Shown: piece by piece, positions 1 to 64,000 of the stretch | Numbering within the stretch: position 1 is the first letter of the stretch | How the letters are laid out: every line of letters begins with the position of its first letter | Origin: a bacterium | GTDB lineage: Bacteria; Margulisbacteria; Marinamargulisbacteria; GCA-2716485; JAYNIM01 | Length of the DNA stretch: 64,000 nucleotides | Assembly (NCBI GenBank): GCA_038109055.1 | Contig: JAYNIM010000002.1 | Span: forward strand, 79,759 to 143,758 | Reading direction: 5' to 3' | Translations under genes and position numbers: made by a program | Notes under the pieces: generated by a model | What the model saw: the letters and a program-made list of their open reading frames with translations, nothing else | Database searches by the model: none | Told to the model about the DNA's origin: nothing

Positions 1-65
1 TTTTTAATCTCCGTATCAGAAGCAGAACGATCAAGTCCCAAAACAGCATAAAGATCTTCAGACAT
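1..65 (-). CDS. dnaJ: DnaJ, N-terminus only (runs off window edge)
   Basis: ATG at 65 reads MSEDLYAVLGLDRSASDTEIKK, a J-domain start, directly downstream of dnaK. Confidence 0.9.
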   Translation of the reverse strand, partial: MSEDLYAVLGLDRSASDTEIK

Positions 66-85
66 ACGCGTTAATCAAAAATCTA

Positions 86-2011
86 TTAAGATTTTTTATC
101 CTTAACCTCTTGATAATCAGCATCAACAACATTTTCTTCTTTTTTAGTATCATTTGCAGCACCTGCATCTTCTGGAGAAGGACCATCTGTTGCAGCACCT
201 TCAGGGGAAGGCTGTTGATACAATTCTGTTGCAAAACCATGAACAACTTTTTGAAAAGCCTCCGTTTCAGACTTAATTTTCTCAGCATCTGAGCTGGTTA
301 AAACAGCCTTCAAATTTTTAATCCCTTCCTCAAGCTGTTTTTTAGTCTCATCCTTTAATTTATCTGCTGCATCCTTCATTGTTTTTTCAGTCGAATGAAT
401 CAACGAGTCTGCCTCATTTTTCGCATCCACCAAGGCCCTCTTCTTTTTATCTTCTTCCGCATTCGCTTCTGCATCCTGTTTCATTTTTTCAATATCCTCA
501 TCACTCAAACCTGATGAAGCCGTAATAGTAATTTTCTGTTCCTTGCCCGTCGCTTTATCAACCGCCTTAACATTCAAAATACCATTCGCATCAATATCAA
601 AAGACACTTCAATTTGAGGCACACCACGCGGAGCAGAAGCAATACCTTCCAAGGTAAAATTACCTAATAAACGATTATCTGTAGCCATTTCACGTTCACC
701 CTGAAAAACACGTACATCCACACTCGTTTGATTATCAGCAGCTGTTGAAAAAACTTGACTTTTAGATGTTGGTATCGTGGTATTTTTTTCAATTAATTTT
801 GTAAATACACCGCCCAAGGTTTCAATACCAAATGATAAAGGCGTCACATCCAATAGGACAACATCCTTCACATCTCCAGCTAAAACACCCGCCTGTACAC
901 CCGCACCAACAGCTACAACTTCATCTGGGTTAACCCCTTTATGTGGTTCTTTTCCAAAAAATTTAGTCACAGACTCCTGAATGAACGGAATACGCGTGGT
1001 TCCACCCACCAAAATAACTTCATTAATCTCTTCCAATTTTAAATCAGCATCTTCCAAGGCTTTTTTACACGGTTCTAATGCTCGTTCAACCAACGGCTCG
1101 ATCATTTTTTCAAATTGTGAACGTGATAATTGCAAATTCAAATGCTTAGGCCCAGCATTATCTGCCGTAATAAATGGTAAATTAATATCTGTCGTAGAAG
1201 TAGAGGATAATTCAATCTTTGCCTTTTCAGCAGCTTCCTTTAAACGTTGGAGCGCCATCTGGTCCTTAGACAAGTCAATCCCTTGATCTTTTTTAAACTC
1301 ATCCACTAACCAATCCATCAACAATTGATCAATATCGTCTCCACCCAATTGTGTATCCCCATTGGTAGACTTTACTTCGAAAACACCATCCCCAATTTCT
1401 AAAATAGAAATATCAAAGGTCCCCCCACCAAAATCATAGACCGCCACATGCTGATCTGTTTTTTTATCCAAGCCATAAGCCAAAGAAGCGGCTGTTGGTT
1501 CATTGATAATACGCAAAACTTCCAAACCTGCAATCTCACCCGCATCCTTAGTTGCTTTACGTTGACTATCATTAAAGTAAGCTGGCACCGTAATAACCGC
1601 CTTGGTTACTTCTTCCCCTAAATACGCTTCTGCATCCGTTTTAATTTTTTGCAAAACCATCGCAGAAATTTCCTGAGGGGTATAATCTTTATCAACACCT
1701 TGGACCAAAATAACGCCATCTTTTCGTTCCGAAAGATCATAAGGCAATTTACGTTTAAGCTCTTTCAAACGTCTACCAATTAAACTTTTAACTGAAAAAA
1801 ATGTTTTTTTAGGATTCGTAACAGCCTGTCTTTTTGCTGGTTGCCCAACAATAAGTTCACCATCTTTCGAAAAAGCCACCACCGAAGGGGTCGTACGATT
1901 ACCTTCCGCATTGGTAATAACAGTCGCTTCACCACCCTCCATCACAGAAAAACAACTATTTGTTGTTCCTAAATCAATCCCTATAATTTTACCTGTATTT
2001 TTTTTACTCAT
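86..2011 (-). CDS. dnaK: Chaperone DnaK (Hsp70)
   Basis: [27 protein letters not shown] motifs; 641 aa; AAGGAG RBS. Confidence 0.99.
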
Positions 2012-2054
2012 AACACTACTCCTTTTAATGTTTATATGTTTATTTTTTTATTAT

Positions 2055-2675
2055 TTATTCAGCAACCATTACCATAGAGGGCCTCAATACACGATCATTT
2101 AGTGTATACCCCTTCTGCATCTCCTTGGTAATAAAATCTGATTCAATTCCTTCACAGCTTTCCTTACCTACTGCTTGATGAAAGTTAGGGTCAAAGGCTT
2201 TTCCTTTAGTTTCAATCACAGACACGCCTGCTTTCTGCAAGACAGAATAAAACTGTTTGATCGTTAATTGAACCCCTTTGACAACATCACTGACAGACTC
2301 ATCAGAATGAGAACAGGCTCTTTCTAAAGAATCAAAGACCGGCAACAATTCTTTAATAAAGGATTCAAGTGCATATGTCTTGGCCGTTAATAATTCCTGT
2401 GTTTTACGTCGTTTAAAATTCTCCATTTCTGCCACTGCCCGCAACATTTTATCTTTATTATCAGAGAGTTCATCTTCCAAAGATTTTAGTTTTTCTTGAA
2501 GTAAAGCAACATCAACTAATGAATCTTCCTGAACATGAGCATCTGCATCTAAAGGCTGTTTTACCTCTTCATTAACTTTCTGCTTATCTACATTCTCAGA
2601 AGACTCCAAATTCTGACCATCTTTTATAGATTTTTTTGATTGCTTAACATTCTTAGAAGATTTTTTATTTGACAT
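2055..2675 (-). CDS. grpE: Nucleotide exchange factor GrpE
   Basis: AEMENFKRR, FDPNFHQA, KGYTLNDRVLRPSMVMV; between hrcA and dnaK. Confidence 0.97.
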   Translation of the reverse strand: MSNKKSSKNVKQSKKSIKDGQNLESSENVDKQKVNEEVKQPLDADAHVQEDSLVDVALLQEKLKSLEDELSDNKDKMLRAVAEMENFKRRKTQELLTAKTYALESFIKELLPVFDSLERACSHSDESVSDVVKGVQLTIKQFYSVLQKAGVSVIETKGKAFDPNFHQAVGKESCEGIESDFITKEMQKGYTLNDRVLRPSMVMVAE

Positions 2676-3690
2676 AACAATACTCCTTCATTTTCAACAA
2701 AGGATAACGCGTATCCCTTGCATTTAAAAAGTCATTAATTAATTGCACAGAATTATGAAGCAACTCCGAAAATTCCGTATAATACAACGACCGGGGACCT
2801 ATAATACCATAAATCCCCCCCAAATCTCTACACAAGAGGATACCGGTTTTTTGCAAAAAAGACATTTCATGCTCTGCTCCAATACGAACTGTAGTACCAA
2901 GATTACAACAACGATCAAAATAACGGTAAACATCTTTTTCGTCATCAAACCAGCGACAAACATCATAAGAATCCGTACCCAAATAGGTGCACAAATCCCC
3001 CAGACCTTGATGTTTAAACAGCAACTCATCTTCAGCAATAACCCCATCATAAATCGCTTTATTTAAGGGGACAAATTGTTTAAACTTGCGATTCAATTCA
3101 GTGAGAAACGTATCTCTATCAGCCAAGAACAACGATAAGTGCGTCTTCCAGTACTGACTCATTTCATCCAAGACCTGTTGAGTGAACTCTTCCTTCAAAT
3201 CAACACAAAAATAACGCAGCAACTGATGTCCAGCGTCAAAAACATAAACAGCCAAAACCCTAGCCTCAACCAAATGAAAACGTAGTGACGAACAGGTCAA
3301 ATTAGAGGATGATGAAATAAAAAAACTACAAGCCTTCGTATGCAACGATAATGATTTCAAAACAAGATTCAAAACAGACCCAATAGACACCCCCGCCATT
3401 TTCCACTCCGCTAATAATCGCTGACGATCGAAATAGACAGGGTCTCCCACAGGAATATTCCCATCAAATAGAAATCGATACGCATAATCTGTAGGAACAC
3501 GTCCTGCAGAAGTGAAAGATTTAGAGTAAAATCCTTTATGACTTAATTTTAACAACACATTCCGTATCGTAGCGGTACTTTCCGACAACCCAGCATAACT
3601 TTTTAAGGCATGTGACGAAATAGGCTTTCTTGATTTTAGATAATAAGCAACACTTAGCTTTAAAATAGTTAATTCTTTAGATTTAATCAT
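2665..3690 (-). CDS. hrcA: Heat-inducible repressor HrcA (divergent)
   Basis: STATIRN and TSAGRVPTD motifs, GIIGPR near C-terminus; first gene of dnaK operon; ATG at 3690 preferred because the longer TTG start lies within the CIRCE-like site. Confidence 0.85.
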   Translation of the reverse strand: MIKSKELTILKLSVAYYLKSRKPISSHALKSYAGLSESTATIRNVLLKLSHKGFYSKSFTSAGRVPTDYAYRFLFDGNIPVGDPVYFDRQRLLAEWKMAGVSIGSVLNLVLKSLSLHTKACSFFISSSSNLTCSSLRFHLVEARVLAVYVFDAGHQLLRYFCVDLKEEFTQQVLDEMSQYWKTHLSLFLADRDTFLTELNRKFKQFVPLNKAIYDGVIAEDELLFKHQGLGDLCTYLGTDSYDVCRWFDDEKDVYRYFDRCCNLGTTVRIGAEHEMSFLQKTGILLCRDLGGIYGIIGPRSLYYTEFSELLHNSVQLINDFLNARDTRYPLLKMKEYCYVK

Positions 3691-3698
3691 AATAGTGT

Positions 3699-3725
3699 TT
3701 AGCAATAAAATTATAACACTGCTAA
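3699..3725 (-). promoter_or_regulatory. Degenerate CIRCE operator
   Basis: Minus strand TTAGCAGTG-N9-TATTGCTAA versus consensus TTAGCACTC-N9-GAGTGCTAA, just upstream of hrcA. Confidence 0.8.
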
Positions 3726-3753
3726 AACTAATTCCTTTTTACCTAAAAGTCAA
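3725..3753 (-). promoter_or_regulatory. sigma70-type promoter of hrcA operon
   Basis: TTGACT-17 nt-TAGTTT abutting the CIRCE. Confidence 0.55.
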
Positions 3754-3815
3754 GTACTCACAAATTGTCATTAACTTTTAAGCCCTCTTAATTATTTAGG
3801 TCATTACATCTTTAC

Positions 3816-3844
3816 TAGACAAAAAATTTATAAAAAAATATACT
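3816..3844 (+). promoter_or_regulatory. sigma70-type promoter of metK operon (near-leaderless)
   Basis: TAGACA-17-TATACT, 8 nt before ATG 3853, no SD. Confidence 0.65.
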
Positions 3845-3852
3845 AAAGTAAT

Positions 3853-5037
3853 ATGAAAAAACTTACATTTACGTCTGAATCCGTATCAGAAGGGCACCCA
3901 GATAAAGTTTGTGATCAAATTTCAGACTCCATTTTAGACGAGGCTTTAAGACAAGACCCAGAAAGTCGCGTTGCAGCAGAAACCATGATCTGCCCAAAAG
4001 GGATATTTGTAAGTGGAGAAATAACCTCAAAGGCTAACTTGGACATAGAATATTTAGCAAAATCCGTTTTAAAAGAAATTGGATACACTGCAGAAAATGG
4101 CTTCGATACCGATAAATGTAAGGTACACAATTTACTATCAAAACAATCTCCAGACATCGCCCAAGGCGTAAACAAAAACGAAGGGATACATGCAGAACAA
4201 GGCGCTGGGGATCAAGGTATTATGTTTGTCTACGCATGTAAACAAACAGTTAGTTAAATGCATCTACCTATTCATCTATCTCATCAACTAGTGAAAAATT
4301 TAGCCCATTTAAGAAAATCGAAAATATTACCATTTTTGAGACCAGACTCTAAGTCACAAGTCACAGTAGAATATGAAAACAACCATATAAAACGAATTGA
4401 CACAATCGTCCTTTCCACACAACATGACCCAACGATAAGCCACAAAGAACTAAAAGAAGCCATCATTGAAACACTTATTAAAAAAACACTTCCAAGCCAT
4501 CTTATTGATAGTAAAACACGCTATTTAATAAACCCAACAGGAAAGTTTGTTCTGGGAGGTCCCGCAGCAGATGCAGGCTTAACGGGCAGAAAAATAATTG
4601 TAGATACCTATGGCGGATGGGCAAAGCACGGGGGAGGCGCATTTTCAGGCAAAGACCCAAGCAAAGTCGATCGTTCAGCAGCCTATATGGCTAGATATGT
4701 TGCCAAAAATATACTTGCAGCAGATATTATAGACAATTTGACGGAATTAGAAATTCAACTATCCTATGCAATTGGATACCCGAAACCTGTTGGAATTTTT
4801 ATTCAATCCCCTACAATTACAAATAACGAAGCTGAAAACCTTAAAAAGGTAATTGAAGAAAATTTCGATTTAAGTCCTGAAGGAATCATCATTAGCCTAA
4901 ATTTAAAGGAAGCGATTTATAAACAAACAGCAACTTATGGTCATTTTGGTCGTTTAGATATCCAGTTACCTTGGGAACAAACTGATAAAAGCAAAATACT
5001 CAAAAAAAAACATGAAGCTCTAACGGTGACAAATTGA
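3853..5037 (+). CDS. metK: S-adenosylmethionine synthetase, interrupted by in-frame TAA at 4255-4257
   Basis: [28 protein letters not shown] motifs; the two track ORFs are contiguous and in frame. Confidence 0.95.
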
Positions 5038-5048
5038 AGCAATGAAAA

Positions 5049-5546
5049 ATGCAAGAATTCAAAAAAATAATACAAAAAGAAACAAATACTGTCTCAATAA
5101 ACGAAAAATTAACTACTCTTCTTAAAGAAAGTAAGACCAGTATAGCCATCGCTGAAAATATTAGTAATGGGCATATATTAAGTTGCTTAAGTACATTAAA
5201 TAAAGAATCAATTAAAGGAGGGATAGTTTGTAACAACAACGCCAGCCTCGCTCAATTATTAGGGGTTCCCGCAAAAACCATTATCAAAAAAAACGGATAC
5301 AAAGAAAGAAGTCTGTTAATGGCACAAAAAATTAGACGCCTATTACATACAAGCATAGGACTAGCAACCTCAGGGTATGAGGGAAAAGAACAAAAAGAAC
5401 TACATATAGGTATCGCAAGCAAAAATGAACAACGCCACAAAAAATATGTATTCGATACTAAAAGCACACAACAGCATGCCGAGTATGCCACATTAGGTAC
5501 CCTATACTTTTTTTTATCTACAAAACACAAGGAGATAGAGACATAA
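5049..5546 (+). CDS. CinA C-terminal/PncC-like domain protein (degenerate)
   Basis: AIAENISNGHI resembles AESCTGG; IGLATSG motif; canonical position before recA. Confidence 0.7.
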   Translation: MQEFKKIIQKETNTVSINEKLTTLLKESKTSIAIAENISNGHILSCLSTLNKESIKGGIVCNNNASLAQLLGVPAKTIIKKNGYKERSLLMAQKIRRLLHTSIGLATSGYEGKEQKELHIGIASKNEQRHKKYVFDTKSTQQHAEYATLGTLYFFLSTKHKEIET

Positions 5547-6569
5547 ATGAAAAAAACACAAACCATCATTCAAGAAGACAAAAGCAAAGCACTTGAATTT
5601 GCCATCAGCCAAATTGAAAAGGCACACGGCAAAGGTGCAATCATGCGCATGGATCAAAAAAATGCCTCCCAAATCGAAACAACTTCAACAGGCGCATTAT
5701 CCCTCGATATAGCATTAGGTATTGGGGGATATCCCAAAGGCCGGATTATTGAAGTCTTTGGGCCCGAATCATCCGGAAAAACAACCTTAGCATTACATGC
5801 TGCTGCAGAAATACAAAAAGCTGGTGGCACCTGTGCATATATAGATTCAGAACACGCATTAAACGCACAATACGCGAAAAACATTGGGATTAATTTAGAC
5901 AAACTCATTCTGTCACAACCTGATTACGGTGAGCAAGCACTCGAAATCACCGAAACACTTGTCAGATCAGGAGCTGTAGATTTAATCATTGTTGATTCGG
6001 TTGCCGCCTTAGTACCAAAATCAGAAATTGAAGGCGATATGGGCGACGCACAAATGGGAATGCAAGCTCGCCTAATGTCACAAGCCTTAAGAAAACTAAC
6101 TGGAATTGTCAATAAATCTAATTGCACCGTTATTTTTGTCAATCAAATACGTGAAAAATTAGGCGTCATGTTTGGAAACCCTGAAGTAACTCCAGGGGGT
6201 AGAGCATTAAAATTTTATTCAACCATTCGCATCGATATCCGACGAATCGATTCTATAAAATCAGGCGTTGACATTATCGGAATCAAAACCAGAGTTAAAA
6301 TAGTCAAAAATAAAGTATCTCCTCCCTTTAGATTTGTAGAACTCGAAATCGAGTTTGGCAAAGGAATCTCCTATCATTCAGATCTACTAGAACTTTGTGT
6401 CAATGAGAACCTGATCGAAAAAAGTGGCACCTGGTTTTCTTACAAAACCGAACGAATGGGACAAGGAAAAGAAGCCGCTAAAACATTCTTAAAAAACAAA
6501 CCTGAACTATGCAAAGATCTAGAAAAATTAGTTATAAAAAGTATCAATGAAAAAAAGGAAGAAAAATGA
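5547..6569 (+). CDS. recA: Recombinase RecA
   Basis: [24 protein letters not shown]. Confidence 0.99.
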
Positions 6570-8083
6570 AATTTTTAGCAATCATCCTAGTTAACATAAC
6601 AGTTACAGTCATTTCAGCAACATTAATTATAAGTATTTTTCAACTTAAAATAAAAAAACGCATGCTTAAAACAACCTTAGAGCATAAAAAAGAAGTAGAA
6701 AAAAACAAAGAAAAATCAGAACACATTAAAAATCAATCACATAAAGAAGCCAATGCTCTTATCCAAAAAACAAAACGAAATCTTGATGAAGAAATAAAAA
6801 GTAGACGAAACTCCATCAGTCAAATTGAAGAACGTATATTAAAAAAAGAAGCACATCTAGAAGAAAAAGAAAGTAATCTTGAAGAGAACATTGAAAGAAT
6901 CAAAGAACTAAAAAAGAAAGAAGAAGAACTCATACAATCATTATCTGAAAAACTCGAAAAAATTGCCGGCTTATCCAAAGAAGAAGCTGAAAAATTATTA
7001 ATGTCCAATATCGAAAGAAAAGTAAAAACAAAAGCTGGTGAACTTATAAAAAGGATCGAAGACGAAAGTAAAAAAATAGCCAATCGTCGTGCAAAAGAAA
7101 TCATAACAACTGCCATGCAACGAACAGCAGTAGACGTGCTCACAACACAAACAACAACAATAGTAGAGTTACCCAATGACGAACTCAAAGGTCGTGTCAT
7201 AGGAAAAGAAGGTCGAAATATTCGCGCGATTGAATCCTGCGCCGGCGTAGACGTTATTATCGATGAAACCCCAAACTCTGTTATCATTTCTTGCTTTGAT
7301 CCAATTCGAAGACAAGTAGCAAAATTAGCCCTTCAAAAATTAATCGAAGACGGTAGAATTCATCCTGCACGTATCGAAGAAACGGTTGAAGCTGCAAGAG
7401 AAGAACTCCAACAATTCACTACTGAAAAAGGTGAAAAAGCCTTAGAGTCTATTGGCGTAAAATTACATCCTAAAATCACCGAAATATTGGGCAGACTCTA
7501 TTATCGCTATAGCTACGGTCAAAACATGCTTCATCATGCAGTAGAATGTGCACAAATTGCTGCACTAATAGCCGAAGAATTAGGTGTAGACGTCAACTTA
7601 GCAAAACGTGGCGCATTACTTCATGATATTGGGAAGGGGCTAGACTTTGAAATTGGTGGATCTCATGACGAAATAGGGAAAAATTTATGCCAAAAATATG
7701 GTGAATCTGACGAAATACTCAACTGCATCATGGCTCATCACGAACAAGAAGAACCCAACACCATCGAGGCAATTATCGTCATTATTGCTGATACGATATC
7801 CTCTGCCAGACCAGGTGCTAGAAGGGAGTCTGTTGAAAACTACATCAAACGTTTAACAAAGCTAGAAAGCATCGCAAAATCATATGATAGCGTAGAAAAA
7901 GCATACGCAATCCAAGCTGGAAGAGAAATAAGAATTTTCGTAAAACCAGATCAAATTTCAGATGTAGAAACAAAAAAACTATCCTTTGATATTGCTGAAA
8001 AAATAGAAAAAAATGTAGATTTCCCAGGACAAATTAAAGTATCTGTTATCCGTGAAACACGAACATCCAGCATTGCAGGATAA
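6566..8083 (+). CDS. rny: Ribonuclease Y
   Basis: N-terminal TM, coiled coil, KH domain ([13 protein letters not shown]), HD domain (LLHDIGK). Confidence 0.97.
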
Positions 8084-8799
8084 TGTTAGAAACAAAAAAT
8101 CTAAAAAAAAGCTATCACAAACAAATTATAGTAAATAATCTAAATATCACTGTTAAGCAAGGTGAAATCATCGGATTACTGGGCCCAAACGGAGCAGGTA
8201 AAACAACCAGTTTTTATATGATTGCAGGGTTAATACAACCAGACGAAGGAGATATATATCTAAACAAACAAAAAATAAGTAAACTCCCCATGTTTCAACG
8301 CAGTAGACTAGGTATTGGTTATCTTCCGCAGGAATCATCAATATTTAAAAAATTAACGGTAGAAGAAAATTTATATATGATATGGGAATTTAACAAAGAC
8401 ATAGAAAAAAAAGAGTATCACGAAAAAGCACGTGTTTTATTAGAAGAAATGCAACTAACTAAACTACGCCATCGACAAGGCATCCAACTATCAGGTGGCG
8501 AAAAAAGACGCGTAGAAATCATGCGGGTATTATCATTAAATCCTAAATTTATTTTATTAGATGAACCTTTTGCCGGAATCGATCCTATTGCCATACAAGA
8601 CATACAAAGTATCATTCTTTCTCTCAAAAAGAAAAATTTAGGCATCATTATCACAGATCACAATGTTAGAGAAACATTAGCAATTACAGACAAAGCCTAT
8701 CTCTTACACGAAGGAAAGGTTTTACTCGAGGGATCTGCAAAAGACATCATAAAAAATCCAATGGCTCAAAAATATTATCTAGGCAACACATTCTCATAA
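8083..8799 (+). CDS. lptB: LPS export ABC ATPase LptB
   Basis: GPNGAGKTT, LSGGEKRRVEI, DEPFAGIDP, ITDHNVRETL. Confidence 0.95.
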   Translation: MLETKNLKKSYHKQIIVNNLNITVKQGEIIGLLGPNGAGKTTSFYMIAGLIQPDEGDIYLNKQKISKLPMFQRSRLGIGYLPQESSIFKKLTVEENLYMIWEFNKDIEKKEYHEKARVLLEEMQLTKLRHRQGIQLSGGEKRRVEIMRVLSLNPKFILLDEPFAGIDPIAIQDIQSIILSLKKKNLGIIITDHNVRETLAITDKAYLLHEGKVLLEGSAKDIIKNPMAQKYYLGNTFS

Positions 8800-8800
8800 A

Positions 8801-9889
8801 ATGAAGCGCTTAACACTCTACATCATCAAAGAAATATCCTTTCCTCTTTTATTTGGTGTCATGGCATTCACTTTCATTATATTCGGAACATCCATCATGT
8901 TTAGCGTCATTAACGAGGCCATAAAATACCATATCCCCTTAGGCCAAACGATCCTTCTTTTAACCTTACAACTTCCACAAGTGATTAACTTATCTTTACC
9001 TATGGGAACGCTCTTAGGTAGCTTAGTCACATTTTCAAGGCTGAACAACGATCACGAAATCATCGCAATTAGAGCTAGCGGAATTAGTTTAAGCGCTCTT
9101 ATAAAACCCGTACTTATTTGTGGCCTCACTGTAAGTTTTGTAGGCATCATATTATCAGAATTCATCGTCCCAAACGCCATGACAACCGCAAATAATCTAA
9201 GCAATATATACAAAAATCAAAATAAACCAACCATTAAAAAAAATATAACTTTCACAGAATATAACAAAGGAATGCCAAAACGAATTATTAACATCAAAGA
9301 AGTAAAAAAAGGCGAACTAAAAAATGTGACCATCGCAGAGTTTAATAACGGTGAACTCAACACCATCATCAAAGCCAAAAAAGGAGAATGGTTAACAAGC
9401 AATGGTTGGAAATTTCATCATGGTATTATGCACAAAATAAATCCCCAAAACCCACTTAGAATCAGCACAATAAAATTTAAAAAAGAAATTATTAATTTAG
9501 AGATGAACCCATCATCAATGCAACAAAGAAATAGACAAGTCATAGAACTAAATGCCAGAGAATTAAAAGAACGTATCAAAGAAAAGAAAAAATTAGGCCT
9601 AGACACAATACGAGATCTCATGGACTACCACACAAAATTTGCAATCGCATTTGCAAGTTTAATATTTGCTCTGCTTGGTATCCCCATAGGGTTTAAACCT
9701 CAACGAAACTCATCAGCCACAGGCATCGGTCTCACATTAATCACCATTCTGATCTACTATGTATTAATTTCAATAGGAATGGCATTGGGCAGAATGGAAA
9801 TTTTAAACCCGATTCTCGCAACATGGCTCCCTAATATCATCATAGGAACAACCAGTATCATTATGCTTAAACGCATAATAAAACACTAA
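8801..9889 (+). CDS. LptF/LptG family permease
   Basis: 3+3 TM layout, EIIAIRASGIS, WLPNII; follows lptB. Confidence 0.9.
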   Translation: MKRLTLYIIKEISFPLLFGVMAFTFIIFGTSIMFSVINEAIKYHIPLGQTILLLTLQLPQVINLSLPMGTLLGSLVTFSRLNNDHEIIAIRASGISLSALIKPVLICGLTVSFVGIILSEFIVPNAMTTANNLSNIYKNQNKPTIKKNITFTEYNKGMPKRIINIKEVKKGELKNVTIAEFNNGELNTIIKAKKGEWLTSNGWKFHHGIMHKINPQNPLRISTIKFKKEIINLEMNPSSMQQRNRQVIELNARELKERIKEKKKLGLDTIRDLMDYHTKFAIAFASLIFALLGIPIGFKPQRNSSATGIGLTLITILIYYVLISIGMALGRMEILNPILATWLPNIIIGTTSIIMLKRIIKH

Positions 9890-9951
9890 ATAGATAGACA
9901 AGCAAAAAAAACTCGCTCATAATGAAAAAAAAACCTAATTAGGAGTTTTAA

Positions 9952-12255
9952 ATGATAAACCTTTTACCCACGATATGGTGGATTTCACCTGTATCTGCAC
10001 TTATTGCACTAAGCTTAGCTTACTTATTTTTTCAAAAACTAATGAGTTGTTCAGAAGGAAACAACCGTATGAAAGAAATCGCCTCTTATGTAAAGGTGGG
10101 CGCACAAGCCTATCTAAAACGCCAATACAAAGTCATTGCCGTCGTCTTTGCTATTATCTTTGGTTTACTCGGCATACTATCGTTAAATGGCTTACAAAGC
10201 CCCTTCGTGCCTTTTATATTTCTAAGTGGGGGCCTATGGTCAGCCGTATGCGGATATTTAGGCATGAAAACAGCCACAAATGCCTCAGCACGCACAGCCA
10301 ATGCCTGCCAATCATCCTTAAACCAGGGATTACAAATCGCGTTTAGAGGCGGAGCCGTCATGGGATTAATGGTCGTAGGATTTGGCTTATTGGATATATC
10401 GTTTTGGTTTTTTGTTTTAAACTACGTGTATGATCACAATATTTTTAATCTTAGCATGCCCCTGGTCTATAAATTAGGCACAACAGAATTTACTGCAACA
10501 ATTCAAAATACCTTAGTCTTTCAAAAATTAAAATATACAGAAATAACAACCTCCCTATTACCCTATGCAATGGGCGCATCCTTCATGGCTTTATTTGCCA
10601 GAGTAGGCGGTGGAATATTCACCAAAGCAGCCGATGTTGGCGCTGATCTTGTTGGTAAAGTAGAAGCAAATATCCCTGAAGATGATCCACGAAATCCTGC
10701 AACAATCGCCGATAATGTTGGCGACAACGTTGGAGACGTGGCCGGCATGGGCGCAGATTTATATGAATCTTACTGTGGCTCTATATTAGCAGCTACCGCT
10801 TTAGGGGTTTCTTTAATCTCCATCACACAATCCGTTAATGCTATTTTAATGCCAATGGTGGTTGCCGGAGTAGGTATTATTGCTTCCTTGATTGGCATAT
10901 TCTTTATTAAAACAAACGAAAATTCATCTCAAAAAGACCTGCTTCATGCCTTACTAACCGGCACCACCATATCAGCCATCATATTCATTACAATCATGGC
11001 TATTTTTGCATCGCTAGGCCTTATTAGTTGGGGAATTTTTGCCGCGATCATTACAGGGCTTGTAGCTGGAGTCATTATTGGTCAAGCCACCGAATATTAC
11101 ACCTCTGATACCTATACACCAACCCAAAAAATTGCCGAAGCCACAAAAGAAGGCCCAGCAACCACCATACTGAGCGGTATATCTACAGGTATGCTATCCA
11201 CAGGCATCCCCGTCATCACCATATTTTTAGGCATTCTTGGCGCGTATGGATTTTCAGGAGGGTTTACGAATATTTCCCAAGGTATTTATGGGATCGCATT
11301 TGCAGCCATAGGAATGCTCTCAACCTTAGGCATTCAACTAGCGACAGACGCATTTGGACCAATAGCAGACAATGCTGGTGGTAATGCAGAAATGGCTGGC
11401 TTAGATGCCTCTGTCAGAAAACGTACAGATGCATTAGATTCACTAGGTAATACTACAGCAGCAACTGGTAAAGGCTTTGCCATAGGATCTGCAGCCTTAA
11501 CCGCACTAGCCTTAATCACAGCATATCTAGACTCCATCACACTTTGGCTAAATAAACTAAGTGAAAAAACAGACTTAATAATCGGAAAACTACACTTCTC
11601 TTCAAGTTTTATATCTTCAACGCAAAATTCAAATATTATCTTTGTTAAAAACTTAAACATAGAAAAACTAGTCGACATATTCAATATCACAATCATAAAC
11701 CCAAAATTCCTATGTGGGATCTTCATTGGTTCAATGATCGCCTTCATTTTTTGTTCCTTAACAATTTCGGCAGTCAGTAAAGCTGCTGGTGATATGGTAA
11801 AAGAAGTACGAAGACAATTCAGAGAAATCACAGGGATTATGGAAGGTAAAGCGAAACCTGACTATGAACGCTGCGTCAGCATTTCAACCACTGGCGCCCT
11901 AAAAACGATGCTTTTTCCATCACTACTGGCCATCATAACACCTCTATTAGTAGGATTTACACTCCATATTCCTGGCATGATGGGCTTATTAATCGGTGCA
12001 TTAAGCACTGGATTTACACTAGCATTAACCTTAAATAATGCAGGGGGCGCTTGGGACAATGCAAAAAAATACATTGAGGCAGGAAATGTAGGTGGAAAAG
12101 GAAAAGCCGCCCACAAAGCCGCCGTTATTGGCGACACAGTGGGAGACCCGTTCAAAGATACCTCAGGCCCATCCCTTAACATTCTAATCAAATTAATGAC
12201 AATCGTCTCAGTTGTATTTGTAGGATTAATTTTAAAATTTGGTCTAAATTTTTAA
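9952..12255 (+). CDS. hppA: Membrane-integral pyrophosphatase, K+-dependent type (Na+ or H+ pump)
   Basis: DVGADLVGKVE, DNVGDNVGD, GNTTAA, GDTVGDPFKD. Confidence 0.96.
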   Translation: MINLLPTIWWISPVSALIALSLAYLFFQKLMSCSEGNNRMKEIASYVKVGAQAYLKRQYKVIAVVFAIIFGLLGILSLNGLQSPFVPFIFLSGGLWSAVCGYLGMKTATNASARTANACQSSLNQGLQIAFRGGAVMGLMVVGFGLLDISFWFFVLNYVYDHNIFNLSMPLVYKLGTTEFTATIQNTLVFQKLKYTEITTSLLPYAMGASFMALFARVGGGIFTKAADVGADLVGKVEANIPEDDPRNPATIADNVGDNVGDVAGMGADLYESYCGSILAATALGVSLISITQSVNAILMPMVVAGVGIIASLIGIFFIKTNENSSQKDLLHALLTGTTISAIIFITIMAIFASLGLISWGIFAAIITGLVAGVIIGQATEYYTSDTYTPTQKIAEATKEGPATTILSGISTGMLSTGIPVITIFLGILGAYGFSGGFTNISQGIYGIAFAAIGMLSTLGIQLATDAFGPIADNAGGNAEMAGLDASVRKRTDALDSLGNTTAATGKGFAIGSAALTALALITAYLDSITLWLNKLSEKTDLIIGKLHFSSSFISSTQNSNIIFVKNLNIEKLVDIFNITIINPKFLCGIFIGSMIAFIFCSLTISAVSKAAGDMVKEVRRQFREITGIMEGKAKPDYERCVSISTTGALKTMLFPSLLAIITPLLVGFTLHIPGMMGLLIGALSTGFTLALTLNNAGGAWDNAKKYIEAGNVGGKGKAAHKAAVIGDTVGDPFKDTSGPSLNILIKLMTIVSVVFVGLILKFGLNF

Positions 12256-12269
12256 TACACAAATTAAAC

Positions 12270-12315
12270 GAAGAGGTCTCATTGATTAACTAAACTATCA
12301 AATGATGACCTCTTC
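12270..12315. terminator. Imperfect hairpin between convergent genes
   Basis: GAAGAGGTC...GACCTCTTC inverted repeat with additional inner pairing. Confidence 0.55.
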
Positions 12316-12329
12316 TTAAAAAGGTCCTG

Positions 12330-14225
12330 TCAGCTACTTGCTTGGCAATCTAAAAACTTAGCTAAAATTCGAATATCAGAAGAAAACGAATAATCATGTT
12401 CTGCACTAAGATCTAGTTCAGCCTCCTCTTTTTTACGAGTATCAAGATTACACATCCATTTATACCCCCCATCTAGGGCACTATATTGTTTCCGAATTCT
12501 CATTTGCTTTTCTTTCCCATCATCATCTTTATATGAGAATGTCCATGAATGCTCTGGCGGCCTCTTAAAGAATCCGCTAGATTCATGCCCACTATAGCAG
12601 TATTCTTTATCATTTCCAAAAACAAAAGTCGTACTATTCTTTACCAGAGGACGAGCTTGATCATCACAAAGAGCCAAGTTATCTTGAGCATCGTCATTTG
12701 AATCAAAAACAGAAATATAAAAAGCATCATCTTGATTACTTGTAGCAATCCTCGTAGTAAATGTCTTCTCATCTGTAGAAATATGACGTTGTTCCTTAAT
12801 ATTCTTTAAATTTAATGTCACAATAGCAGGATTTTTATCCGCATTAAATTTACAGCTTAAATTGTCTGGTTTCTTCTTGTTTGAGGTAGCACGCAACATA
12901 TGTTTTAGCTGCTTTGAACGACGATCATCTTGTATCTTTGAATGCAACAAACTCCCCCCAGCAACTAAACAAACTACCGCTAAACCAACACCAATAATCA
13001 GCAATGGAGGAGAGGAACCCACAACACCAACAGTAATTACTATTCCCTCACAAATAGCTGTAAAGGGTGCTGTTACTTTCCAGCCTCTCTTTATTCGTTT
13101 CCACCAGTTCATTTTATCTCTATTTCTAGGCCGTTCCCTGCCATGTATTATAGTGGGGAGCACTGGATTGGTCCCTGAGGGGGCACTATCAGTTAGTGTG
13201 GCAGGTTGCACACTACCATCTCCTCCATCTATAGACTGCTGATCAGTTAAGGGTGCACGTTCAGCTGGTGACAGGTCTTCCCTCTGTAATCGCGGAGCTT
13301 GGGATCTAACTGGCCCGGTAGCTAAATGTGACCCCCTCGAAGCAGAAGCAGAAACTCCACTCTCAGGTTGAGATAATGAGCGGGAAAATTGATTTCTATC
13401 CGTAGGATCTTGTTGTTGATAAATTCCCCCATCCATATAACTTTGACCTAGTTGCTCACCATCTCCTCCATGTATAGGCTGATCATAATTTGAGGATAAA
13501 CGTGCAGCTGGTGACAGGGATCTCCACTGTAATTGCGAATCTTGGGATCTAGTTTTCCGGGAAGATGAATCTATAACCCTCGAAGCGGAAGCAAAACCTC
13601 CCCCACCAGATTGAGATGATGAGGGGCGAGATTGTGTTCTAGCCGGTTTTTGCCTAGACGAAGGGGCACCAGAAGCAGTGTGTCCAAAAGTAACACGCTC
13701 AACGTCAGCGGTAGGACCTTGTTGTAGAGCAAATCTCTCATCCATAGAACCTTGACCTAAAGGCTGCTCTTCTGAATTTCGCCTGGGGTAAAAATGTTGT
13801 CTTGCGCGAGGTTGATGAGCGGCTGCAACGTGTGAATAAGCTCCAATTTGCTTGGTTTGAGTATGCGGTAAAGACCCTTTAGTTGTAGCTCTCCTACGAG
13901 TTACAGGTAATGCCTGCTCTTCGAATTGACGTGTGGCCTGAGCCTGAGATGCATCATCACGGGTACGTTGTAATCTTTGATGAGAATTCCTGACAGCCGG
14001 TTCGGAAGGAGCTGCAGTTGCAGAGCGTTGTGTGTTAGGCACAAATGTCGCAGGAGTTCCGATAGAACGAGACACTTGTCTTTGTCCCGGAAATCGAGCT
14101 TGAAATGCGACTTGAGCTTGAGGTGCGTCTTGAGCTTGAATTCTCGAACGAGGTGTACGTCCTGAAGCAGAACCACTTGGACCACTTTCGCCTCTTCTTA
14201 AACTAGCATCATCAACTAATTTCAT
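12330..14225 (-). CDS. Orphan membrane protein: long disordered S/Q/R/A/P-rich N-terminus, bilobed hydrophobic hairpin, C-terminal globular domain
   Basis: 631 aa ORF with AAGGAG RBS; hairpin VTAPFTAICEGIVITVGVVGSSPPLLIIGVGLAVVCLVAGGSLL. Confidence 0.8.
   Translation of the reverse strand: MKLVDDASLRRGESGPSGSASGRTPRSRIQAQDAPQAQVAFQARFPGQRQVSRSIGTPATFVPNTQRSATAAPSEPAVRNSHQRLQRTRDDASQAQATRQFEEQALPVTRRRATTKGSLPHTQTKQIGAYSHVAAAHQPRARQHFYPRRNSEEQPLGQGSMDERFALQQGPTADVERVTFGHTASGAPSSRQKPARTQSRPSSSQSGGGGFASASRVIDSSSRKTRSQDSQLQWRSLSPAARLSSNYDQPIHGGDGEQLGQSYMDGGIYQQQDPTDRNQFSRSLSQPESGVSASASRGSHLATGPVRSQAPRLQREDLSPAERAPLTDQQSIDGGDGSVQPATLTDSAPSGTNPVLPTIIHGRERPRNRDKMNWWKRIKRGWKVTAPFTAICEGIVITVGVVGSSPPLLIIGVGLAVVCLVAGGSLLHSKIQDDRRSKQLKHMLRATSNKKKPDNLSCKFNADKNPAIVTLNLKNIKEQRHISTDEKTFTTRIATSNQDDAFYISVFDSNDDAQDNLALCDDQARPLVKNSTTFVFGNDKEYCYSGHESSGFFKRPPEHSWTFSYKDDDGKEKQMRIRKQYSALDGGYKWMCNLDTRKKEEAELDLSAEHDYSFSSDIRILAKFLDCQASS
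13215..13623. repeat. Diverged direct duplication, period 243 nt (81 aa)
   Basis: accatctcctccat...cagctggtgacagg...cttgggatcta...ccctcgaagc starting at 13215 and 13458. Confidence 0.85.
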
Positions 14226-14448
14226 AAATTTCTCCTTAATATAAATTAGTATTTTTTACCAATATTTCATACTGTATTATAATTTACGAAATAATTTTAA
14301 AGAAATTTCAATTATTTCAATAGTTAATCATAATAGATATTGATCCCCTCATAAAAAAACTAATACCCGCTTTCAAAAAATTCTAAACATGTTATTTGCC
14401 CCCCCCCTTAATAAGTCACATAAACTGGAGCCCCAAAAAATGGATGCC

Positions 14449-14724
14449 CTAAATCAATTTAGATAATTTAACCTTTTTTAAAACCTTACGTTCAGCTTCA
14501 ATCCAATTTTCTTTATCCAAATCGGGATTAAAGCCACTTTTTTGCGCCAACGCATAAGCCTCTTTAGAAATAATGGCCTTCAACTGATCAATAGTTAGTT
14601 CAGATTTACGACGTCTGGCTAGCTTCTCTTGTTTATGAATTTTCTTGTGATACTGCTGTGTGTAAAGTTGCTTTGCAATACGCTTAGCTTTACGTTGATC
14701 TAACCATTTTTTAATAAAATTCAT
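14449..14724 (-). CDS. DUF2934-like small protein
   Basis: ISKEAYALAQKSGFNPDLDKENWIEAER pattern; GGGAG RBS. Confidence 0.7.
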   Translation of the reverse strand: MNFIKKWLDQRKAKRIAKQLYTQQYHKKIHKQEKLARRRKSELTIDQLKAIISKEAYALAQKSGFNPDLDKENWIEAERKVLKKVKLSKLI

Positions 14725-14790
14725 TAATTACTCCCTTTTTAACTAAATCATAATTAATAATACCATAAATAAGGAAAATACAAATAATTT

Positions 14791-17700
14791 TTACGACTCT
14801 CTAATAACAGCCGACATCTCAGAAACACAGCCTAGCAACATAGGCTTGTAAATATGTTGATAATAATCCTTCATCATACGCTGACCAGAAAACTGCATAA
14901 TATGCCGCGCCATCGCCTGTTTCATTTTAGACACCCACGCCTGAGAAAATACCTCTGACTTAGCCCGTTGATAAAACATTGGAAGAATATCTTTTTCTAA
15001 CAAGGTATACAAACGAATCGCATAATCACGTTTTAACAATGCATCACTATGATACTCTTTTTCCACCTGAATACACCAACCAACATCAGAATCAAAGCCT
15101 TCATGCCACCATCCATCTGCTACGGAGACATTCAAAACACCATTTAATGATGCCTTCATCCCACTAGTTCCACTCGCTTCATTACCAAAAACAGGCGTAT
15201 TAAGCCACACATCAACACCTTGAACCATCAACGAAGCCAATTCCATGTCATAATTTTCCAAGACAAAAATATGCCCTTGAAACTCTTCTAACAAGGAAAA
15301 TTGATACAATTTTTGCAAAATAGCCATGCCCGCTTTATCAGCAGGATGAGCTTTTCCTGCAAAAACAAAACGCAGTCCTTTGGAAACCAAACGCTGCAAC
15401 CACAAGGGATTATCCAACAACAAATCTGCCTGCTTATACGTGGCAAAACGTCGAGCAAAACCAACTGTTAACCAGTCTGGATGCAACTTAAAGGACGTCA
15501 CTAAGGCATCTAATTGAGAAAAAGACGTTCCACGCCTAGAATATTCATCCTTCACTCGAGAAGATACCACAGACAAAAATCGCTGCTTCTGCCGACTATG
15601 CGCACGCCAAATATCCCCTAAAGGTGTATTCGTTAATAAGTGAGGGACTTGATAGGTTTGATCTAACAACCCACCATAAAAAGACCGTATATCTGAACCA
15701 ACCCAGGTCAAGGGATGAACTGCATTTGTCACAGCCTGGATAGGTTTATGCTGTACACAAGCCAAACGCTTCCATAATTGGTTCGCCAACTGAACATGTA
15801 ACGTTGAAACTCCGTTATAAGCCCCCGAAAATCGCAATGCAAGAACAGTCATAGAAAATCCATCTTTTTTTGGATCTGTCGCCCAGGCCAAACAATCTGA
15901 AAAAGAAATTCCCATCGCTGGCCAAAAAGAGGATAATGCCCGCTCAACCAAACCAGGATCAAAACACTCAAGACCAGCCGGAACAGAGGTATGTGTAGTA
16001 AAACATGTGTTCATGCGAACTTGATCAATAGCAGATAGCAACGATACATTCTCTTTGCGTAATACACGTAAGCGCTCTAAAATCAAAAAAGCTGAATGCC
16101 CCTCATTCAAATGATACAGTTGTGGGTCAATTCCTAACCTTCCCAACAAACGTACCCCCGCAACTCCTAAAATAATCTCTTGCTTTAAACGCAATAAACG
16201 ATCTGCTGGATACAAAGAGTGGGTTAGGGAACGATCTTCCACAGAATTTTTCGAAACATCAGAATCCAACAAATATAACACACTACGCCCCACTTTAAGC
16301 TGCCAACATTGTAGATAAATCGTCTTATCAAAAAAGGAAAGTGACAATAATTCTTTATCTGAAAACAAGGGCTTCAAATTTAACTTGAGAAGATCTTCCG
16401 TTGTTAAATACTGACCTTGCACACGTTGCAATCCCTTGCCATCAATAGACTGATTAAAATAACCAGATCGATACAACAACCCAACTCCAACCATTGGCAT
16501 GTAAACATCCGAGGCAGATTTTAAAATATCACCTGCCAAAACACCCAAGCCCCCCGAATAAATAGGCAAAAGTGAATGGAGCCCAAACTCCATAGAAAAA
16601 TAAGCAATAGGACACTTAGGATCCATCCCCTCTGGCACATACTCTAAATTTAAATCACACTGTTGAGAATAAGCTTCATCCAACGATTGCAAGTGATGTT
16701 GCATCAACAAACTTTTCAACTTGTATTGCACGCCATCAACATCCACTTGTTTAATAAACTCTAAGGGATTCTCCGAACACCCCTTCCACAACTTAGGCTG
16801 TAAAAGCGCGAAAAAGTCCCCCAGACGTGGATCATAACTCCACCACCAATTAGAGGTCCACTTTTCCAATTGACGCTGCAACCTTTTTCCACTTTTTAAG
16901 ACAGTTTCTTCGCTTGTTTGAACAGCAGAATCTTTCTTAACAACAGACTCCATTGCTTGAGCACAAGAACGGCGTAATTCAGCATGCTTAACAGCATTGC
17001 GATAACAATCTTGATAAGCCTCATAAAACAAAGACCAGTCTGATGCTTCTGCTAAGAGATAAGTCGCCTTTTCAAGAACAGCCCGCTTAGACGATGCTAA
17101 TAAATGATAAAAATGCTGCAACTGCTGCGCCAAAGACGTCAAAGACGTCTGGTAGCAATTCAAGGATCTAGTCACAATACCCAAGGCAATATCATCTTCA
17201 AAATTCTTAGCCCATTGTGCAAAACCACTCGTATCCGACGCAATCGTTGGCACACCCAAGGCTAAACTTTCTTGAGGGGTATACCCCCAAGGTTCATACA
17301 AAGAAGGAAATATCGACAAATCAGACAGGCCTAACAATTGATAATAGGAACATCCATAAAAATGATCATTCCCCTGCAATAACTGAGGCGAATACAATAC
17401 AAAAACTTTTCGATCGATATCATTAGCAAAACGTGATGCTAATAACTTTTGCAGCAAGCCATCTTCCTCAATGGGTAAAAACTCATGCGTCACACACACA
17501 CCTAAGGATGTATTTTCTTCCAATAACGTCTCCCCCGAAAGATAATCCTTCACGTTAGACGTTAACCCCTTCGACAATACAGCAGGTGTTAAAACAAGCA
17601 AAACATCCGCCCCATCAATTTTTTTCACATAAGTATTAAGTGCATCCAAGGCATCCACCAACAAATCAAAACCTTTATTATGACACTCAAAGCGTCCTGC

Positions 17701-18609
17701 ACTAATCCACAATTGTGTCTTTTTTAAAAAAGGCTTAGCAAATAAATCCGACGCTTTCTTTAACAACAACTGTTTCATCTTATCTTGCTTCCGTTGAGAT
17801 AAACGCGCATTCCTAAATGAGGTTAAATTCAAACCATTTTTAACCACAACATGAGGCTTCTGCCCCAACACAACCGAACATTCTTCTGCAACTAAATCAC
17901 TAACACACGTAAAACAATCCGACTGCAACGCAGATAAAAGCTCCACACGATGCTTCAATAACACCCCCAACTCCTGCGCTTTTTGTAAAGAAGAAAAAGA
18001 AGCAAAATCCAAACGTCCACTATGGCCAGCATAAGCACGCCCTAACACTGTCGCATGCGTTGTAAAAACAGTCGAAACAAAAGAAGAAAGGGTATTTAAA
18101 TACAAAATACCAGCCCCCGTCATCCATTCATGAAAGTGAGCAATAACCTCTCGGGAAACAAACTGCTTCAAAACAAACTGATGAATAAACTGTGCAACAC
18201 GTGTCGAAAATAACAAAGGATGAACAACATCATACCCTGCATCAAATGTATCCAAATGATAATGTTCCCAGTAGGTATACAAGACCTTGTCCGCATCATA
18301 AAAATCCTCATAAGACAGTAATATCACTCTCGGCTTTTCTGGAATATCCCAATATCCCAAACGATACTCACAGCCCATCTCATCTAAAACATCCTTATAT
18401 GCATGCCAAAAATTATCATCAGACGTATCAACAAAGGCCATTGTTTCCGCCAATAAAGGACCGATACAAATATAATCCTCTCCATACAACTTTTTAGCTT
18501 CAGCAACCTTCGTACTTAAAACCGTATAAATCCCCCCAACCTGATTACAAACCTCCCAAGATACTTCAAATAAAAAAGTCCCCGGGCTCTTTTTCTTCAC
18601 TTTACCCAC
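14791..18609 (-). CDS. Fused GT3 glycogen synthase + GT35 alpha-glucan phosphorylase
   Basis: N-half FEVSWEVCNQVGGIYTV, HFHEWMTG, FPSLYEPWGYTPQE; C-half YSGGLGVLAGD, ARRFATYKQ, EASGTSGMK (PLP lysine). Confidence 0.93.
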   Translation of the reverse strand: MGKVKKKSPGTFLFEVSWEVCNQVGGIYTVLSTKVAEAKKLYGEDYICIGPLLAETMAFVDTSDDNFWHAYKDVLDEMGCEYRLGYWDIPEKPRVILLSYEDFYDADKVLYTYWEHYHLDTFDAGYDVVHPLLFSTRVAQFIHQFVLKQFVSREVIAHFHEWMTGAGILYLNTLSSFVSTVFTTHATVLGRAYAGHSGRLDFASFSSLQKAQELGVLLKHRVELLSALQSDCFTCVSDLVAEECSVVLGQKPHVVVKNGLNLTSFRNARLSQRKQDKMKQLLLKKASDLFAKPFLKKTQLWISAGRFECHNKGFDLLVDALDALNTYVKKIDGADVLLVLTPAVLSKGLTSNVKDYLSGETLLEENTSLGVCVTHEFLPIEEDGLLQKLLASRFANDIDRKVFVLYSPQLLQGNDHFYGCSYYQLLGLSDLSIFPSLYEPWGYTPQESLALGVPTIASDTSGFAQWAKNFEDDIALGIVTRSLNCYQTSLTSLAQQLQHFYHLLASSKRAVLEKATYLLAEASDWSLFYEAYQDCYRNAVKHAELRRSCAQAMESVVKKDSAVQTSEETVLKSGKRLQRQLEKWTSNWWWSYDPRLGDFFALLQPKLWKGCSENPLEFIKQVDVDGVQYKLKSLLMQHHLQSLDEAYSQQCDLNLEYVPEGMDPKCPIAYFSMEFGLHSLLPIYSGGLGVLAGDILKSASDVYMPMVGVGLLYRSGYFNQSIDGKGLQRVQGQYLTTEDLLKLNLKPLFSDKELLSLSFFDKTIYLQCWQLKVGRSVLYLLDSDVSKNSVEDRSLTHSLYPADRLLRLKQEIILGVAGVRLLGRLGIDPQLYHLNEGHSAFLILERLRVLRKENVSLLSAIDQVRMNTCFTTHTSVPAGLECFDPGLVERALSSFWPAMGISFSDCLAWATDPKKDGFSMTVLALRFSGAYNGVSTLHVQLANQLWKRLACVQHKPIQAVTNAVHPLTWVGSDIRSFYGGLLDQTYQVPHLLTNTPLGDIWRAHSRQKQRFLSVVSSRVKDEYSRRGTSFSQLDALVTSFKLHPDWLTVGFARRFATYKQADLLLDNPLWLQRLVSKGLRFVFAGKAHPADKAGMAILQKLYQFSLLEEFQGHIFVLENYDMELASLMVQGVDVWLNTPVFGNEASGTSGMKASLNGVLNVSVADGWWHEGFDSDVGWCIQVEKEYHSDALLKRDYAIRLYTLLEKDILPMFYQRAKSEVFSQAWVSKMKQAMARHIMQFSGQRMMKDYYQHIYKPMLLGCVSEMSAVIRES

Positions 18610-19804
18610 AATAACTAACCACCTTATTTGCTACCCTTGTTTCAAAATCTGCCAAGACATTTTGAAACGCAATATACGCATCGTAAGGACTTCCATAAGG
18701 GCTAAAATATTTATGAACATCCCCATCTGCTGCAAATTTGGTACACATATAATAAAAATGATCCGAGGTCTGCAACAAACGCCACATATGAATCAACTCG
18801 ATGTCCTGACTTTTCATCACATGTTGTTCCAAGGCATAAATACGCTGAAAAGCATGAAATTGTAAGGGATTACTTCGCCAAGCAGACAAATCTCTCTCCT
18901 CATCTGCCCAAGAAATAAAATGATGAACATCCAATTCACCAACAGAGCTGTACTGATCACCTGCTTCATGCGGCATCAAAAATTGAAAATCAGAATGACG
19001 TAATATAGACGAAGGCAAATGTTCCAAAAAGTTAAAAATACCTGTATCTTTCCACTGGTGTTCACCAAAGGTTTCGTAATCCATAAATAAATTAATCACA
19101 TCCCCATTCCCCGCAAACTGATGCGTCCAACCAGCAAATTTTTCACTCGTTAACGGATAGCCTTCCCATGATTGATTAGAAAATCGAAAGGCAATATCAT
19201 CAGACAACTGATAATTTTTCGTCAACAAGGTCATCTCCGGACAATCTTTAGGCGAATACAGATAATTTGGGCTACGCCAATCCATCACATGATCAGCTCC
19301 TTCAGCTAAAATCGTCTTAAAGCCCAAATCATTGACAGTTCTAGCTAATGCATTATTATAAATCAACTCAGTATTACGAAAGGTCTTAGTTTCATATGAA
19401 AACTCTTTTCTAATTAACTCTTTATGAGCCAAAACCTGTTCAATAAATTCTGATTTAGAATACAAAAAGGCCAAAGAATGGTAAAAAGTCTCAGATAGGA
19501 TCTCGACACACCCTGTATCAACCAAGGCTTTAAACGAATCAAGAACCTCAGGCGCATACTCTTTAAATTGCTCAATGACCGTTCCAGTTATTGAAAAAGA
19601 AAGTTTAAATCTCCCCTCATGCTGTTTTATAAGTGATAACAACAATTTATTCGTTGGCAAGTAACATTTCTGAGCAACTTTTAACAATACCTCTCTATTT
19701 TTAACATCATCAAAATATAACGTGTCTTTACCAATATCAAAAAAATTATAATTCTTTAATCGAAACGGCTGATGAACTTGAAAATAAAAAATAATAGATA
19801 CCAT
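18602..19804 (-). CDS. Glycoside hydrolase family 57 (alpha-amylase type)
   Basis: FQVHQP, FRNTELIY, MDYETFGEHQW, QTSDHFYYM. Confidence 0.93.
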   Translation of the reverse strand: MVSIIFYFQVHQPFRLKNYNFFDIGKDTLYFDDVKNREVLLKVAQKCYLPTNKLLLSLIKQHEGRFKLSFSITGTVIEQFKEYAPEVLDSFKALVDTGCVEILSETFYHSLAFLYSKSEFIEQVLAHKELIRKEFSYETKTFRNTELIYNNALARTVNDLGFKTILAEGADHVMDWRSPNYLYSPKDCPEMTLLTKNYQLSDDIAFRFSNQSWEGYPLTSEKFAGWTHQFAGNGDVINLFMDYETFGEHQWKDTGIFNFLEHLPSSILRHSDFQFLMPHEAGDQYSSVGELDVHHFISWADEERDLSAWRSNPLQFHAFQRIYALEQHVMKSQDIELIHMWRLLQTSDHFYYMCTKFAADGDVHKYFSPYGSPYDAYIAFQNVLADFETRVANKVVSYCG

Positions 19805-19807
19805 AAA

Positions 19808-21121
19808 TCACCTCACTAACTTAGTATATAAATCAAATATCTTTTGGGTAGCCAATTCCCAATTAATTTTTGGCAACTCATCCGACACCCCACACATCAA
19901 GTGCTGACGTAATGGCTGATAATCAACCAATGCCAACATTTTGTTCGCCATGTCATCCACGTCCCAAAAATCTACTTTCAAGACGTGATTTAAGACTTCA
20001 GACACTCCCGACGTCTTAGACAAAACGACCGGAACGCCATAATACAACGCCTCTAAAGGCGCAATACCAAAAGGTTCTGACACCGAGGGCAACACATACA
20101 CATCACTGGTACAAAACAAACGCTCGACCAACGCATCATTCAAAAAACCAGTAAAATAAAAATAATCGCCTAATCCCCAATACGTCACCTGCTCCATCAA
20201 CCACGGCATCATATCCCCTGAACCCGCAATAACAAAACGCACATCTCGACGATAATCCAAGACACGTCGAGCCGCTTTAATAAAATAATCAGGACCTTTT
20301 TGAAAGGTTAAACGCCCTAAATATAAGATAATCTTCTCCGAAATACGTTTCTTAAAGACAGATGTTTGCGACGACATCTTACGTGAGACCCCATTATGAA
20401 CAACCTCTATCTTATCTGCTGAGAGGCCGTAACGTTGAATTAAAATATTTTTTGTATAATGACTAACCGCAACCACTTTATCAGCCGAATGAACCCCATA
20501 CCGTTCTATCTGGTAAATCAATTGATTCATTGAGGATCCACTTCGGTCATACTCAGTCGCATGAATATGAACAACTACCGGTTTACCACTGTATTTTTTT
20601 GCTTCAAAAGCTGCAGGAATGGTCAACCAATCGTGGGCATGAATCATATCGTGCTCATACATCGTGGCAAAACAAGCAGCTTGAGCAGCATACATCATGA
20701 CCTGCATAAACATAGAGTCTCCAAAATCAACATTCAAAGGTGCTACTTCTTCAGCATCTGAAAACAATTTCAATTGCTTAGACATAAGCTCTACCATTGA
20801 ATCAACCTGTTCTGACAATTCAGAATATTGCTTATCATACGGCGTCACAGAAGATTCAACAGGCAATATGCGCAATTTCTCAAAATGGTCTTCACGATAC
20901 GTCTCCGTAACTGAACTAAAACGATCGATAGAAACTTTAGAACGATCCGCACCTAACAAGGACGTCTTTGAAAAAAGATCCTGATTGACCGAAGACCGTG
21001 GTAATACAAAGTATAATTTACTAACTAAGGGATCTAAATACTTAGCAATATTATAACAAGCCACCCCCAAACCACCTGAAATATAAGGAGGAAACTCCCA
21101 TCCATACATTAAAACTCGCAT
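19808..21121 (-). CDS. GT4 family glycosyltransferase
   Basis: GWEFPPYISGGLG, IHAHDW, PSVSEPFGIAPLEA. Confidence 0.92.
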   Translation of the reverse strand: MRVLMYGWEFPPYISGGLGVACYNIAKYLDPLVSKLYFVLPRSSVNQDLFSKTSLLGADRSKVSIDRFSSVTETYREDHFEKLRILPVESSVTPYDKQYSELSEQVDSMVELMSKQLKLFSDAEEVAPLNVDFGDSMFMQVMMYAAQAACFATMYEHDMIHAHDWLTIPAAFEAKKYSGKPVVVHIHATEYDRSGSSMNQLIYQIERYGVHSADKVVAVSHYTKNILIQRYGLSADKIEVVHNGVSRKMSSQTSVFKKRISEKIILYLGRLTFQKGPDYFIKAARRVLDYRRDVRFVIAGSGDMMPWLMEQVTYWGLGDYFYFTGFLNDALVERLFCTSDVYVLPSVSEPFGIAPLEALYYGVPVVLSKTSGVSEVLNHVLKVDFWDVDDMANKMLALVDYQPLRQHLMCGVSDELPKINWELATQKIFDLYTKLVR

Positions 21122-21255
21122 ATTTAAAAACCCTTTTTTATCTATTTACAAGTATATCCAATAATCAATATAAAACAAAGAAATTAATATAAATAAGAAA
21201 AAAATAAATAAATACGTAAAAAATTATAGAATTAACTAAAAAATACCCATAAACG

Positions 21256-22500
21256 TCAAGAGTCCAAGGCTAATGTAGAAATATCTTTTCCCATCGGGCT
21301 TTGAAAAACTTCCAAATCAAAATACGATAATACCGACAAAACATGCTCCATAATCTCAGATTGAATATCCTCATAAGTTACCCAATCTTGCTCTTTACTA
21401 AACACATACCATTGCAAAGGAAGCCCTTTATCCTGAGGCTGTAATTGTCGGACCATTAAGGTCATAGTTTGATGAAGGTCTGGATGCTGTCTTAAATAAA
21501 ACAACAGATACATTCTAAACAAATATACATTACTCAAGGACAAACGATTGAGCAACGACGTATCTTCCACATCTTGAGGAAAATGCTCCCCTCTTATTCC
21601 CTGTTCCTCAAAAAAAGGCCTCAATAAATCAATACGCGACAATCGCTCAAAAAGACCCGCATCACAGAAAGAAACAGAGGCCATGTCTATATACACACAA
21701 CGTTTAATCCGCCGAGCACCAGACTCTGACATCCCTCGCCAATTCTTAAATGAATCATTCACCAACGCTGCTGTTGGAATACTACTAATCGTTTTATCCC
21801 AATTTTGAACTTTCACACTCACCAAAGACACCTCTACCACATCACCATCCGCGCCATACTTAGGCATCTCAATCCAATCCCCTACCTGTACCATACGATT
21901 AATAGATAATTGCAAACTTGAAACAAAGCCTGACAAGGTATCCTTAAACACAAACATAATCACAGCCGTTAGCGCCCCTAATCCACTAATAAACCGCCAT
22001 GGACTTTTATTAAGAAAAACAGCCAAAACAACAATGCCACCAAAAACAAAAAGTAACAAACTTAAAAATTGAAAAACTGTATTTACTGCTACTTTTTGAT
22101 TATGCTTAAATTGCTGCAAGACCAATGCCAACGCTGACAACACTGCCTGGGCCGTCAATAATGCCACAACAAGCGTATAAACCATCGAAAATCGTTGTGC
22201 ATAGGACACAAAAACAGGAAAATCAGGAAAAAACAACGGAAGAGTGACATACGCAAGAATACCCGGAATAAGAAACATGACATACTGCAAAACCTTTGAT
22301 GATAACAAATAGTCATCCCATTGCGATTTACTACGCTGAATCAAGCGTGTCAAAACATGCAACAACCAACGTTTTAAGAAAAAATAAACAAAAAAAACAA
22401 AAGAAAAAAAGGCAAACCCCATCACCAAATGAACAACAAACAATAAACTCCAACCCTGCAAACCAAACGAACGGCATACAGTCATAACATAGGAATACAT
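21256..22500 (-). CDS. MscS family mechanosensitive channel (YbdG/MscM-like)
   Basis: GDWIEMPKYGADGDV, VKVQNWDKTI, FKNWRGM. Confidence 0.93.
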   Translation of the reverse strand: MYSYVMTVCRSFGLQGWSLLFVVHLVMGFAFFSFVFFVYFFLKRWLLHVLTRLIQRSKSQWDDYLLSSKVLQYVMFLIPGILAYVTLPLFFPDFPVFVSYAQRFSMVYTLVVALLTAQAVLSALALVLQQFKHNQKVAVNTVFQFLSLLLFVFGGIVVLAVFLNKSPWRFISGLGALTAVIMFVFKDTLSGFVSSLQLSINRMVQVGDWIEMPKYGADGDVVEVSLVSVKVQNWDKTISSIPTAALVNDSFKNWRGMSESGARRIKRCVYIDMASVSFCDAGLFERLSRIDLLRPFFEEQGIRGEHFPQDVEDTSLLNRLSLSNVYLFRMYLLFYLRQHPDLHQTMTLMVRQLQPQDKGLPLQWYVFSKEQDWVTYEDIQSEIMEHVLSVLSYFDLEVFQSPMGKDISTLALDS

Positions 22501-22585
22501 ACCTATAGTCTACTCAAAAACACCTAAAAAAGATACATCAAATTATAATATTGTAATATTATAATAACTAAAATATAATCAATCA

Positions 22586-23182
22586 ATGGATCGAAAAAAA
22601 ATAATAAAAACAATCGCTCCTGCCTTAGCATTAGGGTGTATATGCCTATGTATTCTCATCTATGAAAAATGGAAACAACCCTTAACAGACAAATGGATCC
22701 AACACGAACTTAAAAAAAGTCCCTTAACAGAAAATGTATTAACAAAAAAAAAATTAACTCATACCATCCACATCGCTGGCGCAGTCAATAAACCTGGCGT
22801 TTACCACATTAATCACGGGAAAAGAGTGATGGATATTATTGAACAAGCAGGGGGATTAAAAACAAATGCAAATTTAGACAAAGTAAATCTAGCTGCTAAA
22901 ATTAAAGATGGAAAACGTATCTTTATTCCTTTTAAAAAACATAGGCCTCTCTTAGCAAAAAACACCTCTATGACATATAAAATGTCCCCCATAAATATTA
23001 ACAACGCAACCCAAAAAATATTCTGTACAATAAACGGCATAGGCCCGAAAACCGCCCAAAGTATCATCCGATATAGACAAAAACATGGTCTATTCAAAAA
23101 CGTGGACGAACTACAAAAAGTTAAAGGGATTAGCCTAAAAAAAATTAGAAAATGGCAACAACAAGCTCAGCTAATACACTAA
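22586..23182 (+). CDS. comEA: Competence protein ComEA (SLBB + HhH)
   Basis: HIAGAVNKPGVY, ININNAT, GIGPKTAQSII, VKGI; N-terminal TM. Confidence 0.9.
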   Translation: MDRKKIIKTIAPALALGCICLCILIYEKWKQPLTDKWIQHELKKSPLTENVLTKKKLTHTIHIAGAVNKPGVYHINHGKRVMDIIEQAGGLKTNANLDKVNLAAKIKDGKRIFIPFKKHRPLLAKNTSMTYKMSPININNATQKIFCTINGIGPKTAQSIIRYRQKHGLFKNVDELQKVKGISLKKIRKWQQQAQLIH

Positions 23183-23185
23183 ACA

Positions 23186-24394
23186 CTAACCTAAGTCAGA
23201 AACAAATTGCTGTAAGCGAGATAAGGCCTCTTGAATATCGGCCTCACTCGTTGCATAAGACAAACGAATATTCTGATCCGCCCCAAATCCAATACCAGGA
23301 ACTGCCGCAACCAAATATTCATCTAAAAAGGCTGCACAAAAACTCAACGAATCTACAACATCAACCCCTTTTTTACTACGCTTACCATAAAAAGCCGAAA
23401 TATTAGGAAACGCGTAAAAGGCACCCTGAGGCAACAAAGACGTCACGCCTTGAATATTATTTAATCCGTCCACCATTAATTGACGTCTTACATCAAAAAC
23501 TTGTCTCATTTCTTCCACGCAGTCCTGAGAGCCTGAAAAAGCAGCCAAAGCGGCATATTGTGCAGGTGTACAGGGGTTCGAAGTACTATGACTTTGCATC
23601 CCCCCCATCACCTTAGCCAAAGGCTGAGGAACAATCGCATAGCCTATACGCCAACCCGTCATTGCATATGCTTTCGCTACTCCATCTACTAAAAACGTCT
23701 TTTCCTTCAAATCAGTTGATAAGGTCGCAATACTAACATGTTCAGTCCCATACACTAATTTGCCATAAATCTCATCAGAAAGAACAAAGATATCATGCCT
23801 TAAAATAACCTCTCCTAAAGCAGATAATTCCTCTTTGGTGTAAACCATTCCAGTAGGATTAGAAGGTGAATTCAAAATTAGCAGCTTTGTTCGTGGGGTA
23901 ATGACTGATGCCAATTTTTCAGCTGTAATTTTATAGGCAGTGGACTCATCACAGGTCACGACAACAGGCTTAACCCCCAACATTTTCAATTGATCTGGAT
24001 AGCTCACCCAATAAGGCGCAGGTACAACGACTTCATCCCCTGGATTCAAAAACGCCGCCATCAACGCAAATATGCTATGTTTAGCGCCACAAGAAACCAC
24101 CACCTGGCTAGCCTCATAAGAAAGTCCTTGATCCTTTAAAACCCGTTCACAAATTGCCTCTTTTAAAACAGGCAGTCCAGAGGCGGCGGTATAACGTGTT
24201 TTACCCTCTTGAATCGCACGAATACCCGCATCACAAATATGCTGAGGCGTATCCATATCCGGTTCACCTGCCGACATCCCAATCACGGCTTTACCTTGTT
24301 GCTTTAATTCATTAGCCTTAGCCGTAATTGCCATCGTTAAACTAGGCGAAATAGACAACCCTAACTCTGACAACTCAATTAATTTTTCAGTCAT
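23186..24394 (-). CDS. aspC: PLP-dependent class I aminotransferase (aspartate aminotransferase)
   Basis: GEPD, NSPSNPTG, SDEIY, AKAYAMTGWRIGY; ATG at 24394 preferred. Confidence 0.9.
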   Translation of the reverse strand: MTEKLIELSELGLSISPSLTMAITAKANELKQQGKAVIGMSAGEPDMDTPQHICDAGIRAIQEGKTRYTAASGLPVLKEAICERVLKDQGLSYEASQVVVSCGAKHSIFALMAAFLNPGDEVVVPAPYWVSYPDQLKMLGVKPVVVTCDESTAYKITAEKLASVITPRTKLLILNSPSNPTGMVYTKEELSALGEVILRHDIFVLSDEIYGKLVYGTEHVSIATLSTDLKEKTFLVDGVAKAYAMTGWRIGYAIVPQPLAKVMGGMQSHSTSNPCTPAQYAALAAFSGSQDCVEEMRQVFDVRRQLMVDGLNNIQGVTSLLPQGAFYAFPNISAFYGKRSKKGVDVVDSLSFCAAFLDEYLVAAVPGIGFGADQNIRLSYATSEADIQEALSRLQQFVSDLG

Positions 24395-24450
24395 AATAGA
24401 TTTATTAAAACATGTCACTAGCTAAAATTGAAGTCACAAACAGCAAGCTA

Positions 24451-25209
24451 TCAAGAAAAGACCTTAACTTCTGCATTCTCATCAAAACGAGCAAGCTCTA
24501 GTACATCCAATCCCGTCATTGCCTTTCGCAAACGAGAAGCAATCTCAGGCACTACCAATACTTCCGATGCATAATGTCCTACTGTGATTATACGAATCCC
24601 ATGAAAGGCACAAAAAACATGGTCATGGTAGGTCACCTCGCCCGTAACAAAAGTATCGACCCCCAAATCTGGCAGCGCAGTGACCAAGCCATGCCCAGAG
24701 CCTGCACAAAACCCAATTTTTTGAACTGGCCTAACATCCTGGTCCCCCAATACCCGGCACGGCATCACTGAACGCAAAGCCTTAAAATCCAATTCACACG
24801 CTAACACCCCACCAAACCCCTCCAAAATCGGCATGGCATGCTGCGCCTCTAATCCATAATGTCTAATCAAACAATCATTTACCCCCCCCTTCGCCACATC
24901 CAAGTTAGTATGCGCCGAAAAAACAGCCGTTTGATTAGAAAAACAAGCAACTAAAACCTGTCCTAAATCACCTCGATAATCAATCGATTTTATAGGCTTA
25001 AAAAACAAAGGATGATGCGTGATAACCATATCCACTTTTCGTTGGTTCATCAATTGTAAGACATCACCATCAATTTCAAGTGCAACCAACACAGTGGAAA
25101 TAGATTGCGAACTATCTCCCAACTGTAGCCCAACATTATCCCAAGAAGCTGCGGAGTCCAGGGGTGCCCACGTTTCAAAAAATGCCACAATGTCAGCAAC
25201 CGTTGTCAT
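24451..25209 (-). CDS. Nif3-like dinuclear metal protein (YbgI family)
   Basis: WDNVGLQLG, ITHHPLFF, HTNLD, GHYASE; ATG 25209 follows TTGCAA-17-TATTCT. Confidence 0.92.
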   Translation of the reverse strand: MTTVADIVAFFETWAPLDSAASWDNVGLQLGDSSQSISTVLVALEIDGDVLQLMNQRKVDMVITHHPLFFKPIKSIDYRGDLGQVLVACFSNQTAVFSAHTNLDVAKGGVNDCLIRHYGLEAQHAMPILEGFGGVLACELDFKALRSVMPCRVLGDQDVRPVQKIGFCAGSGHGLVTALPDLGVDTFVTGEVTYHDHVFCAFHGIRIITVGHYASEVLVVPEIASRLRKAMTGLDVLELARFDENAEVKVFS

Positions 25210-25299
25210 GAATACAGAATAAGGGCTTACATCACAGCTTGCAAGATAAAGAAAAAACAATTTTGAACTAATAAAAAAACAATGTTAAATTAAAGTGAC

Positions 25300-26349
25300 A
25301 TGCAACAAACTCCTTTTCAAGATTTTGATATATCCAAATGGATCAAAAAAATTCTTACTACCTCTTACTTTTTAATTGGGTCAGCCATACTCATTTCTAT
25401 TCTATTGTTTTTTACAACCTGCTTTACCTACATTAAGCCCTACGAGTACGGTGTAAAACAAATCAATATAGGTATCAAGCGTGGAATTAAAGAAAAAATT
25501 TATGAACCAGGCTATCATTTTGTAATCCCCTTTGGCGTAGAAGAAATGCATCATTTCCCCAAAGATCTTCAAATTCTTGACCTGACTAACCACAACACCC
25601 AAATCACCAGTACATTCAGAGACAAAGCCGCCAACATCCAAACCTCTGACGGGTTTTTTGTAGAAGTAGATGTCTCCATTTTATTTAGTATCGACGACCC
25701 TTTAAAAGTGATAAAAACCATTGGTCCTGGCGATCTTTATTTTTACAATGGTCTTCTACCAAAAGCTGAACCCGTATTAAAAGAAACATTAGGGACCTTA
25801 ACGACAGAAGAGTTTTATAACCCCTACTTAAGAACAGCAAAGATGAAACTAGCTAAAACTCAATTGCAAAACGAGCTAAAATCCAAAGGAATTAATATTT
25901 CCCAAATTCTAATCCGCTATTTCCGCTACAGCGATGAAATACAAAAAAACATTGAAGAAAAAAAATTAAAAGATCAATTAGTCTTTAAAAATCAAGCAGA
26001 AGCTCGCGCAGCAATGGAAGCTGCATTATTAAGCAAAACTATCGAAGAAGGTGAAATGTCTGTTCAAATAAAAATAGAAGAAGGCAATGCCTACAGACAA
26101 CGTAAAAAAGGTGAACAAGAACTTTATCAGCGCCGTAAAAAAGCAGCTGCCAATCTTTTAGTTAGCAGAGCAGAAGCTGAAAAAGTTAGATTAAAAAATA
26201 CAGCTCTACAAGGGCTCGGATCCAACAATTTAATTGGTCTTGAAATGGCGAAAGTATTAGATGGTATTGAATTAATTATTCTACCATCAAATGGTTCCCA
26301 GGGATTCAATCCATTTAATCTTGAAAAAACGAGGCTGTTATTCGAATAA
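25300..26349 (+). CDS. SPFH/band 7 family membrane protein
   Basis: N-terminal TM, YEPGYHFVIPF, TSDGFFVEVDVSI, Ala/Glu-rich coiled coil. Confidence 0.85.
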   Translation: MQQTPFQDFDISKWIKKILTTSYFLIGSAILISILLFFTTCFTYIKPYEYGVKQINIGIKRGIKEKIYEPGYHFVIPFGVEEMHHFPKDLQILDLTNHNTQITSTFRDKAANIQTSDGFFVEVDVSILFSIDDPLKVIKTIGPGDLYFYNGLLPKAEPVLKETLGTLTTEEFYNPYLRTAKMKLAKTQLQNELKSKGINISQILIRYFRYSDEIQKNIEEKKLKDQLVFKNQAEARAAMEAALLSKTIEEGEMSVQIKIEEGNAYRQRKKGEQELYQRRKKAAANLLVSRAEAEKVRLKNTALQGLGSNNLIGLEMAKVLDGIELIILPSNGSQGFNPFNLEKTRLLFE

Positions 26350-27386
26350 TGAAAAAAACAATCAAAAAACTAATCCCTGCCACCTTATTAGGTCTTTTAC
26401 TAATCAGTCAAAGCGGTTGTATTCTCCATCACACAAAATCAAATGAAGTCGGAGTCAAAACCGTCAAATGGTCCCTCTTAAATAAAAAAGGCATCGATCA
26501 AAAGATCTTTCCTCCTGCATCTACTTATTTTTTTCTTCCCCTTATTAACGATTGGCACACCTTTGATATCAATCTACAAAATATCCATATGACCTTTAAT
26601 AATTTAAGAGGAGATGTAATTGGGCAAGACGACATTAAATTTAAAACCATCGATGGCAATGATATTGCCTTAGATTTAGTCATTGCGTATAGAGTTATAC
26701 CAGAAAAAGCCCCTTATATACTCGGCTATGTTGCTAAAAATGATCAAGAACTACGAAATAAAATTATACGAACAATTGCCAGAAGCCGCCCTAGAGATAT
26801 TTTTGGCGAACTTGAAACCGAACAATTTTACAAAGCCGAACTAAGAGCAGAAAAATCAGAAAAAGCAAAAAATATATTAAACAAGATTTTAAATCCTTAC
26901 GGGGTCATCATAGAACGAGTACTCACTAAAGATTATCGCTTTAATACAGCCTATCAACAAGCTATTGAAGACAAAAAAATAGCTGATCAAAAAACGGAAC
27001 AAAATAAATCCGCTAAAAAAGCAAAAGAAGAAGAATATAAACGAAAACTAGAAGAAGCCAAAGGAGAAGTCAACAAAACTATTGCCAATGCCAACGGACA
27101 ATTCGAAAAAGCTAAAATCGAAACAGACGCCTACTACATTAAACAAGAAAAAATTGCCAAAGCTATTTTAGCAGAGGGTAAAGCCGAAGCCGAAGCTATC
27201 TTAAAAATGAAAAAAGCCTTATCCCAACATGGCGGTAAAATAATGGTTAAACTAGAAATGGCCAAAGCGTTACAAAACAAAAAAATTCTTTTATTACCCT
27301 CTGGCGCCAATGGTCAAATAGATTTAAAAACATTGGACATGAACAAACTCATAGAAACAAAAGGTCTACAATCTCTAAGCAAATAA
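26349..27386 (+). CDS. SPFH/band 7 family protein (second of pair; possible lipoprotein)
   Basis: FKTIDGNDIALDL, YQQAIEDKKIADQ coiled coil; signal ending in SQSGC. Confidence 0.85.
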   Translation: MKKTIKKLIPATLLGLLLISQSGCILHHTKSNEVGVKTVKWSLLNKKGIDQKIFPPASTYFFLPLINDWHTFDINLQNIHMTFNNLRGDVIGQDDIKFKTIDGNDIALDLVIAYRVIPEKAPYILGYVAKNDQELRNKIIRTIARSRPRDIFGELETEQFYKAELRAEKSEKAKNILNKILNPYGVIIERVLTKDYRFNTAYQQAIEDKKIADQKTEQNKSAKKAKEEEYKRKLEEAKGEVNKTIANANGQFEKAKIETDAYYIKQEKIAKAILAEGKAEAEAILKMKKALSQHGGKIMVKLEMAKALQNKKILLLPSGANGQIDLKTLDMNKLIETKGLQSLSK

Positions 27387-27402
27387 CGTAAAATACATCC
27401 CC

Positions 27403-28335
27403 ATGGGAACCTCACTTCATCTTCCAAACACAATTCGCCTTCTTGAATGTATCATCCATCATCTAGAGCCCATTCTAAGTATTTTAAAAAACAAAAACGA
27501 CGAGATAATTTATTTCAAAACACTGATCAAGAACAATACTGAATTAAACAAAGATCCATCTTTTATCACTTCAGAAGAAAGAATAACCTTTTTACAAATC
27601 CTCATGTTAGTAAGCTTATCCATGTATGGAGGTATTCATATCCCCTGTATCAAACAATTTACATCAACCACAAACACCGTACGAATTTGTTGGGATACTG
27701 GCCTGATAGATCAATTTAATTTTGGGGTCTATAACAATGATTTCATCCATTTTGCACACAGTTATCAAAACAGATTATCGTCTACAAAATTAAAAAAACG
27801 CCACATCGCAAGCAATATTTTCAGAGGTATTTATCAATTTCTATTTTCATATAAAAAAATATTAATAGAATGTAATCAACGTTTTGAAAAGATAATCACC
27901 CCAAGCCAACCCATAGAACAAATTCTAAAAAATAACGAAGACTTATTATTTTTAGTCATATCTTCCCTCCCTACAGATCAAATAAATACCCTTTTTATTT
28001 ACCTACAGCAATTTTTACCAGACGATCTTAAAGTAAAAAGCCAAAGTGGAAATACCATCAGTGTTAAACAACTATTCCAAAGTTCAGCAAGTAATTACAA
28101 TTTTTTAATGGAAAAAAATAACGCCTACCTAGAACTGTTTTATGACCATAAAAAACCTATTATCAAAGAAATAACCCACATAAAAACTATAGAATTTTTA
28201 AGCAAAAAAAGTACAAACCATAAAATAAATACAAGCCTAAAAGACGAACTCAAAAAAACTAAAGCACAACAAATAGATTTTCGTTTATCCTTACTAAACC
28301 TATTTATTCCTACATTAGATAAAATTTGCGGCTAA
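27403..28335 (+). CDS. Hypothetical protein
   Basis: 310 aa ORF with host-like plus-strand composition; no recognised motif. Confidence 0.7.
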   Translation: MGTSLHLPNTIRLLECIIHHLEPILSILKNKNDEIIYFKTLIKNNTELNKDPSFITSEERITFLQILMLVSLSMYGGIHIPCIKQFTSTTNTVRICWDTGLIDQFNFGVYNNDFIHFAHSYQNRLSSTKLKKRHIASNIFRGIYQFLFSYKKILIECNQRFEKIITPSQPIEQILKNNEDLLFLVISSLPTDQINTLFIYLQQFLPDDLKVKSQSGNTISVKQLFQSSASNYNFLMEKNNAYLELFYDHKKPIIKEITHIKTIEFLSKKSTNHKINTSLKDELKKTKAQQIDFRLSLLNLFIPTLDKICG

Positions 28336-28337
28336 AA

Positions 28338-29459
28338 ATGAAAAAAAGAATTTATCTAGATAACAACGCCAGCACACCAATTCACCCAGAAATAATCAAA
28401 AACTACAAAAAAAACCTAGCGTTATACGGCAACCCTTCAAGTTTACATCAAGAAGGTCGTAAAGCAAGAGCCGCCATAGAAAAAGCCAGGGAAGATATTG
28501 CCCACATCATCAATGCCAACCCAGAACAACTAATTTTTACAAGTTCGGGCTGTGAAAGCAATAGCCAAATTCTTCAAAGCCTGTGTAAGAATACCCTCGC
28601 AGACCAACTGTTATACGAAGCATCTGCTCATTCAAGCATTCGATATACAGCAAACTATCTCAGCCAAAACAACATAGAAACAAAAAGCATAGAAGTGGAT
28701 CAATTAGGTCACATTAATCAACATGTATTAAAAAATAAGGTCACAAAAAAAAGCCTACTATCCTTTCTATGGGCAAACAATGAAACCGGTACCATCCAAC
28801 ATGTCTCTGAACTAATAAACGACACATATCCAGCCCCTATCTTATATCATTGTGATGCTGTACAAGCACTAGGAAAAGTCCCAATCGACTGCCATAAAAG
28901 CAACTTAGATTTTCTAAGTTTTTCTAGTCACAAAATATACGCCCCAAAAGGAACTGGGTTAATCTATTGCAAAGATATCAATCAACTTAAACCTCTCATC
29001 CAAGGACCCAGCCACGAACAAGGTCTTCGACCTGGAACAGAGAATATTGCTGGTATCATCGCCTTTGCACAGGCACTCCAGCTACTCCAAGACATGGATA
29101 TGTCACATATCAAAACATATAAAGAAAAATTATTAAACAATCTACAAAATAATTTACCTCAATTAATCCATATAGGTGATCCAATTAACTGTCTTAGCAA
29201 TACATTATGCCTCAGTTTCCCTCATATGAATGGTCATAATTTAGCTATAAGTCTGGATCTTGAAGGAATAGCCGTTTCAACTGGTTCAGCATGCTCTGTC
29301 GGCGCCATCGAAGCCTCTCCCGTACTAAAAGCGATGGGCATTGATGAAAACATCAATAAAAGCTCCATCAGAATAAGCCTGGGATACTTCACAACAGAAA
29401 ATGACATAGATACCACCATCCAGACAATCACAAAAATAGTAAAAAAACACAGGTCTTAA
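28338..29459 (+). CDS. iscS: Cysteine desulfurase (IscS/NifS family)
   Basis: IYLDNNAST, GNPSSLH, SSHKIYAPKG, STGSACS. Confidence 0.92.
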   Translation: MKKRIYLDNNASTPIHPEIIKNYKKNLALYGNPSSLHQEGRKARAAIEKAREDIAHIINANPEQLIFTSSGCESNSQILQSLCKNTLADQLLYEASAHSSIRYTANYLSQNNIETKSIEVDQLGHINQHVLKNKVTKKSLLSFLWANNETGTIQHVSELINDTYPAPILYHCDAVQALGKVPIDCHKSNLDFLSFSSHKIYAPKGTGLIYCKDINQLKPLIQGPSHEQGLRPGTENIAGIIAFAQALQLLQDMDMSHIKTYKEKLLNNLQNNLPQLIHIGDPINCLSNTLCLSFPHMNGHNLAISLDLEGIAVSTGSACSVGAIEASPVLKAMGIDENINKSSIRISLGYFTTENDIDTTIQTITKIVKKHRS

Positions 29460-29464
29460 CAAGA

Positions 29465-29941
29465 ATGTACTATCTTATAGACGCGTACAATTTAATCGGT
29501 TACTGCAAGACCATCCACCTACACGACATAAACAAAGAAGAAAAACTTTTGACGCTTATCGAAACCATCCCCTTCAAAAAAAAGGACCTCATCGAACTCG
29601 TATTTGACGGAAAGTCTGATTTATCCCCCTGGGGCAGCCAAAATAGTCATAACAATATTAGATGTATATTTACCGCCCATGACCAAAATGCAGATCATTT
29701 TATCATCAACAAACTAACCCTAAATAAAGACATAATCACCGTTATCTCTTCTGACAATGAAATAAAACAAGCTTGTAAAAAACAACATAACTGCCACATT
29801 ATTAACTGCCAAGAGTTTTTAAAAAAAGTCCTCCCCTCTCCAAAAAAATCGACAAAACCTAACAAAAGCTCTAAAGAAGAAACAAACTATTGGCTTAATC
29901 TATGGAAAAATAAAAACACTAAGTCATCCTCTATCTCCTAG
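29465..29941 (+). CDS. NYN domain (YacP-like) ribonuclease
   Basis: YLIDAYNLIG, VFDG, ADHFI, VISSDNEI. Confidence 0.85.
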   Translation: MYYLIDAYNLIGYCKTIHLHDINKEEKLLTLIETIPFKKKDLIELVFDGKSDLSPWGSQNSHNNIRCIFTAHDQNADHFIINKLTLNKDIITVISSDNEIKQACKKQHNCHIINCQEFLKKVLPSPKKSTKPNKSSKEETNYWLNLWKNKNTKSSSIS

Positions 29942-29974
29942 CACAACAAAAAAAAATTATGTTATTCTTGAAGG

Positions 29975-30535
29975 ATGACACACAATAAAAGCTCAAACCC
30001 CTCTCAAAAAAACAGAAATAGAAACAGAAACAGAAATAGAAATAGAAATTATAACCAAAATAAAACCAACCAAGCACAAAAAGAAAGAAAAATTAAACAA
30101 TGGCAACACATTACCCAACATTTTTCGATCAAAGACTTTCAAACATCTACTCCAGATAAAGATCAAAAGGTTGACGCCAAATTTAGAATCAGTTTAGGCC
30201 TAATTGGTGGTTTAGAACTATTACAAACACTATGCAAAGAACCCATAAAAATTATTAAAGGCTTTGAATATGATACCTCTAAAAGCAGCAGAAAGAACTA
30301 TCATACAATGGGACTTGCAGCAGATATTTCTTGCAGCAAACTAAGTGCAGATAAAATATTCTTACTAGCAGAAAAAGTGCCCGAATTTAAAGGAATCGGA
30401 CTTAATATGACAGAAAATTATGTACACGTAGATTGTAGAAAAGAAGACGAAAGGAGTCTATGGGTTGAAGAAAACAACACAATCATAGATCTAACACAAG
30501 AAAACCGCTACAAATATCTTGCCAACAACGATTAA
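29975..30535 (+). CDS. Peptidase M15A-like zinc D-Ala-D-Ala peptidase domain with N-terminal Asn-Arg repeat
   Basis: HTMGLAADI (HxxxxxxD) and YVHVDCR. Confidence 0.8.
   Translation: MTHNKSSNPSQKNRNRNRNRNRNRNYNQNKTNQAQKERKIKQWQHITQHFSIKDFQTSTPDKDQKVDAKFRISLGLIGGLELLQTLCKEPIKIIKGFEYDTSKSSRKNYHTMGLAADISCSKLSADKIFLLAEKVPEFKGIGLNMTENYVHVDCRKEDERSLWVEENNTIIDLTQENRYKYLANND
30011..30049 (+). repeat. Hexanucleotide tandem repeat AA(C/T)AGA encoding (NR)6N
   Basis: aacagaaatagaaacagaaacagaaatagaaatagaaat. Confidence 0.9.
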
Positions 30536-31436
30536 AGAAATAGAAAGATTCCTCAGGTTTCTTTCTACAGAAAAACAATATAGTCATCATACCATAAAAA
30601 ATTATCAACGTGACTTATATAAATTTGCAAACCATTTTAACCTACAAAAATACACCCTAAACGACGTCAAACAGCAACACTGTCAACAATATATCTATCA
30701 ACTAGAACAAGAAAAATATAGCCGCAAAAGTATCGCACGTCACCTCTCAACATTACGTAGCTTTTGGTCGTATGTAAGCAGTAAAAATAAAGAAGTATCA
30801 AATCCTTGGCAAATCATGAGCAGCCCAAGAATAAAAAAACAATTCCCCCAAATTTTGAGCCATAAAGACATTCACACATTCTTAAATACCTTAGAAACAA
30901 AAACACCCATAGATATCCGAAACAAAAGTATCTGTGAACTCTTGTATAGCAGCGGGATACGCGTATCTGAACTTTGCAACATTTCTTTAGAGCACATCAA
31001 TTGGCAAGAAAAGGAAATCCATATCATTGGTAAAGGCAACAAAGAGCGCAGTGTTTTATTTGGAGAAACAACAAAAAAATTTCTACGCAATTACATCCAA
31101 AATGTGCGAACGAAATGGGCAAAAAATAAACAAGATAAAGTCTTTCTAAACACCTATGGTAGCGCATTATCAACAAGAAGCGTTCAACGTATCATAAAAA
31201 CTGCAGCTAAAAAACAAAATCTCCAACAACATATCACCCCTCATACCTTTAGGCACTGCTTCGCAACAAATTTATACGAAGGCGGAGCAGATTTAAGCAT
31301 TGTCCAACATCTATTAGGCCACGAAAATATAAACAGTACACAAATCTACACACATCTATCTGTAAAACATCTAAAAAAAGTATTTAATAACGCTCATCCA
31401 AGAGCCAGTCTCAAAAAAAACAAAGAGAAATCTTAA
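30519..31436 (+). CDS. xerC: Tyrosine recombinase XerC/XerD
   Basis: GIRVSEL, GKGNKER, HTFRH, LGH, TQIY; N-terminal SAM-like domain. Confidence 0.9.
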   Translation: MPTTIKEIERFLRFLSTEKQYSHHTIKNYQRDLYKFANHFNLQKYTLNDVKQQHCQQYIYQLEQEKYSRKSIARHLSTLRSFWSYVSSKNKEVSNPWQIMSSPRIKKQFPQILSHKDIHTFLNTLETKTPIDIRNKSICELLYSSGIRVSELCNISLEHINWQEKEIHIIGKGNKERSVLFGETTKKFLRNYIQNVRTKWAKNKQDKVFLNTYGSALSTRSVQRIIKTAAKKQNLQQHITPHTFRHCFATNLYEGGADLSIVQHLLGHENINSTQIYTHLSVKHLKKVFNNAHPRASLKKNKEKS

Positions 31437-31461
31437 CAAAAGCAAACAACCTTGCTATAGT
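31433..31461 (+). promoter_or_regulatory. Promoter of tRNA-Gly/tig operon
   Basis: TTAACA-17-TATAGT with TG extension. Confidence 0.6.
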
Positions 31462-31471
31462 TTTTTCAAGT

Positions 31472-31544
31472 GCGGGATTAGCTCAGTTGGTAGAGCGTTT
31501 GCTTGCCAAGCAAAAGGTCGCCAGTTCGAACCTGGTATCCCGCT
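31472..31544 (+). tRNA. tRNA-Gly (GCC), CCA not encoded
   Basis: Acceptor GCGGGAT/ATCCCGC, D arm GCTC/GAGC, anticodon arm TTTGC-TTGCCAA-GCAAA, T loop TTCGAAC. Confidence 0.97.
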
Positions 31545-31559
31545 TTAAGGAAGATAAGT

Positions 31560-32843
31560 ATGAAAATATTAGAACAAAAAAGAAAAGAAAACATCATAAA
31601 ATTAAAAATTGAAGTATCTCACGAAGAAATAGACGAACAAAGACAACCCGCATTTAAGAAAATATCTAAAAATGCCCTAGTCCCTGGTTTTAGAAAAGGG
31701 AAAGCCCCAATAGAATTATTTATCCAACATTTTGGTGAAGCACAATTAATACAAGAGGCTACTTTAGCCGCCATTAATGAGGCTTATTTCAAAGCCATCA
31801 AAGAAAAAGACATAGACGTTGTAGACTACCCAAAAAATATAGATATTGCAGAATATAAAAAAGAAAAACCCCTAACCTTCAGCTGCGAAGTAGACGTAAA
31901 ACCCATCATTAAACTTGGCAAATATAAAGGGATAAAAGTACAAAAAGAACTCAAAAAGGTAGAACCCAAAACAATAGAAAACGAACTTAAAAAACTTCAA
32001 GAAAATAGTAGCTCGTATAAACAAGTAGATCGCCCTATTAAAGATAAAGATCTTGTCGTTGCTGACGTTGTTTGCAAAGAAAACGACACAATTTATGCCG
32101 CTTGGACAAAAGAAAATTTTGCCATCCAAATAGGTCAAGAATTTTTTGGAAAAGACCTAGATAAAACGTTAATTGGTAGCAAAAACAAAGAAAACAAAAA
32201 AACAACCATTAGCTATCCTAAAGATTATAAAAACAAGGAAATCGCAAACAAAAAATTAGATTTTGACATTACCATCAAAGAAATTAAAGAAAAAGAACTT
32301 CCAGAACTAACAGACGAATTTATCCAAAAAAATTCTCAATTCAAAACACTAAAAGAATTGAAAGAAAAAATACAAGAAAATTTAAGCACTCAATACGAAC
32401 AAGAATGTGAAAACAAATTAAAAACAGATGTAATTGACAGCATCATCAATCCACTAAAAATCCAAATCCCAGACGCCTTACTAGCAAAGGAAAAACAATA
32501 TGAATTGCAACAATATGAATCTATCTTAAAACAATCTGGATTAAGTTTGAAACAATACCTCACGTTAACCAAAAAAAATGAAGAAGAAATTTTAAAAGAA
32601 ATGCTTCCAACAATAGAAAAACGCATCAAAACAGAGCTTGCATTAGAAGAAGTCGCAAAACAAGAAAAAATAGAAGCCACCGAAGAAGATCAATTAATTG
32701 AAATTAAAAAAGCCAACCCAAAAATACGTACAGACGAAGAAGCTAAAAAATTACTTCCGCGTCTTGATATTTCACGTTTAAATTTTCACATCAAACAAAT
32801 AAAAGCTGTTCAGTTCTTGCTTGATCACGCCAAAATATCATAA
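31560..32843 (+). CDS. tig: Trigger factor
   Basis: VPGFRKGKAP; ATG 31560 after AAGGA; the track's earlier start lies within the tRNA. Confidence 0.95.
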   Translation: MKILEQKRKENIIKLKIEVSHEEIDEQRQPAFKKISKNALVPGFRKGKAPIELFIQHFGEAQLIQEATLAAINEAYFKAIKEKDIDVVDYPKNIDIAEYKKEKPLTFSCEVDVKPIIKLGKYKGIKVQKELKKVEPKTIENELKKLQENSSSYKQVDRPIKDKDLVVADVVCKENDTIYAAWTKENFAIQIGQEFFGKDLDKTLIGSKNKENKKTTISYPKDYKNKEIANKKLDFDITIKEIKEKELPELTDEFIQKNSQFKTLKELKEKIQENLSTQYEQECENKLKTDVIDSIINPLKIQIPDALLAKEKQYELQQYESILKQSGLSLKQYLTLTKKNEEEILKEMLPTIEKRIKTELALEEVAKQEKIEATEEDQLIEIKKANPKIRTDEEAKKLLPRLDISRLNFHIKQIKAVQFLLDHAKIS

Positions 32844-32878
32844 GCTAAAGGAATATCACTTATAATAAGGAGTTATTT

Positions 32879-33466
32879 ATGCCATTAGTCCCTATGGTTA
32901 TTGAACAAACTGGTAAAGGAGAAAGATCATATGACATCTATTCCCGATTACTAAAAGAACGGATTATCTTTCTACACGAGGCCATCGATGATAACGTAGC
33001 AAATCTAGTCATTTCTCAATTACTATTTTTAGAAGCAGAAGACCCCAACAGAGAAGCCTACTTATACATCAATAGTCCCGGAGGCGTAGTCACTGCAGGT
33101 CTCGCTATTTATGACACCATGCAATTTATAAAAACAAAAGTATCTACCATCTGTATGGGGCAAGCTGCCTCAATGGGCGCATTTCTACTAGCGTCTGGTG
33201 AAAAAGGAAAACGCTTCGCCTTACCTAATGCACGCATCATGATCCACCAACCCCTAGGCGGTGCTCAAGGACAAGCTACAGATATTGAAATCCAAACAAA
33301 AGAAATTTTAAGAATAAAAAAATTACTAAACAATATTTTATCTGAACAGACGGGTAAAAAATTAACAACCATTGAAAAAGACGCAGAACGCGATTTTTAT
33401 ATGGGCGCAAAAGAAGCAAAAGCATACGGATTAATCGACGAAATTATAACCAAACCCATCAATTAA
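32879..33466 (+). CDS. clpP: ClpP protease subunit
   Basis: [28 protein letters not shown]. Confidence 0.99.
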
Positions 33467-34738
33467 ATGACACATGCAGAAAATGATCTATTTTGCGGAT
33501 TCTGCAATAAATCACAAAAACAAGTAAGACGTCTCATTGCAGGCCCTAAATTTAATATTTGCGACGAATGCGTCGGGGTCTGCAGTAGTATTATTCAAAA
33601 AGAAACGAATCCAGATTCAGACAAAGAAAAATCTGAAGCTCCCTTATTTGAAAATTTTAATGATCTTCCAAAACCAAAAGACATATTCAACTTTCTTAAC
33701 CAATATATCATTGACCAAAACGACGCAAAAAAAGTAATTTCAGTTGCGGTTTACAACCATTACAAACGGGTATTTTGTCAAACACACACAATCAAAAATC
33801 AAGACATCGAGCTTCAAAAAAGCAACATTTTACTTTTAGGCCCAACAGGTACCGGCAAAACACTCTTTGCACAAACGCTAGCGAAACTACTCAATGTACC
33901 TTTCACTATTGCAGATGCAACCACCTTAACCGAAGCTGGCTACGTCGGTGAAGACGTCGAAAGCATGCTATTTCAACTACTTCAAGTCGCCAATCACGAC
34001 ATTAAAAAAGCAGAACTAGGGATCGTTTATATTGATGAAATTGACAAAATCACCCGAAAATCTGAAAACGTCTCCATCACCCGCGACGTGTCAGGCGAAG
34101 GCGTACAACAAGCCTTACTAAAACTATTAGAAGGCACCAAAGTTAACGTCCCTATTCGTGGAGGTCGAAAAAACCCACAACAAGAGTTTATCACCGTTAA
34201 TACCAAAAATATGCTCTTTATTGCAGGGGGCGCCTTTCATGGCTTAGAAGACCTCATTGAAAAACGCTTAAACACGAAACGCTTTGGTTTTCAAGGAAAA
34301 GAAGGTCAAGAAAAACCAAAAATCAACTGCATTTTTGAACACACTCAACCCGAAGACCTCCAACACTATGGCCTTATTCCCGAAATTATTGGCCGCTTAC
34401 CTGTCATGGTAGGTTTGCATGACTTAGATGAAAAAGCCTTAGTAAGGGTCCTCACGCAACCTAAAAATGCCCTTGTAAAACAATATCAAACCCTCTTCGA
34501 AATAGATGATATTAAATTAACTATGACACCAAAAGCCTTAAAACTCATTGCCAAAATTGCCAAAACTCGAAAATTAGGTGCAAGAGCCCTTAAAAGCATG
34601 TGTGAAGAGCTCTTACTCGAGCCCATGTTTGAAGGCCCATCAAACACGCTCAAAACCTTTGAATTAACTGAAGAAATAGTCAAGGCTCATGCCCTAAAAA
34701 AATTACCAAAGCATCTACTAGAAACCCTAAATTTATAA
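33467..34738 (+). CDS. clpX: ClpX ATPase
   Basis: CGFC..CDEC zinc finger, [21 protein letters not shown]. Confidence 0.98.
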
Positions 34739-34872
34739 ATAAACAAAAACAAACCTCCCACTTACAAGCATAATTAAAAACAATTTAACGTCTATATTTC
34801 AAAAATAACTATAAAAATACTGGCTTTATATAGGTTTAAACACCCACAAGTAAGGGAAACTCTTAATTATCA

Positions 34873-36618
34873 ATGCTAAAAAACAACGTCATCTATTGGA
34901 AACTTATATTACTCTGCGCAATAATCACTGTTACAACATTATGTTTTATAGCCATTAAAACCCACACATTCATCAGCATAGACACAAAAGTTTACATCAC
35001 AGAAAACCCCTATATCACCTCTTTCTCATTTAAGAATATATCTACCCTAATCAAACCGTATATTTATTGGATGCCTCTCACATGGTTATCATATATGCTT
35101 GATTATCACTTCTTTAAGTTAAATCCAGCCGCTTATCACCTGCATAATTTGCTATTACATCTAATAAACACCGTCCTTGTATTCTTTATAATTAAAAAAT
35201 GTATGTCGCTACATTGGCAAAAAAAAATACCCTCATGGCCCTTATGGACAATTGTAACACTAAGCACCTTATTTTGGGCGATACATCCAATGAGAGTCGA
35301 AGCTGTCGCGTGGGCCATAAACAGAAAAGGCTTACTATCCAGCCTTTTTTTCCTATCAAGCATACTATGTTATTTACACATCACCAAAAAAAATACCCTA
35401 AAGATACTAGGATACACCACACTATTAGGCATAATGGCACTAGCATCCCACCCAAATACCCTAATATTACCCCTCCTATTAATACTACTAGACATTTACC
35501 CCTTAAAAAGAACGAATACCTCTCAACTAGGCCCCCCACTCACTAAAATAACTAATGTAATAAAAACATTTGGCTTACGAATAATAGAAAAAGTTCCCTT
35601 AATAATATGCGCCACTAGCATTAGTATCCTAACCATGATAAGTCAAAGAAACATAGCCGCTATTGCAAACACCAATATACTGACAACAATAAACAATGCC
35701 AGCTATCAATTATGGTTTTATATCAAAGAAACACTCATTAATTTAAATCAAGCACCCATTTACAGTCCCATAAATTTCAACAAACCAACCCCCTTAATCA
35801 TAAGTATTTTTCTTGGATTAACACTCTTAACCTATTACTGCTACAAAAATGTTTCAAACAAACCCTATCTAAGTATCTTAGGCCTATGTTATATAATATG
35901 TTTACTCCCTACCTTAGGCATCATTCAAGCAGGATGGATTACCCATGCAGACAGGTGGTCATATTTAGCCAGTATCCCCGTAATCATCTTCATAACTGGT
36001 CTATTACTAAGATATAGAAAAAGTAACTTAATATTATTAGCCTTTATAGGCTTACTCCTGACTCAAACATACTTTCAACAACAAAAACTTAAATTATGGA
36101 AAGATAATTTAAGCATGTTCACCTATCTATACACACACAATCCACAAAATAATCTTTTCTTCAAAATTAAATACGCACAAGCTTTAATCGAACAAAATAA
36201 GTTATCAAAAGCAAAACAAATCTTAATAAAGGAACGTACAACAAAAAACAAACATCTTAAAGAAGCCATCTACCACTTTCTATATAAAATATCTGAAAAA
36301 GAACATAATACAGCTAATATTATTTTCTATCTTCAAAAATGTATAACCCTCAACCCCCTCTCACACCTAAACATAGAACGATTAGAAAAACTCACGATCT
36401 ACTATAAACAACAAAACAACCCCCAACAAGCCACTGAAAGTCAACAAAAGCTACACATACTTCTTCCAAGAATAAAAGAGCGATATAAAAATAATCCAAC
36501 AATACATATTACCCCCCAATCAAATCGAAAAAATTCAATGTTTAAACATCCTTATACAGGGAATATCTATAGTACACAGGTAAAAAGTGAAAACAAACAG
36601 GTGGTGGAAAAAATGTGA
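34873..36618 (+). CDS. TMTC-like GT-C membrane glycosyltransferase with C-terminal helical/TPR-like region
   Basis: YWMPLTWLSYMLDY, YHLHNLLLHLIN, AIHPMRVEAVAW, ADRWSYL. Confidence 0.8.
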   Translation: MLKNNVIYWKLILLCAIITVTTLCFIAIKTHTFISIDTKVYITENPYITSFSFKNISTLIKPYIYWMPLTWLSYMLDYHFFKLNPAAYHLHNLLLHLINTVLVFFIIKKCMSLHWQKKIPSWPLWTIVTLSTLFWAIHPMRVEAVAWAINRKGLLSSLFFLSSILCYLHITKKNTLKILGYTTLLGIMALASHPNTLILPLLLILLDIYPLKRTNTSQLGPPLTKITNVIKTFGLRIIEKVPLIICATSISILTMISQRNIAAIANTNILTTINNASYQLWFYIKETLINLNQAPIYSPINFNKPTPLIISIFLGLTLLTYYCYKNVSNKPYLSILGLCYIICLLPTLGIIQAGWITHADRWSYLASIPVIIFITGLLLRYRKSNLILLAFIGLLLTQTYFQQQKLKLWKDNLSMFTYLYTHNPQNNLFFKIKYAQALIEQNKLSKAKQILIKERTTKNKHLKEAIYHFLYKISEKEHNTANIIFYLQKCITLNPLSHLNIERLEKLTIYYKQQNNPQQATESQQKLHILLPRIKERYKNNPTIHITPQSNRKNSMFKHPYTGNIYSTQVKSENKQVVEKM

Positions 36619-36670
36619 TAAAAAAAATAACAATAAAAAAAAACCTTAAAAAATTTATAAGGGGGAAAAA

Positions 36671-37471
36671 ATGATAAAAACCATACAAAAATATATTATA
36701 TTCTTATTAACACTAACTCTAACAACAAGCATAGCTTTTGCAGGCTGGGATACTTCTAGCTGGATTTATAATAATGGAACCCCAGGAGCTGGAACAGTAG
36801 CCAATGATTCAGAAGTAATTGAAGTAACAGCCTACATAGAAGAAGTAAGTACCCTAGAGTTAAAACCATCTACGGCATTTCATGGCGATGATAGCGGTAA
36901 CACATTCACACCATCAGTAGCATTAGGCGTCTTGGCTCTAGACTCTGAAACAAATCATCCCTACGCAATGATTGAGATACATAACAACAACCCAGTAGGA
37001 TATTCAATAAAAGTAGAATCAGCAGGAAATTGTAAACTTAAAAGAAAGTATTTTGATGGTAGCGCGTGGCAAGAATGGGCAACAAATTCTGACACAGATG
37101 CTAATTTTGCAGCAGGTAACGAAATAGCCTATACTATCTCAACTGAGATACTCGTAACAGGGGCTAATACGGGTGGCTCTCACACTGCCGCATCAGGATC
37201 TTATGATGGATCTAATGCGACTGCGCATGATTCAACAATGTCCGCGATTCATAAAGAAGGTGGAGCAAATAAACATAATCTAGAAGATATGTCTGCAGGA
37301 TCTGCCGGATCACATACCTTTAGCTATGTAGATGGAACTGGAACAGTCAACATCAAACATGGAACATACGGCAAAAGGATCACATTTTTTATGCACGCAA
37401 CTCCAACTAAAGCTAATTTAAGAGGTTTATATAGCGATACCATCACATTTACATTAATAGACGGAGCATAA
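36671..37471 (+). CDS. Secreted pilin-like subunit (putative major fimbrial protein)
   Basis: Signal peptide ending AFA; NNNPVGYSIKVES; C-terminal GLYSDTITFTL strand typical of chaperone-usher pilins; GGGGG RBS. Confidence 0.7.
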   Translation: MIKTIQKYIIFLLTLTLTTSIAFAGWDTSSWIYNNGTPGAGTVANDSEVIEVTAYIEEVSTLELKPSTAFHGDDSGNTFTPSVALGVLALDSETNHPYAMIEIHNNNPVGYSIKVESAGNCKLKRKYFDGSAWQEWATNSDTDANFAAGNEIAYTISTEILVTGANTGGSHTAASGSYDGSNATAHDSTMSAIHKEGGANKHNLEDMSAGSAGSHTFSYVDGTGTVNIKHGTYGKRITFFMHATPTKANLRGLYSDTITFTLIDGA

Positions 37472-37476
37472 AAAAA

Positions 37477-37505
37477 AGGTCTTATCCCCTTTGGGGATAA
37501 GACCT
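37477..37505. terminator. Bidirectional intrinsic terminator
   Basis: Perfect 13-bp stem AGGTCTTATCCCC-ttt-GGGGATAAGACCT between convergent pilin genes. Confidence 0.9.
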
Positions 37506-37509
37506 AAAA

Positions 37510-38163
37510 CTAATCTGAAAGAGTAATAACAAGTCTATCCTTATAATACCCTCTAAGTAATGCAGAATCTAAAACTGGGACATACGCCCAGAAATTTATT
37601 TTTTTATCCACTGTTGCTTCCTTAACCGTCCCCATTAAAGTACCATCATCCGTAAAAAGCATTACAAGGTCCGAAGTCAATTGCTTGCTCGGATAACTAC
37701 CTACAGCATATAAATAATGAGTCTCAATAGTGGTAGGCAAAACCTCATTTAAACCGGCATCTTGCAACCCCAATCGACCCTCGTTTGTTAATTCAAAAGA
37801 GACATAATACGGTACCTCGGCCCCCTTTCCATAGACCCAATCAGTCGTAGAATGATGGGCGTATTCTTTCCACTGACTCCCATCCCAATACTGCCTCAGC
37901 AAACGGCCAGAATTTTCACTATGGATAGTCACAGAAAACCCCCATGGGAAATTACATGAAACAATAAAAGCAAACAATTTTTGATAAACATCACTGTGAT
38001 TAATCTGACCTATATCCAATCCCCCTTGACTAGAATCTATAGATAAAGAATAGTCTGCTCGTACAGACCCCTTTAAAAGGGCTTCCTTTTCAAGGGTAAT
38101 CGAAAAACTAGTCGAAAAAAAAAGAAAATTTAGCAGAAAAACAAAAAATAAGGAATTTTTCAC
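37510..38163 (-). CDS. Secreted pilin-like subunit, paralog of 36671-37471
   Basis: Signal peptide; RQYWDGSQWKEYA matches RKYFDGSAWQEWA; C-terminal LRGYYKDRLVITL. Confidence 0.72.
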   Translation of the reverse strand: MKNSLFFVFLLNFLFFSTSFSITLEKEALLKGSVRADYSLSIDSSQGGLDIGQINHSDVYQKLFAFIVSCNFPWGFSVTIHSENSGRLLRQYWDGSQWKEYAHHSTTDWVYGKGAEVPYYVSFELTNEGRLGLQDAGLNEVLPTTIETHYLYAVGSYPSKQLTSDLVMLFTDDGTLMGTVKEATVDKKINFWAYVPVLDSALLRGYYKDRLVITLSD

Positions 38164-38209
38164 CCATCATTTATAGCATATTTTAAAAAAAAGAGATAGA
38201 ATAGTGATT

Positions 38210-38947
38210 ATGAAAAATATATTAGGTATTACTATATGTCTTTTACTATTAAGTGTACAAATCCTCGCGACAAATGCATCTCTTAGCAGAAAGGAAATCA
38301 ATATAGATTATAACAATTCAACAAAACTAATCTTAACAAACAAAGCAGACGAAATAAAAGCCTTTGAAATATCTCTATATGAACGTAATATAGATGAAAA
38401 AGGTCAAGACATAAAAGTCGACAGCGATATAGAAAATAATTTTTTAATCATTCCCTCTCAAGTAATCCTCTCTCCATTTGGTGAAGAAACCATCTCAATA
38501 ACCTATATAGGGGATAAAAATATTACAAAAGAAAAAGCCTATCATATACTTATAAAACAAATTGAAATTAATTTCGATGAAAACAATACTGAACTCATAC
38601 AAAGATCTAAAGATTCTTTATATGCAAAACTCACAGTCCTAACAAATTTAATAAAAAACATGTACCTTACTCAAAGTAATTTTGAACCCAAGCTAGAGAT
38701 TATCAATAAAAAAATAAATGACCGAACAATGGAAATTGAAATAAAGAATAGTGGCCAAAAACGCTTAATAATGGGGGGAGACAAGCCAAAACTGTTTTTT
38801 CTACTTAAAGATACAGATAATAACATTTTAAAATTCAGAGCCAAAACAGCCATATTATTACCAAACCAAACCTTTAAAAATATTATTGAAATACCAAAAT
38901 CTGTAAATTTAAAAGATCAAGACATTTCATGGGAATTTTCCCGTTAA
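38210..38947 (+). CDS. PapD-like periplasmic pilus chaperone
   Basis: Signal peptide; PSQVILSPFGEETISITYIG...EKAYHILIKQI; IKNSG; ILLPNQT. Confidence 0.75.
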   Translation: MKNILGITICLLLLSVQILATNASLSRKEINIDYNNSTKLILTNKADEIKAFEISLYERNIDEKGQDIKVDSDIENNFLIIPSQVILSPFGEETISITYIGDKNITKEKAYHILIKQIEINFDENNTELIQRSKDSLYAKLTVLTNLIKNMYLTQSNFEPKLEIINKKINDRTMEIEIKNSGQKRLIMGGDKPKLFFLLKDTDNNILKFRAKTAILLPNQTFKNIIEIPKSVNLKDQDISWEFSR

Positions 38948-41737
38948 ATTCACATTAAGATTTCTACAACCTTTTTTATCCTACTAATACCAATCTTCAC
39001 ATTTACCTTTCAAACAAAAACATACGCCCAAAACCAAACTCCTCCTCTTACAAATACCCCCCTTACCCCTGTAAATTCAGAAATAAATCAAGCAACAAAT
39101 CAACTCCCCCCCATCCAAACTCAAGAAAAAAATCCCCCTCAAACAAAGACTCAACCAGAAACAACTCAAACCTCCAATCCAGAAACACCTCAAACTTCGA
39201 ATACAGAAACAACTCAAACAAAACCTCCTTCTAAAAACACCGCTCGTCCCTTAACCAAAGAGGATTATTTAAAGATATTTAAAAAAGCATTTGGCAGTAC
39301 CCCAACTATACGTCAAACAAAAGAAATGGCTCACATTTATATCAACAACAGCAAACAAACTCCTCCCGTAAGAATCCTAACTGAAACATTAAACCCAAAC
39401 ATAAAAATTAAACACGAAGACATCATGAAAATTTTAATTAGGGTATTAAAAAAAGACGTTTTTAATCAACTAAACAAAAATTTACCTATAGATGAAGATA
39501 ACATGATAAACACAGAGGATTTAATCGCCTTAGGATTTAAAATAATTGAATCAAAAAAGCTAAACAAAATTAATCTACTAATACCTGAAAACAATTTGAA
39601 AAAAAAAGAAATAGAAATTAAGACCTCCTCTGCTACCTCCGAAACTGCATTAAGAAAAAAAATAGTCACAAAAGGAAAATACAGTAATTATACAAACATA
39701 ACAATCAAGACAAACTCAAACACCCTTGACAATACTGTCTCAAAAAACAATACGATTGCCTTTCAAGGCCTCTGTAATATTGATAATCTAAAATTACGAT
39801 ACTCAATCAAAAACACAGAAGAAAATACTAAATTACAAGGTGAAACACTGGCATTAATATGGGAAGAATTTAACTCATTCAACATTGAAATCGGTTATAT
39901 AAAAAAAAACCTGTCCTTTGCAAATAATATTAATAATACAATAGCTACAGGCATAGAAATTCGTTCAAAAAAACAACCCCAAAACAACCTGATAGATAAA
40001 ACCATCTCTGTTGACCAAGACAGTAACCTGAAACTCTTCATTAACAAAAAACAAATCGCAAACCTTTATGTAACAAAGGGAAGCACTCGCTTAACAAATA
40101 TTCCATTAACGTCGGGATTAAATAAACTAATTATCAAAAGTTTTGATAAAGATGGTAATTTATTATGGGAAAAAAAAAGTTATGAATTTAAGAATAAAAA
40201 TTCTCACTTTAAATGGATAGGCATAGAAAATTACAGCTTTTTTTTAAATTCAACAAATCAAACGAATACATCCCTTATAGGGTTAACTAGTATGTTTAAC
40301 CTAAATACCCCCTACACGCCTATTATGATATACAACAAAATCTATGAAGATAAAACAAATGAATTAAACTATAAATTTAATTTATATGAAAATACGACAT
40401 TTAAAAGTATCCATATAAACAAAAAAAACCTAAAAGTAAACTCAATTAGTTTATCAAGTAATTACCTCTTTGATAAAAAAACACCCTTCGTTAACAGCAT
40501 ATCTATAGGATCTAGCTTTAATAATAGCAACAATCTTGACACAGCTTCAAATACCAAAACATCCGCATTAACATCAACCCTATCCTTAAAAAAATATAAA
40601 GAGTTTAATCAATCCATATCATATAGCCAAAGCATTCGAAACGAAACAACAAACAAAAAATCAATGTCCCTATTTTATACCATTAATAAAGCAGGAAAAA
40701 AAAGAGAAACATTCTCGTACTCGAATAACCTAGGAATTGCTCTAAATAAAGAACCCTCCGAAGCTTTAAGTCTAAGCCTAACCTTACTAAATGAAGTCAA
40801 AATTAAGCAAAAAAATATCACCTATAGTTTATCCTTAAATAATAATAAATTAAAAGCCAACATTAATTTATTTTGGTATTTCTCAAAAGAAACAAAGTTA
40901 GAAACAACTATTTCAACCAAAGAAATACATAATAACTTTATACATAAAGACACTAAAAATAATTTTAGATTTAATGCAAATGCACAAATAGCATCCTTAA
41001 TTAATCTTAATGCAGGCTTTAGACATAATGATAAGAATATCAATACATCTGGAACATTTCGACAAACCCTTGGAAATTCTGATAGACAAGACACCTTATC
41101 ATTATTCACCCCTGTGGGGTCAATATTTTATGATTTTAATAATACAGAAGACAACCACAACTCTTCCTTAACGTTAACAACAGCCATTGGATTTGCAGAT
41201 GGACACTTCGCAGTAACAGACAAGATCAACAATAGTTTCTTAATCGTCAAACAAGATAAAAAAATAAAAAACACCTCTTTAATTGTAAACAATCAAGCAT
41301 TTAGCCTATTTAATACACACATCATTACCAATCTACAAAAAGAAAAAATAAATAACATATCCATTGAACTAAAAACCCCAGAAAGCTTACTCTTTTTAGA
41401 AAAAACAAATTACGATATCCCTATTAAAGAAAACAAAGGTGAAGTCCTTATCATTAATACGCAAGGAACAAATCTTGCAATCATTACTCTAAAAGACACA
41501 AATAAGCAACCATTAAGATACAAATATATCACTTACTATGAAAAAAATAAGCCCGAAAACAAAATTGACATACTATCGTCTAAAACAGGTAAAATACAAC
41601 TCGTTGGTATTAAAAAAAATACAACCTACATCATCGATTCAAACATACAGAAATTAAAACCAATAGAACTATTTATACCTAGAAATGTGAAAGGAATCTA
41701 CAAAGTACCTGAATTAATATTTAAGGAAAAGAAATGA
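38948..41737 (+). CDS. Outer-membrane usher-like protein (start uncertain; frame open from 38948)
   Basis: Frame of ORF 39326 is open upstream and encodes a signal peptide; plug-like LFINKKQI..LTNIPLTSGLNKL; beta-rich body; TAIGFADGHFAV..INNSFLIV. Confidence 0.7.
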   Translation: MHIKISTTFFILLIPIFTFTFQTKTYAQNQTPPLTNTPLTPVNSEINQATNQLPPIQTQEKNPPQTKTQPETTQTSNPETPQTSNTETTQTKPPSKNTARPLTKEDYLKIFKKAFGSTPTIRQTKEMAHIYINNSKQTPPVRILTETLNPNIKIKHEDIMKILIRVLKKDVFNQLNKNLPIDEDNMINTEDLIALGFKIIESKKLNKINLLIPENNLKKKEIEIKTSSATSETALRKKIVTKGKYSNYTNITIKTNSNTLDNTVSKNNTIAFQGLCNIDNLKLRYSIKNTEENTKLQGETLALIWEEFNSFNIEIGYIKKNLSFANNINNTIATGIEIRSKKQPQNNLIDKTISVDQDSNLKLFINKKQIANLYVTKGSTRLTNIPLTSGLNKLIIKSFDKDGNLLWEKKSYEFKNKNSHFKWIGIENYSFFLNSTNQTNTSLIGLTSMFNLNTPYTPIMIYNKIYEDKTNELNYKFNLYENTTFKSIHINKKNLKVNSISLSSNYLFDKKTPFVNSISIGSSFNNSNNLDTASNTKTSALTSTLSLKKYKEFNQSISYSQSIRNETTNKKSMSLFYTINKAGKKRETFSYSNNLGIALNKEPSEALSLSLTLLNEVKIKQKNITYSLSLNNNKLKANINLFWYFSKETKLETTISTKEIHNNFIHKDTKNNFRFNANAQIASLINLNAGFRHNDKNINTSGTFRQTLGNSDRQDTLSLFTPVGSIFYDFNNTEDNHNSSLTLTTAIGFADGHFAVTDKINNSFLIVKQDKKIKNTSLIVNNQAFSLFNTHIITNLQKEKINNISIELKTPESLLFLEKTNYDIPIKENKGEVLIINTQGTNLAIITLKDTNKQPLRYKYITYYEKNKPENKIDILSSKTGKIQLVGIKKNTTYIIDSNIQKLKPIELFIPRNVKGIYKVPELIFKEKK
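39158..39220 (+). repeat. 24-nt tandem repeat (ETTQTSNP) in usher N-terminal linker
   Basis: gaaacaactcaaacctccaatcca / gaaacacctcaaacttcgaataca / gaaacaactcaaaca. Confidence 0.8.
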
Positions 41738-42540
41738 AATATCTAATACTTATCTCCTGGTTAATTGGAAGTCTCAGCTATGGAACTCTACATCTACACA
41801 TTAAAGATACATTTACAATCGATATCCCGCCAATTAACACCTCTATCACAAAACAAGTGCCTTTATTAATCACGTTTTCTAATATAGAAGAAACCGAAAT
41901 TTTTATCTGTCTCTCTCAAGACAAAAAAAATGATCTCTATTTTCATGATATAAATTCAAATGAATTTAAAGAAAATAAAACAATCAATGAAAAATTAAAC
42001 TTAACCTCCTCATACTCAGCAACCCATATCAATAATACTCACTCATTCCAATACAAGTTACTCAATAATCAAGACACGCCGTTTACATTAAAATCTTTTT
42101 TATTAGCCATAAATAAAGACGATGTCATATCAGGCATCATCACAAAAGATGATATATCTCCAATAAACAGTCATTTCTATGTGAGTATCGATAATATCAA
42201 ACATATTCCCTCCGGAACATACACAGATATTTTCCGAGTGGACTTGTATAAAGGGAGCCTAACAAATAAACTTGACGCAGAACTAATAGAAAGTAAAAGC
42301 ATCAAACTCATATTCAACATCCCAAGCTATACAGAATCAATCATTGAAAAAATCAAAACAACAAAAAACAATCAAACGATATTTATACGCACTAACAGCA
42401 ATGAAAAAATAATAGCTGAATTCAGCTACACTTACAAAAACTCACAAAAATCTATTTTTTTAAATACAGCAAAAGAATCCCATATCATCCAAATACCCCT
42501 CAAAAGTACAGACCCAACTCTCACAATAAAAACACAATAA
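41734..42540 (+). CDS. Secreted protein, putative minor/tip pilin
   Basis: Signal peptide; IPSGTYTDIFRVDLY pilin-like strand; overlaps usher stop. Confidence 0.6.
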   Translation: MKYLILISWLIGSLSYGTLHLHIKDTFTIDIPPINTSITKQVPLLITFSNIEETEIFICLSQDKKNDLYFHDINSNEFKENKTINEKLNLTSSYSATHINNTHSFQYKLLNNQDTPFTLKSFLLAINKDDVISGIITKDDISPINSHFYVSIDNIKHIPSGTYTDIFRVDLYKGSLTNKLDAELIESKSIKLIFNIPSYTESIIEKIKTTKNNQTIFIRTNSNEKIIAEFSYTYKNSQKSIFLNTAKESHIIQIPLKSTDPTLTIKTQ

Positions 42541-42620
42541 ACTTTAAACATGTTTAACCCCTAACCACAAAGGGGTATACCATTCCATGTACACCTAAAA
42601 AAAGAAAATCAAGGAATAAC

Positions 42621-43391
42621 ATGGATCCAACAGTCATTTTTGGTATTATCAGTGGTACCGCTCTATTAATATACGCAATTGGACTAGAAAACGTGATGAC
42701 CATGTTTGTAGATACAAACTCCTTATTAATTGTATTAGGCGGTACATTAGCTGCGACATGTATTCATTTCCCTATGTCACAACTTTCCAAAACAGTTCCT
42801 TGGCTAATGATAACCTTTGCAATGAAAAGAAAAGGCAATAAACATGTTATAGACGAATTTATTGAAGTTGCGACACAATACAAACGCGAAGGCCGAGTTG
42901 GGATGGGGAAGAATATCGACAAAATAAAGGATGGGTTCTTAAGAGATTCCGTTCAATTAATTATAGATAATGTCACCAAAGAAGAAATGCAAGAAATTTT
43001 AGATGCCAACATCAGCTACATGAAACGCCGCCATCAATTAGGCATCGATTTTTTTATGATGGTAGCCACATATTGCCCCAGCTTTGGCTTAGTTGGAACA
43101 TTAATCGGATTAATTGTCATGCTAGCAAAACTAGACGATCCTTCAGCAATTGGCCCCGCAATGGCAGTCGCCTTAATCACCACATTCTACGGTGCCTTAT
43201 TCGCAAACTTTTTATTTATGCCCTTTGCTGGAAGATTAGAAATCTCAAACGAAGAGGAACTATTACAAAAAAACATGCTCAAAGAAGGATTGGTCTGTCT
43301 ACTTGAAGGTCAATCAATTTTCATTATCCGAGAAAAAATGTCCATGGTCCTCTCACAAAAAGATAGAAAAAAAATGAATAAAAAAACATAA
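42621..43391 (+). CDS. motA: Flagellar-type stator subunit MotA/PomA
   Basis: LIVLGGTLAAT, PSFGLVGTLIGLIVML, DDPSAIGPAMAVALITTFYG. Confidence 0.93.
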   Translation: MDPTVIFGIISGTALLIYAIGLENVMTMFVDTNSLLIVLGGTLAATCIHFPMSQLSKTVPWLMITFAMKRKGNKHVIDEFIEVATQYKREGRVGMGKNIDKIKDGFLRDSVQLIIDNVTKEEMQEILDANISYMKRRHQLGIDFFMMVATYCPSFGLVGTLIGLIVMLAKLDDPSAIGPAMAVALITTFYGALFANFLFMPFAGRLEISNEEELLQKNMLKEGLVCLLEGQSIFIIREKMSMVLSQKDRKKMNKKT

Positions 43392-43392
43392 C

Positions 43393-44202
43393 ATGGCTGA
43401 AGGACCTAATTTTTTTGTATCTTGGAGTGATTTAGTAACATTACTATTAGTATTTTTTATCTATTTATTCTCAATTTCATCCATAGACGTCGTAAAATTT
43501 TTAGAAATAAAAAAAAGTATTTGGGGAAGGTACATGGAATACAAACCTGATCAACGCCGCATAAAAGAATCACAAAAAAACAGTGAATTTAAATTAAATG
43601 AACAAAGAAAACGTGCATTATCAGGACCAACAGAAAGATTCACCGTACTAAAGGACTGGAAAAAAACACGAGAGCACATCGAAACATCCACCAGTATACG
43701 AATTGAAACCTTGAAAAAAATAAAGGAACAACAAGAACAACTCATGCTACTAAAAAAAGACTTAGAGAATATGATTGAAAAACAAAAATTAAAATCTCTA
43801 TTTACAGTCGAATATTCTGATATGGAATTAACATTAAGCTTTGGAGACGCTCTATTCTTCAATACAGGTTCTGCATCCATAAAACAAACTGGCGAATCTA
43901 TCAATATCATACTCGCAAACTTATTTAAACGAAACAACAGCGATATCTTTATTGAAGGACATACCGACAATATCCCAATCTACAACAAAAAATACCCCTC
44001 TAACTGGGAACTTTCAAGCGCAAGAGCCTCAGCAGTAGTACGGTCATTAATAGATAAAGGAATAGACCCAGAACGTTTCGCTGCCATAGGCTTTGGCGAA
44101 TTTCAACCGATTGTATCGAACGACAATGAACTTAATCGATCCAAAAATCGTCGAGTAAAAATAATACTAAAACCAAAAAACATACTACCTGAAAAAAAAT
44201 GA
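43393..44202 (+). CDS. motB: Stator subunit MotB/PomB with OmpA-like PG-binding domain
   Basis: SWSDLVTLLLVFF with conserved Asp; EGHTDN, SNWELSSARA, NRRV. Confidence 0.93.
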   Translation: MAEGPNFFVSWSDLVTLLLVFFIYLFSISSIDVVKFLEIKKSIWGRYMEYKPDQRRIKESQKNSEFKLNEQRKRALSGPTERFTVLKDWKKTREHIETSTSIRIETLKKIKEQQEQLMLLKKDLENMIEKQKLKSLFTVEYSDMELTLSFGDALFFNTGSASIKQTGESINIILANLFKRNNSDIFIEGHTDNIPIYNKKYPSNWELSSARASAVVRSLIDKGIDPERFAAIGFGEFQPIVSNDNELNRSKNRRVKIILKPKNILPEKK

Positions 44203-44260
44203 TTAAAACCAAATAATGATGGGAATAACAAAGAATACAAAGTAAATATCAAAAACAAAC

Positions 44261-45712
44261 ATGGAAATATTAGACGATAATAATAATATAAACAAAGAAC
44301 CAACCAACACCACGCCTAACAATAGTGGCGATAAAGAAACTATACCTCCTTCTCAAACAAACAAAATAGTCAAAGATCTTAGCATACAACAATCTAAATT
44401 AAAGAAAATAAAAAATCTTCTAAAAACTTGGAGCGCACATCAAAGAAAGAATATTATATGGGGATTTATTATCGTAAGTGCTCTTAGCGTACTCATAGTA
44501 AACATCCTTCAAGACAAAAAAATTACATTATCAAATTTGGAGAGGGCTGATGAAAGACTCTTAATACAGCGACAACGTCTATTAGAAACACAAATCAAAA
44601 ACGAAATGTCTCATAGCCTAGAAAAAATGTTCGGTCCAAACAATTTCCATGTTGGGGTTATTGCCTTCTTCAGTCTTGTAAATGAAAAAAACAAAGATAT
44701 CTCATACAACCCAAATATAGTCACTATTAACCATGAAATGTACGACAGCTCCCATGAAACAGCTCACCCAGGTCATGAAAAATTATTAGCAATAGCAAGT
44801 CAAAACAACAGACAAAAAATTGAAGAAAATACAATAAATGAACTTCCTGGCATATTTCAAAATATTAACAGATTACCTCAACAAAGTAACCTACCCCAAC
44901 GAATAAATACAACAGAACCTAACACAGAAAACACAAGCTTATTAGATCAAGCAACTGACATAGAACTACCTGGCTTTGAAAATATAAATTTCCAATCTCT
45001 AACAACCCCGTACACATCAGAAACAACCCAAGCCCCCCAATTAATGGAAGAAGGAATAGAAGAAACACATGACGAAAAACAATCCATTCATAAGTTATTC
45101 CAAAATCCAAAAAAAATAGTTAAAACAGAAAAAAAGAAAAATAAAATTATTATGAATCAGACTATATCTATCTCAGAACAACCAAAAGTAAAATTTGAAA
45201 ATTTATATATCTCAGTAGTCATCAATAAAACCATCACAGACAAATTTAACATAAAAGAAAAAGATTTAAGTCGATTTTTAGAAGTCATGGGAGGTATTAA
45301 TCAAACACGTGGAGATAGGTTTAATCTCTCAATTATTCCTTTCAGGGAACAAGTCATAGATATGAGAAGTGCAGGAATTAAAACAAGAAAATTTTTCAAT
45401 AACATTCCTATTTGGGTCTATATCCCTTTATTTGTAATGATCCCATTAGGAATTTTCTTAAAACCCCCCCTATTAAGTCTACTAAAAAATAAAAAGGCAA
45501 AAAAAGAAGAACAAGAAAAAGTAATCCTCTTAGAAAAACAACTTCAAGAAGAAAAACAAATACAAGAGGAAAAAGAATGGAATGAAAAAAGAACCGAAAT
45601 ATTAGAGATGGCACAAAAAAACCCCGAAACCATGGCAAATATTTTATTAGACTGGACTGAACAAGAACTTTCTAATAAAGAAGAAACCCCAGAAACTGAA
45701 AAAGGAGACTAA
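44261..45712 (+). CDS. FliF-like ring protein (RBM3/C-terminal part only)
   Basis: LEKMFGPNNFHVGV, ISVVIN, GGINQTRGDRFNLSIIPF, second TM, C-terminal AQKNPETMANILLDW. Confidence 0.8.
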   Translation: MEILDDNNNINKEPTNTTPNNSGDKETIPPSQTNKIVKDLSIQQSKLKKIKNLLKTWSAHQRKNIIWGFIIVSALSVLIVNILQDKKITLSNLERADERLLIQRQRLLETQIKNEMSHSLEKMFGPNNFHVGVIAFFSLVNEKNKDISYNPNIVTINHEMYDSSHETAHPGHEKLLAIASQNNRQKIEENTINELPGIFQNINRLPQQSNLPQRINTTEPNTENTSLLDQATDIELPGFENINFQSLTTPYTSETTQAPQLMEEGIEETHDEKQSIHKLFQNPKKIVKTEKKKNKIIMNQTISISEQPKVKFENLYISVVINKTITDKFNIKEKDLSRFLEVMGGINQTRGDRFNLSIIPFREQVIDMRSAGIKTRKFFNNIPIWVYIPLFVMIPLGIFLKPPLLSLLKNKKAKKEEQEKVILLEKQLQEEKQIQEEKEWNEKRTEILEMAQKNPETMANILLDWTEQELSNKEETPETEKGD

Positions 45713-45713
45713 A

Positions 45714-46805
45714 GTGGCAAAGAAAAAAGAAATAGTTAAAGAGAAAGAGCAAGAAACAGAAACACAAAGCCAACAATCAAGCTTAGAAAAAGTAGCCATG
45801 TTACTCCTCTATCTTGAAGCAATTTCGCCACAAACAACCAAAGCAATCTACGAACATATAGGAGAAGAAGTCTCCCAAAAAATATTAAACACTATCGCAA
45901 GTTTAGGGAACATAAATAAAACTAAACTAAAACCCATTATAAACGAAGCTCACAATATTTTAGTGGCACAAAACAATATTATTGGAGGACGAAACCTGTC
46001 AGGTAAAATAATTAAAACAATTTTTGGTGATCAAATAAAGGATAACGTAGAAGAAAATAAAAAAAGTAAAGGAAAAGCCTTCGCTTTTTTACAAGACTTT
46101 TCTAATGAAAAATTAATATTATTTTTCGAAGATAATTCCGAAGCAATGGCTGCATTTCTGTTTTCGTTACTATCACAAGACAAAGCCGCAAGTCTCATCC
46201 CATTATTAAAGCAAGAAAAAGCACAACGTATCATGGAAAAGGCCCTTCATTTAAAAATAAATAACATCCCTATTTTATATGAATTAGAAGAAGAATTAAA
46301 AAAAGAATTTTCAAAAACTGAAACAGGTATTCAATTAAAACCAAAAAAACAAATTCAACATTTAACCCAAGTGTTAGAAATGCTAGAAGAAAATCAACGC
46401 ACGGCAATTTTAGAAGAAATGAAAAAAACAAACAAAGAAATTGCAGAACAAATTGAACAAAACATTTTTACATTCCCAGATTTAATAAACTGCAGCGAAG
46501 AAGACATAGCGCAAATTGTAGCAGACATAAAAAATGTAAAAGCATTGGCCTTTGCCACCCATACCTGTGACGAAAAATTAAAAGAAAAATTACTAAATAA
46601 TATCTCTGCACGACAAAAAGAAATTTTAGATGACGAACTAAAAACAATGCCTGAAAACGTAAAAGAAAAAGATATTACAAGCTCACAAAAAGAAATTTTA
46701 AGCATCGCAAGAAAATTAGAAAAAGAAGAAAAAATAGAACCTTTAAGCAAAGGATCAGAAGGAAAAGATAGCAAAGAAAAAAAGGACAAAAGTAAAAAAG
46801 GATAA
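45714..46805 (+). CDS. fliG: FliG-like rotor protein
   Basis: EKVAMLLLYL, IGGRNL, IFTFPDL, NISARQKEILDDEL, SQKEILSIARKLE. Confidence 0.85.
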   Translation: MAKKKEIVKEKEQETETQSQQSSLEKVAMLLLYLEAISPQTTKAIYEHIGEEVSQKILNTIASLGNINKTKLKPIINEAHNILVAQNNIIGGRNLSGKIIKTIFGDQIKDNVEENKKSKGKAFAFLQDFSNEKLILFFEDNSEAMAAFLFSLLSQDKAASLIPLLKQEKAQRIMEKALHLKINNIPILYELEEELKKEFSKTETGIQLKPKKQIQHLTQVLEMLEENQRTAILEEMKKTNKEIAEQIEQNIFTFPDLINCSEEDIAQIVADIKNVKALAFATHTCDEKLKEKLLNNISARQKEILDDELKTMPENVKEKDITSSQKEILSIARKLEKEEKIEPLSKGSEGKDSKEKKDKSKKG

Positions 46806-46826
46806 AAAAATAAAAGGAACAGATCT

Positions 46827-47501
46827 ATGAAAGACACTAAAGAAGAACAATTAACTGCAACTGAAATATATCGGAATTTAGCATTATACACAGCTGACTT
46901 CATATCCATTAATTTTGCGATACCTTTTGATTTAACCAATATTGAAGAAAAAAAAGTAACCTATGAAGAATTTGTCAAACAAGCAGGTTCACTCAGCTAC
47001 ACTAGCCTATTTAATATTTGTGGCCTCCCTTTTTTAGGGTGCATCAATCAAAAAATAATAATCAATCTAAATAACATAATGCTAGGAACCCCAGAAGAAA
47101 TGAAAGAAAGCAAAAAAGAAAACGAAGACGAAGAAGAAAATCTATTAACAGTTGGCCAAAAATTTGTAGGTAAAACACTAAGTACCTGTATAACCAACAA
47201 CATGAAACAACACTATCCATGCAATTTTTTAAAGTCACAAGAAAAATTATCATTATTCAAAATATTTTTTAACAACGATAAAGTCTTAACATTTAACATG
47301 ACAGCAAAAATAAACGACGAAGATATGGGAACATTATCATTTTGCCACATAGAAAATTTTTTCGATTTACTCCCGAATAAATTAGAACAAGAACGGTCTA
47401 GAGAAACAAACACTGAATCCAATGAAAATACAAAAGATGAAGATGAAACAAATACTGAATCCAATATCAATATAAAAGATGAAGATGAAACAAAAAAATA
47501 A
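46827..47501 (+). CDS. FliM middle (CheC-like) domain only protein
   Basis: EIYRNLA...VTYEEFVKQ...NIMLG...LTVGQ pattern; follows fliG; lacks N-terminal LSQxEID and C-terminal SpoA. Confidence 0.6.
   Translation: MKDTKEEQLTATEIYRNLALYTADFISINFAIPFDLTNIEEKKVTYEEFVKQAGSLSYTSLFNICGLPFLGCINQKIIINLNNIMLGTPEEMKESKKENEDEEENLLTVGQKFVGKTLSTCITNNMKQHYPCNFLKSQEKLSLFKIFFNNDKVLTFNMTAKINDEDMGTLSFCHIENFFDLLPNKLEQERSRETNTESNENTKDEDETNTESNINIKDEDETKK
47403..47493 (+). repeat. 42-nt tandem duplication (ETNTESNxNxKDED)
   Basis: Two copies at 47403 and 47445 plus a partial third. Confidence 0.9.
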
Positions 47502-48510
47502 ATTCTATTTAATAATAGCACTACTAACTATACATATATATCTTGTCAGCCCCTTTAGCTGGGCCTCCTCAAATTCAACAAGTATGATTAGCCTACCTAA
47601 TTCAATCAACAAATACAACAGCCCTTTAGAATATGGGATGGGTCTAATTTTTGGCAATGAAAACGATAAAATCACCTACGAACCAGAATGCTTTGCTCGA
47701 ATAATCCTCTTAGAAAAAATAATTTTAAATACCAACATCAGTGATAATAATTTAAAACAAAGCATCCACATAAGCCTCCTATCATACAAAGATATCTCCA
47801 AACCATATACACACAATTTTGGGTTCGGCATCAACAACAGCGGTTGGTACCCTGAACTAGATAACCTTTATAACAGCGTTATAGGCGCATACATAAACTA
47901 CAACCTTGAATACGAATCAATGATTTTTCACCTAGGTCTAGCAAAAAATAAAAACACCCATCAAGAAAAAAACCTCCTCTTATTTGGGATCGAACATTTA
48001 ACAGAGTTTGGAAATGTCGTGCTTGAATGGGACGGAACTCGAGCAAATTTCGGATTCTCCGTAGATCTTATCAAAAACAAAGCCTATATTGGTATTACCC
48101 CCAATCAAAACAAAACCTCACTAAAAAACCAACTATTAACCATAGGATATTCCTGGAAATCTGACCATCTATTTGAAATAGACAAAAAATCTAACAAATA
48201 CAAATCGCAAAAACGAAACTCAAGAAAAAGTTTGAGCATAGGTGCTGCAAGTATTCAAAAAACATTAGAACGCATGGAACGTGGGATGGATCTATACACC
48301 AGAGGATACTACCCATTAGCAAAACTCGAATTAGAAAAAGTAATAGAAATATTTCCAACACCCACAGCTTACAGTCGTCTAGGCTCCATACATTACAAGC
48401 TTAAAGAGTATGACAAAGCATTAGAAAATTGGAATAAAGCATTACAATTAAACCCATCAGACAACAAAGTAAAAGAAATGATAGATTTTGTAAACAAACT
48501 AAAAAAATAA
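47485..48510 (+). CDS. Secreted beta-barrel-like (YjbH-like) + TPR protein
   Basis: Signal peptide; LFGIEH..VVLEWDGTRANFGF; TPR AYSRLGSIHYKLKEYDKALENWNKALQLNP. Confidence 0.7.
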   Translation: MKQKNKFYLIIALLTIHIYLVSPFSWASSNSTSMISLPNSINKYNSPLEYGMGLIFGNENDKITYEPECFARIILLEKIILNTNISDNNLKQSIHISLLSYKDISKPYTHNFGFGINNSGWYPELDNLYNSVIGAYINYNLEYESMIFHLGLAKNKNTHQEKNLLLFGIEHLTEFGNVVLEWDGTRANFGFSVDLIKNKAYIGITPNQNKTSLKNQLLTIGYSWKSDHLFEIDKKSNKYKSQKRNSRKSLSIGAASIQKTLERMERGMDLYTRGYYPLAKLELEKVIEIFPTPTAYSRLGSIHYKLKEYDKALENWNKALQLNPSDNKVKEMIDFVNKLKK

Positions 48511-48511
48511 A

Positions 48512-49732
48512 ATGAAAAAAATAATCGTCATCTGTTTGATCATATTACAAATAACCATTAACAAAGAACTATTAGCTGCAGCCTTTGGGCCAGCAAAGTC
48601 TCTAATCAATGTCCCTATCGCAGAATACTTCATACCCGGAGATCTAGAGTTCTCTACCAATGCTGGGTTTGGATCCATGCAAAATTTAGAATTCGATTTC
48701 AAGTTTCAATATAGCCTCACAAAAAAAATTAATATAGGGGCAACAATCATCAATTATCATCAAATGGTATTCAATGCACAAACAACCTTTGTAACATTAA
48801 GTGACCCCTTTCCTATCACAATTTCTGCCGGCATACTAAACTTATCGTCTAAACTAGATTTGAGTGATTGGGATAATGAAACAGCACAAAAAATACATAA
48901 TTTAGGTCACTTTATTGTATGCAGCTTACCTAAAAAAGCCTATACCTTACACATCGGCTTAGGCAAAAAAAAATATCGAACAGAATCAATCAACTCAACA
49001 CTAGAAGAAGCCTCAAGTGCATTTATAGGCACCTTATTTTTTGGAATAGAAAAATCAATCAAGAATGGATCATTAATGGCAGAATTCGATGGTAGTTATA
49101 TGAACGTTGGCTATAGAAAAAAGTTAACAAAAAAAACCACAGGAAGTGCAGCATTAACAGAGTTTGGAAATACTGGCAAAGATGCCCCTGTACGATTTCT
49201 ATCCTTCAATATCAAAACAGCTAAAAACATCTTTGAGGCTTACAAAGAAGAAGTAGAGTATGTACAGAAAAACCTAACAATCATCGAAGACATCTCATTA
49301 AACTTAAAAGAAACCGAAAAAAAACTAAAAAAAGAATTAATTAACACACAAAAAATTAAAGAAGCCTTATTAAAAAAAGTAAATGAAAATCCTTCAGAAA
49401 AAAAAATAAATAGAAAAGACCCTCTTCAAATGTACTCAAACAACTACATTCAAGCCTACAAACATTACGAAGACTCATTTAATAGTTTTAATCAACAAAA
49501 TTACTTAAGTGTTTTAGAATCACTGACTAAAGCAATACAAGCAGCCCCTGATGTTCCCATATTTTACAGACAGCGTGGCACAGTGTATTACATAATAAAA
49601 CAAGAAGAAAATGCTCTCCTTGACTGGACAACTGCCTATGAACTAAACCCCAGAGACCCAGAACTATTAAAGTTACCAAAATCAGTGTTAACTGAAATCA
49701 TTTCACGCGTAAAAACCTATCCACTAGAGTGA
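48512..49732 (+). CDS. Secreted beta-barrel-like (YjbH-like) + coiled coil + TPR protein
   Basis: Signal peptide; LINVPIAE; FFGIEK..LMAEFDGSYMNVGYR; TPR FYRQRGTVYY..ALLDWTTAYELNP. Confidence 0.72.
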   Translation: MKKIIVICLIILQITINKELLAAAFGPAKSLINVPIAEYFIPGDLEFSTNAGFGSMQNLEFDFKFQYSLTKKINIGATIINYHQMVFNAQTTFVTLSDPFPITISAGILNLSSKLDLSDWDNETAQKIHNLGHFIVCSLPKKAYTLHIGLGKKKYRTESINSTLEEASSAFIGTLFFGIEKSIKNGSLMAEFDGSYMNVGYRKKLTKKTTGSAALTEFGNTGKDAPVRFLSFNIKTAKNIFEAYKEEVEYVQKNLTIIEDISLNLKETEKKLKKELINTQKIKEALLKKVNENPSEKKINRKDPLQMYSNNYIQAYKHYEDSFNSFNQQNYLSVLESLTKAIQAAPDVPIFYRQRGTVYYIIKQEENALLDWTTAYELNPRDPELLKLPKSVLTEIISRVKTYPLE

Positions 49733-51571
49733 CAAACACGACGTATGCGGCGTCAAAAACGAATATTTAGAAACAAACTCCTGTAAATGACACCGTAAGT
49801 TATCTAAATCACGTTTCATAAACTGTTGATACTTCTTTCCCTCTTGAATAAAGTTTGGTATCAATTTCATATAATAATCAATTCCATCAAATAAATTTGC
49901 CTGAAAAGAATCTAAATACGAAATATCTGGCGTCTGATCCGACAACACTCGCGTAACTTCACGTTGAAAATAATGAATATACAATTTTAATTCATTTATA
50001 AACAAGTTAGAACGATACTGTTGATTTCGTAAATTAAGCCGGCCATAAATATGCCCTACCATTTCTGAAAAAGTAGAAAGTTTAGAAAAATATGCCAAGT
50101 TAGGTCCTGGACAAACCGCCGTTTTCAAAGGTCTCTTAAAATCAATATTCTTTACCAACTGAAAAGAAGATGCCAAATCTTCGCATAAACACACTTTTTC
50201 AACAACCTTCTTAATCGCAACTTGCAATTTATCAGCATCAAAAATTCTAGCCTTTAAGGCTTTAATTTTATTCATTTGATAAAAGCGTGATGCTTTACAA
50301 ACAGGCTTAGGGTTTTCCTGTGATTCAGTCCCTTCAAAGGTCGATACCAAATATCCTTTCGGACAAGGACTACCAGGCTTCCCGGAATCAATACGCTGCA
50401 ACTTTTGTTTTTCTGACTCGGTTCCTTTAACGGTATTAAAAGGAACGCCTAAAGGAGAAATCTCACTTAAATAACAATCCTCTTCTCCCGCCTTAGCTAA
50501 CAACCTTCTGGTACTAGAATCAAGATTTGTCACTTCCTCAACCAGCAAAAAAGGAGTGCCCCATCCATTTCTGGTCGTTTTATAATATTCCAATAAAAAC
50601 TGATGTTCACAATGAGTTCCAATCCCTCCTTGAACAGTAAAATCTATAGAAGGACATTCTTTAAGCAAAACTTTACCCATATGCTTTATACGTTCAGAAT
50701 AAATAGCATAAAGATCCTTAGCTAAAGTACCTAACTTAGTTTTAAATTCTTCTAAAATAGGCCCTAATAAATATCCAGCAGTAGCAAAGGCATGCCCCCC
50801 ACAATTTAAACCAGATTCAACACGATACTCCGATACCCACAGACCTTTCTTAGCCAAAAATTTACCCTGTGTGTATGCTGATCGATAATCAGACACCTTA
50901 ATCACAATTTTTTTCTTTAGCAACCCAAATCGATCAAAAAAGAAATCAGAAAACTCATTAATATAAGCATACAATCGGCGATTAAAACCAGCTGAAAAAA
51001 CAATATTTCCTTCTACATTACTTTGAGCAAACCCACGCAAAGCTGCTAATGCATCCGAATAAATAACCTCCATTTTATGCCCTTTTTTATCATAGGCATC
51101 TCGATCCAATTTTGTCATAATATTAACTTCTATCAAACCCGGTTTAATCTCAGCTTTTAAATCACGCTGCATAAGCTTTTTTTCATCTGCTACGTTACAT
51201 TCTTGCATTGTACGATAGCGTTGTTTTAAGGAGGAATCCTGTGGTAATAATTCAAAATATTTAGATAAATCATTAAGCTCACCGAAGGGTAATGCTTTAA
51301 TTTCGTCAATTTGCTGTTTCAACAACACATTCACTAAATCCAAATATGCCGTAATTCTCTTCGCACGATAATCATCCGAATATTTTTCGATCGGACGATA
51401 AGTCAATTTATATTTTTCAGAATAAAAAGCTCGAACTTGCTCACAAAGCTCGTCATCACACAGTGATATAACAGAAGTCACCCCAAATTTACCCACTTTT
51501 AAAGGGGTATCAATACTAAAAGCTGTTCCCATGACAGGAATATGAAAACTATGTTCGTTCAAACAGCTCAT
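49724..51571 (-). CDS. Uncharacterised protein, possible flavin-dependent TIM-barrel oxidoreductase with Cys motifs
   Basis: FHIPVMG, ESGLNCGGHAF, VQGGIGT, GWGTPFL, CPKG, CLCE, CPGP. Confidence 0.75.
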   Translation of the reverse strand: MSCLNEHSFHIPVMGTAFSIDTPLKVGKFGVTSVISLCDDELCEQVRAFYSEKYKLTYRPIEKYSDDYRAKRITAYLDLVNVLLKQQIDEIKALPFGELNDLSKYFELLPQDSSLKQRYRTMQECNVADEKKLMQRDLKAEIKPGLIEVNIMTKLDRDAYDKKGHKMEVIYSDALAALRGFAQSNVEGNIVFSAGFNRRLYAYINEFSDFFFDRFGLLKKKIVIKVSDYRSAYTQGKFLAKKGLWVSEYRVESGLNCGGHAFATAGYLLGPILEEFKTKLGTLAKDLYAIYSERIKHMGKVLLKECPSIDFTVQGGIGTHCEHQFLLEYYKTTRNGWGTPFLLVEEVTNLDSSTRRLLAKAGEEDCYLSEISPLGVPFNTVKGTESEKQKLQRIDSGKPGSPCPKGYLVSTFEGTESQENPKPVCKASRFYQMNKIKALKARIFDADKLQVAIKKVVEKVCLCEDLASSFQLVKNIDFKRPLKTAVCPGPNLAYFSKLSTFSEMVGHIYGRLNLRNQQYRSNLFINELKLYIHYFQREVTRVLSDQTPDISYLDSFQANLFDGIDYYMKLIPNFIQEGKKYQQFMKRDLDNLRCHLQEFVSKYSFLTPHTSCLSL

Positions 51572-51596
51572 ATACGAATCCTATGACAATAAAAAC

Positions 51597-52208
51597 CTAC
51601 ATTAAAGCAGATTGATAATACCCCTCAACAACAGCCCAGTCTAAAACACTCCAAAAAGCTTCTATATATTCAGGACGTCTATTTTGATACTTAAGATAAT
51701 AAGCATGCTCCCACACATCCAAACCTAATAATGGTTTTTGGCCAAGCATCAACGGGCTATCTTGATTGGCTGTAGAAAAAACAGACAATTCATTTTTAGC
51801 ATCGATAGCCAACCAGGCCCATCCACTGCCAAAACGTGTTGCAGCGGCTTGCGAAAAAAGATCTTTAAACTCAGCTAAAGACCCAAACTTACGTTCAATC
51901 GCAGCACTTAATGGCCCCTCTGGTGTCAATTTTGGATCTGATGACAGCAACGTCCAAAACAAAGAATGATTAGCATGCCCACCGCCATTATTTTGAACAG
52001 CTGCTCGCTTATCTTCAGAAACAGCATCCAAATTCATCAATAACTTTTCAATATCATCAGATTCAAGTGTAGTATCTTTAATAGCATCATTAAGCTTAGC
52101 AACATACGCAGCATGATGCTTACTATGATGAATCTTCATTGTTTCTGCATCTATGTAAGGTGCCAAAGCAACATAATCATAATCCAATTCAGGTAATTTA
52201 TACGCCAT
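51597..52208 (-). CDS. sodA: Superoxide dismutase, Mn-type signature
   Basis: HHSKHH, NNGGGHANH, NQD, DVWEHAYY. Confidence 0.96.
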   Translation of the reverse strand: MAYKLPELDYDYVALAPYIDAETMKIHHSKHHAAYVAKLNDAIKDTTLESDDIEKLLMNLDAVSEDKRAAVQNNGGGHANHSLFWTLLSSDPKLTPEGPLSAAIERKFGSLAEFKDLFSQAAATRFGSGWAWLAIDAKNELSVFSTANQDSPLMLGQKPLLGLDVWEHAYYLKYQNRRPEYIEAFWSVLDWAVVEGYYQSALM

Positions 52209-52235
52209 TTAAATACTCCCTTTTAAAAACTTTAT

Positions 52236-52826
52236 TTAACTTCCGGCAAAATAAGTGCGTAACCCTTCTTGATCAGCTGTCATAGCCTTCTGTCCTTTCT
52301 GCCAATTGACAGGACACACTTCGCCATTTTCTTCAAAAAACTGCAAAGCATCCACCATTCGTAACACTTCGTCAATACTACGCCCCAAAGGCAAATCATT
52401 CACAACTTGGTGTCGTACAATCCCTTGCTTATCAATTAAAAACAACCCACGATAAGATGCTCCTAAGTCATCACACAATACATCATAAGCTTTAGAAATC
52501 TCTTTATTAAAATCAGAAAGAATCGGATATTGAATCCCTTCAATCCCTCCTTGGTTTTTAGGTGTTTTCAACCAAGCAACATGCGAAAACCAAGAATCTA
52601 CAGAACAGCCAATAACTTGTGTATTTCTCGCATCAAATTCAGCTTTTTTATCCTGAAAAGCATGTAATTCTGTAGGACAAACATAAGTAAAATCCAAGGG
52701 GTAAAAAAACAACACAACATACTTACCACGATAATCCGTTAACGTCACAGAATCTTTAACTTGCCCACCCTCAACAACAGCCTTAACTGTAAAATCAGGG
52801 GCTTTTTTTCCAACTAAAACACTCAT
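52236..52826 (-). CDS. ahpC: 2-Cys peroxiredoxin (AhpC/TSA)
   Basis: FYPLDFTYVCPTE, GEVCP. Confidence 0.95.
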   Translation of the reverse strand: MSVLVGKKAPDFTVKAVVEGGQVKDSVTLTDYRGKYVVLFFYPLDFTYVCPTELHAFQDKKAEFDARNTQVIGCSVDSWFSHVAWLKTPKNQGGIEGIQYPILSDFNKEISKAYDVLCDDLGASYRGLFLIDKQGIVRHQVVNDLPLGRSIDEVLRMVDALQFFEENGEVCPVNWQKGQKAMTADQEGLRTYFAGS

Positions 52827-53068
52827 ACAAAACTCCTTTTTTTTAATTTAACAATAAAAAAGTTACAATTTTAAATAAAAAAAGTCAAGTTTACATAAAT
52901 TTAACTAACAATAGAAAACTTAACCAAGATAAAGTATAAATGAACTTCATTAAAAAAGAAAGAAATGCCCCCTCAAAACTCTAGATAACGCTACGACTCA
53001 TAACGCCACTTAAATAAATCTATAACCAATTGGTTCAAATATCACACATTCTCTCGTATAATCTAAAA

Positions 53069-53455
53069 ATGAAAAATAAAGAAAACATCCACTATCACTT
53101 ACAAATAGAAAACGGTAAAATCATCAAGGAAGAAGGTCATTTTTTCAGAGCGACTCCCTTCACTATCATCAAAGATACCTGCCATATCCACTGTGAGTTT
53201 ACGCACAAAGACCATGAGGTCGTCTACAAACTAAGTGAAAACAACAACCACCTCATCAATCTTGAACATCCTGATTACCTGCCAGATGTAGCACCAGAAG
53301 AACTAAATACCATCCTCAAATGCAGCAAAGACTCCCTATTTATTATAGAGGCACTGTTTCAATTAAAAATTGCCAAAAGCAGTATCTACAGCACTTATCT
53401 AAAGAAACAAAAACCAACTAGCTATAGCGTCATACAAGAAATAGCGGCCTTTTAA
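53069..53455 (+). CDS. Hypothetical protein
   Basis: ATG 53069 lies 6 nt after TATAAT; upstream of rmuC. Confidence 0.65.
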   Translation: MKNKENIHYHLQIENGKIIKEEGHFFRATPFTIIKDTCHIHCEFTHKDHEVVYKLSENNNHLINLEHPDYLPDVAPEELNTILKCSKDSLFIIEALFQLKIAKSSIYSTYLKKQKPTSYSVIQEIAAF

Positions 53456-53459
53456 CTCA

Positions 53460-54821
53460 TTGAAAAACCTTCTCATAATAAACCAACTTATCTTCATCTT
53501 AGGTGCGATATCAGGCATACTCTTAACATGGTTTTTTTCAAAAAATAAAAATAAAGCCCACCTTCACATACTTAAAAAACAACTCTCCAGCCTAGAAACA
53601 GAACACAAAAATAACCAACACAAAAACACCCTCCTCCAAGAAAAAAATACCCAACTCGAAACAAAGCTCGCCACCTTAAGCGCCAATTACCAACATCTAC
53701 AAGAAAAACTACACACCCAAAAACAAGACGTTGCAGACCTACAAAAAACTTTTCAAACCCAATTTGAAAATTTAACCAATAAAATTTTTGATGAAAAAAG
53801 CAGCCGTTTTGTACAACAAAACAAAGAAAGTTTAAACAATATCATGAAACCTTTTCAAAACGACGTTCAATCTTTAAGAAAAAAAGTAGAAGATAGTTAC
53901 CAATACGAAGCGAAAGAACGAAATATATTACAAGGTGAGATCAAAAAATTGCATGAACTCAATCAACATATGAGCCAAGAAACACAAAATCTAACCAATG
54001 CTTTAAAGGGAAGTAACAAACTTCAAGGCAATTTTGGTGAAATCATGCTTGAAACCCTTTTAGAAAAATCAGGCCTTATTAAAGGTGAAGCCTATACAAC
54101 ACAAACAACTTTTACCGACCAAGAAGGCAAACGACAACAACCAGATGTAATTTTACACCTTCCAGAAAACAAACATATGGTGATTGACGCCAAAGTCACC
54201 TTAACTGCCTACAGCAAATACACAGAAGCAACCACAAAACACGATCAAGCCCTTGCGCTAAAAGAACATTTATTGTCCATCAAAGCGCATATTAAGGGAC
54301 TATCTAAAAAAAATTACCAACAAATTCATCATATCAACAGCCCAGACTTTGTATTTATGTTTTTACCTGTGGAACCTGCCTATACCCTGGCCTGTCAAGC
54401 TGACTCTTCATTATTTACCGAAGCCTTTTCTCAAAACATTGTTATTGTGACCCCATCAAATTTATTGGCAACCCTTCAAATTATTGCCAGTATTTGGAAA
54501 CAAGAAAAACAAAATAAATACGCACTTGAAATCGCCCAACAAGGGGGTGCTTTATACGACAAATTTGCAGCCTTTCTTGAAGATTTTGAAAAAATTGGCA
54601 AACAACTGAGCACTACAAATAATAGCTACAATACAGCACTAAACAAACTATCTACAGGTAAAGGAAGCCTTGTAACACGTGCCGAAAAAATCAAAGCCCT
54701 AGGCGCTAAAACAACAAAACATCTTCCCCCTCAATTTACAGCTGATACTACCCTACTTTCTTCCAACGAATCCCCGATATCACACCCTAACACCCCCTTA
54801 GAACAAACACTTATAACTTAA
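53460..54821 (+). CDS. rmuC: DNA recombination protein RmuC
   Basis: QGNFGEIMLE, QPDVILHLP, IDAK, PDFVFMFLPVE. Confidence 0.93.
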   Translation: MKNLLIINQLIFILGAISGILLTWFFSKNKNKAHLHILKKQLSSLETEHKNNQHKNTLLQEKNTQLETKLATLSANYQHLQEKLHTQKQDVADLQKTFQTQFENLTNKIFDEKSSRFVQQNKESLNNIMKPFQNDVQSLRKKVEDSYQYEAKERNILQGEIKKLHELNQHMSQETQNLTNALKGSNKLQGNFGEIMLETLLEKSGLIKGEAYTTQTTFTDQEGKRQQPDVILHLPENKHMVIDAKVTLTAYSKYTEATTKHDQALALKEHLLSIKAHIKGLSKKNYQQIHHINSPDFVFMFLPVEPAYTLACQADSSLFTEAFSQNIVIVTPSNLLATLQIIASIWKQEKQNKYALEIAQQGGALYDKFAAFLEDFEKIGKQLSTTNNSYNTALNKLSTGKGSLVTRAEKIKALGAKTTKHLPPQFTADTTLLSSNESPISHPNTPLEQTLIT

Positions 54822-54899
54822 ATCATTTATTTCCCAAGAAAATATTGCACCTAAAAAAATCTAAACAGCAAATACCTATCGTTCAATAACACCTCCTTA

Positions 54900-55490
54900 C
54901 TAATAAGGAAGAGCCTTTGCCATTTCTTTAATCAAACCCTGATTCGCCGCCAATAAAGCAGCGGCATCCCAAGAACCATCTAAAAAGGCCTCTTTATAAG
55001 ATTGATTCATTTTGAATGTGTACTGTTTATCTGACACAAACAAACTGTTCTTTTCAATCGAAATACGTATTTTTAAGTCAGTTTGTTGTTTTATCATTTG
55101 ACTAATTTCTTCAAGCTCTACACGCGTTAACATTAACAATGGAACACCAATCGCTTTACAATTTCCTGCAAATATTTCAGCAAAAGACTCCCCTATTACG
55201 ACCTGAAACCCAAAACGGGCAATGGCCTGAGGGGCATGTTCACGAGAAGACCCACAGCCAAAGTTCTTACCTGCAATCAATATCGTCGATGTTTTAGCAG
55301 CAGCTAAATTTAAAGGATGATCTTTTACCTGCCCCTTTTCATCAAAACGCGCATCATAAAACAAATATTCTCCCATTTTATCAAAGGTAATTTCTTTTAA
55401 AAAACGAGCAGGTACAATTTGGTCTGTATCAACATCATCTTCCAAACAAACAACGGCTGTCCCTTCAAATTTCTCCCGTTTAGCAACCAT
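54900..55490 (-). CDS. leuD: 3-isopropylmalate dehydratase small subunit
   Basis: DVDTDQIVPARFL, NFGCGSSREHAP. Confidence 0.96.
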   Translation of the reverse strand: MVAKREKFEGTAVVCLEDDVDTDQIVPARFLKEITFDKMGEYLFYDARFDEKGQVKDHPLNLAAAKTSTILIAGKNFGCGSSREHAPQAIARFGFQVVIGESFAEIFAGNCKAIGVPLLMLTRVELEEISQMIKQQTDLKIRISIEKNSLFVSDKQYTFKMNQSYKEAFLDGSWDAAALLAANQGLIKEMAKALPY

Positions 55491-56893
55491 CACATATACT
55501 CCCTTACATCCACAATACGCCCCTCTACAGCTGCCATCACAGCCATTGCCGGACTCATCAATAATGTACGTCCACTAGGACTCCCCTGACGACCAATAAA
55601 ATTGCGATTACTCGTAGATGCACACAACTGATTACCCACTAACTTATCCGTATTCATCCCTAAACACATCGAACAACCTGCATGACGCCACTCTACCCCT
55701 GCCTGAATAAACACCTGATCAAGGCCTTCATCTTCAGCCTGTTTTTTCACTTGCTGCGACCCAGGTACAACAAAAACCTGAACCTGCTTAGAAACCTGTT
55801 TACCCTTCAATAAACGAGCCGCTTCTCTCAAATCAGATAATCGGGAATTGGTACACGACCCAATAAACACAACATCTACAGGCTGACCAATCAAAGACAT
55901 ACCCGGTTTAAAATTCATATGATCATAGGCTTTTTTCAGCAAAGGTTGTTCTTGTTCATCCACAGAATCAATAGCAGGCAAAGAATCCTGAATCCCCACT
56001 GACTGACCTGGTGTAATCCCCCAGGTCACCATAGGCGTCATATCTGCAGCATTCAAACATAAAACATCATCATATTTAGCATCAGACGCAGAGACAATCG
56101 ATTTCCAATACGCCAATTGCCTATCCCAGTCATCTCCAGTAGGCGCAAACTCACGTCCCTTTATATAATCATAGGTTGTTTGATCAGGGTTAACATACCC
56201 AATACGTGCACCTCCCTCGATACTCATATTACACATGGTCATACGCTCATCCATGCTCATAGCCTGAATCGTAGATCCTCCATATTCATAGGCATATCCC
56301 AAACCACCCTTAACCCCTAATTCATGTATAATACGCAAAATAACATCTTTTGCATAAATACCCACACCCAACTCCCCATCCATCTGGATTTTTCGAACTT
56401 TTAAGCGATTTAAAGCCAATGTTTGAGTTTGCAGCACATAACTCACTTCTGTACTTCCAATACCAAAGGCTAACGAACCAAAAGCCCCATGTGTAGACGT
56501 ATGACTATCCCCACAAGCAATCGTCATACCCGGTCGAGTCAGTCCCAATTCTGGGCCTACCACATGCACAATACCTTGTTTATGGGTACTAGGATCAAAA
56601 AACCGTATCCCAAAATCTCGCACATTTTGTTCCAAAGTTGAAACCATCAGTTCAGCCTGAGCATCTTCATAGGGTCGTGAGACATGTTTGGTAGGCACAA
56701 TATGATCCACCGTCCCCACGGTACGATCTGGAAACGCAACTGGCAATCCTTGTTCACGCAACTTCGCAAAGGCCTGAGGGGTCGTAACTTCATGAATCAA
56801 ATGCAACCCAATAAACAACTGATCTTGGCCATTAGACAAGGTATCGACCCGATGCTTCTCCCAAACATGATCATATAATGTACGTTCAGACAT
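55490..56893 (-). CDS. leuC: 3-isopropylmalate dehydratase large subunit
   Basis: [35 protein letters not shown]. Confidence 0.97.
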
Positions 56894-57022
56894 AGCCCAA
56901 ACAGCATAAATTCATCCACCCAGATCGTCAAGCTAAAAAAACAGCAACATCATAGCATCTAAAGAAAAAATAAGCTTGACAAGCACGCTATACTATAGAC
57001 AGTACTATTGTACAAGTTCTTT

Positions 57023-57421
57023 GGGGGTGTTCAGGCTTCGACGAGGTTGAACGAATGATTAAGGCGCGTGTCGAGGAGCTGCCCGGCCTCGTAAAAAGGC
57101 AGAAAACAATAACTGCTAAATCAAACGTTAGTTATTTTAACGCACCAGCTGCGGCTGCTGCTTAAGCGTTACGCGTTAATTTACACGTAACCCATCTGCA
57201 AGGTATGATGGCCGCTTTGCAAGATGTACTCTGTCATCTGCCCTATCTTGGGTTATAACAAGTTTAGGAAAGCCTTTATAACTCGTGTTACAGTTGCGTG
57301 TTTCTTCGCAATTGTAGCATTAAAGGATTTATGCAAATAAATTCACAAAAGAAACTACACACGTAGTTGACTTAATTAATCGCAATTTCGGACACCGGTT
57401 CAATTCCGGTCACCTCCACCA
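57023..57421 (+). ncRNA. ssrA: tmRNA; tag peptide AKSNVSYFNAPAAAAA* at 57115-57165
   Basis: 5' GGGGGTG..TTCGAC; 3' GGTTCAATTCC..CACCTCCACCA with G3:U pair; resume codon after ATAACT. Confidence 0.95.
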
Positions 57422-57835
57422 GATTTCACTTTCGCTATATACTTCACCTAATTTCGTGCATAAATCACCCTCATTTAGAGGTTCTAACCTGTCATGAATA
57501 TCTTTAATACTTGGCGCTAGCTTTTTCATTTGTTCAATTGGATAAGTCGCTGTTATAGATAGCTTTCTATCTTTGAGAATGAGGTTCGAGCCAAGTGTTT
57601 GTAATATTTGCCTTTTGGTTTTCAAATCCCCATTTTCAAAGCTTTCTTAAGCTGAGTTTGCAAATGACAAAGTGTTCTCGGCTTTTTCTATCCAAGATTC
57701 AAAACGTCCGTGAGAATCATCCGACAATTCTTGCAAGCGACATTTTTTCTTCAAATACGTTTCTTTTTTCTGAGCATATTCATCAGAAGAAAGCTCTTCT
57801 TACATACGCATATCCAATAATCGAGTCAATTTTCG
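57410..57835 (-). pseudogene. C-terminal remnant of a large serine recombinase
   Basis: RKLTRLLDMRM*EELSSDEYAQKK, frameshift, WIEKAENTLSFANSA*ESFENGDLKTKRQILQTLGSNLILKD...WWR ending inside tmRNA 3' end. Confidence 0.72.
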
Positions 57836-57914
57836 ATCACAAAGGTCGATGCCATATCGGTTGTGATACAGCTTTTTGAATTTAGAAACGGCTTGCTGAG
57901 TCAAAATTGTTTAT

Positions 57915-58137
57915 CCCATTTCGCTATACAATCAGCTTTTGATATATTTCAGACTGTCAGGCGAAGCTCTTGTTTCCAATATACTGTTACAGTATTTTAG
58001 AGCGAATCACTATTTTGAAATCTAAATTGTGACTGGCCTCCGGGTTCTTTTTTGATCTCATCTAATGTATATCCCATCGCAACCATCAAAGTGCTCAGAT
58101 TGAGGTCATAGGTTTTAACGTATATATTTTGATTCAA
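57915..58137 (-). pseudogene. DUF5659-like small element protein, disrupted
   Basis: AAGGAG + TTG; KTYDLNLSTLMVAMGYTL..FRFQNSDSL*NTVTVYWKQEL with stops and frameshift. Confidence 0.5.
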
Positions 58138-58263
58138 GTGTATCGTTCTCCTTAATTATCATTTTTTTCTTGTGCGACTGATTGGCAAAAGCAATGATTT
58201 CAGAGTAATTATACTGAACCATGAACAGTAGTAGACTAAACCATGAACTAAAGTAGGGCTTGG

Positions 58264-58932
58264 CTTATTTTGTGCTGATTAAGATGTAAAATGATCTAGC
58301 AAGATCGGATATCTTAGACCAAAATGACCTGTTCTGCTTCCTTTGATCAATGAATAAAAGAGGAGGTGAATATGCTTTTTTCTTTCCCTTCGAGCCATAA
58401 AAACCTCTTTGATTGTATAAACCAGATTTAAGGCTTCCATTATATCTTCTTGGGATACAAGAGTGTAGCCTTTCTGAGTTTGTTAATAAAGATCGCGCAA
58501 TACAGCTGCTTGATCGTCTGTAAAAGTATCTTCTTGCACCATCGTGATAGATTTAAAATTTTTAGAAATACCAAGTACACCTGTAATGAATGTGGGTGAT
58601 TTTGATTTTGTAGGTGTAATATTTTCTGGAGCGTCTATACTTCGTTTCAACTTTAATAGGGTTTTTCGGTTGGCTTTGTCATATTTTATATATACCAAGG
58701 TAGGAACGTTTGTTTCCTTTTCACAAGACACATTCTCAAAAACACCCCATCATTCAATAACTGGACAGGGTATCTCTGTGTTTCCATATTGACTGGTTGT
58801 AATAGAAAACGATACCCTTGGGTCACCCAGATTAAGATCAACATGATCAATATACTGATCAACAATCAGTTTAATCATATCTTTAGTTCCCGTACTCAGA
58901 TCCTGTATTTCACGAACAAAATCGCTTGTCAT
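58264..58932 (-). pseudogene. Disrupted element gene (one frame broken by TGA at 58750 and TAA at 58483)
   Basis: Track ORFs 58750-58932 and 58483-58731 share a frame that continues as QTQKGYTLVSQEDIMEAL. Confidence 0.5.
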
Positions 58933-59056
58933 GACACCCTTTCATATTCATTTATGTGCAGTGTTCTTTTATATGATAAATTTCAAAACTATGCTAGAAT
59001 TTCGAACATGTTATTAAGCTTAAAATCAATTGAGATCTCTGAAGGTAAAAGTCTAT

Positions 59057-60460
59057 ATGTATTCAGAAAGTAAAATATCAGAATCAAGAAACAATCGTAA
59101 ACATCCCCCAGTTTTAAAATGGGTAAATCATGCTTCTTATATTATAAGTTGCAGATCCATTCACCTTATGACAGATCCATGGTTATTTGGTTCGGCATTT
59201 GATAACGGATGGGATTTATTGAGTAAATCAGAGTTTGATATCAAAGACTTTAACTCAATTACACATATTTGGTTCTCACATGAACACCCTGATCATTTTG
59301 CACCTCAAGTATTAGTTAAAATTCCAGAAGAAGTTAGAAGGAAAATAACCGTTTTATTCCAAGTCACCAAAGATAAGCGTGTTTATAAGTTTTTAAAAAA
59401 ACTAAACTTTAATATTGTTGAATTAGACAACAGAAAGTCATACAAATTAGATGAAGGAAATGTTGTTACCTGTGGCAAAATGAGAGGAATTGATTCCTGG
59501 CTGCTTCAAGAAATCAACGGCAAGAAAATCTTAAATATTAATGATTGTGTAATTGATACTACTGAAAAGGCAAAATCAATACTAAACACTACAGGTGAGA
59601 TTGATATTCTTCTCACCCAGTTTTCATACGCAAACTGGGTAGGTAATCCAGAAGATAAAAGTCTTCGAGAAATAGAGGCAAAGAAAAAGTTAGAGTGCAT
59701 TCGTATGCAATGTGAGATTTTTAAACCCAAGAAAGTTATTCCATTTGCAAGCTTTGTTTATTTTTCTCATAAGGAAAATAATTATCATAATGATCTAATA
59801 AACAAGATAAGCACTGTTGAAGACTACCTGAAAAGGAATTGTAAACCAGTTCCCATTATCTTGTATCCTGGGGATACTTGGGATTTACAATCCAAAATTA
59901 TTAATGATCAAGCATTAATGCGTTATGAAAAAGATTATGATTTAACAAATGCTCAATTTCATCAATCTGATCCATCCATAGAAATATCAAGTTTGATTTC
60001 GATGAGCAAAAAATATATAGAAAATATAAAGAAAAAGAATAATGGACTATTTTTATTAATGCTATTACCAAAAAAATATGGGATGAAAGAATTGAGTATA
60101 TATATTTGTGATATTGATAAATATTGTATTTTTACTCTCAAAAATGGCTTAAAAATAGTTGATAAATTAGAGTGTAGTGATATTACAATATGGAGTAGTA
60201 GTTTAGCCTATATATTTAAACATGAATGGGGTATTGGCTCTGTTTTAGTTAATGGAAGGTTTAGAGCAAGTAAATTTGGTCGACTAGCTTTTGATAGAAT
60301 GTTCATGGCAAGTATATTTAATAGCACAGATATTTATATTACATTTGGGTTTTTAATCAATAGGTTTTTAATAAAACTATTCAGAGTCAAAGATTTAACA
60401 ACTGAAGAAGAAGTTAGTTATCATAAGGCTTGGAAGAGACTGATAAAAAAAAGCGTTTGA
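59057..60460 (+). CDS. Metallo-beta-lactamase fold protein, CMAH/UlaG-like
   Basis: WVNHAS, TDPWLFGSAFDNGWDLL, SHEHPDH, NINDC, IPFAS. Confidence 0.85.
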   Translation: MYSESKISESRNNRKHPPVLKWVNHASYIISCRSIHLMTDPWLFGSAFDNGWDLLSKSEFDIKDFNSITHIWFSHEHPDHFAPQVLVKIPEEVRRKITVLFQVTKDKRVYKFLKKLNFNIVELDNRKSYKLDEGNVVTCGKMRGIDSWLLQEINGKKILNINDCVIDTTEKAKSILNTTGEIDILLTQFSYANWVGNPEDKSLREIEAKKKLECIRMQCEIFKPKKVIPFASFVYFSHKENNYHNDLINKISTVEDYLKRNCKPVPIILYPGDTWDLQSKIINDQALMRYEKDYDLTNAQFHQSDPSIEISSLISMSKKYIENIKKKNNGLFLLMLLPKKYGMKELSIYICDIDKYCIFTLKNGLKIVDKLECSDITIWSSSLAYIFKHEWGIGSVLVNGRFRASKFGRLAFDRMFMASIFNSTDIYITFGFLINRFLIKLFRVKDLTTEEEVSYHKAWKRLIKKSV

Positions 60461-60576
60461 TTGTTAAGTGCTTATGTTACAAGTATTTTTAAAATCAATG
60501 AACTGATTTGAGTTATGCATAAAATAGGTTCAAACATCGTCCGCCCAACTCCACCAATAACAATTCGAGCCTACTA

Positions 60577-62091
60577 TTAAAAACTTTTCACAGTAAACGA
60601 TATATTGCGTCGTATATCATCCCAAATAATCCCAAGCTTCACACAATGAAAAACCCGCAAAACAGCTATTTCCAAACGACGAAGCGTCTCCGACTCAAGC
60701 TGATAATCCACATCAAAGGAAACAATATAACGCTTAAGAACTGTCTCCAAACTCATCCCTGCTTCATGTTCAGTAACCGCATAAACATCCTCAAATTGAA
60801 AAGCACTTTGCCCCCGATTCAACAACATATAAGAAAAACGAAAAACTGGAGACATAACAAAAGAATCCAATTTAATACTCACACCCCCTCTAACACGTTC
60901 CCAAGGGGCTTTATCTGAATAATGGTAATAATCATGTTTTAAAAAAGGCGTATAAAAAACACCCCCACGCTGAAATTTTCGTGAAACATAATGCCGTAAA
61001 CGAAAAGTATCTAAAGAAAGATCCCCCTCTTCTCTACTCTCCAAAATTGATCCATAAGAAACGATACTTTCAAGCGAAATCTGTGAATAAAGAAAATGTT
61101 TAAATTGATTTTTCACCTTAAAAAAAGGCTGATAACTTACCCATGAATCATGTAGTAAGATCCGTTCCTTATACATACTACTCAAGGTTTGAGTCGACAC
61201 CGCTACACCTTGCAAGGTTAACGAAAGAACATGTAAGGGATTTAACACACGTAAAGGCTTCAAATTATAGACATGCTCAATACCATACCCACTGCGATGT
61301 TTGTGATAAAACTGCGAAACAAGGTTAAAAGATTGACGCTGAGATAACACAACACGATGATCAAAACCAAACAAAAATCCAAGTCGATTGGTATACCCCA
61401 ACGACATAAAACCCGAATTTTGCTTATTCAAAAAATAAGGAACTTCTTGTCTAACATATCCCCCCTCTTGAACCGAACGTCCAACAACTGGAAATAAAGA
61501 CCGATGTCCCAAACTTTGAGTTAGCGCACTAAAAAAAACAGGAAATGGCAAAGGAAAAGGAAGAAAAGAAAAATGAACACTATTACCCAAAGCAACCCCA
61601 ATATTAAAACGAGGGTAAATATAAATTCGCTTAGACGATACCCAATAATGCTCATATCGAGAACATGAGCTAAAACGACCATCAAACATTGTTAAACTTT
61701 TTGAATCAACAAACACTTTTTTGCCCAACAAATGTAAGCGATCAGAACGAACGACCAAGGCATCTCCCCTCGCTTCATTACGAAAAGCATTATAAGAAAA
61801 ACGTTTAAAATAAAGAGACACATTTTTGGTGGTATAAGACAGATATTCTAAAAAATCGACTTGCCGTGCCTTTAGATCACATGAAATAGCCTCCGAAGAA
61901 ACATCAAAGGGTACCCCGTTAGACTCAAAAGAAAGTAATGCCTTATCCCTAATATGCACAACCCCCATCTGCGAATCAATACTAATATAATTAGACGAAA
62001 CGCTAAACTGCCAAATATCCTCAGCAAAAAGCTGAAAACCAGAAAAAAAGAAAACTAGAAAAAAGAAACAATTACGGAACAGGCTGAGCAT
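60577..62091 (-). CDS. LptD-like outer-membrane protein (divergent)
   Basis: Signal peptide, FSSCSRYEHYWVSSKRIYIYP, beta-strand-rich, terminal Phe. Confidence 0.6.
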   Translation of the reverse strand: MLSLFRNCFFFLVFFFSGFQLFAEDIWQFSVSSNYISIDSQMGVVHIRDKALLSFESNGVPFDVSSEAISCDLKARQVDFLEYLSYTTKNVSLYFKRFSYNAFRNEARGDALVVRSDRLHLLGKKVFVDSKSLTMFDGRFSSCSRYEHYWVSSKRIYIYPRFNIGVALGNSVHFSFLPFPLPFPVFFSALTQSLGHRSLFPVVGRSVQEGGYVRQEVPYFLNKQNSGFMSLGYTNRLGFLFGFDHRVVLSQRQSFNLVSQFYHKHRSGYGIEHVYNLKPLRVLNPLHVLSLTLQGVAVSTQTLSSMYKERILLHDSWVSYQPFFKVKNQFKHFLYSQISLESIVSYGSILESREEGDLSLDTFRLRHYVSRKFQRGGVFYTPFLKHDYYHYSDKAPWERVRGGVSIKLDSFVMSPVFRFSYMLLNRGQSAFQFEDVYAVTEHEAGMSLETVLKRYIVSFDVDYQLESETLRRLEIAVLRVFHCVKLGIIWDDIRRNISFTVKSF

Positions 62092-63415
62092 GCGGCGCTA
62101 ACTGTTCAAAACGTGATGTGTCTTTTTTAAAAAACAAGCCTACCTTACCCACAGGCCCATTTCGTTGCTTTGCAATAATCAATTGTACATTCGATTGCCC
62201 TGGCGTTAACTGCATTTCTTGTGGCGTTTCTTCACGATGGATAAAGGCCACCAAATCTGCTGTTTGCTCAATTTCACCCGATTCCCTCAAATCACTTAAC
62301 AAAGGAAATTTATCTGGCCGTTTCTCAACATCACGACTCAACTGTGACAGTGCAATCACAGGCACTTGAGATTCTTTAGCAAAAGCCTTCACTTCACGAA
62401 CAATGTCTGAAACCTCCTGATAACGACTTTCAACCCGCTTTTTCGAAGATCTCATCAATTGTAAATAATCAATTAAGACAAGCTTAATATCCGTCTCTTG
62501 CTGTAAGCGACGAAACTTGGCCTTCATTTCCAATGGCGATATACCTGGCTTATCATCAATATAAATTGGGGCATCTGCCAAGGTACCCATGGCAATCACT
62601 AAATTTTTATACTCATGTTCCTTTAATTCAGCCGTACGTAACCTCGCAGAATCTAAACGTGACTCAGAACAAAGCATACGCAACGCTAACTGCTCCTTGG
62701 GCATTTCCAAACTAAAAATAGCCACAGGCATCTTATGCTGAATCGCGGCATATCGAGCAAAATGCAATGCTAAACTTGTTTTTCCCATCGATGGTCGCGC
62801 AGCTAAAATAATTAAATCTCCCTTATTAAATCCCGAGGTCATTTTATCAAAATCCGAAAACCCTGTCGGAACCCCCAACATACCATCTTCCAAATCATAG
62901 GTACTTTGAATATCTTCAAAGACCGTATTTAAAACAGATTTAATAGGCACAAAATCATCTTGAACCATCTCCCTAGACATATCCGTAACAACCTGTTGGG
63001 CACGATCTAAAACTTCTGTACTCTCCGCCATCTCATCAAACGCCATCCCCACGATCGTAGATCCCAAGGTAATAAGTTCACGTAAAAGATAGCGTTGAAA
63101 AACAATATCTGAATATTTTTCAGCATGCGCCGCAGTCGGAACAGCATCCGCCAATTCAACCAAGTAAGAACGCCCCCCTACTTCATCTAACTTTTGTCGT
63201 TTTTTAAGTTCGTCAGCAACGGTCACCAAATCAATAGGATCATTATGTTTAAATAAATGCAACATCACCTCAAAAATAACGGCATGATTGGCATGATAAA
63301 AGAAGGCTGGTTTTACTTTAGCCGACAACAAGGCAAAGCTATCTTTAGAAAGAAAAAACGAGCCCAACAAACTTTGTTCAGAATCTGTCGAATGTGGAGG
63401 AATACGTTCTGCCAT
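62072..63415 (-). CDS. dnaB: Replicative DNA helicase DnaB
   Basis: AARPSMGKT, IDYLQL, LSQLSR, DLRESGEIEQTAD; no intein. Confidence 0.98.
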   Translation of the reverse strand: MAERIPPHSTDSEQSLLGSFFLSKDSFALLSAKVKPAFFYHANHAVIFEVMLHLFKHNDPIDLVTVADELKKRQKLDEVGGRSYLVELADAVPTAAHAEKYSDIVFQRYLLRELITLGSTIVGMAFDEMAESTEVLDRAQQVVTDMSREMVQDDFVPIKSVLNTVFEDIQSTYDLEDGMLGVPTGFSDFDKMTSGFNKGDLIILAARPSMGKTSLALHFARYAAIQHKMPVAIFSLEMPKEQLALRMLCSESRLDSARLRTAELKEHEYKNLVIAMGTLADAPIYIDDKPGISPLEMKAKFRRLQQETDIKLVLIDYLQLMRSSKKRVESRYQEVSDIVREVKAFAKESQVPVIALSQLSRDVEKRPDKFPLLSDLRESGEIEQTADLVAFIHREETPQEMQLTPGQSNVQLIIAKQRNGPVGKVGLFFKKDTSRFEQLAPHAQPVP

Positions 63416-63498
63416 AATGAATAAATATCATAACAAAGTTAAGCTCGATAAAAAAGAAAAAATTATCAAATAATAAATACCCTGATACAATCCTACAG

Positions 63499-64000
63499 AT
63501 GAACATCGCATACGTAGGCTGTAGCTTTCAGCATTTTGCAGTGAAAGATCTAGAAAAACTCTATATATCTAAGCAAGATACCTCCCATTTTTATCACCAC
63601 ATCAAACAAACAACAAGCATCAAAAGCATCTGTCTACTGATGACCTGTAATCGTGTTGAATTTTATTTTGAATCAGATCATTTAACTCACGCCAAAAAAG
63701 AGTTATTAACACTTATTTCAACATTTAAAAACATCCCAGAAAAAACAATCAACGATATGATCACATACAAAGAAAAATACACCGCTCTTGAACATCTATT
63801 CAAGGTTAGCTGTGGCATTAAATCTATGGTCTTTGGCGAAAACGAAATTTTAAGCCAGGTCAAAAGCGCCTACGAACTATACAGGGCACAAAACCAAAAT
63901 ACTGCTCTTTTAAACAAAGTCTTTCAAAGTGCCATTGCCACTGGTAAACGTACCCGTACAGAGACTCAAATCAGCCAAGGGTCCTACTCCATAAGCTCCA
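63499..64000 (+). CDS. hemA: Glutamyl-tRNA reductase, N-terminal part (runs off window edge)
   Basis: LMTCNRVEFY, HLFKVSCGIKSMVFGENEILSQVKSAY; absent from the ORF track because there is no stop in the window. Confidence 0.93.
   Translation, partial: MNIAYVGCSFQHFAVKDLEKLYISKQDTSHFYHHIKQTTSIKSICLLMTCNRVEFYFESDHLTHAKKELLTLISTFKNIPEKTINDMITYKEKYTALEHLFKVSCGIKSMVFGENEILSQVKSAYELYRAQNQNTALLNKVFQSAIATGKRTRTETQISQGSYSISS

Follow-up and report, generated by a model that had tools for sequence, protein, structure and literature searches.

A putative export-less derivative of the flagellar motor encoded beside a chaperone-usher pilus in an uncultured margulisbacterium

We analysed a window of 64,000 nucleotides (contig JAYNIM010000002.1) from the assembly of an uncultured bacterium, 93% complete and in 22 contigs, and found downstream of a pilus cluster a module of motor genes that is conserved and selected and that lacks export and filament parts. 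At the level of sequence, the parts of this module, its domain losses, its separation from the flagellar export system, its conservation and the selection acting on it are established. Our preferred reading, which we place a little short of an even chance, is that its seven genes encode a stand-alone, export-less flagellar-motor derivative that would turn its FliG ring by ion flow and hand the force on to outer-membrane partners, pulling or turning a surface structure other than a propeller, with the pilus as a possible load in this lineage. The features of the locus are as follows.

36671..37471, plus strand: major pilin-like subunit of the chaperone-usher type, with signal peptide (AF2 model, family alignment)
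37477..37505, no strand: perfect 13-bp terminator-like hairpin between the convergent pilin genes (sequence)
37510..38163, minus strand: second pilin paralogue, 24% identical to the first pilin and of the same family
38204..38947, plus strand: pilus chaperone, CsuC/EcpB-like (profile of 12 homologues: CsuC E 2e-5, EcpB E 4e-3)
38954..41737, plus strand: outer-membrane usher (profile of 11 homologues: FimD E 1e-6)
41734..42540, plus strand: candidate tip/minor pilin (homologues come after the usher in relatives; weak SCPU match in one homologue, E 2e-3)
42621..43391, plus strand: MotA/PomA-type stator subunit (Pfam, alignment; Lys88/Arg89 retained, Gly96, Thr160/187/188, Asp31)
43393..44202, plus strand: MotB (Pfam, alignment; essential Asp is Asp13; OmpA-type wall anchor)
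44261..45712, plus strand: FliF-like ring protein (2 TM helices, RBM3, enlarged collar of ~170 residues, FliG-binding tail; without RBM1/RBM2)
45714..46805, plus strand: full-length FliG (Arg300, Asp307 and Glu308 align to E. coli Arg281, Asp288 and Asp289 of the torque helix)
46827..47501, plus strand: FliM middle domain only (N-terminal CheY-binding segment and FliN-binding domain not seen)
47479..48510, plus strand: barrel-TPR protein 1 (signal peptide, predicted outer-membrane barrel, C-terminal TPR)
48512..49732, plus strand: barrel-coil-TPR protein 2 (predicted barrel of 12-13 strands, 52-residue helix, TPR)

The seven motor ORFs (42621-49732) are co-directional and intact, separated by gaps of 1, 58, 1, 21, -23 and 1 nt, and begin 80 nt past the end of the tip gene; coordinates and gaps agree with the packed run from motA to two barrel/TPR genes described in an earlier note on this DNA. 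No plus-strand terminator was found between the tip gene and motA. Pfam matched MotA, MotB and the N, M and C domains of FliG. The FliF-like protein aligned to residues 231-558 of Salmonella FliF only (profile E 1e-20); PF01514 was not found in it, and RBM1 and RBM2, which house the export gate, are absent. The FliM-like protein matched only the FliM middle domain (E 4e-11), and Pfam FliM, found in 16 of 21 members of its family, was not found in the window's own protein. FliN and genes for the export gate, rod, hook and filament are absent from the module, with no FlhAB, FliPQR or FliHIJ within the block, in line with the earlier view of a motor lacking export parts. Barrel-TPR protein 1 is a full-length paralogue of barrel-coil-TPR protein 2, which is predicted to consist of an outer-membrane beta-barrel, a coiled coil and TPR, the nearest barrel fold coming from Foldseek alone. 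The window's barrel proteins may resemble YjbH; the YjbH-type barrel family PF06082 gave no match in either of them or in 17 members of the barrel-TPR1 family.

Residues of the torque interface and the ion site were then compared. The window MotA matched MotP/PomA at E 1e-55 or better and TolQ far more weakly, at E 4e-4. Of the two rotor-contact charges corresponding to E. coli Arg90 and Glu98, the first is retained as Lys88, and the second position is Gly96, where 5 of 10 module MotAs have Glu. The equivalent of FliG Arg281 was R or K in all 14 module FliGs aligned, and the essential Asp was present in each of the 10 module MotBs. The proposal that every component keeps its torque-related parts therefore holds for the FliG charges and the MotB Asp and fails at the Glu98 position of MotA. 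Thr160 of MotA was conserved in 10/10 module proteins aligned. By motif position, Thr160, Thr187 and Thr188 of the window MotA map to PomA T158, T185 and T186, three threonines which mark the sodium site in a passage of PMC10374538, and the stator is probably sodium-driven.

These parts suggest a mechanism in which the FliF-like protein quite probably assembles its own ring from RBM3 and the collar. Such a ring would be without export gate and rod, because the protein is missing the RBM2 core in which the export gate sits. The SpoIIIAG ring, described in a passage of PMC8270960 as RBM3 with a long beta-barrel collar and as resembling the FliF S ring, suggests that this half of the protein can form a ring alone. 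Wall-anchored MotA5B2 units, probably energised by sodium, would then be likely to rotate the FliG/FliM ring one way, with no chemotactic switching. There may be an even chance that the enlarged collar contacts the periplasmic TPR arms of both barrels, which would serve as the output in place of rod and bushing. Multimer prediction with the FliF-like periplasmic part and the TPR1 domain gave a score of 0.01 against a mark of 0.32, which counts neither for nor against binding. In the pilus-linked clade the output could possibly, though on the doubtful side, move, twist or tension the pilus or usher for surface or host attachment.

Outside the window, the genome carries, away from the motor block, a full set of genes for flagellar export, rod and rings, comprising flhA, flhB, fliPQR, fliO, fliN, fliM, fliHIJ, fliE, a second fliF, a second fliG, flgBCFG and flgAHI. 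The reported lack of export and axial genes thus applies to the 64 kb and not to the genome. The export set has its own FliM and FliN besides FliF and FliG, and flagellin, hook cap, junction, filament cap and chemotaxis genes (FlgK, FliD, FlgD, CheW and MCP among the proteins sought) were not detected in this 93% complete genome. An export and axial set relying on the window's motor genes alone is therefore not what we found; on this gene content, the window's motor genes do not serve the export set.

With export, rod and ring genes present and the assembly incomplete, the block could have been displaced from the other genes of an ordinary flagellum, with filament genes that the contigs do not cover, or could be a decaying remnant. 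We regard this as very improbable and largely refuted. Only one of 55 genomes in the class yielded a flagellin, located on a 2-kb contig; the idea of an ordinary flagellar operon that had been split up was also rejected. In addition, the module occurs in flagellated relatives (G061, G066, G069, G071, and G068 without motAB), all of which also have canonical FliG and flagellins, the canonical fliF-fliG-fliH-fliI operon being separate and flhA present in two copies. Together with the export set's own FliF and FliG, this supports regarding the motor as distinct from the system for flagellar export. Twelve motor-gene pairs from a related genus gave dN/dS values of 0.05-0.22, compared with 0.04-0.14 for controls; these values, drawn from relatives only, are far below 1 and speak against gene decay, a reading that we rejected, as the earlier note had argued. 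An assembly artefact was also rejected, as all 30 bins of the locus were covered by two other runs (the same study being a possible source).

The export set's own FliF (PF01514) retains RBM1/2, and its collar is deleted: in 6/6 examined, ~3-20 residues, read by eye from printed segments, replace the collar, compared with 80 and 106 in flagellar FliF. The torque domain FliG_C is missing from its FliG, and the P and L rings are retained. The complementary domain losses of module and export system also fit a hybrid machine.

An alternative that we consider unlikely is that the module serves as an optional accessory that motorises the export basal body, which has no filament: the FliF-like protein would co-assemble with the export FliF, which lacks a collar, and the module's full-length FliG would give torque back to the rod. 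The reciprocal losses and the retained rings speak for it, as do G101 and G025, where fused-type modules adjoin genes for export or the rod, and module-bearing genomes may all have an export system too; we also counted for it a passage of PMC8270960 according to which only 23 of 34 FliF subunits form the inner ring in Salmonella. However, FlhA occurs without FliG_C in at least 41 of 72 good genomes (FlhA in 70, FliG_C in 29), collar-less export FliF is seen in genomes both with and without modules, and the export system owns FliG, FliM and FliN. Three divergent modules in one genome, each with barrel partners, would be superfluous. At the level of clusters, similar fusions were also found in groups made up mainly of Elusimicrobiota, Cloacimonadota and Balneolota. 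The export set was detected in 131 of 146 genomes of the phylum, many without any torque domain, and MotB_plug in none of five chosen near-complete genomes with FlhA, two of them single-contig.

We return to the reading as a stand-alone motor and to the distribution of the module. The genome contains three paralogous stator/FliG modules, so that the motor block noted earlier is one of three. The module set consists of a ring-and-collar-only FliF, full FliG, the FliM middle domain, MotAB and two barrel-coil-TPR proteins, and in trees its FliGs and MotAs are separated from their flagellar counterparts. Four of 20 loci encode the FliF-like protein and FliG as one fusion, which indicates that the window-type FliG pairs with the FliF-like protein. 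Barrel-TPR genes were present in 16 of the 20 FliG loci and MotAB adjoined FliG in only 8; the rotor proteins of G071 and G072 have a TPR domain built into their periplasmic part by fusion. Relatives, the flagellated ones included, keep the module under purifying selection. Some rotor fusions (G030, G072) carry SLH wall-binding domains, which could pin a rotor.

The pilus genes form a genuine chaperone-usher set as judged from remote similarity. The AF2 model of the first pilin (pLDDT 60, moderate) had CFA/I CfaB as its best fold match (E 6.6e-4), followed by Csu, CupE and Caf1, and a PDB search with the pilin gave no sequence-level match. The chaperone also showed weak PapD_N and TcfA matches, and Pfam Usher was matched in 5 of 11 usher homologues and not in the window's own protein. 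The usher frame begins at 38954 with ATT and a signal-peptide-like start, the first ATG lying at 39326; a contig from another run matched 38355-39055, which includes this start, with no difference. The tip gene product is a candidate tip/minor pilin. Pilin, chaperone and usher of the cluster reported ahead of the motor were confirmed by the CfaB/Csu, CsuC and FimD matches; the cluster is not co-directional, since the second pilin lies on the minus strand behind the strong hairpin. No inverted repeats fit for a phase switch of the reversed pilin were seen, and promoter-like sites at the locus were no more numerous than in shuffles (48 vs 54).

Within this phylum, motor genes were linked to the usher in 8 of 26 usher-bearing genomes, which belong to one clade, span five families and show several gene orders; pilus and motor genes are interleaved in G032, G046 and G009. 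No nearby motor gene was found for 18 of the 26 ushers, several contigs ending close to the usher, and five ushers were in genomes without a FliG_C match. In two of the eight linked genomes (G046, G050) the motor genes are fragmentary and the pilus genes still there. The proposed pilus coupling thus has a conserved linkage in one clade behind it, while most pili lack a motor and the link has decayed in two cases. Pilus-linked TPR2 proteins formed a clade (5/5, support 96/93), the window FliG grouped with that of G032 and the second FliG of G009/G011/G013 (95/94), and a quick FliF-like tree placed 4 of 5 pilus-linked rows together (SH-aLRT 91). Support for the pilus clade was weak in the TPR1 tree (73), pilus-linked MotA and MotB formed no clade, and the FliG and FliF-like proteins of G022 fell outside the pilus-linked clade. 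The linkage has a single origin and is therefore not repeated independent evidence.

It may be that the module is an independent ion-driven machine for envelope work (transport or release through the barrels, tension or load sensing) and that the pilus genes are co-regulated neighbours inherited from one ancestor, which we find rather doubtful. Modules mostly occur without a pilus and pili mostly without a module, the barrel-TPR genes are the constant partners, SLH domains occur in some rotors, and the fused-type modules of G062 and G072 precede secreted-type proteins of 2,594 and 3,250 residues; textbook chaperone-usher assembly requires no ion gradient, which was counted on the same side. 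On the other hand, the pilus linkage outlasted several rearrangements, interleaving included, across the five families, and a FliG gear ring is costly where motors of the ExbB/TolQ type, whose genes are also present in this genome, suffice. With the stand-alone motor as our preferred reading, the pilus is plausible, though unproven, as the load of the rotor.

Compared with the flagellar motor core (FliF MS ring, FliG/FliM/FliN C ring and MotA5B2 or PomA5B2 stator), the module shares homologous MotA, MotB, three-domain FliG, the RBM3 and collar of FliF and the FliM middle domain. It differs in having no RBM1/RBM2, FliN, FliN-binding domain, CheY site, export gate, rod, hook or filament, and in adding two outer-membrane barrel-TPR proteins, with up to three paralogous modules per genome. 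SpoIIIAG is a sporulation channel, and we know of no FliG-binding tail or stator for it. Non-flagellar 5:2 ion motors (ExbBD-TonB, TolQR-TolA, AglRQS, GldLM, ZorAB) likewise use an ion-driven stator to work on envelope or surface proteins; the window MotA is of the MotP/PomA and not the TolQ type, and to our knowledge none of these motors combines a FliF-type ring with a FliG/FliM gear ring. Archaic and alternate chaperone-usher pili (Csu, CupE, CFA/I, Ecp) are alike in pilin fold, CsuC-like chaperone and FimD-like usher, all matches being remote, and we know of none with motor genes or driven by ions. The filament-less basal bodies of Buchnera, in which flagellar parts were kept and reused after flagellin loss according to a passage of PMC8109811, are similar to the separate export system of this genome; in that account Buchnera lost motA and motB and retains the export half, and the window module is the mirror image, a motor half without export.

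The FliG gear ring is regarded as flagella-specific and chaperone-usher pili as passive fibres. A literature search found no description of such a system, in keeping with the earlier statement, and novelty would rest on composition and distribution. A FliF-RBM3/FliG/FliM/MotAB unit without export gate or filament, even beside a complete flagellum, would if true be a new kind of envelope machine and, with its five to seven genes, a minimal motor provided by nature; it opens to direct testing the long-standing question whether the motor and export halves of the flagellum can evolve and function apart. A doubtful extension is that a flagellar ancestor split in this phylum into a torque-less secretion basal body and export-less geared motors, and that the motor of one clade drives a chaperone-usher pilus, which would then be the first of its class to be powered by ions and to rotate or retract. 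Protein searches gave few homologues, 2 and 10 among ~8,000 candidates scored, and a single-protein genome scan returned only seven motAB loci, all deltaproteobacterial and none accompanied by another gene of the module. A metagenome scan yielded one 2.2-kb contig with motA, motB and the fliF-like gene in the same order as in the window.

The seven ORFs of the motor block (42621-49732; hereafter the module) were all open and closely packed, and encode MotA, MotB, a FliF-like protein, FliG, a FliM-like protein and two barrel-TPR proteins. MotA gave its top score with MotP/PomA, and its closest solved structures were flagellar MotA and PomA (E in the 1e-40 range). On alignment with E. coli MotA, Lys88 was found at the position of Arg90 and Gly96 at that of Glu98, while Thr160, Thr187, Thr188 and Asp31 correspond by motif position to the PomA sodium-site residues described in excerpts of PMC10374538. 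MotB retained the essential Asp and the OmpA domain. The N, M and C domains of FliG were all present, and Arg300, Asp307 and Glu308 align with E. coli Arg281, Asp288 and Asp289, whose role is described in the abstract of PMC7564593. A profile of 13 FliF-like proteins matched residues 231-558 of Salmonella FliF, comprising RBM3, the collar, the second TM helix and the FliG-binding tail, and matched no part of RBM1/2; according to excerpts of PMC8270960, the RBM2 core holds the export gate in Salmonella. The FliM-like profile (21 proteins) matched the FliM middle domain only.

The last gene, barrel-TPR2, is predicted to encode a beta-barrel, a 52-residue helix and TPRs (structure model, pLDDT 74), and Foldseek matched the model to 12-stranded outer-membrane barrels and to TPRs. 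The preceding gene, barrel-TPR1, is its paralogue over the full length. The predicted length of these barrel-coil-TPR proteins is enough to extend into the periplasm, and they are the constant partners of the rotor: of the 20 best FliG loci, a barrel-TPR gene was present in 16, a FliF-like gene also in 16 (fused to FliG in four) and motAB in eight. In two relatives (G071 and G072), the rotor protein itself contains a fused domain of the same TPR type. A relative of barrel-TPR2 (64% identical) was found in a eukaryote protein set labelled COSAG05, presumably a protist single-cell assembly, and gives only a hint of host association.

The earlier note, which viewed the window alone, reported an intact, packed motor block beside a chaperone-usher set and no export genes. 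The first part was borne out; the genome, however, does carry an export system outside the window (assembly G000, 1.82 Mb, 0.19% contaminated, taken from its gene content to be a marine Margulisbacterium; contigs C1 to C3, with the window at C2:79759-143758; extracted loci with L numbers), along with two further motor modules:

C2:188-197 kb (L031), same contig as the window block and ~60 kb downstream of it: flhA, flhB, fliR, fliQ, fliP, fliO, fliN, fliM
C1:511-521 kb (L032): fliF, fliE, flgB, flgC, flgF, flgG, flgA, flgH, flgI, fliK
C3:112-115 kb (L040): fliH, fliI, fliJ
C1:38.1-43.2 kb (L039:6153-11248): second motor module, unfused six-gene form (FliF-like, FliG, MotA, MotB, FliM-like, barrel-TPR)
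C2:148-152 kb (L034:5011-9051): third motor module (TPR protein, FliF/FliG fusion, MotA, MotB)

In an estuary study, three sequencing runs contained most of the window; one of these runs may be its source. Flagellin, FlgK, FliD, FlgD, CheW and MCP were not found in this 93% complete assembly; a single sub-threshold FlgK match was the start of FlgG. The filament-less export body retains the rod and P/L rings; missing are the torque domain of its FliG and the collar of its FliF, the latter absent from all six export-type FliF proteins examined. FlgC-, FlgB- and FlgF-like proteins (L032:10806-11674 and 16218-17024) begin with hydrophobic, signal-peptide-like segments, with which textbook rod proteins do not start. 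Short stand-alone FlgE/F/G-like genes lie distant from the rod cluster at L041:8215-9078 (287 aa), after three large unknown ORFs, and at L042:7929-8738 (269 aa).

Across the phylum, FlhA was found in 131 of 146 genomes (70 of the 72 good ones), FliG_C in 64 (29 good) and flagellin in 15 (11 good; 1/55 in the class); 30 genomes carry the unfused module's FliM-like marker. MotB_plug had no match in five near-complete FlhA-bearing genomes picked for the absence of a FliG_C match. Each of the 13 genomes with flagellin and canonical FliG has two flhA genes plus additional FliG_C paralogues; in four of them the same seven genes were demonstrated in a single run, and a fifth has five, without motAB. 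FlhA occurs without motor genes and the module occurs beside a canonical flagellum, so the export body can do without a motor, and the module is distinct from the flagellar motor. A serious rival is that the module docks onto the filament-less basal body; in its favour, the domain losses of module and export system are complementary, and modules adjoin export or rod genes in two relatives (G101 and G025).

Module function is inferred throughout, and the most likely reading of the sequences is an independent geared rotor. Wall-anchored MotAB units would turn FliG on a ring built of RBM3 and the collar; as the module has no export gate or rod, force would have to leave through the collar, to be taken up by the barrel-coil-TPR proteins. 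The pilus would be the load, which is the weakest step of the proposal.

The cluster upstream (36671-42540) is a genuine chaperone-usher set, though its matches to known systems are all remote. Ushers were found in 26 of 55 class genomes, and the surroundings of all 26 were inspected. Module genes lay within a few kb of the usher in eight (G000, G032, G046, G050, G009, G011, G013 and G022; five families), interleaved with pilus genes in G032, G046 and G009 and adjacent in the others. Pilus-linked TPR2 proteins grouped 5/5 (tree support 96/93), FliF-like proteins 4/5 (91-95) and FliG with G022 outside (95/94); TPR1 grouping was weak (73), and MotA and MotB showed none. Second modules without a pilus, in G009 and G032, fell on other branches. 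The pilus-motor link is a single old linkage retained through rearrangement, not several origins. The other serious rival is that the module does envelope work and the pilus is merely co-inherited. Against coupling stand the 18/26 ushers with no module link (several on short contigs), the five usher-bearing genomes with no FliG_C match, and the motor genes of G046 and G050, which are fragments. Of the earlier interpretation, a module separate from the flagellum is supported, and its coupling to the pilus only in part. Among G009, G011 and G013, dN/dS was 0.05-0.22 for 12 motor-gene pairs versus 0.04-0.14 for three controls; that of the tip gene was 0.46.

The usher frame opens with ATT (38954-38956) immediately past the chaperone stop and in the same frame, possibly a rare start codon holding down usher levels. 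A 24-nt repeat present three times (39155-39219) encodes an N-terminal usher linker rich in Thr, Gln and Pro, missing from the G032 usher. Immediately 5' of the first pilin lies a multi-pass membrane protein with a C-terminal TPR-like region (34873-36618) and no Pfam match over threshold, which we take to resemble protein glycosyltransferases. A third pilin-family gene is an orphan distant from the usher cluster (C1:381175-381849).

Full-text searches, with coverage short of most subscription papers, returned no description of such a module, and the string 'flagell' is absent from the main texts of two Margulisbacteria papers (PMC6349859, PMC6784892). The flagellar reduction of Buchnera, as described in excerpts of PMC8109811, is the opposite of that seen here. 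No precedent for the module's composition was found in the literature covered.

Rotor fusions with added periplasmic domains occur in relatives at L062:6793-9270, L101:6750-9485 and L104:7737-10304; the additions are SLH within the collar (G030), SLH and TPR before RBM3 (G072) and TPR before RBM3 (G071). The SLH domains in some of these rotors caution against taking free rotation for granted. The language-model neighbours found for the fused rotor protein belong to clusters in which Cloacimonadota, Elusimicrobiota, Bdellovibrionota, Bacteroidota and Balneolota predominate, which is no more than a lead. In G101 (L109:3096-15000), the genes immediately upstream of export genes encode a FliF/FliG fusion, MotA and a MotB in which LysM replaces OmpA. 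Other fused-type modules are followed by proteins of 2,594 and >3,200 residues with Ig-like or Kelch repeats (L098:11464-19248, L100:10152-19901), preceded by two tandem FliG-domain genes.

Follow-up and report, generated by a model that had tools for sequence, protein, structure and literature searches.

The window, by which we mean the whole 64,000-nucleotide stretch of DNA that was analysed, carries a cluster of seven genes in the order motA-motB-fliF-fliG-fliM (middle domain only)-barrel/TPR-barrel/TPR. Upstream of it lie five genes which, on weak, profile-level evidence, look like an archaic (Csu-like) chaperone-usher system, and the last of these, an SCPU-domain gene, ends 80 bp before motA. 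The genes are listed here with the basis of each assignment.

36671..37471, + strand: probable pilin; no family match, assigned because its start resembles a signal peptide, 37510-38163 is a paralogue and such genes recur beside ushers
37510..38163, - strand: second probable pilin; paralogue of 36671..37471 (E 4e-13)
38204..38947, + strand: chaperone of an archaic pilus; CsuC is matched by the family profile (E 0.002) and PapD_N by homologues
39326..41737, + strand: usher-family outer-membrane protein; no Pfam match of its own, PF00577 being matched by 3 of 8 aligned homologues (E 8e-8 at best)
41734..42540, + strand: pilus subunit or tip with an SCPU (Csu-type) domain; assigned from homologues in loci L098 and L106 that match SCPU
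42621..43391, + strand: stator subunit of the MotA/PomA type, 256 aa; keeps the transmembrane motifs, has other residues at the acidic torque positions in the cytoplasmic loop
43393..44202, + strand: MotB, 269 aa; has a plug, the conserved Asp in the membrane (D13) and a wall-binding domain of the OmpA type
44261..45712, + strand: RBM3-only FliF, 483 aa; profile, AlphaFold model, Foldseek and hydropathy
45714..46805, + strand: FliG of full length; Pfam cut-offs exceeded by each of its N, M and C domains
46827..47501, + strand: FliM middle domain alone, 224 aa; family members match PF02154
47479..48510, + strand: barrel-TPR protein A; start resembling a signal peptide, predicted outer-membrane barrel that is a paralogue of B, TPR at the C-terminus
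48512..49732, + strand: barrel-TPR protein B; predicted barrel, 52-residue helix, C-terminal TPR

A strong 13-bp stem-loop, likely a terminator, lies between the two convergent pilin-like genes at window positions 37477-37505. A scan for promoters and terminators gave counts at chance level (48 vs 55 and 11 vs 7.9).

The RBM3-only ring protein

The first-pass annotation had read the product of 44261..45712 as a FliF-like protein lacking RBM1 and RBM2. The open reading frame is intact, without an internal stop, and its product was confirmed as a homologue of FliF, with RBM3 following TM1 directly. A profile built from 14 homologues aligned with residues 223-558 of Salmonella FliF (6SCN) at an E value of 2.5e-22 and skipped both RBM1 and RBM2, the domain limits of Salmonella FliF being 60-124, 125-215 and 228-438 in the accessible text of PMC11739650; an extra TM1 piece on 6SCN residues 36-62 was non-significant. 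In a Pfam search the protein showed no match to YscJ_FliF (PF01514, RBM1+RBM2), as had been expected, while the YscJ_FliF_C match that had also been expected was present below threshold (E 0.0013, 19.6 bits, under the 23.8 cut-off).

Hydropathy analysis placed TM1 at aa 65-83, in agreement with the earlier reading, and TM2 near 378-396. The RBM3 entry helix motif begins at aa 105, 22 residues past TM1, close to the distance of about 20 first estimated. The protein thus consists of a cytoplasmic N-terminus, TM1, the RBM3a helix, a β-collar with a disordered loop (aa 163-286), RBM3b, TM2, a coiled helix and a tail predicted to bind FliG. That TM2 and this tail are kept, as had been claimed, is borne out by hydropathy and by a profile match running through 6SCN residue 558. 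The AlphaFold model (mean pLDDT 65.6; RBM3 core 80-94) has a helix at 96-124, strands at 129-162 and 287-322, helices at 323-344 and a strand at 353-359, so that a split RBM with a collar is predicted, and 18 of 18 Foldseek matches at E<=0.001 were FliF/MS-ring entries. What had been described as a long low-complexity insert is the β-collar itself, two long strands with a 124-residue low-confidence loop between them; nowhere is the family more conserved than at the two LPG motifs noticed in it.

The missing domains were not found elsewhere in the window. A profile of RBM1-2 built from the phylum's own FliFs gave nothing in its six frames (best domain E 0.46), so no frameshifted or upstream segment encodes them, and the gap between the motB stop and the fliF start codon is just 58 bp. 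PF01514 is matched once in the same genome, on another contig. Homologues with the same deletion were found: the RBM3-only architecture is present in 54 of 54 aligned members, none of which matched the RBM1-2 profile, with a TM1-to-RBM3 spacing of 27-51 aa (48 members with a called TM) and YscJ_FliF_C at E<=0.1 in 53 of 54. Identity among homologues is 16-24%, the closest one aside. The window protein by itself is a new FliF variant.

In Salmonella the S-ring and collar consist of RBM3 alone, and contact with FliP/FliR is made through RBM2, according to the accessible parts of PMC11739650 and bioRxiv 10.1101/2021.09.23.461508. Formation of a hollow ring by the window protein is therefore well supported by analogy, and such a ring would be without export-gate housing, as the first-pass annotation had proposed. 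Its two further suggestions, that the ring is rotated and that the lumen may hold another partner, are inferences.

Two shortened relatives of FliF invite comparison. SpoIIIAG (5WC3), of the Bacillus/Clostridium sporulation channel, had been cited as a precedent, and in architecture the likeness stands, with a single split RBM and a β-insert after one TM (accessible text of PMC4768692). Membership of that family, however, was rejected: the Foldseek match is non-significant (E 0.58, rank 21), the window FliF has two TMs, and its neighbours are not of the spoIIIA type. SpoIIIAG is not known to have a second TM, a FliG tail or a stator. The chlamydial FliF-FliG fusion is likewise a shortened FliF in a non-flagellated bacterium and a natural fusion, but with the opposite deletion, keeping RBM2 and lacking the SpoIIIAG-like domain; as the chlamydial flagellar genes given in the accessible text of that source (PMC4768692) are FliF, FliL and FlhA only, it would have no stator.

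Motor genes, flagellar genes and the distribution of the module

The conserved membrane Asp of MotB is present in all 36 of the alignment rows listed (18 caught by a regular expression, the rest by eye). The Arg and acidic pair of the FliG torque helix, whose roles are taken from the accessible text of PMC7564593, align with those of flagellar FliG in the window protein and in most module FliGs. The window MotA keeps the basic torque residue and has Gly-Lys at the acidic-pair positions of solved MotA/PomA, positions that vary widely among module MotAs. Placement of the window FliG was not resolved in the FliG tree. The window FliM is without the N-terminal CheY-binding part and without the C-terminal SPOA domain; this copy has no Pfam match itself, while 13 of 18 family members match PF02154. 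The window copies have the contact motifs of FliG-M and FliM in degenerate form, though many relatives keep them. Barrel B was modelled with about 12-13 strands, followed by the 52-residue helix and a TPR head; by language-model features it is nearest to YjbH-like clusters (0.94), and its fold resembles the FapF, invasin and OMPLA barrels and, weakly, PorV (6h3i_F).

Set against the flagellar torque core (FliF, FliG/FliM and MotA5B2 or PomA5B2; Salmonella 6SCN, Vibrio 8Z4D), the module shares RBM3 with its β-collar, two TM helices, the FliG-binding tail, a full FliG, the FliM middle domain and MotA/MotB with the conserved Asp. Unlike the flagellum, its locus is without RBM1/RBM2, export gate, rod, FliE, L/P rings and FliN, its FliM is cut to the middle domain, and it has two barrel-TPR partners not known from flagella. 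Several paralogous modules occur per genome, and in the genome that holds the window the export and rod genes go with another FliF.

The genome from which the window comes (G000; 1.8 Mb, 22 contigs, 93% complete), probably of the class Marinamargulisbacteria in the phylum Margulisbacteria, holds three motor modules, each with its own MotA/MotB and TPR partner. The second (G000:C1:38152-43247) comprises a 319-aa RBM3-only FliF, a divergent FliG that sits in a separate clade of 8 FliGs, MotA, MotB, a FliM-like protein and one barrel-TPR protein. The third (G000:C2:148011-152051), widespread in the class, has a TPR protein, a 475-aa RBM3-TM-FliG(M,C) fusion, MotA and MotB. Flagellin and CheW were not found in this genome, and ORFs from the hook and filament regions in two flagellated relatives, labelled by position, N-terminal motifs and Flagellin_N matches, had no counterpart in its proteome. 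An assembly gap is an unlikely explanation for the missing flagellin, as flagellin was found in 1 of 55 class genomes and FlgD, the hook cap, in none of the 55. Across 146 genomes of the phylum, PF01514 is matched in 132, FliG_C in 64 and flagellin in 15, and in flagellated relatives the module is present beside a complete flagellum.

A separate cluster in G000 encodes an RBM1/2-bearing FliF together with FliE, the rod, the L and P rings, the export gate and the ATPase. This hookless basal body, also without a filament (G000:C1:510916-521624, loci L006 and L007, and C2:189162-197090, locus L008) occurs in 132 of the 146 phylum genomes, and flagellated relatives have both such a body and a true flagellum. 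The FliG beside the export-type FliF is without FliG_C, the torque domain. Across the collar, the span is 27 aa in the export-type FliF of G000 and a median of 32 aa in 24 hookless-type FliFs, 95 aa in 11 of 12 flagellar FliFs and 191 in the window protein; one FliF has thus kept RBM1/2 and lost the collar, the other has lost RBM1/2 and kept the collar, and their deletions are complementary. In 76 genomes of more distant classes, an RBM1/2 FliF was found in 68 and any FliG_C in only 6, so the export-type basal body exists without a motor, which argues for separate machines. Orphan FlgF/FlgG-like rod paralogues lie off the basal-body cluster, at G000:C1:261928-262737 and C8:72214-73077.

The gene set of the module is conserved across Margulisbacteria. 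Among 27 homologous loci, picked from the best search matches, kin to one another and in several cases cut by contig or flank ends, we counted FliG in 25, barrel-TPR proteins in 23, FliM in 19, MotA in 18 and MotB in 16, and 10 queries for export, rod, ring, FliE and FliN gave no match in any of the 27. FliF and FliG are naturally fused in L091, L094, L104 and L105, and single-TM RBM3-FliG fusions are found in another module subtype. In L123 and L124 a TPR stands in frame ahead of RBM3-TM-FliG in one polypeptide (L123:4750-7485, L124:4737-7304), which ties the TPR head to the ring; a fusion of the barrel to FliF-FliG was considered for these proteins and rejected, the shared part being the TPR, with SLH ahead of it in L123. 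Other clades' modules adjoin Ig/PKD/Kelch/CHU_C proteins of 1500-1950 aa and TraF_2/Toluene_X (PorV-like) barrels. A scan of named genomes with a narrow alignment of three sequences gave only 2 loci, both already in the set. In the Atlas, PF08345-only and FliG-fusion clusters with members from Fidelibacterota and Balneolota (TM under 0.5) serve as leads only.

Several loci depart from this pattern. The OmpA-like domain of MotB is replaced by LysM at L110:8637-9350, L111:5307-6020 and L118:5350-6087, the Pfam evidence coming from L110 only. A 7-kb contig (L136:1855-6506) carries, repeated in tandem, a TPR gene plus a short gene for RBM3 only (269-272 aa), and has neither FliG nor a stator. A fliG-fliM pair stands alone at L125:6558-8281, L127:3526-5240 and L128:6508-8210, apart from the pilus-linked fliF and barrels in G009 and with no fliF nearby in G011 and G013. 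L107:7289-8656 encodes 455 aa with a full FliG (N, M, C) after a 139-aa N-terminal part; it groups with true flagellar FliG and adjoins an FlgD_ig/CHU_C-tailed protein in a genome without flagellin. In L043 (G002:C63) an RBM3-only fliF is broken by a frameshift or stops, which may be an assembly error.

Association with chaperone-usher genes

Archaic chaperone-usher pili such as Acinetobacter Csu resemble the upstream genes in the CsuC-like chaperone, the usher and the SCPU-domain subunit directly upstream of the module, with weak scores that come from profiles and homologues only. In a tree of concatenated FliF and barrel sequences from 17 modules, the modules of the window, G009, G032 and G049, which represent four families, formed one clade (support 100/98). 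In G009, G032 and G049, chaperone-usher genes stand interleaved among those of the module, in differing orders. The sister of this clade is the module of G022, which was scored as unlinked when the tree was built; afterwards its barrel gene proved to have an usher gene at a distance of 267 bp. Support for the five-module clade was 83/81, or 86 after two long branches were dropped, and the clade was not starred. All five modules of the window's clade adjoin an usher gene.

Nine of the 14 ushers seen in the class had no module gene in the examined flanks, some of which were cut by contig ends, and 23 of 27 tallied modules had no usher; usher counts are lower bounds, since a single-protein usher search missed those of G009 and G022. 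Linked ushers did not form one clade in the usher trees, yet such a clade was not rejected (p-AU 0.25 and 0.16). Common inheritance of a single gene island could account for the pilus link without any function. To our knowledge chaperone-usher assembly needs no energy source, and we know of no motor for any chaperone-usher system. A search of titles and abstracts found no chaperone-usher operon with a motor. Fimbria-like tubules are described on a Marinamargulisbacteria symbiont of Trichoplax in the accessible text of PMC6784892.

A proposed machine and its alternatives

Torque genes in the absence of flagellin, together with barrels and pilus genes, point to a likely undescribed motor with a target at the cell surface other than a flagellum. 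Function is read here from gene context only, and the elements of the proposal are graded separately. The module is very probably a machine separate from the export basal body, and its ring probably does rotate; that the motor acts on a pilus is a tentative suggestion. Chances are even that the whole is a self-contained rotor driven by ions, linked to the outer membrane by barrel-TPR stalks and acting on a surface appendage.

It is known that the FliF tail co-folds with FliG-N and that MotA5B2 turns FliG-C. In the proposed machine, the RBM3-only FliF would polymerise into an S-ring and collar with no export gate, and this ring, if it assembles in vivo, would be the rotor of a MotA/MotB-FliG motor. 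FliG and the FliM middle domain would form a thin C-ring with no FliN and no CheY input, and the motor may accordingly turn in one direction only. The likely partners of the ring are the two downstream barrel-TPR proteins, each of which would extend a TPR head on a long helix through the periplasm to meet the collar. The load may be an adhesive structure anchored in the outer membrane, most likely a Csu-like pilus in the window's clade, and giant adhesins with PorV-like barrels in other clades, and the appendage might be turned or hauled for surface motility or particle handling.

A motor could also work on the outer membrane without moving any appendage, energising transport or assembly (adhesin or pilin export, or polymer extrusion through the empty lumen) in the style of the type IX motor or of Ton/Tol. 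The YjbH-like features of barrel B and its likeness to FapF, invasin, OMPLA and, weakly, PorV agree with this, as do the PorV-like barrels and CHU_C-tailed giant proteins adjoining other modules and a free lumen, the inner width of the Salmonella collar being about 100 Å in the accessible text of PMC11739650. We nevertheless consider it unlikely, as the nine ushers without module genes in the examined flanks indicate that pili of this family can probably assemble in the absence of the motor, genes for polysaccharide synthesis were not seen (by eye) to recur among the module loci listed, and a large FliG ring with FliM would seem to exceed the needs of Ton-type pulling. The Bacteroidota type IX/gliding motor (GldLM, GldKN ring, PorV, SprB) has an ion-driven 5:2 motor, a periplasmic ring, outer-membrane barrels and giant adhesins. 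It serves as a working analogy only, with PorV-like and CHU_C-tailed neighbours occurring in other module clades. The stator and ring of the module are flagellar homologues and not GldLM/GldKN.

The ring may instead be fixed to the cell wall, with MotA/MotB pushing FliG to generate tension, to move barrels in short strokes or to sense load. SLH lies inside the collar loop of an 825-aa FliF-FliG fusion (L104:5794-8271, E 1.7e-10; L105:7509-9983, E 5.7e-8) and was detected at the N-terminus of L123 (SLH-TPR-RBM3-FliG), and a ring bound to the wall through SLH could not spin freely. MotB itself is wall-binding through OmpA, or LysM in L110, and the MotA charges are degenerate. SLH, however, is found in few lineages and was absent from the window protein in the Pfam search, and the charges of the FliG torque helix are conserved, which makes a static ring quite unlikely.

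The complementary deletions in the two FliFs of G000 (collar span 27 vs 191 aa) and the FliG without FliG_C beside the export-type FliF would also suit co-assembly of the two into one mixed MS ring, the module then being a detachable motor for the hookless body; the inner ring in Salmonella uses only 23 of 34 RBM2 domains (PMC11739650, accessible text). This we regard as very unlikely, given that 68 of the 76 distant-class genomes have an RBM1/2 FliF and only 6 have any FliG_C, that three modules per genome have their own outer-membrane partners, and that basal-body genes occur in none of the 27 module loci. A decaying remnant of a lost flagellum, suggested by the low identity (16-24% outside the closest homologue), the frameshifted copy in G002 and split or partial modules in G011, G013 and G014, is largely refuted and highly improbable in view of intact frames, fixed architecture, a gene set conserved across classes, invariant motifs, the conserved MotB Asp, gene fusions and coexistence with a complete flagellum in flagellated relatives.

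We found no description of the module by title or abstract, in a literature coverage that leaves out most subscription journals. The main text of PMC6349859, as far as accessible, contains no occurrence of flagell, motil, pili, MotA or FliG; its supplements may list such genes. On genomic evidence the module is real, conserved and not a flagellum, and the machine fits no described kind that we found.

A broader reading is that in Marinamargulisbacteria an ancestral flagellum split into a hookless, collar-less secretion body and free motors, and that in the window's clade the motor grips the outer membrane through barrel-TPR stalks to spin or haul a chaperone-usher pilus. We think this possible, if rather unlikely; if true, it would mean a chaperone-usher appendage driven by a motor, the first of its kind, and a motility organelle of a new type. 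FliF, FliG and MotA/MotB have so far been treated as parts of the flagellum only. A torque core without export gate, rod and filament would be a further ion-driven machine of the cell envelope, beside the flagellum, Ton/Tol and the type IX motor, and as a natural minimal rotor of seven genes it is open to expression and imaging. It also bears on the origin of the flagellum, as the motor and secretion halves are here distinct sets of genes whose FliF and FliG carry complementary deletions. Annotation of motA, motB or fliG in such genomes does not imply swimming.
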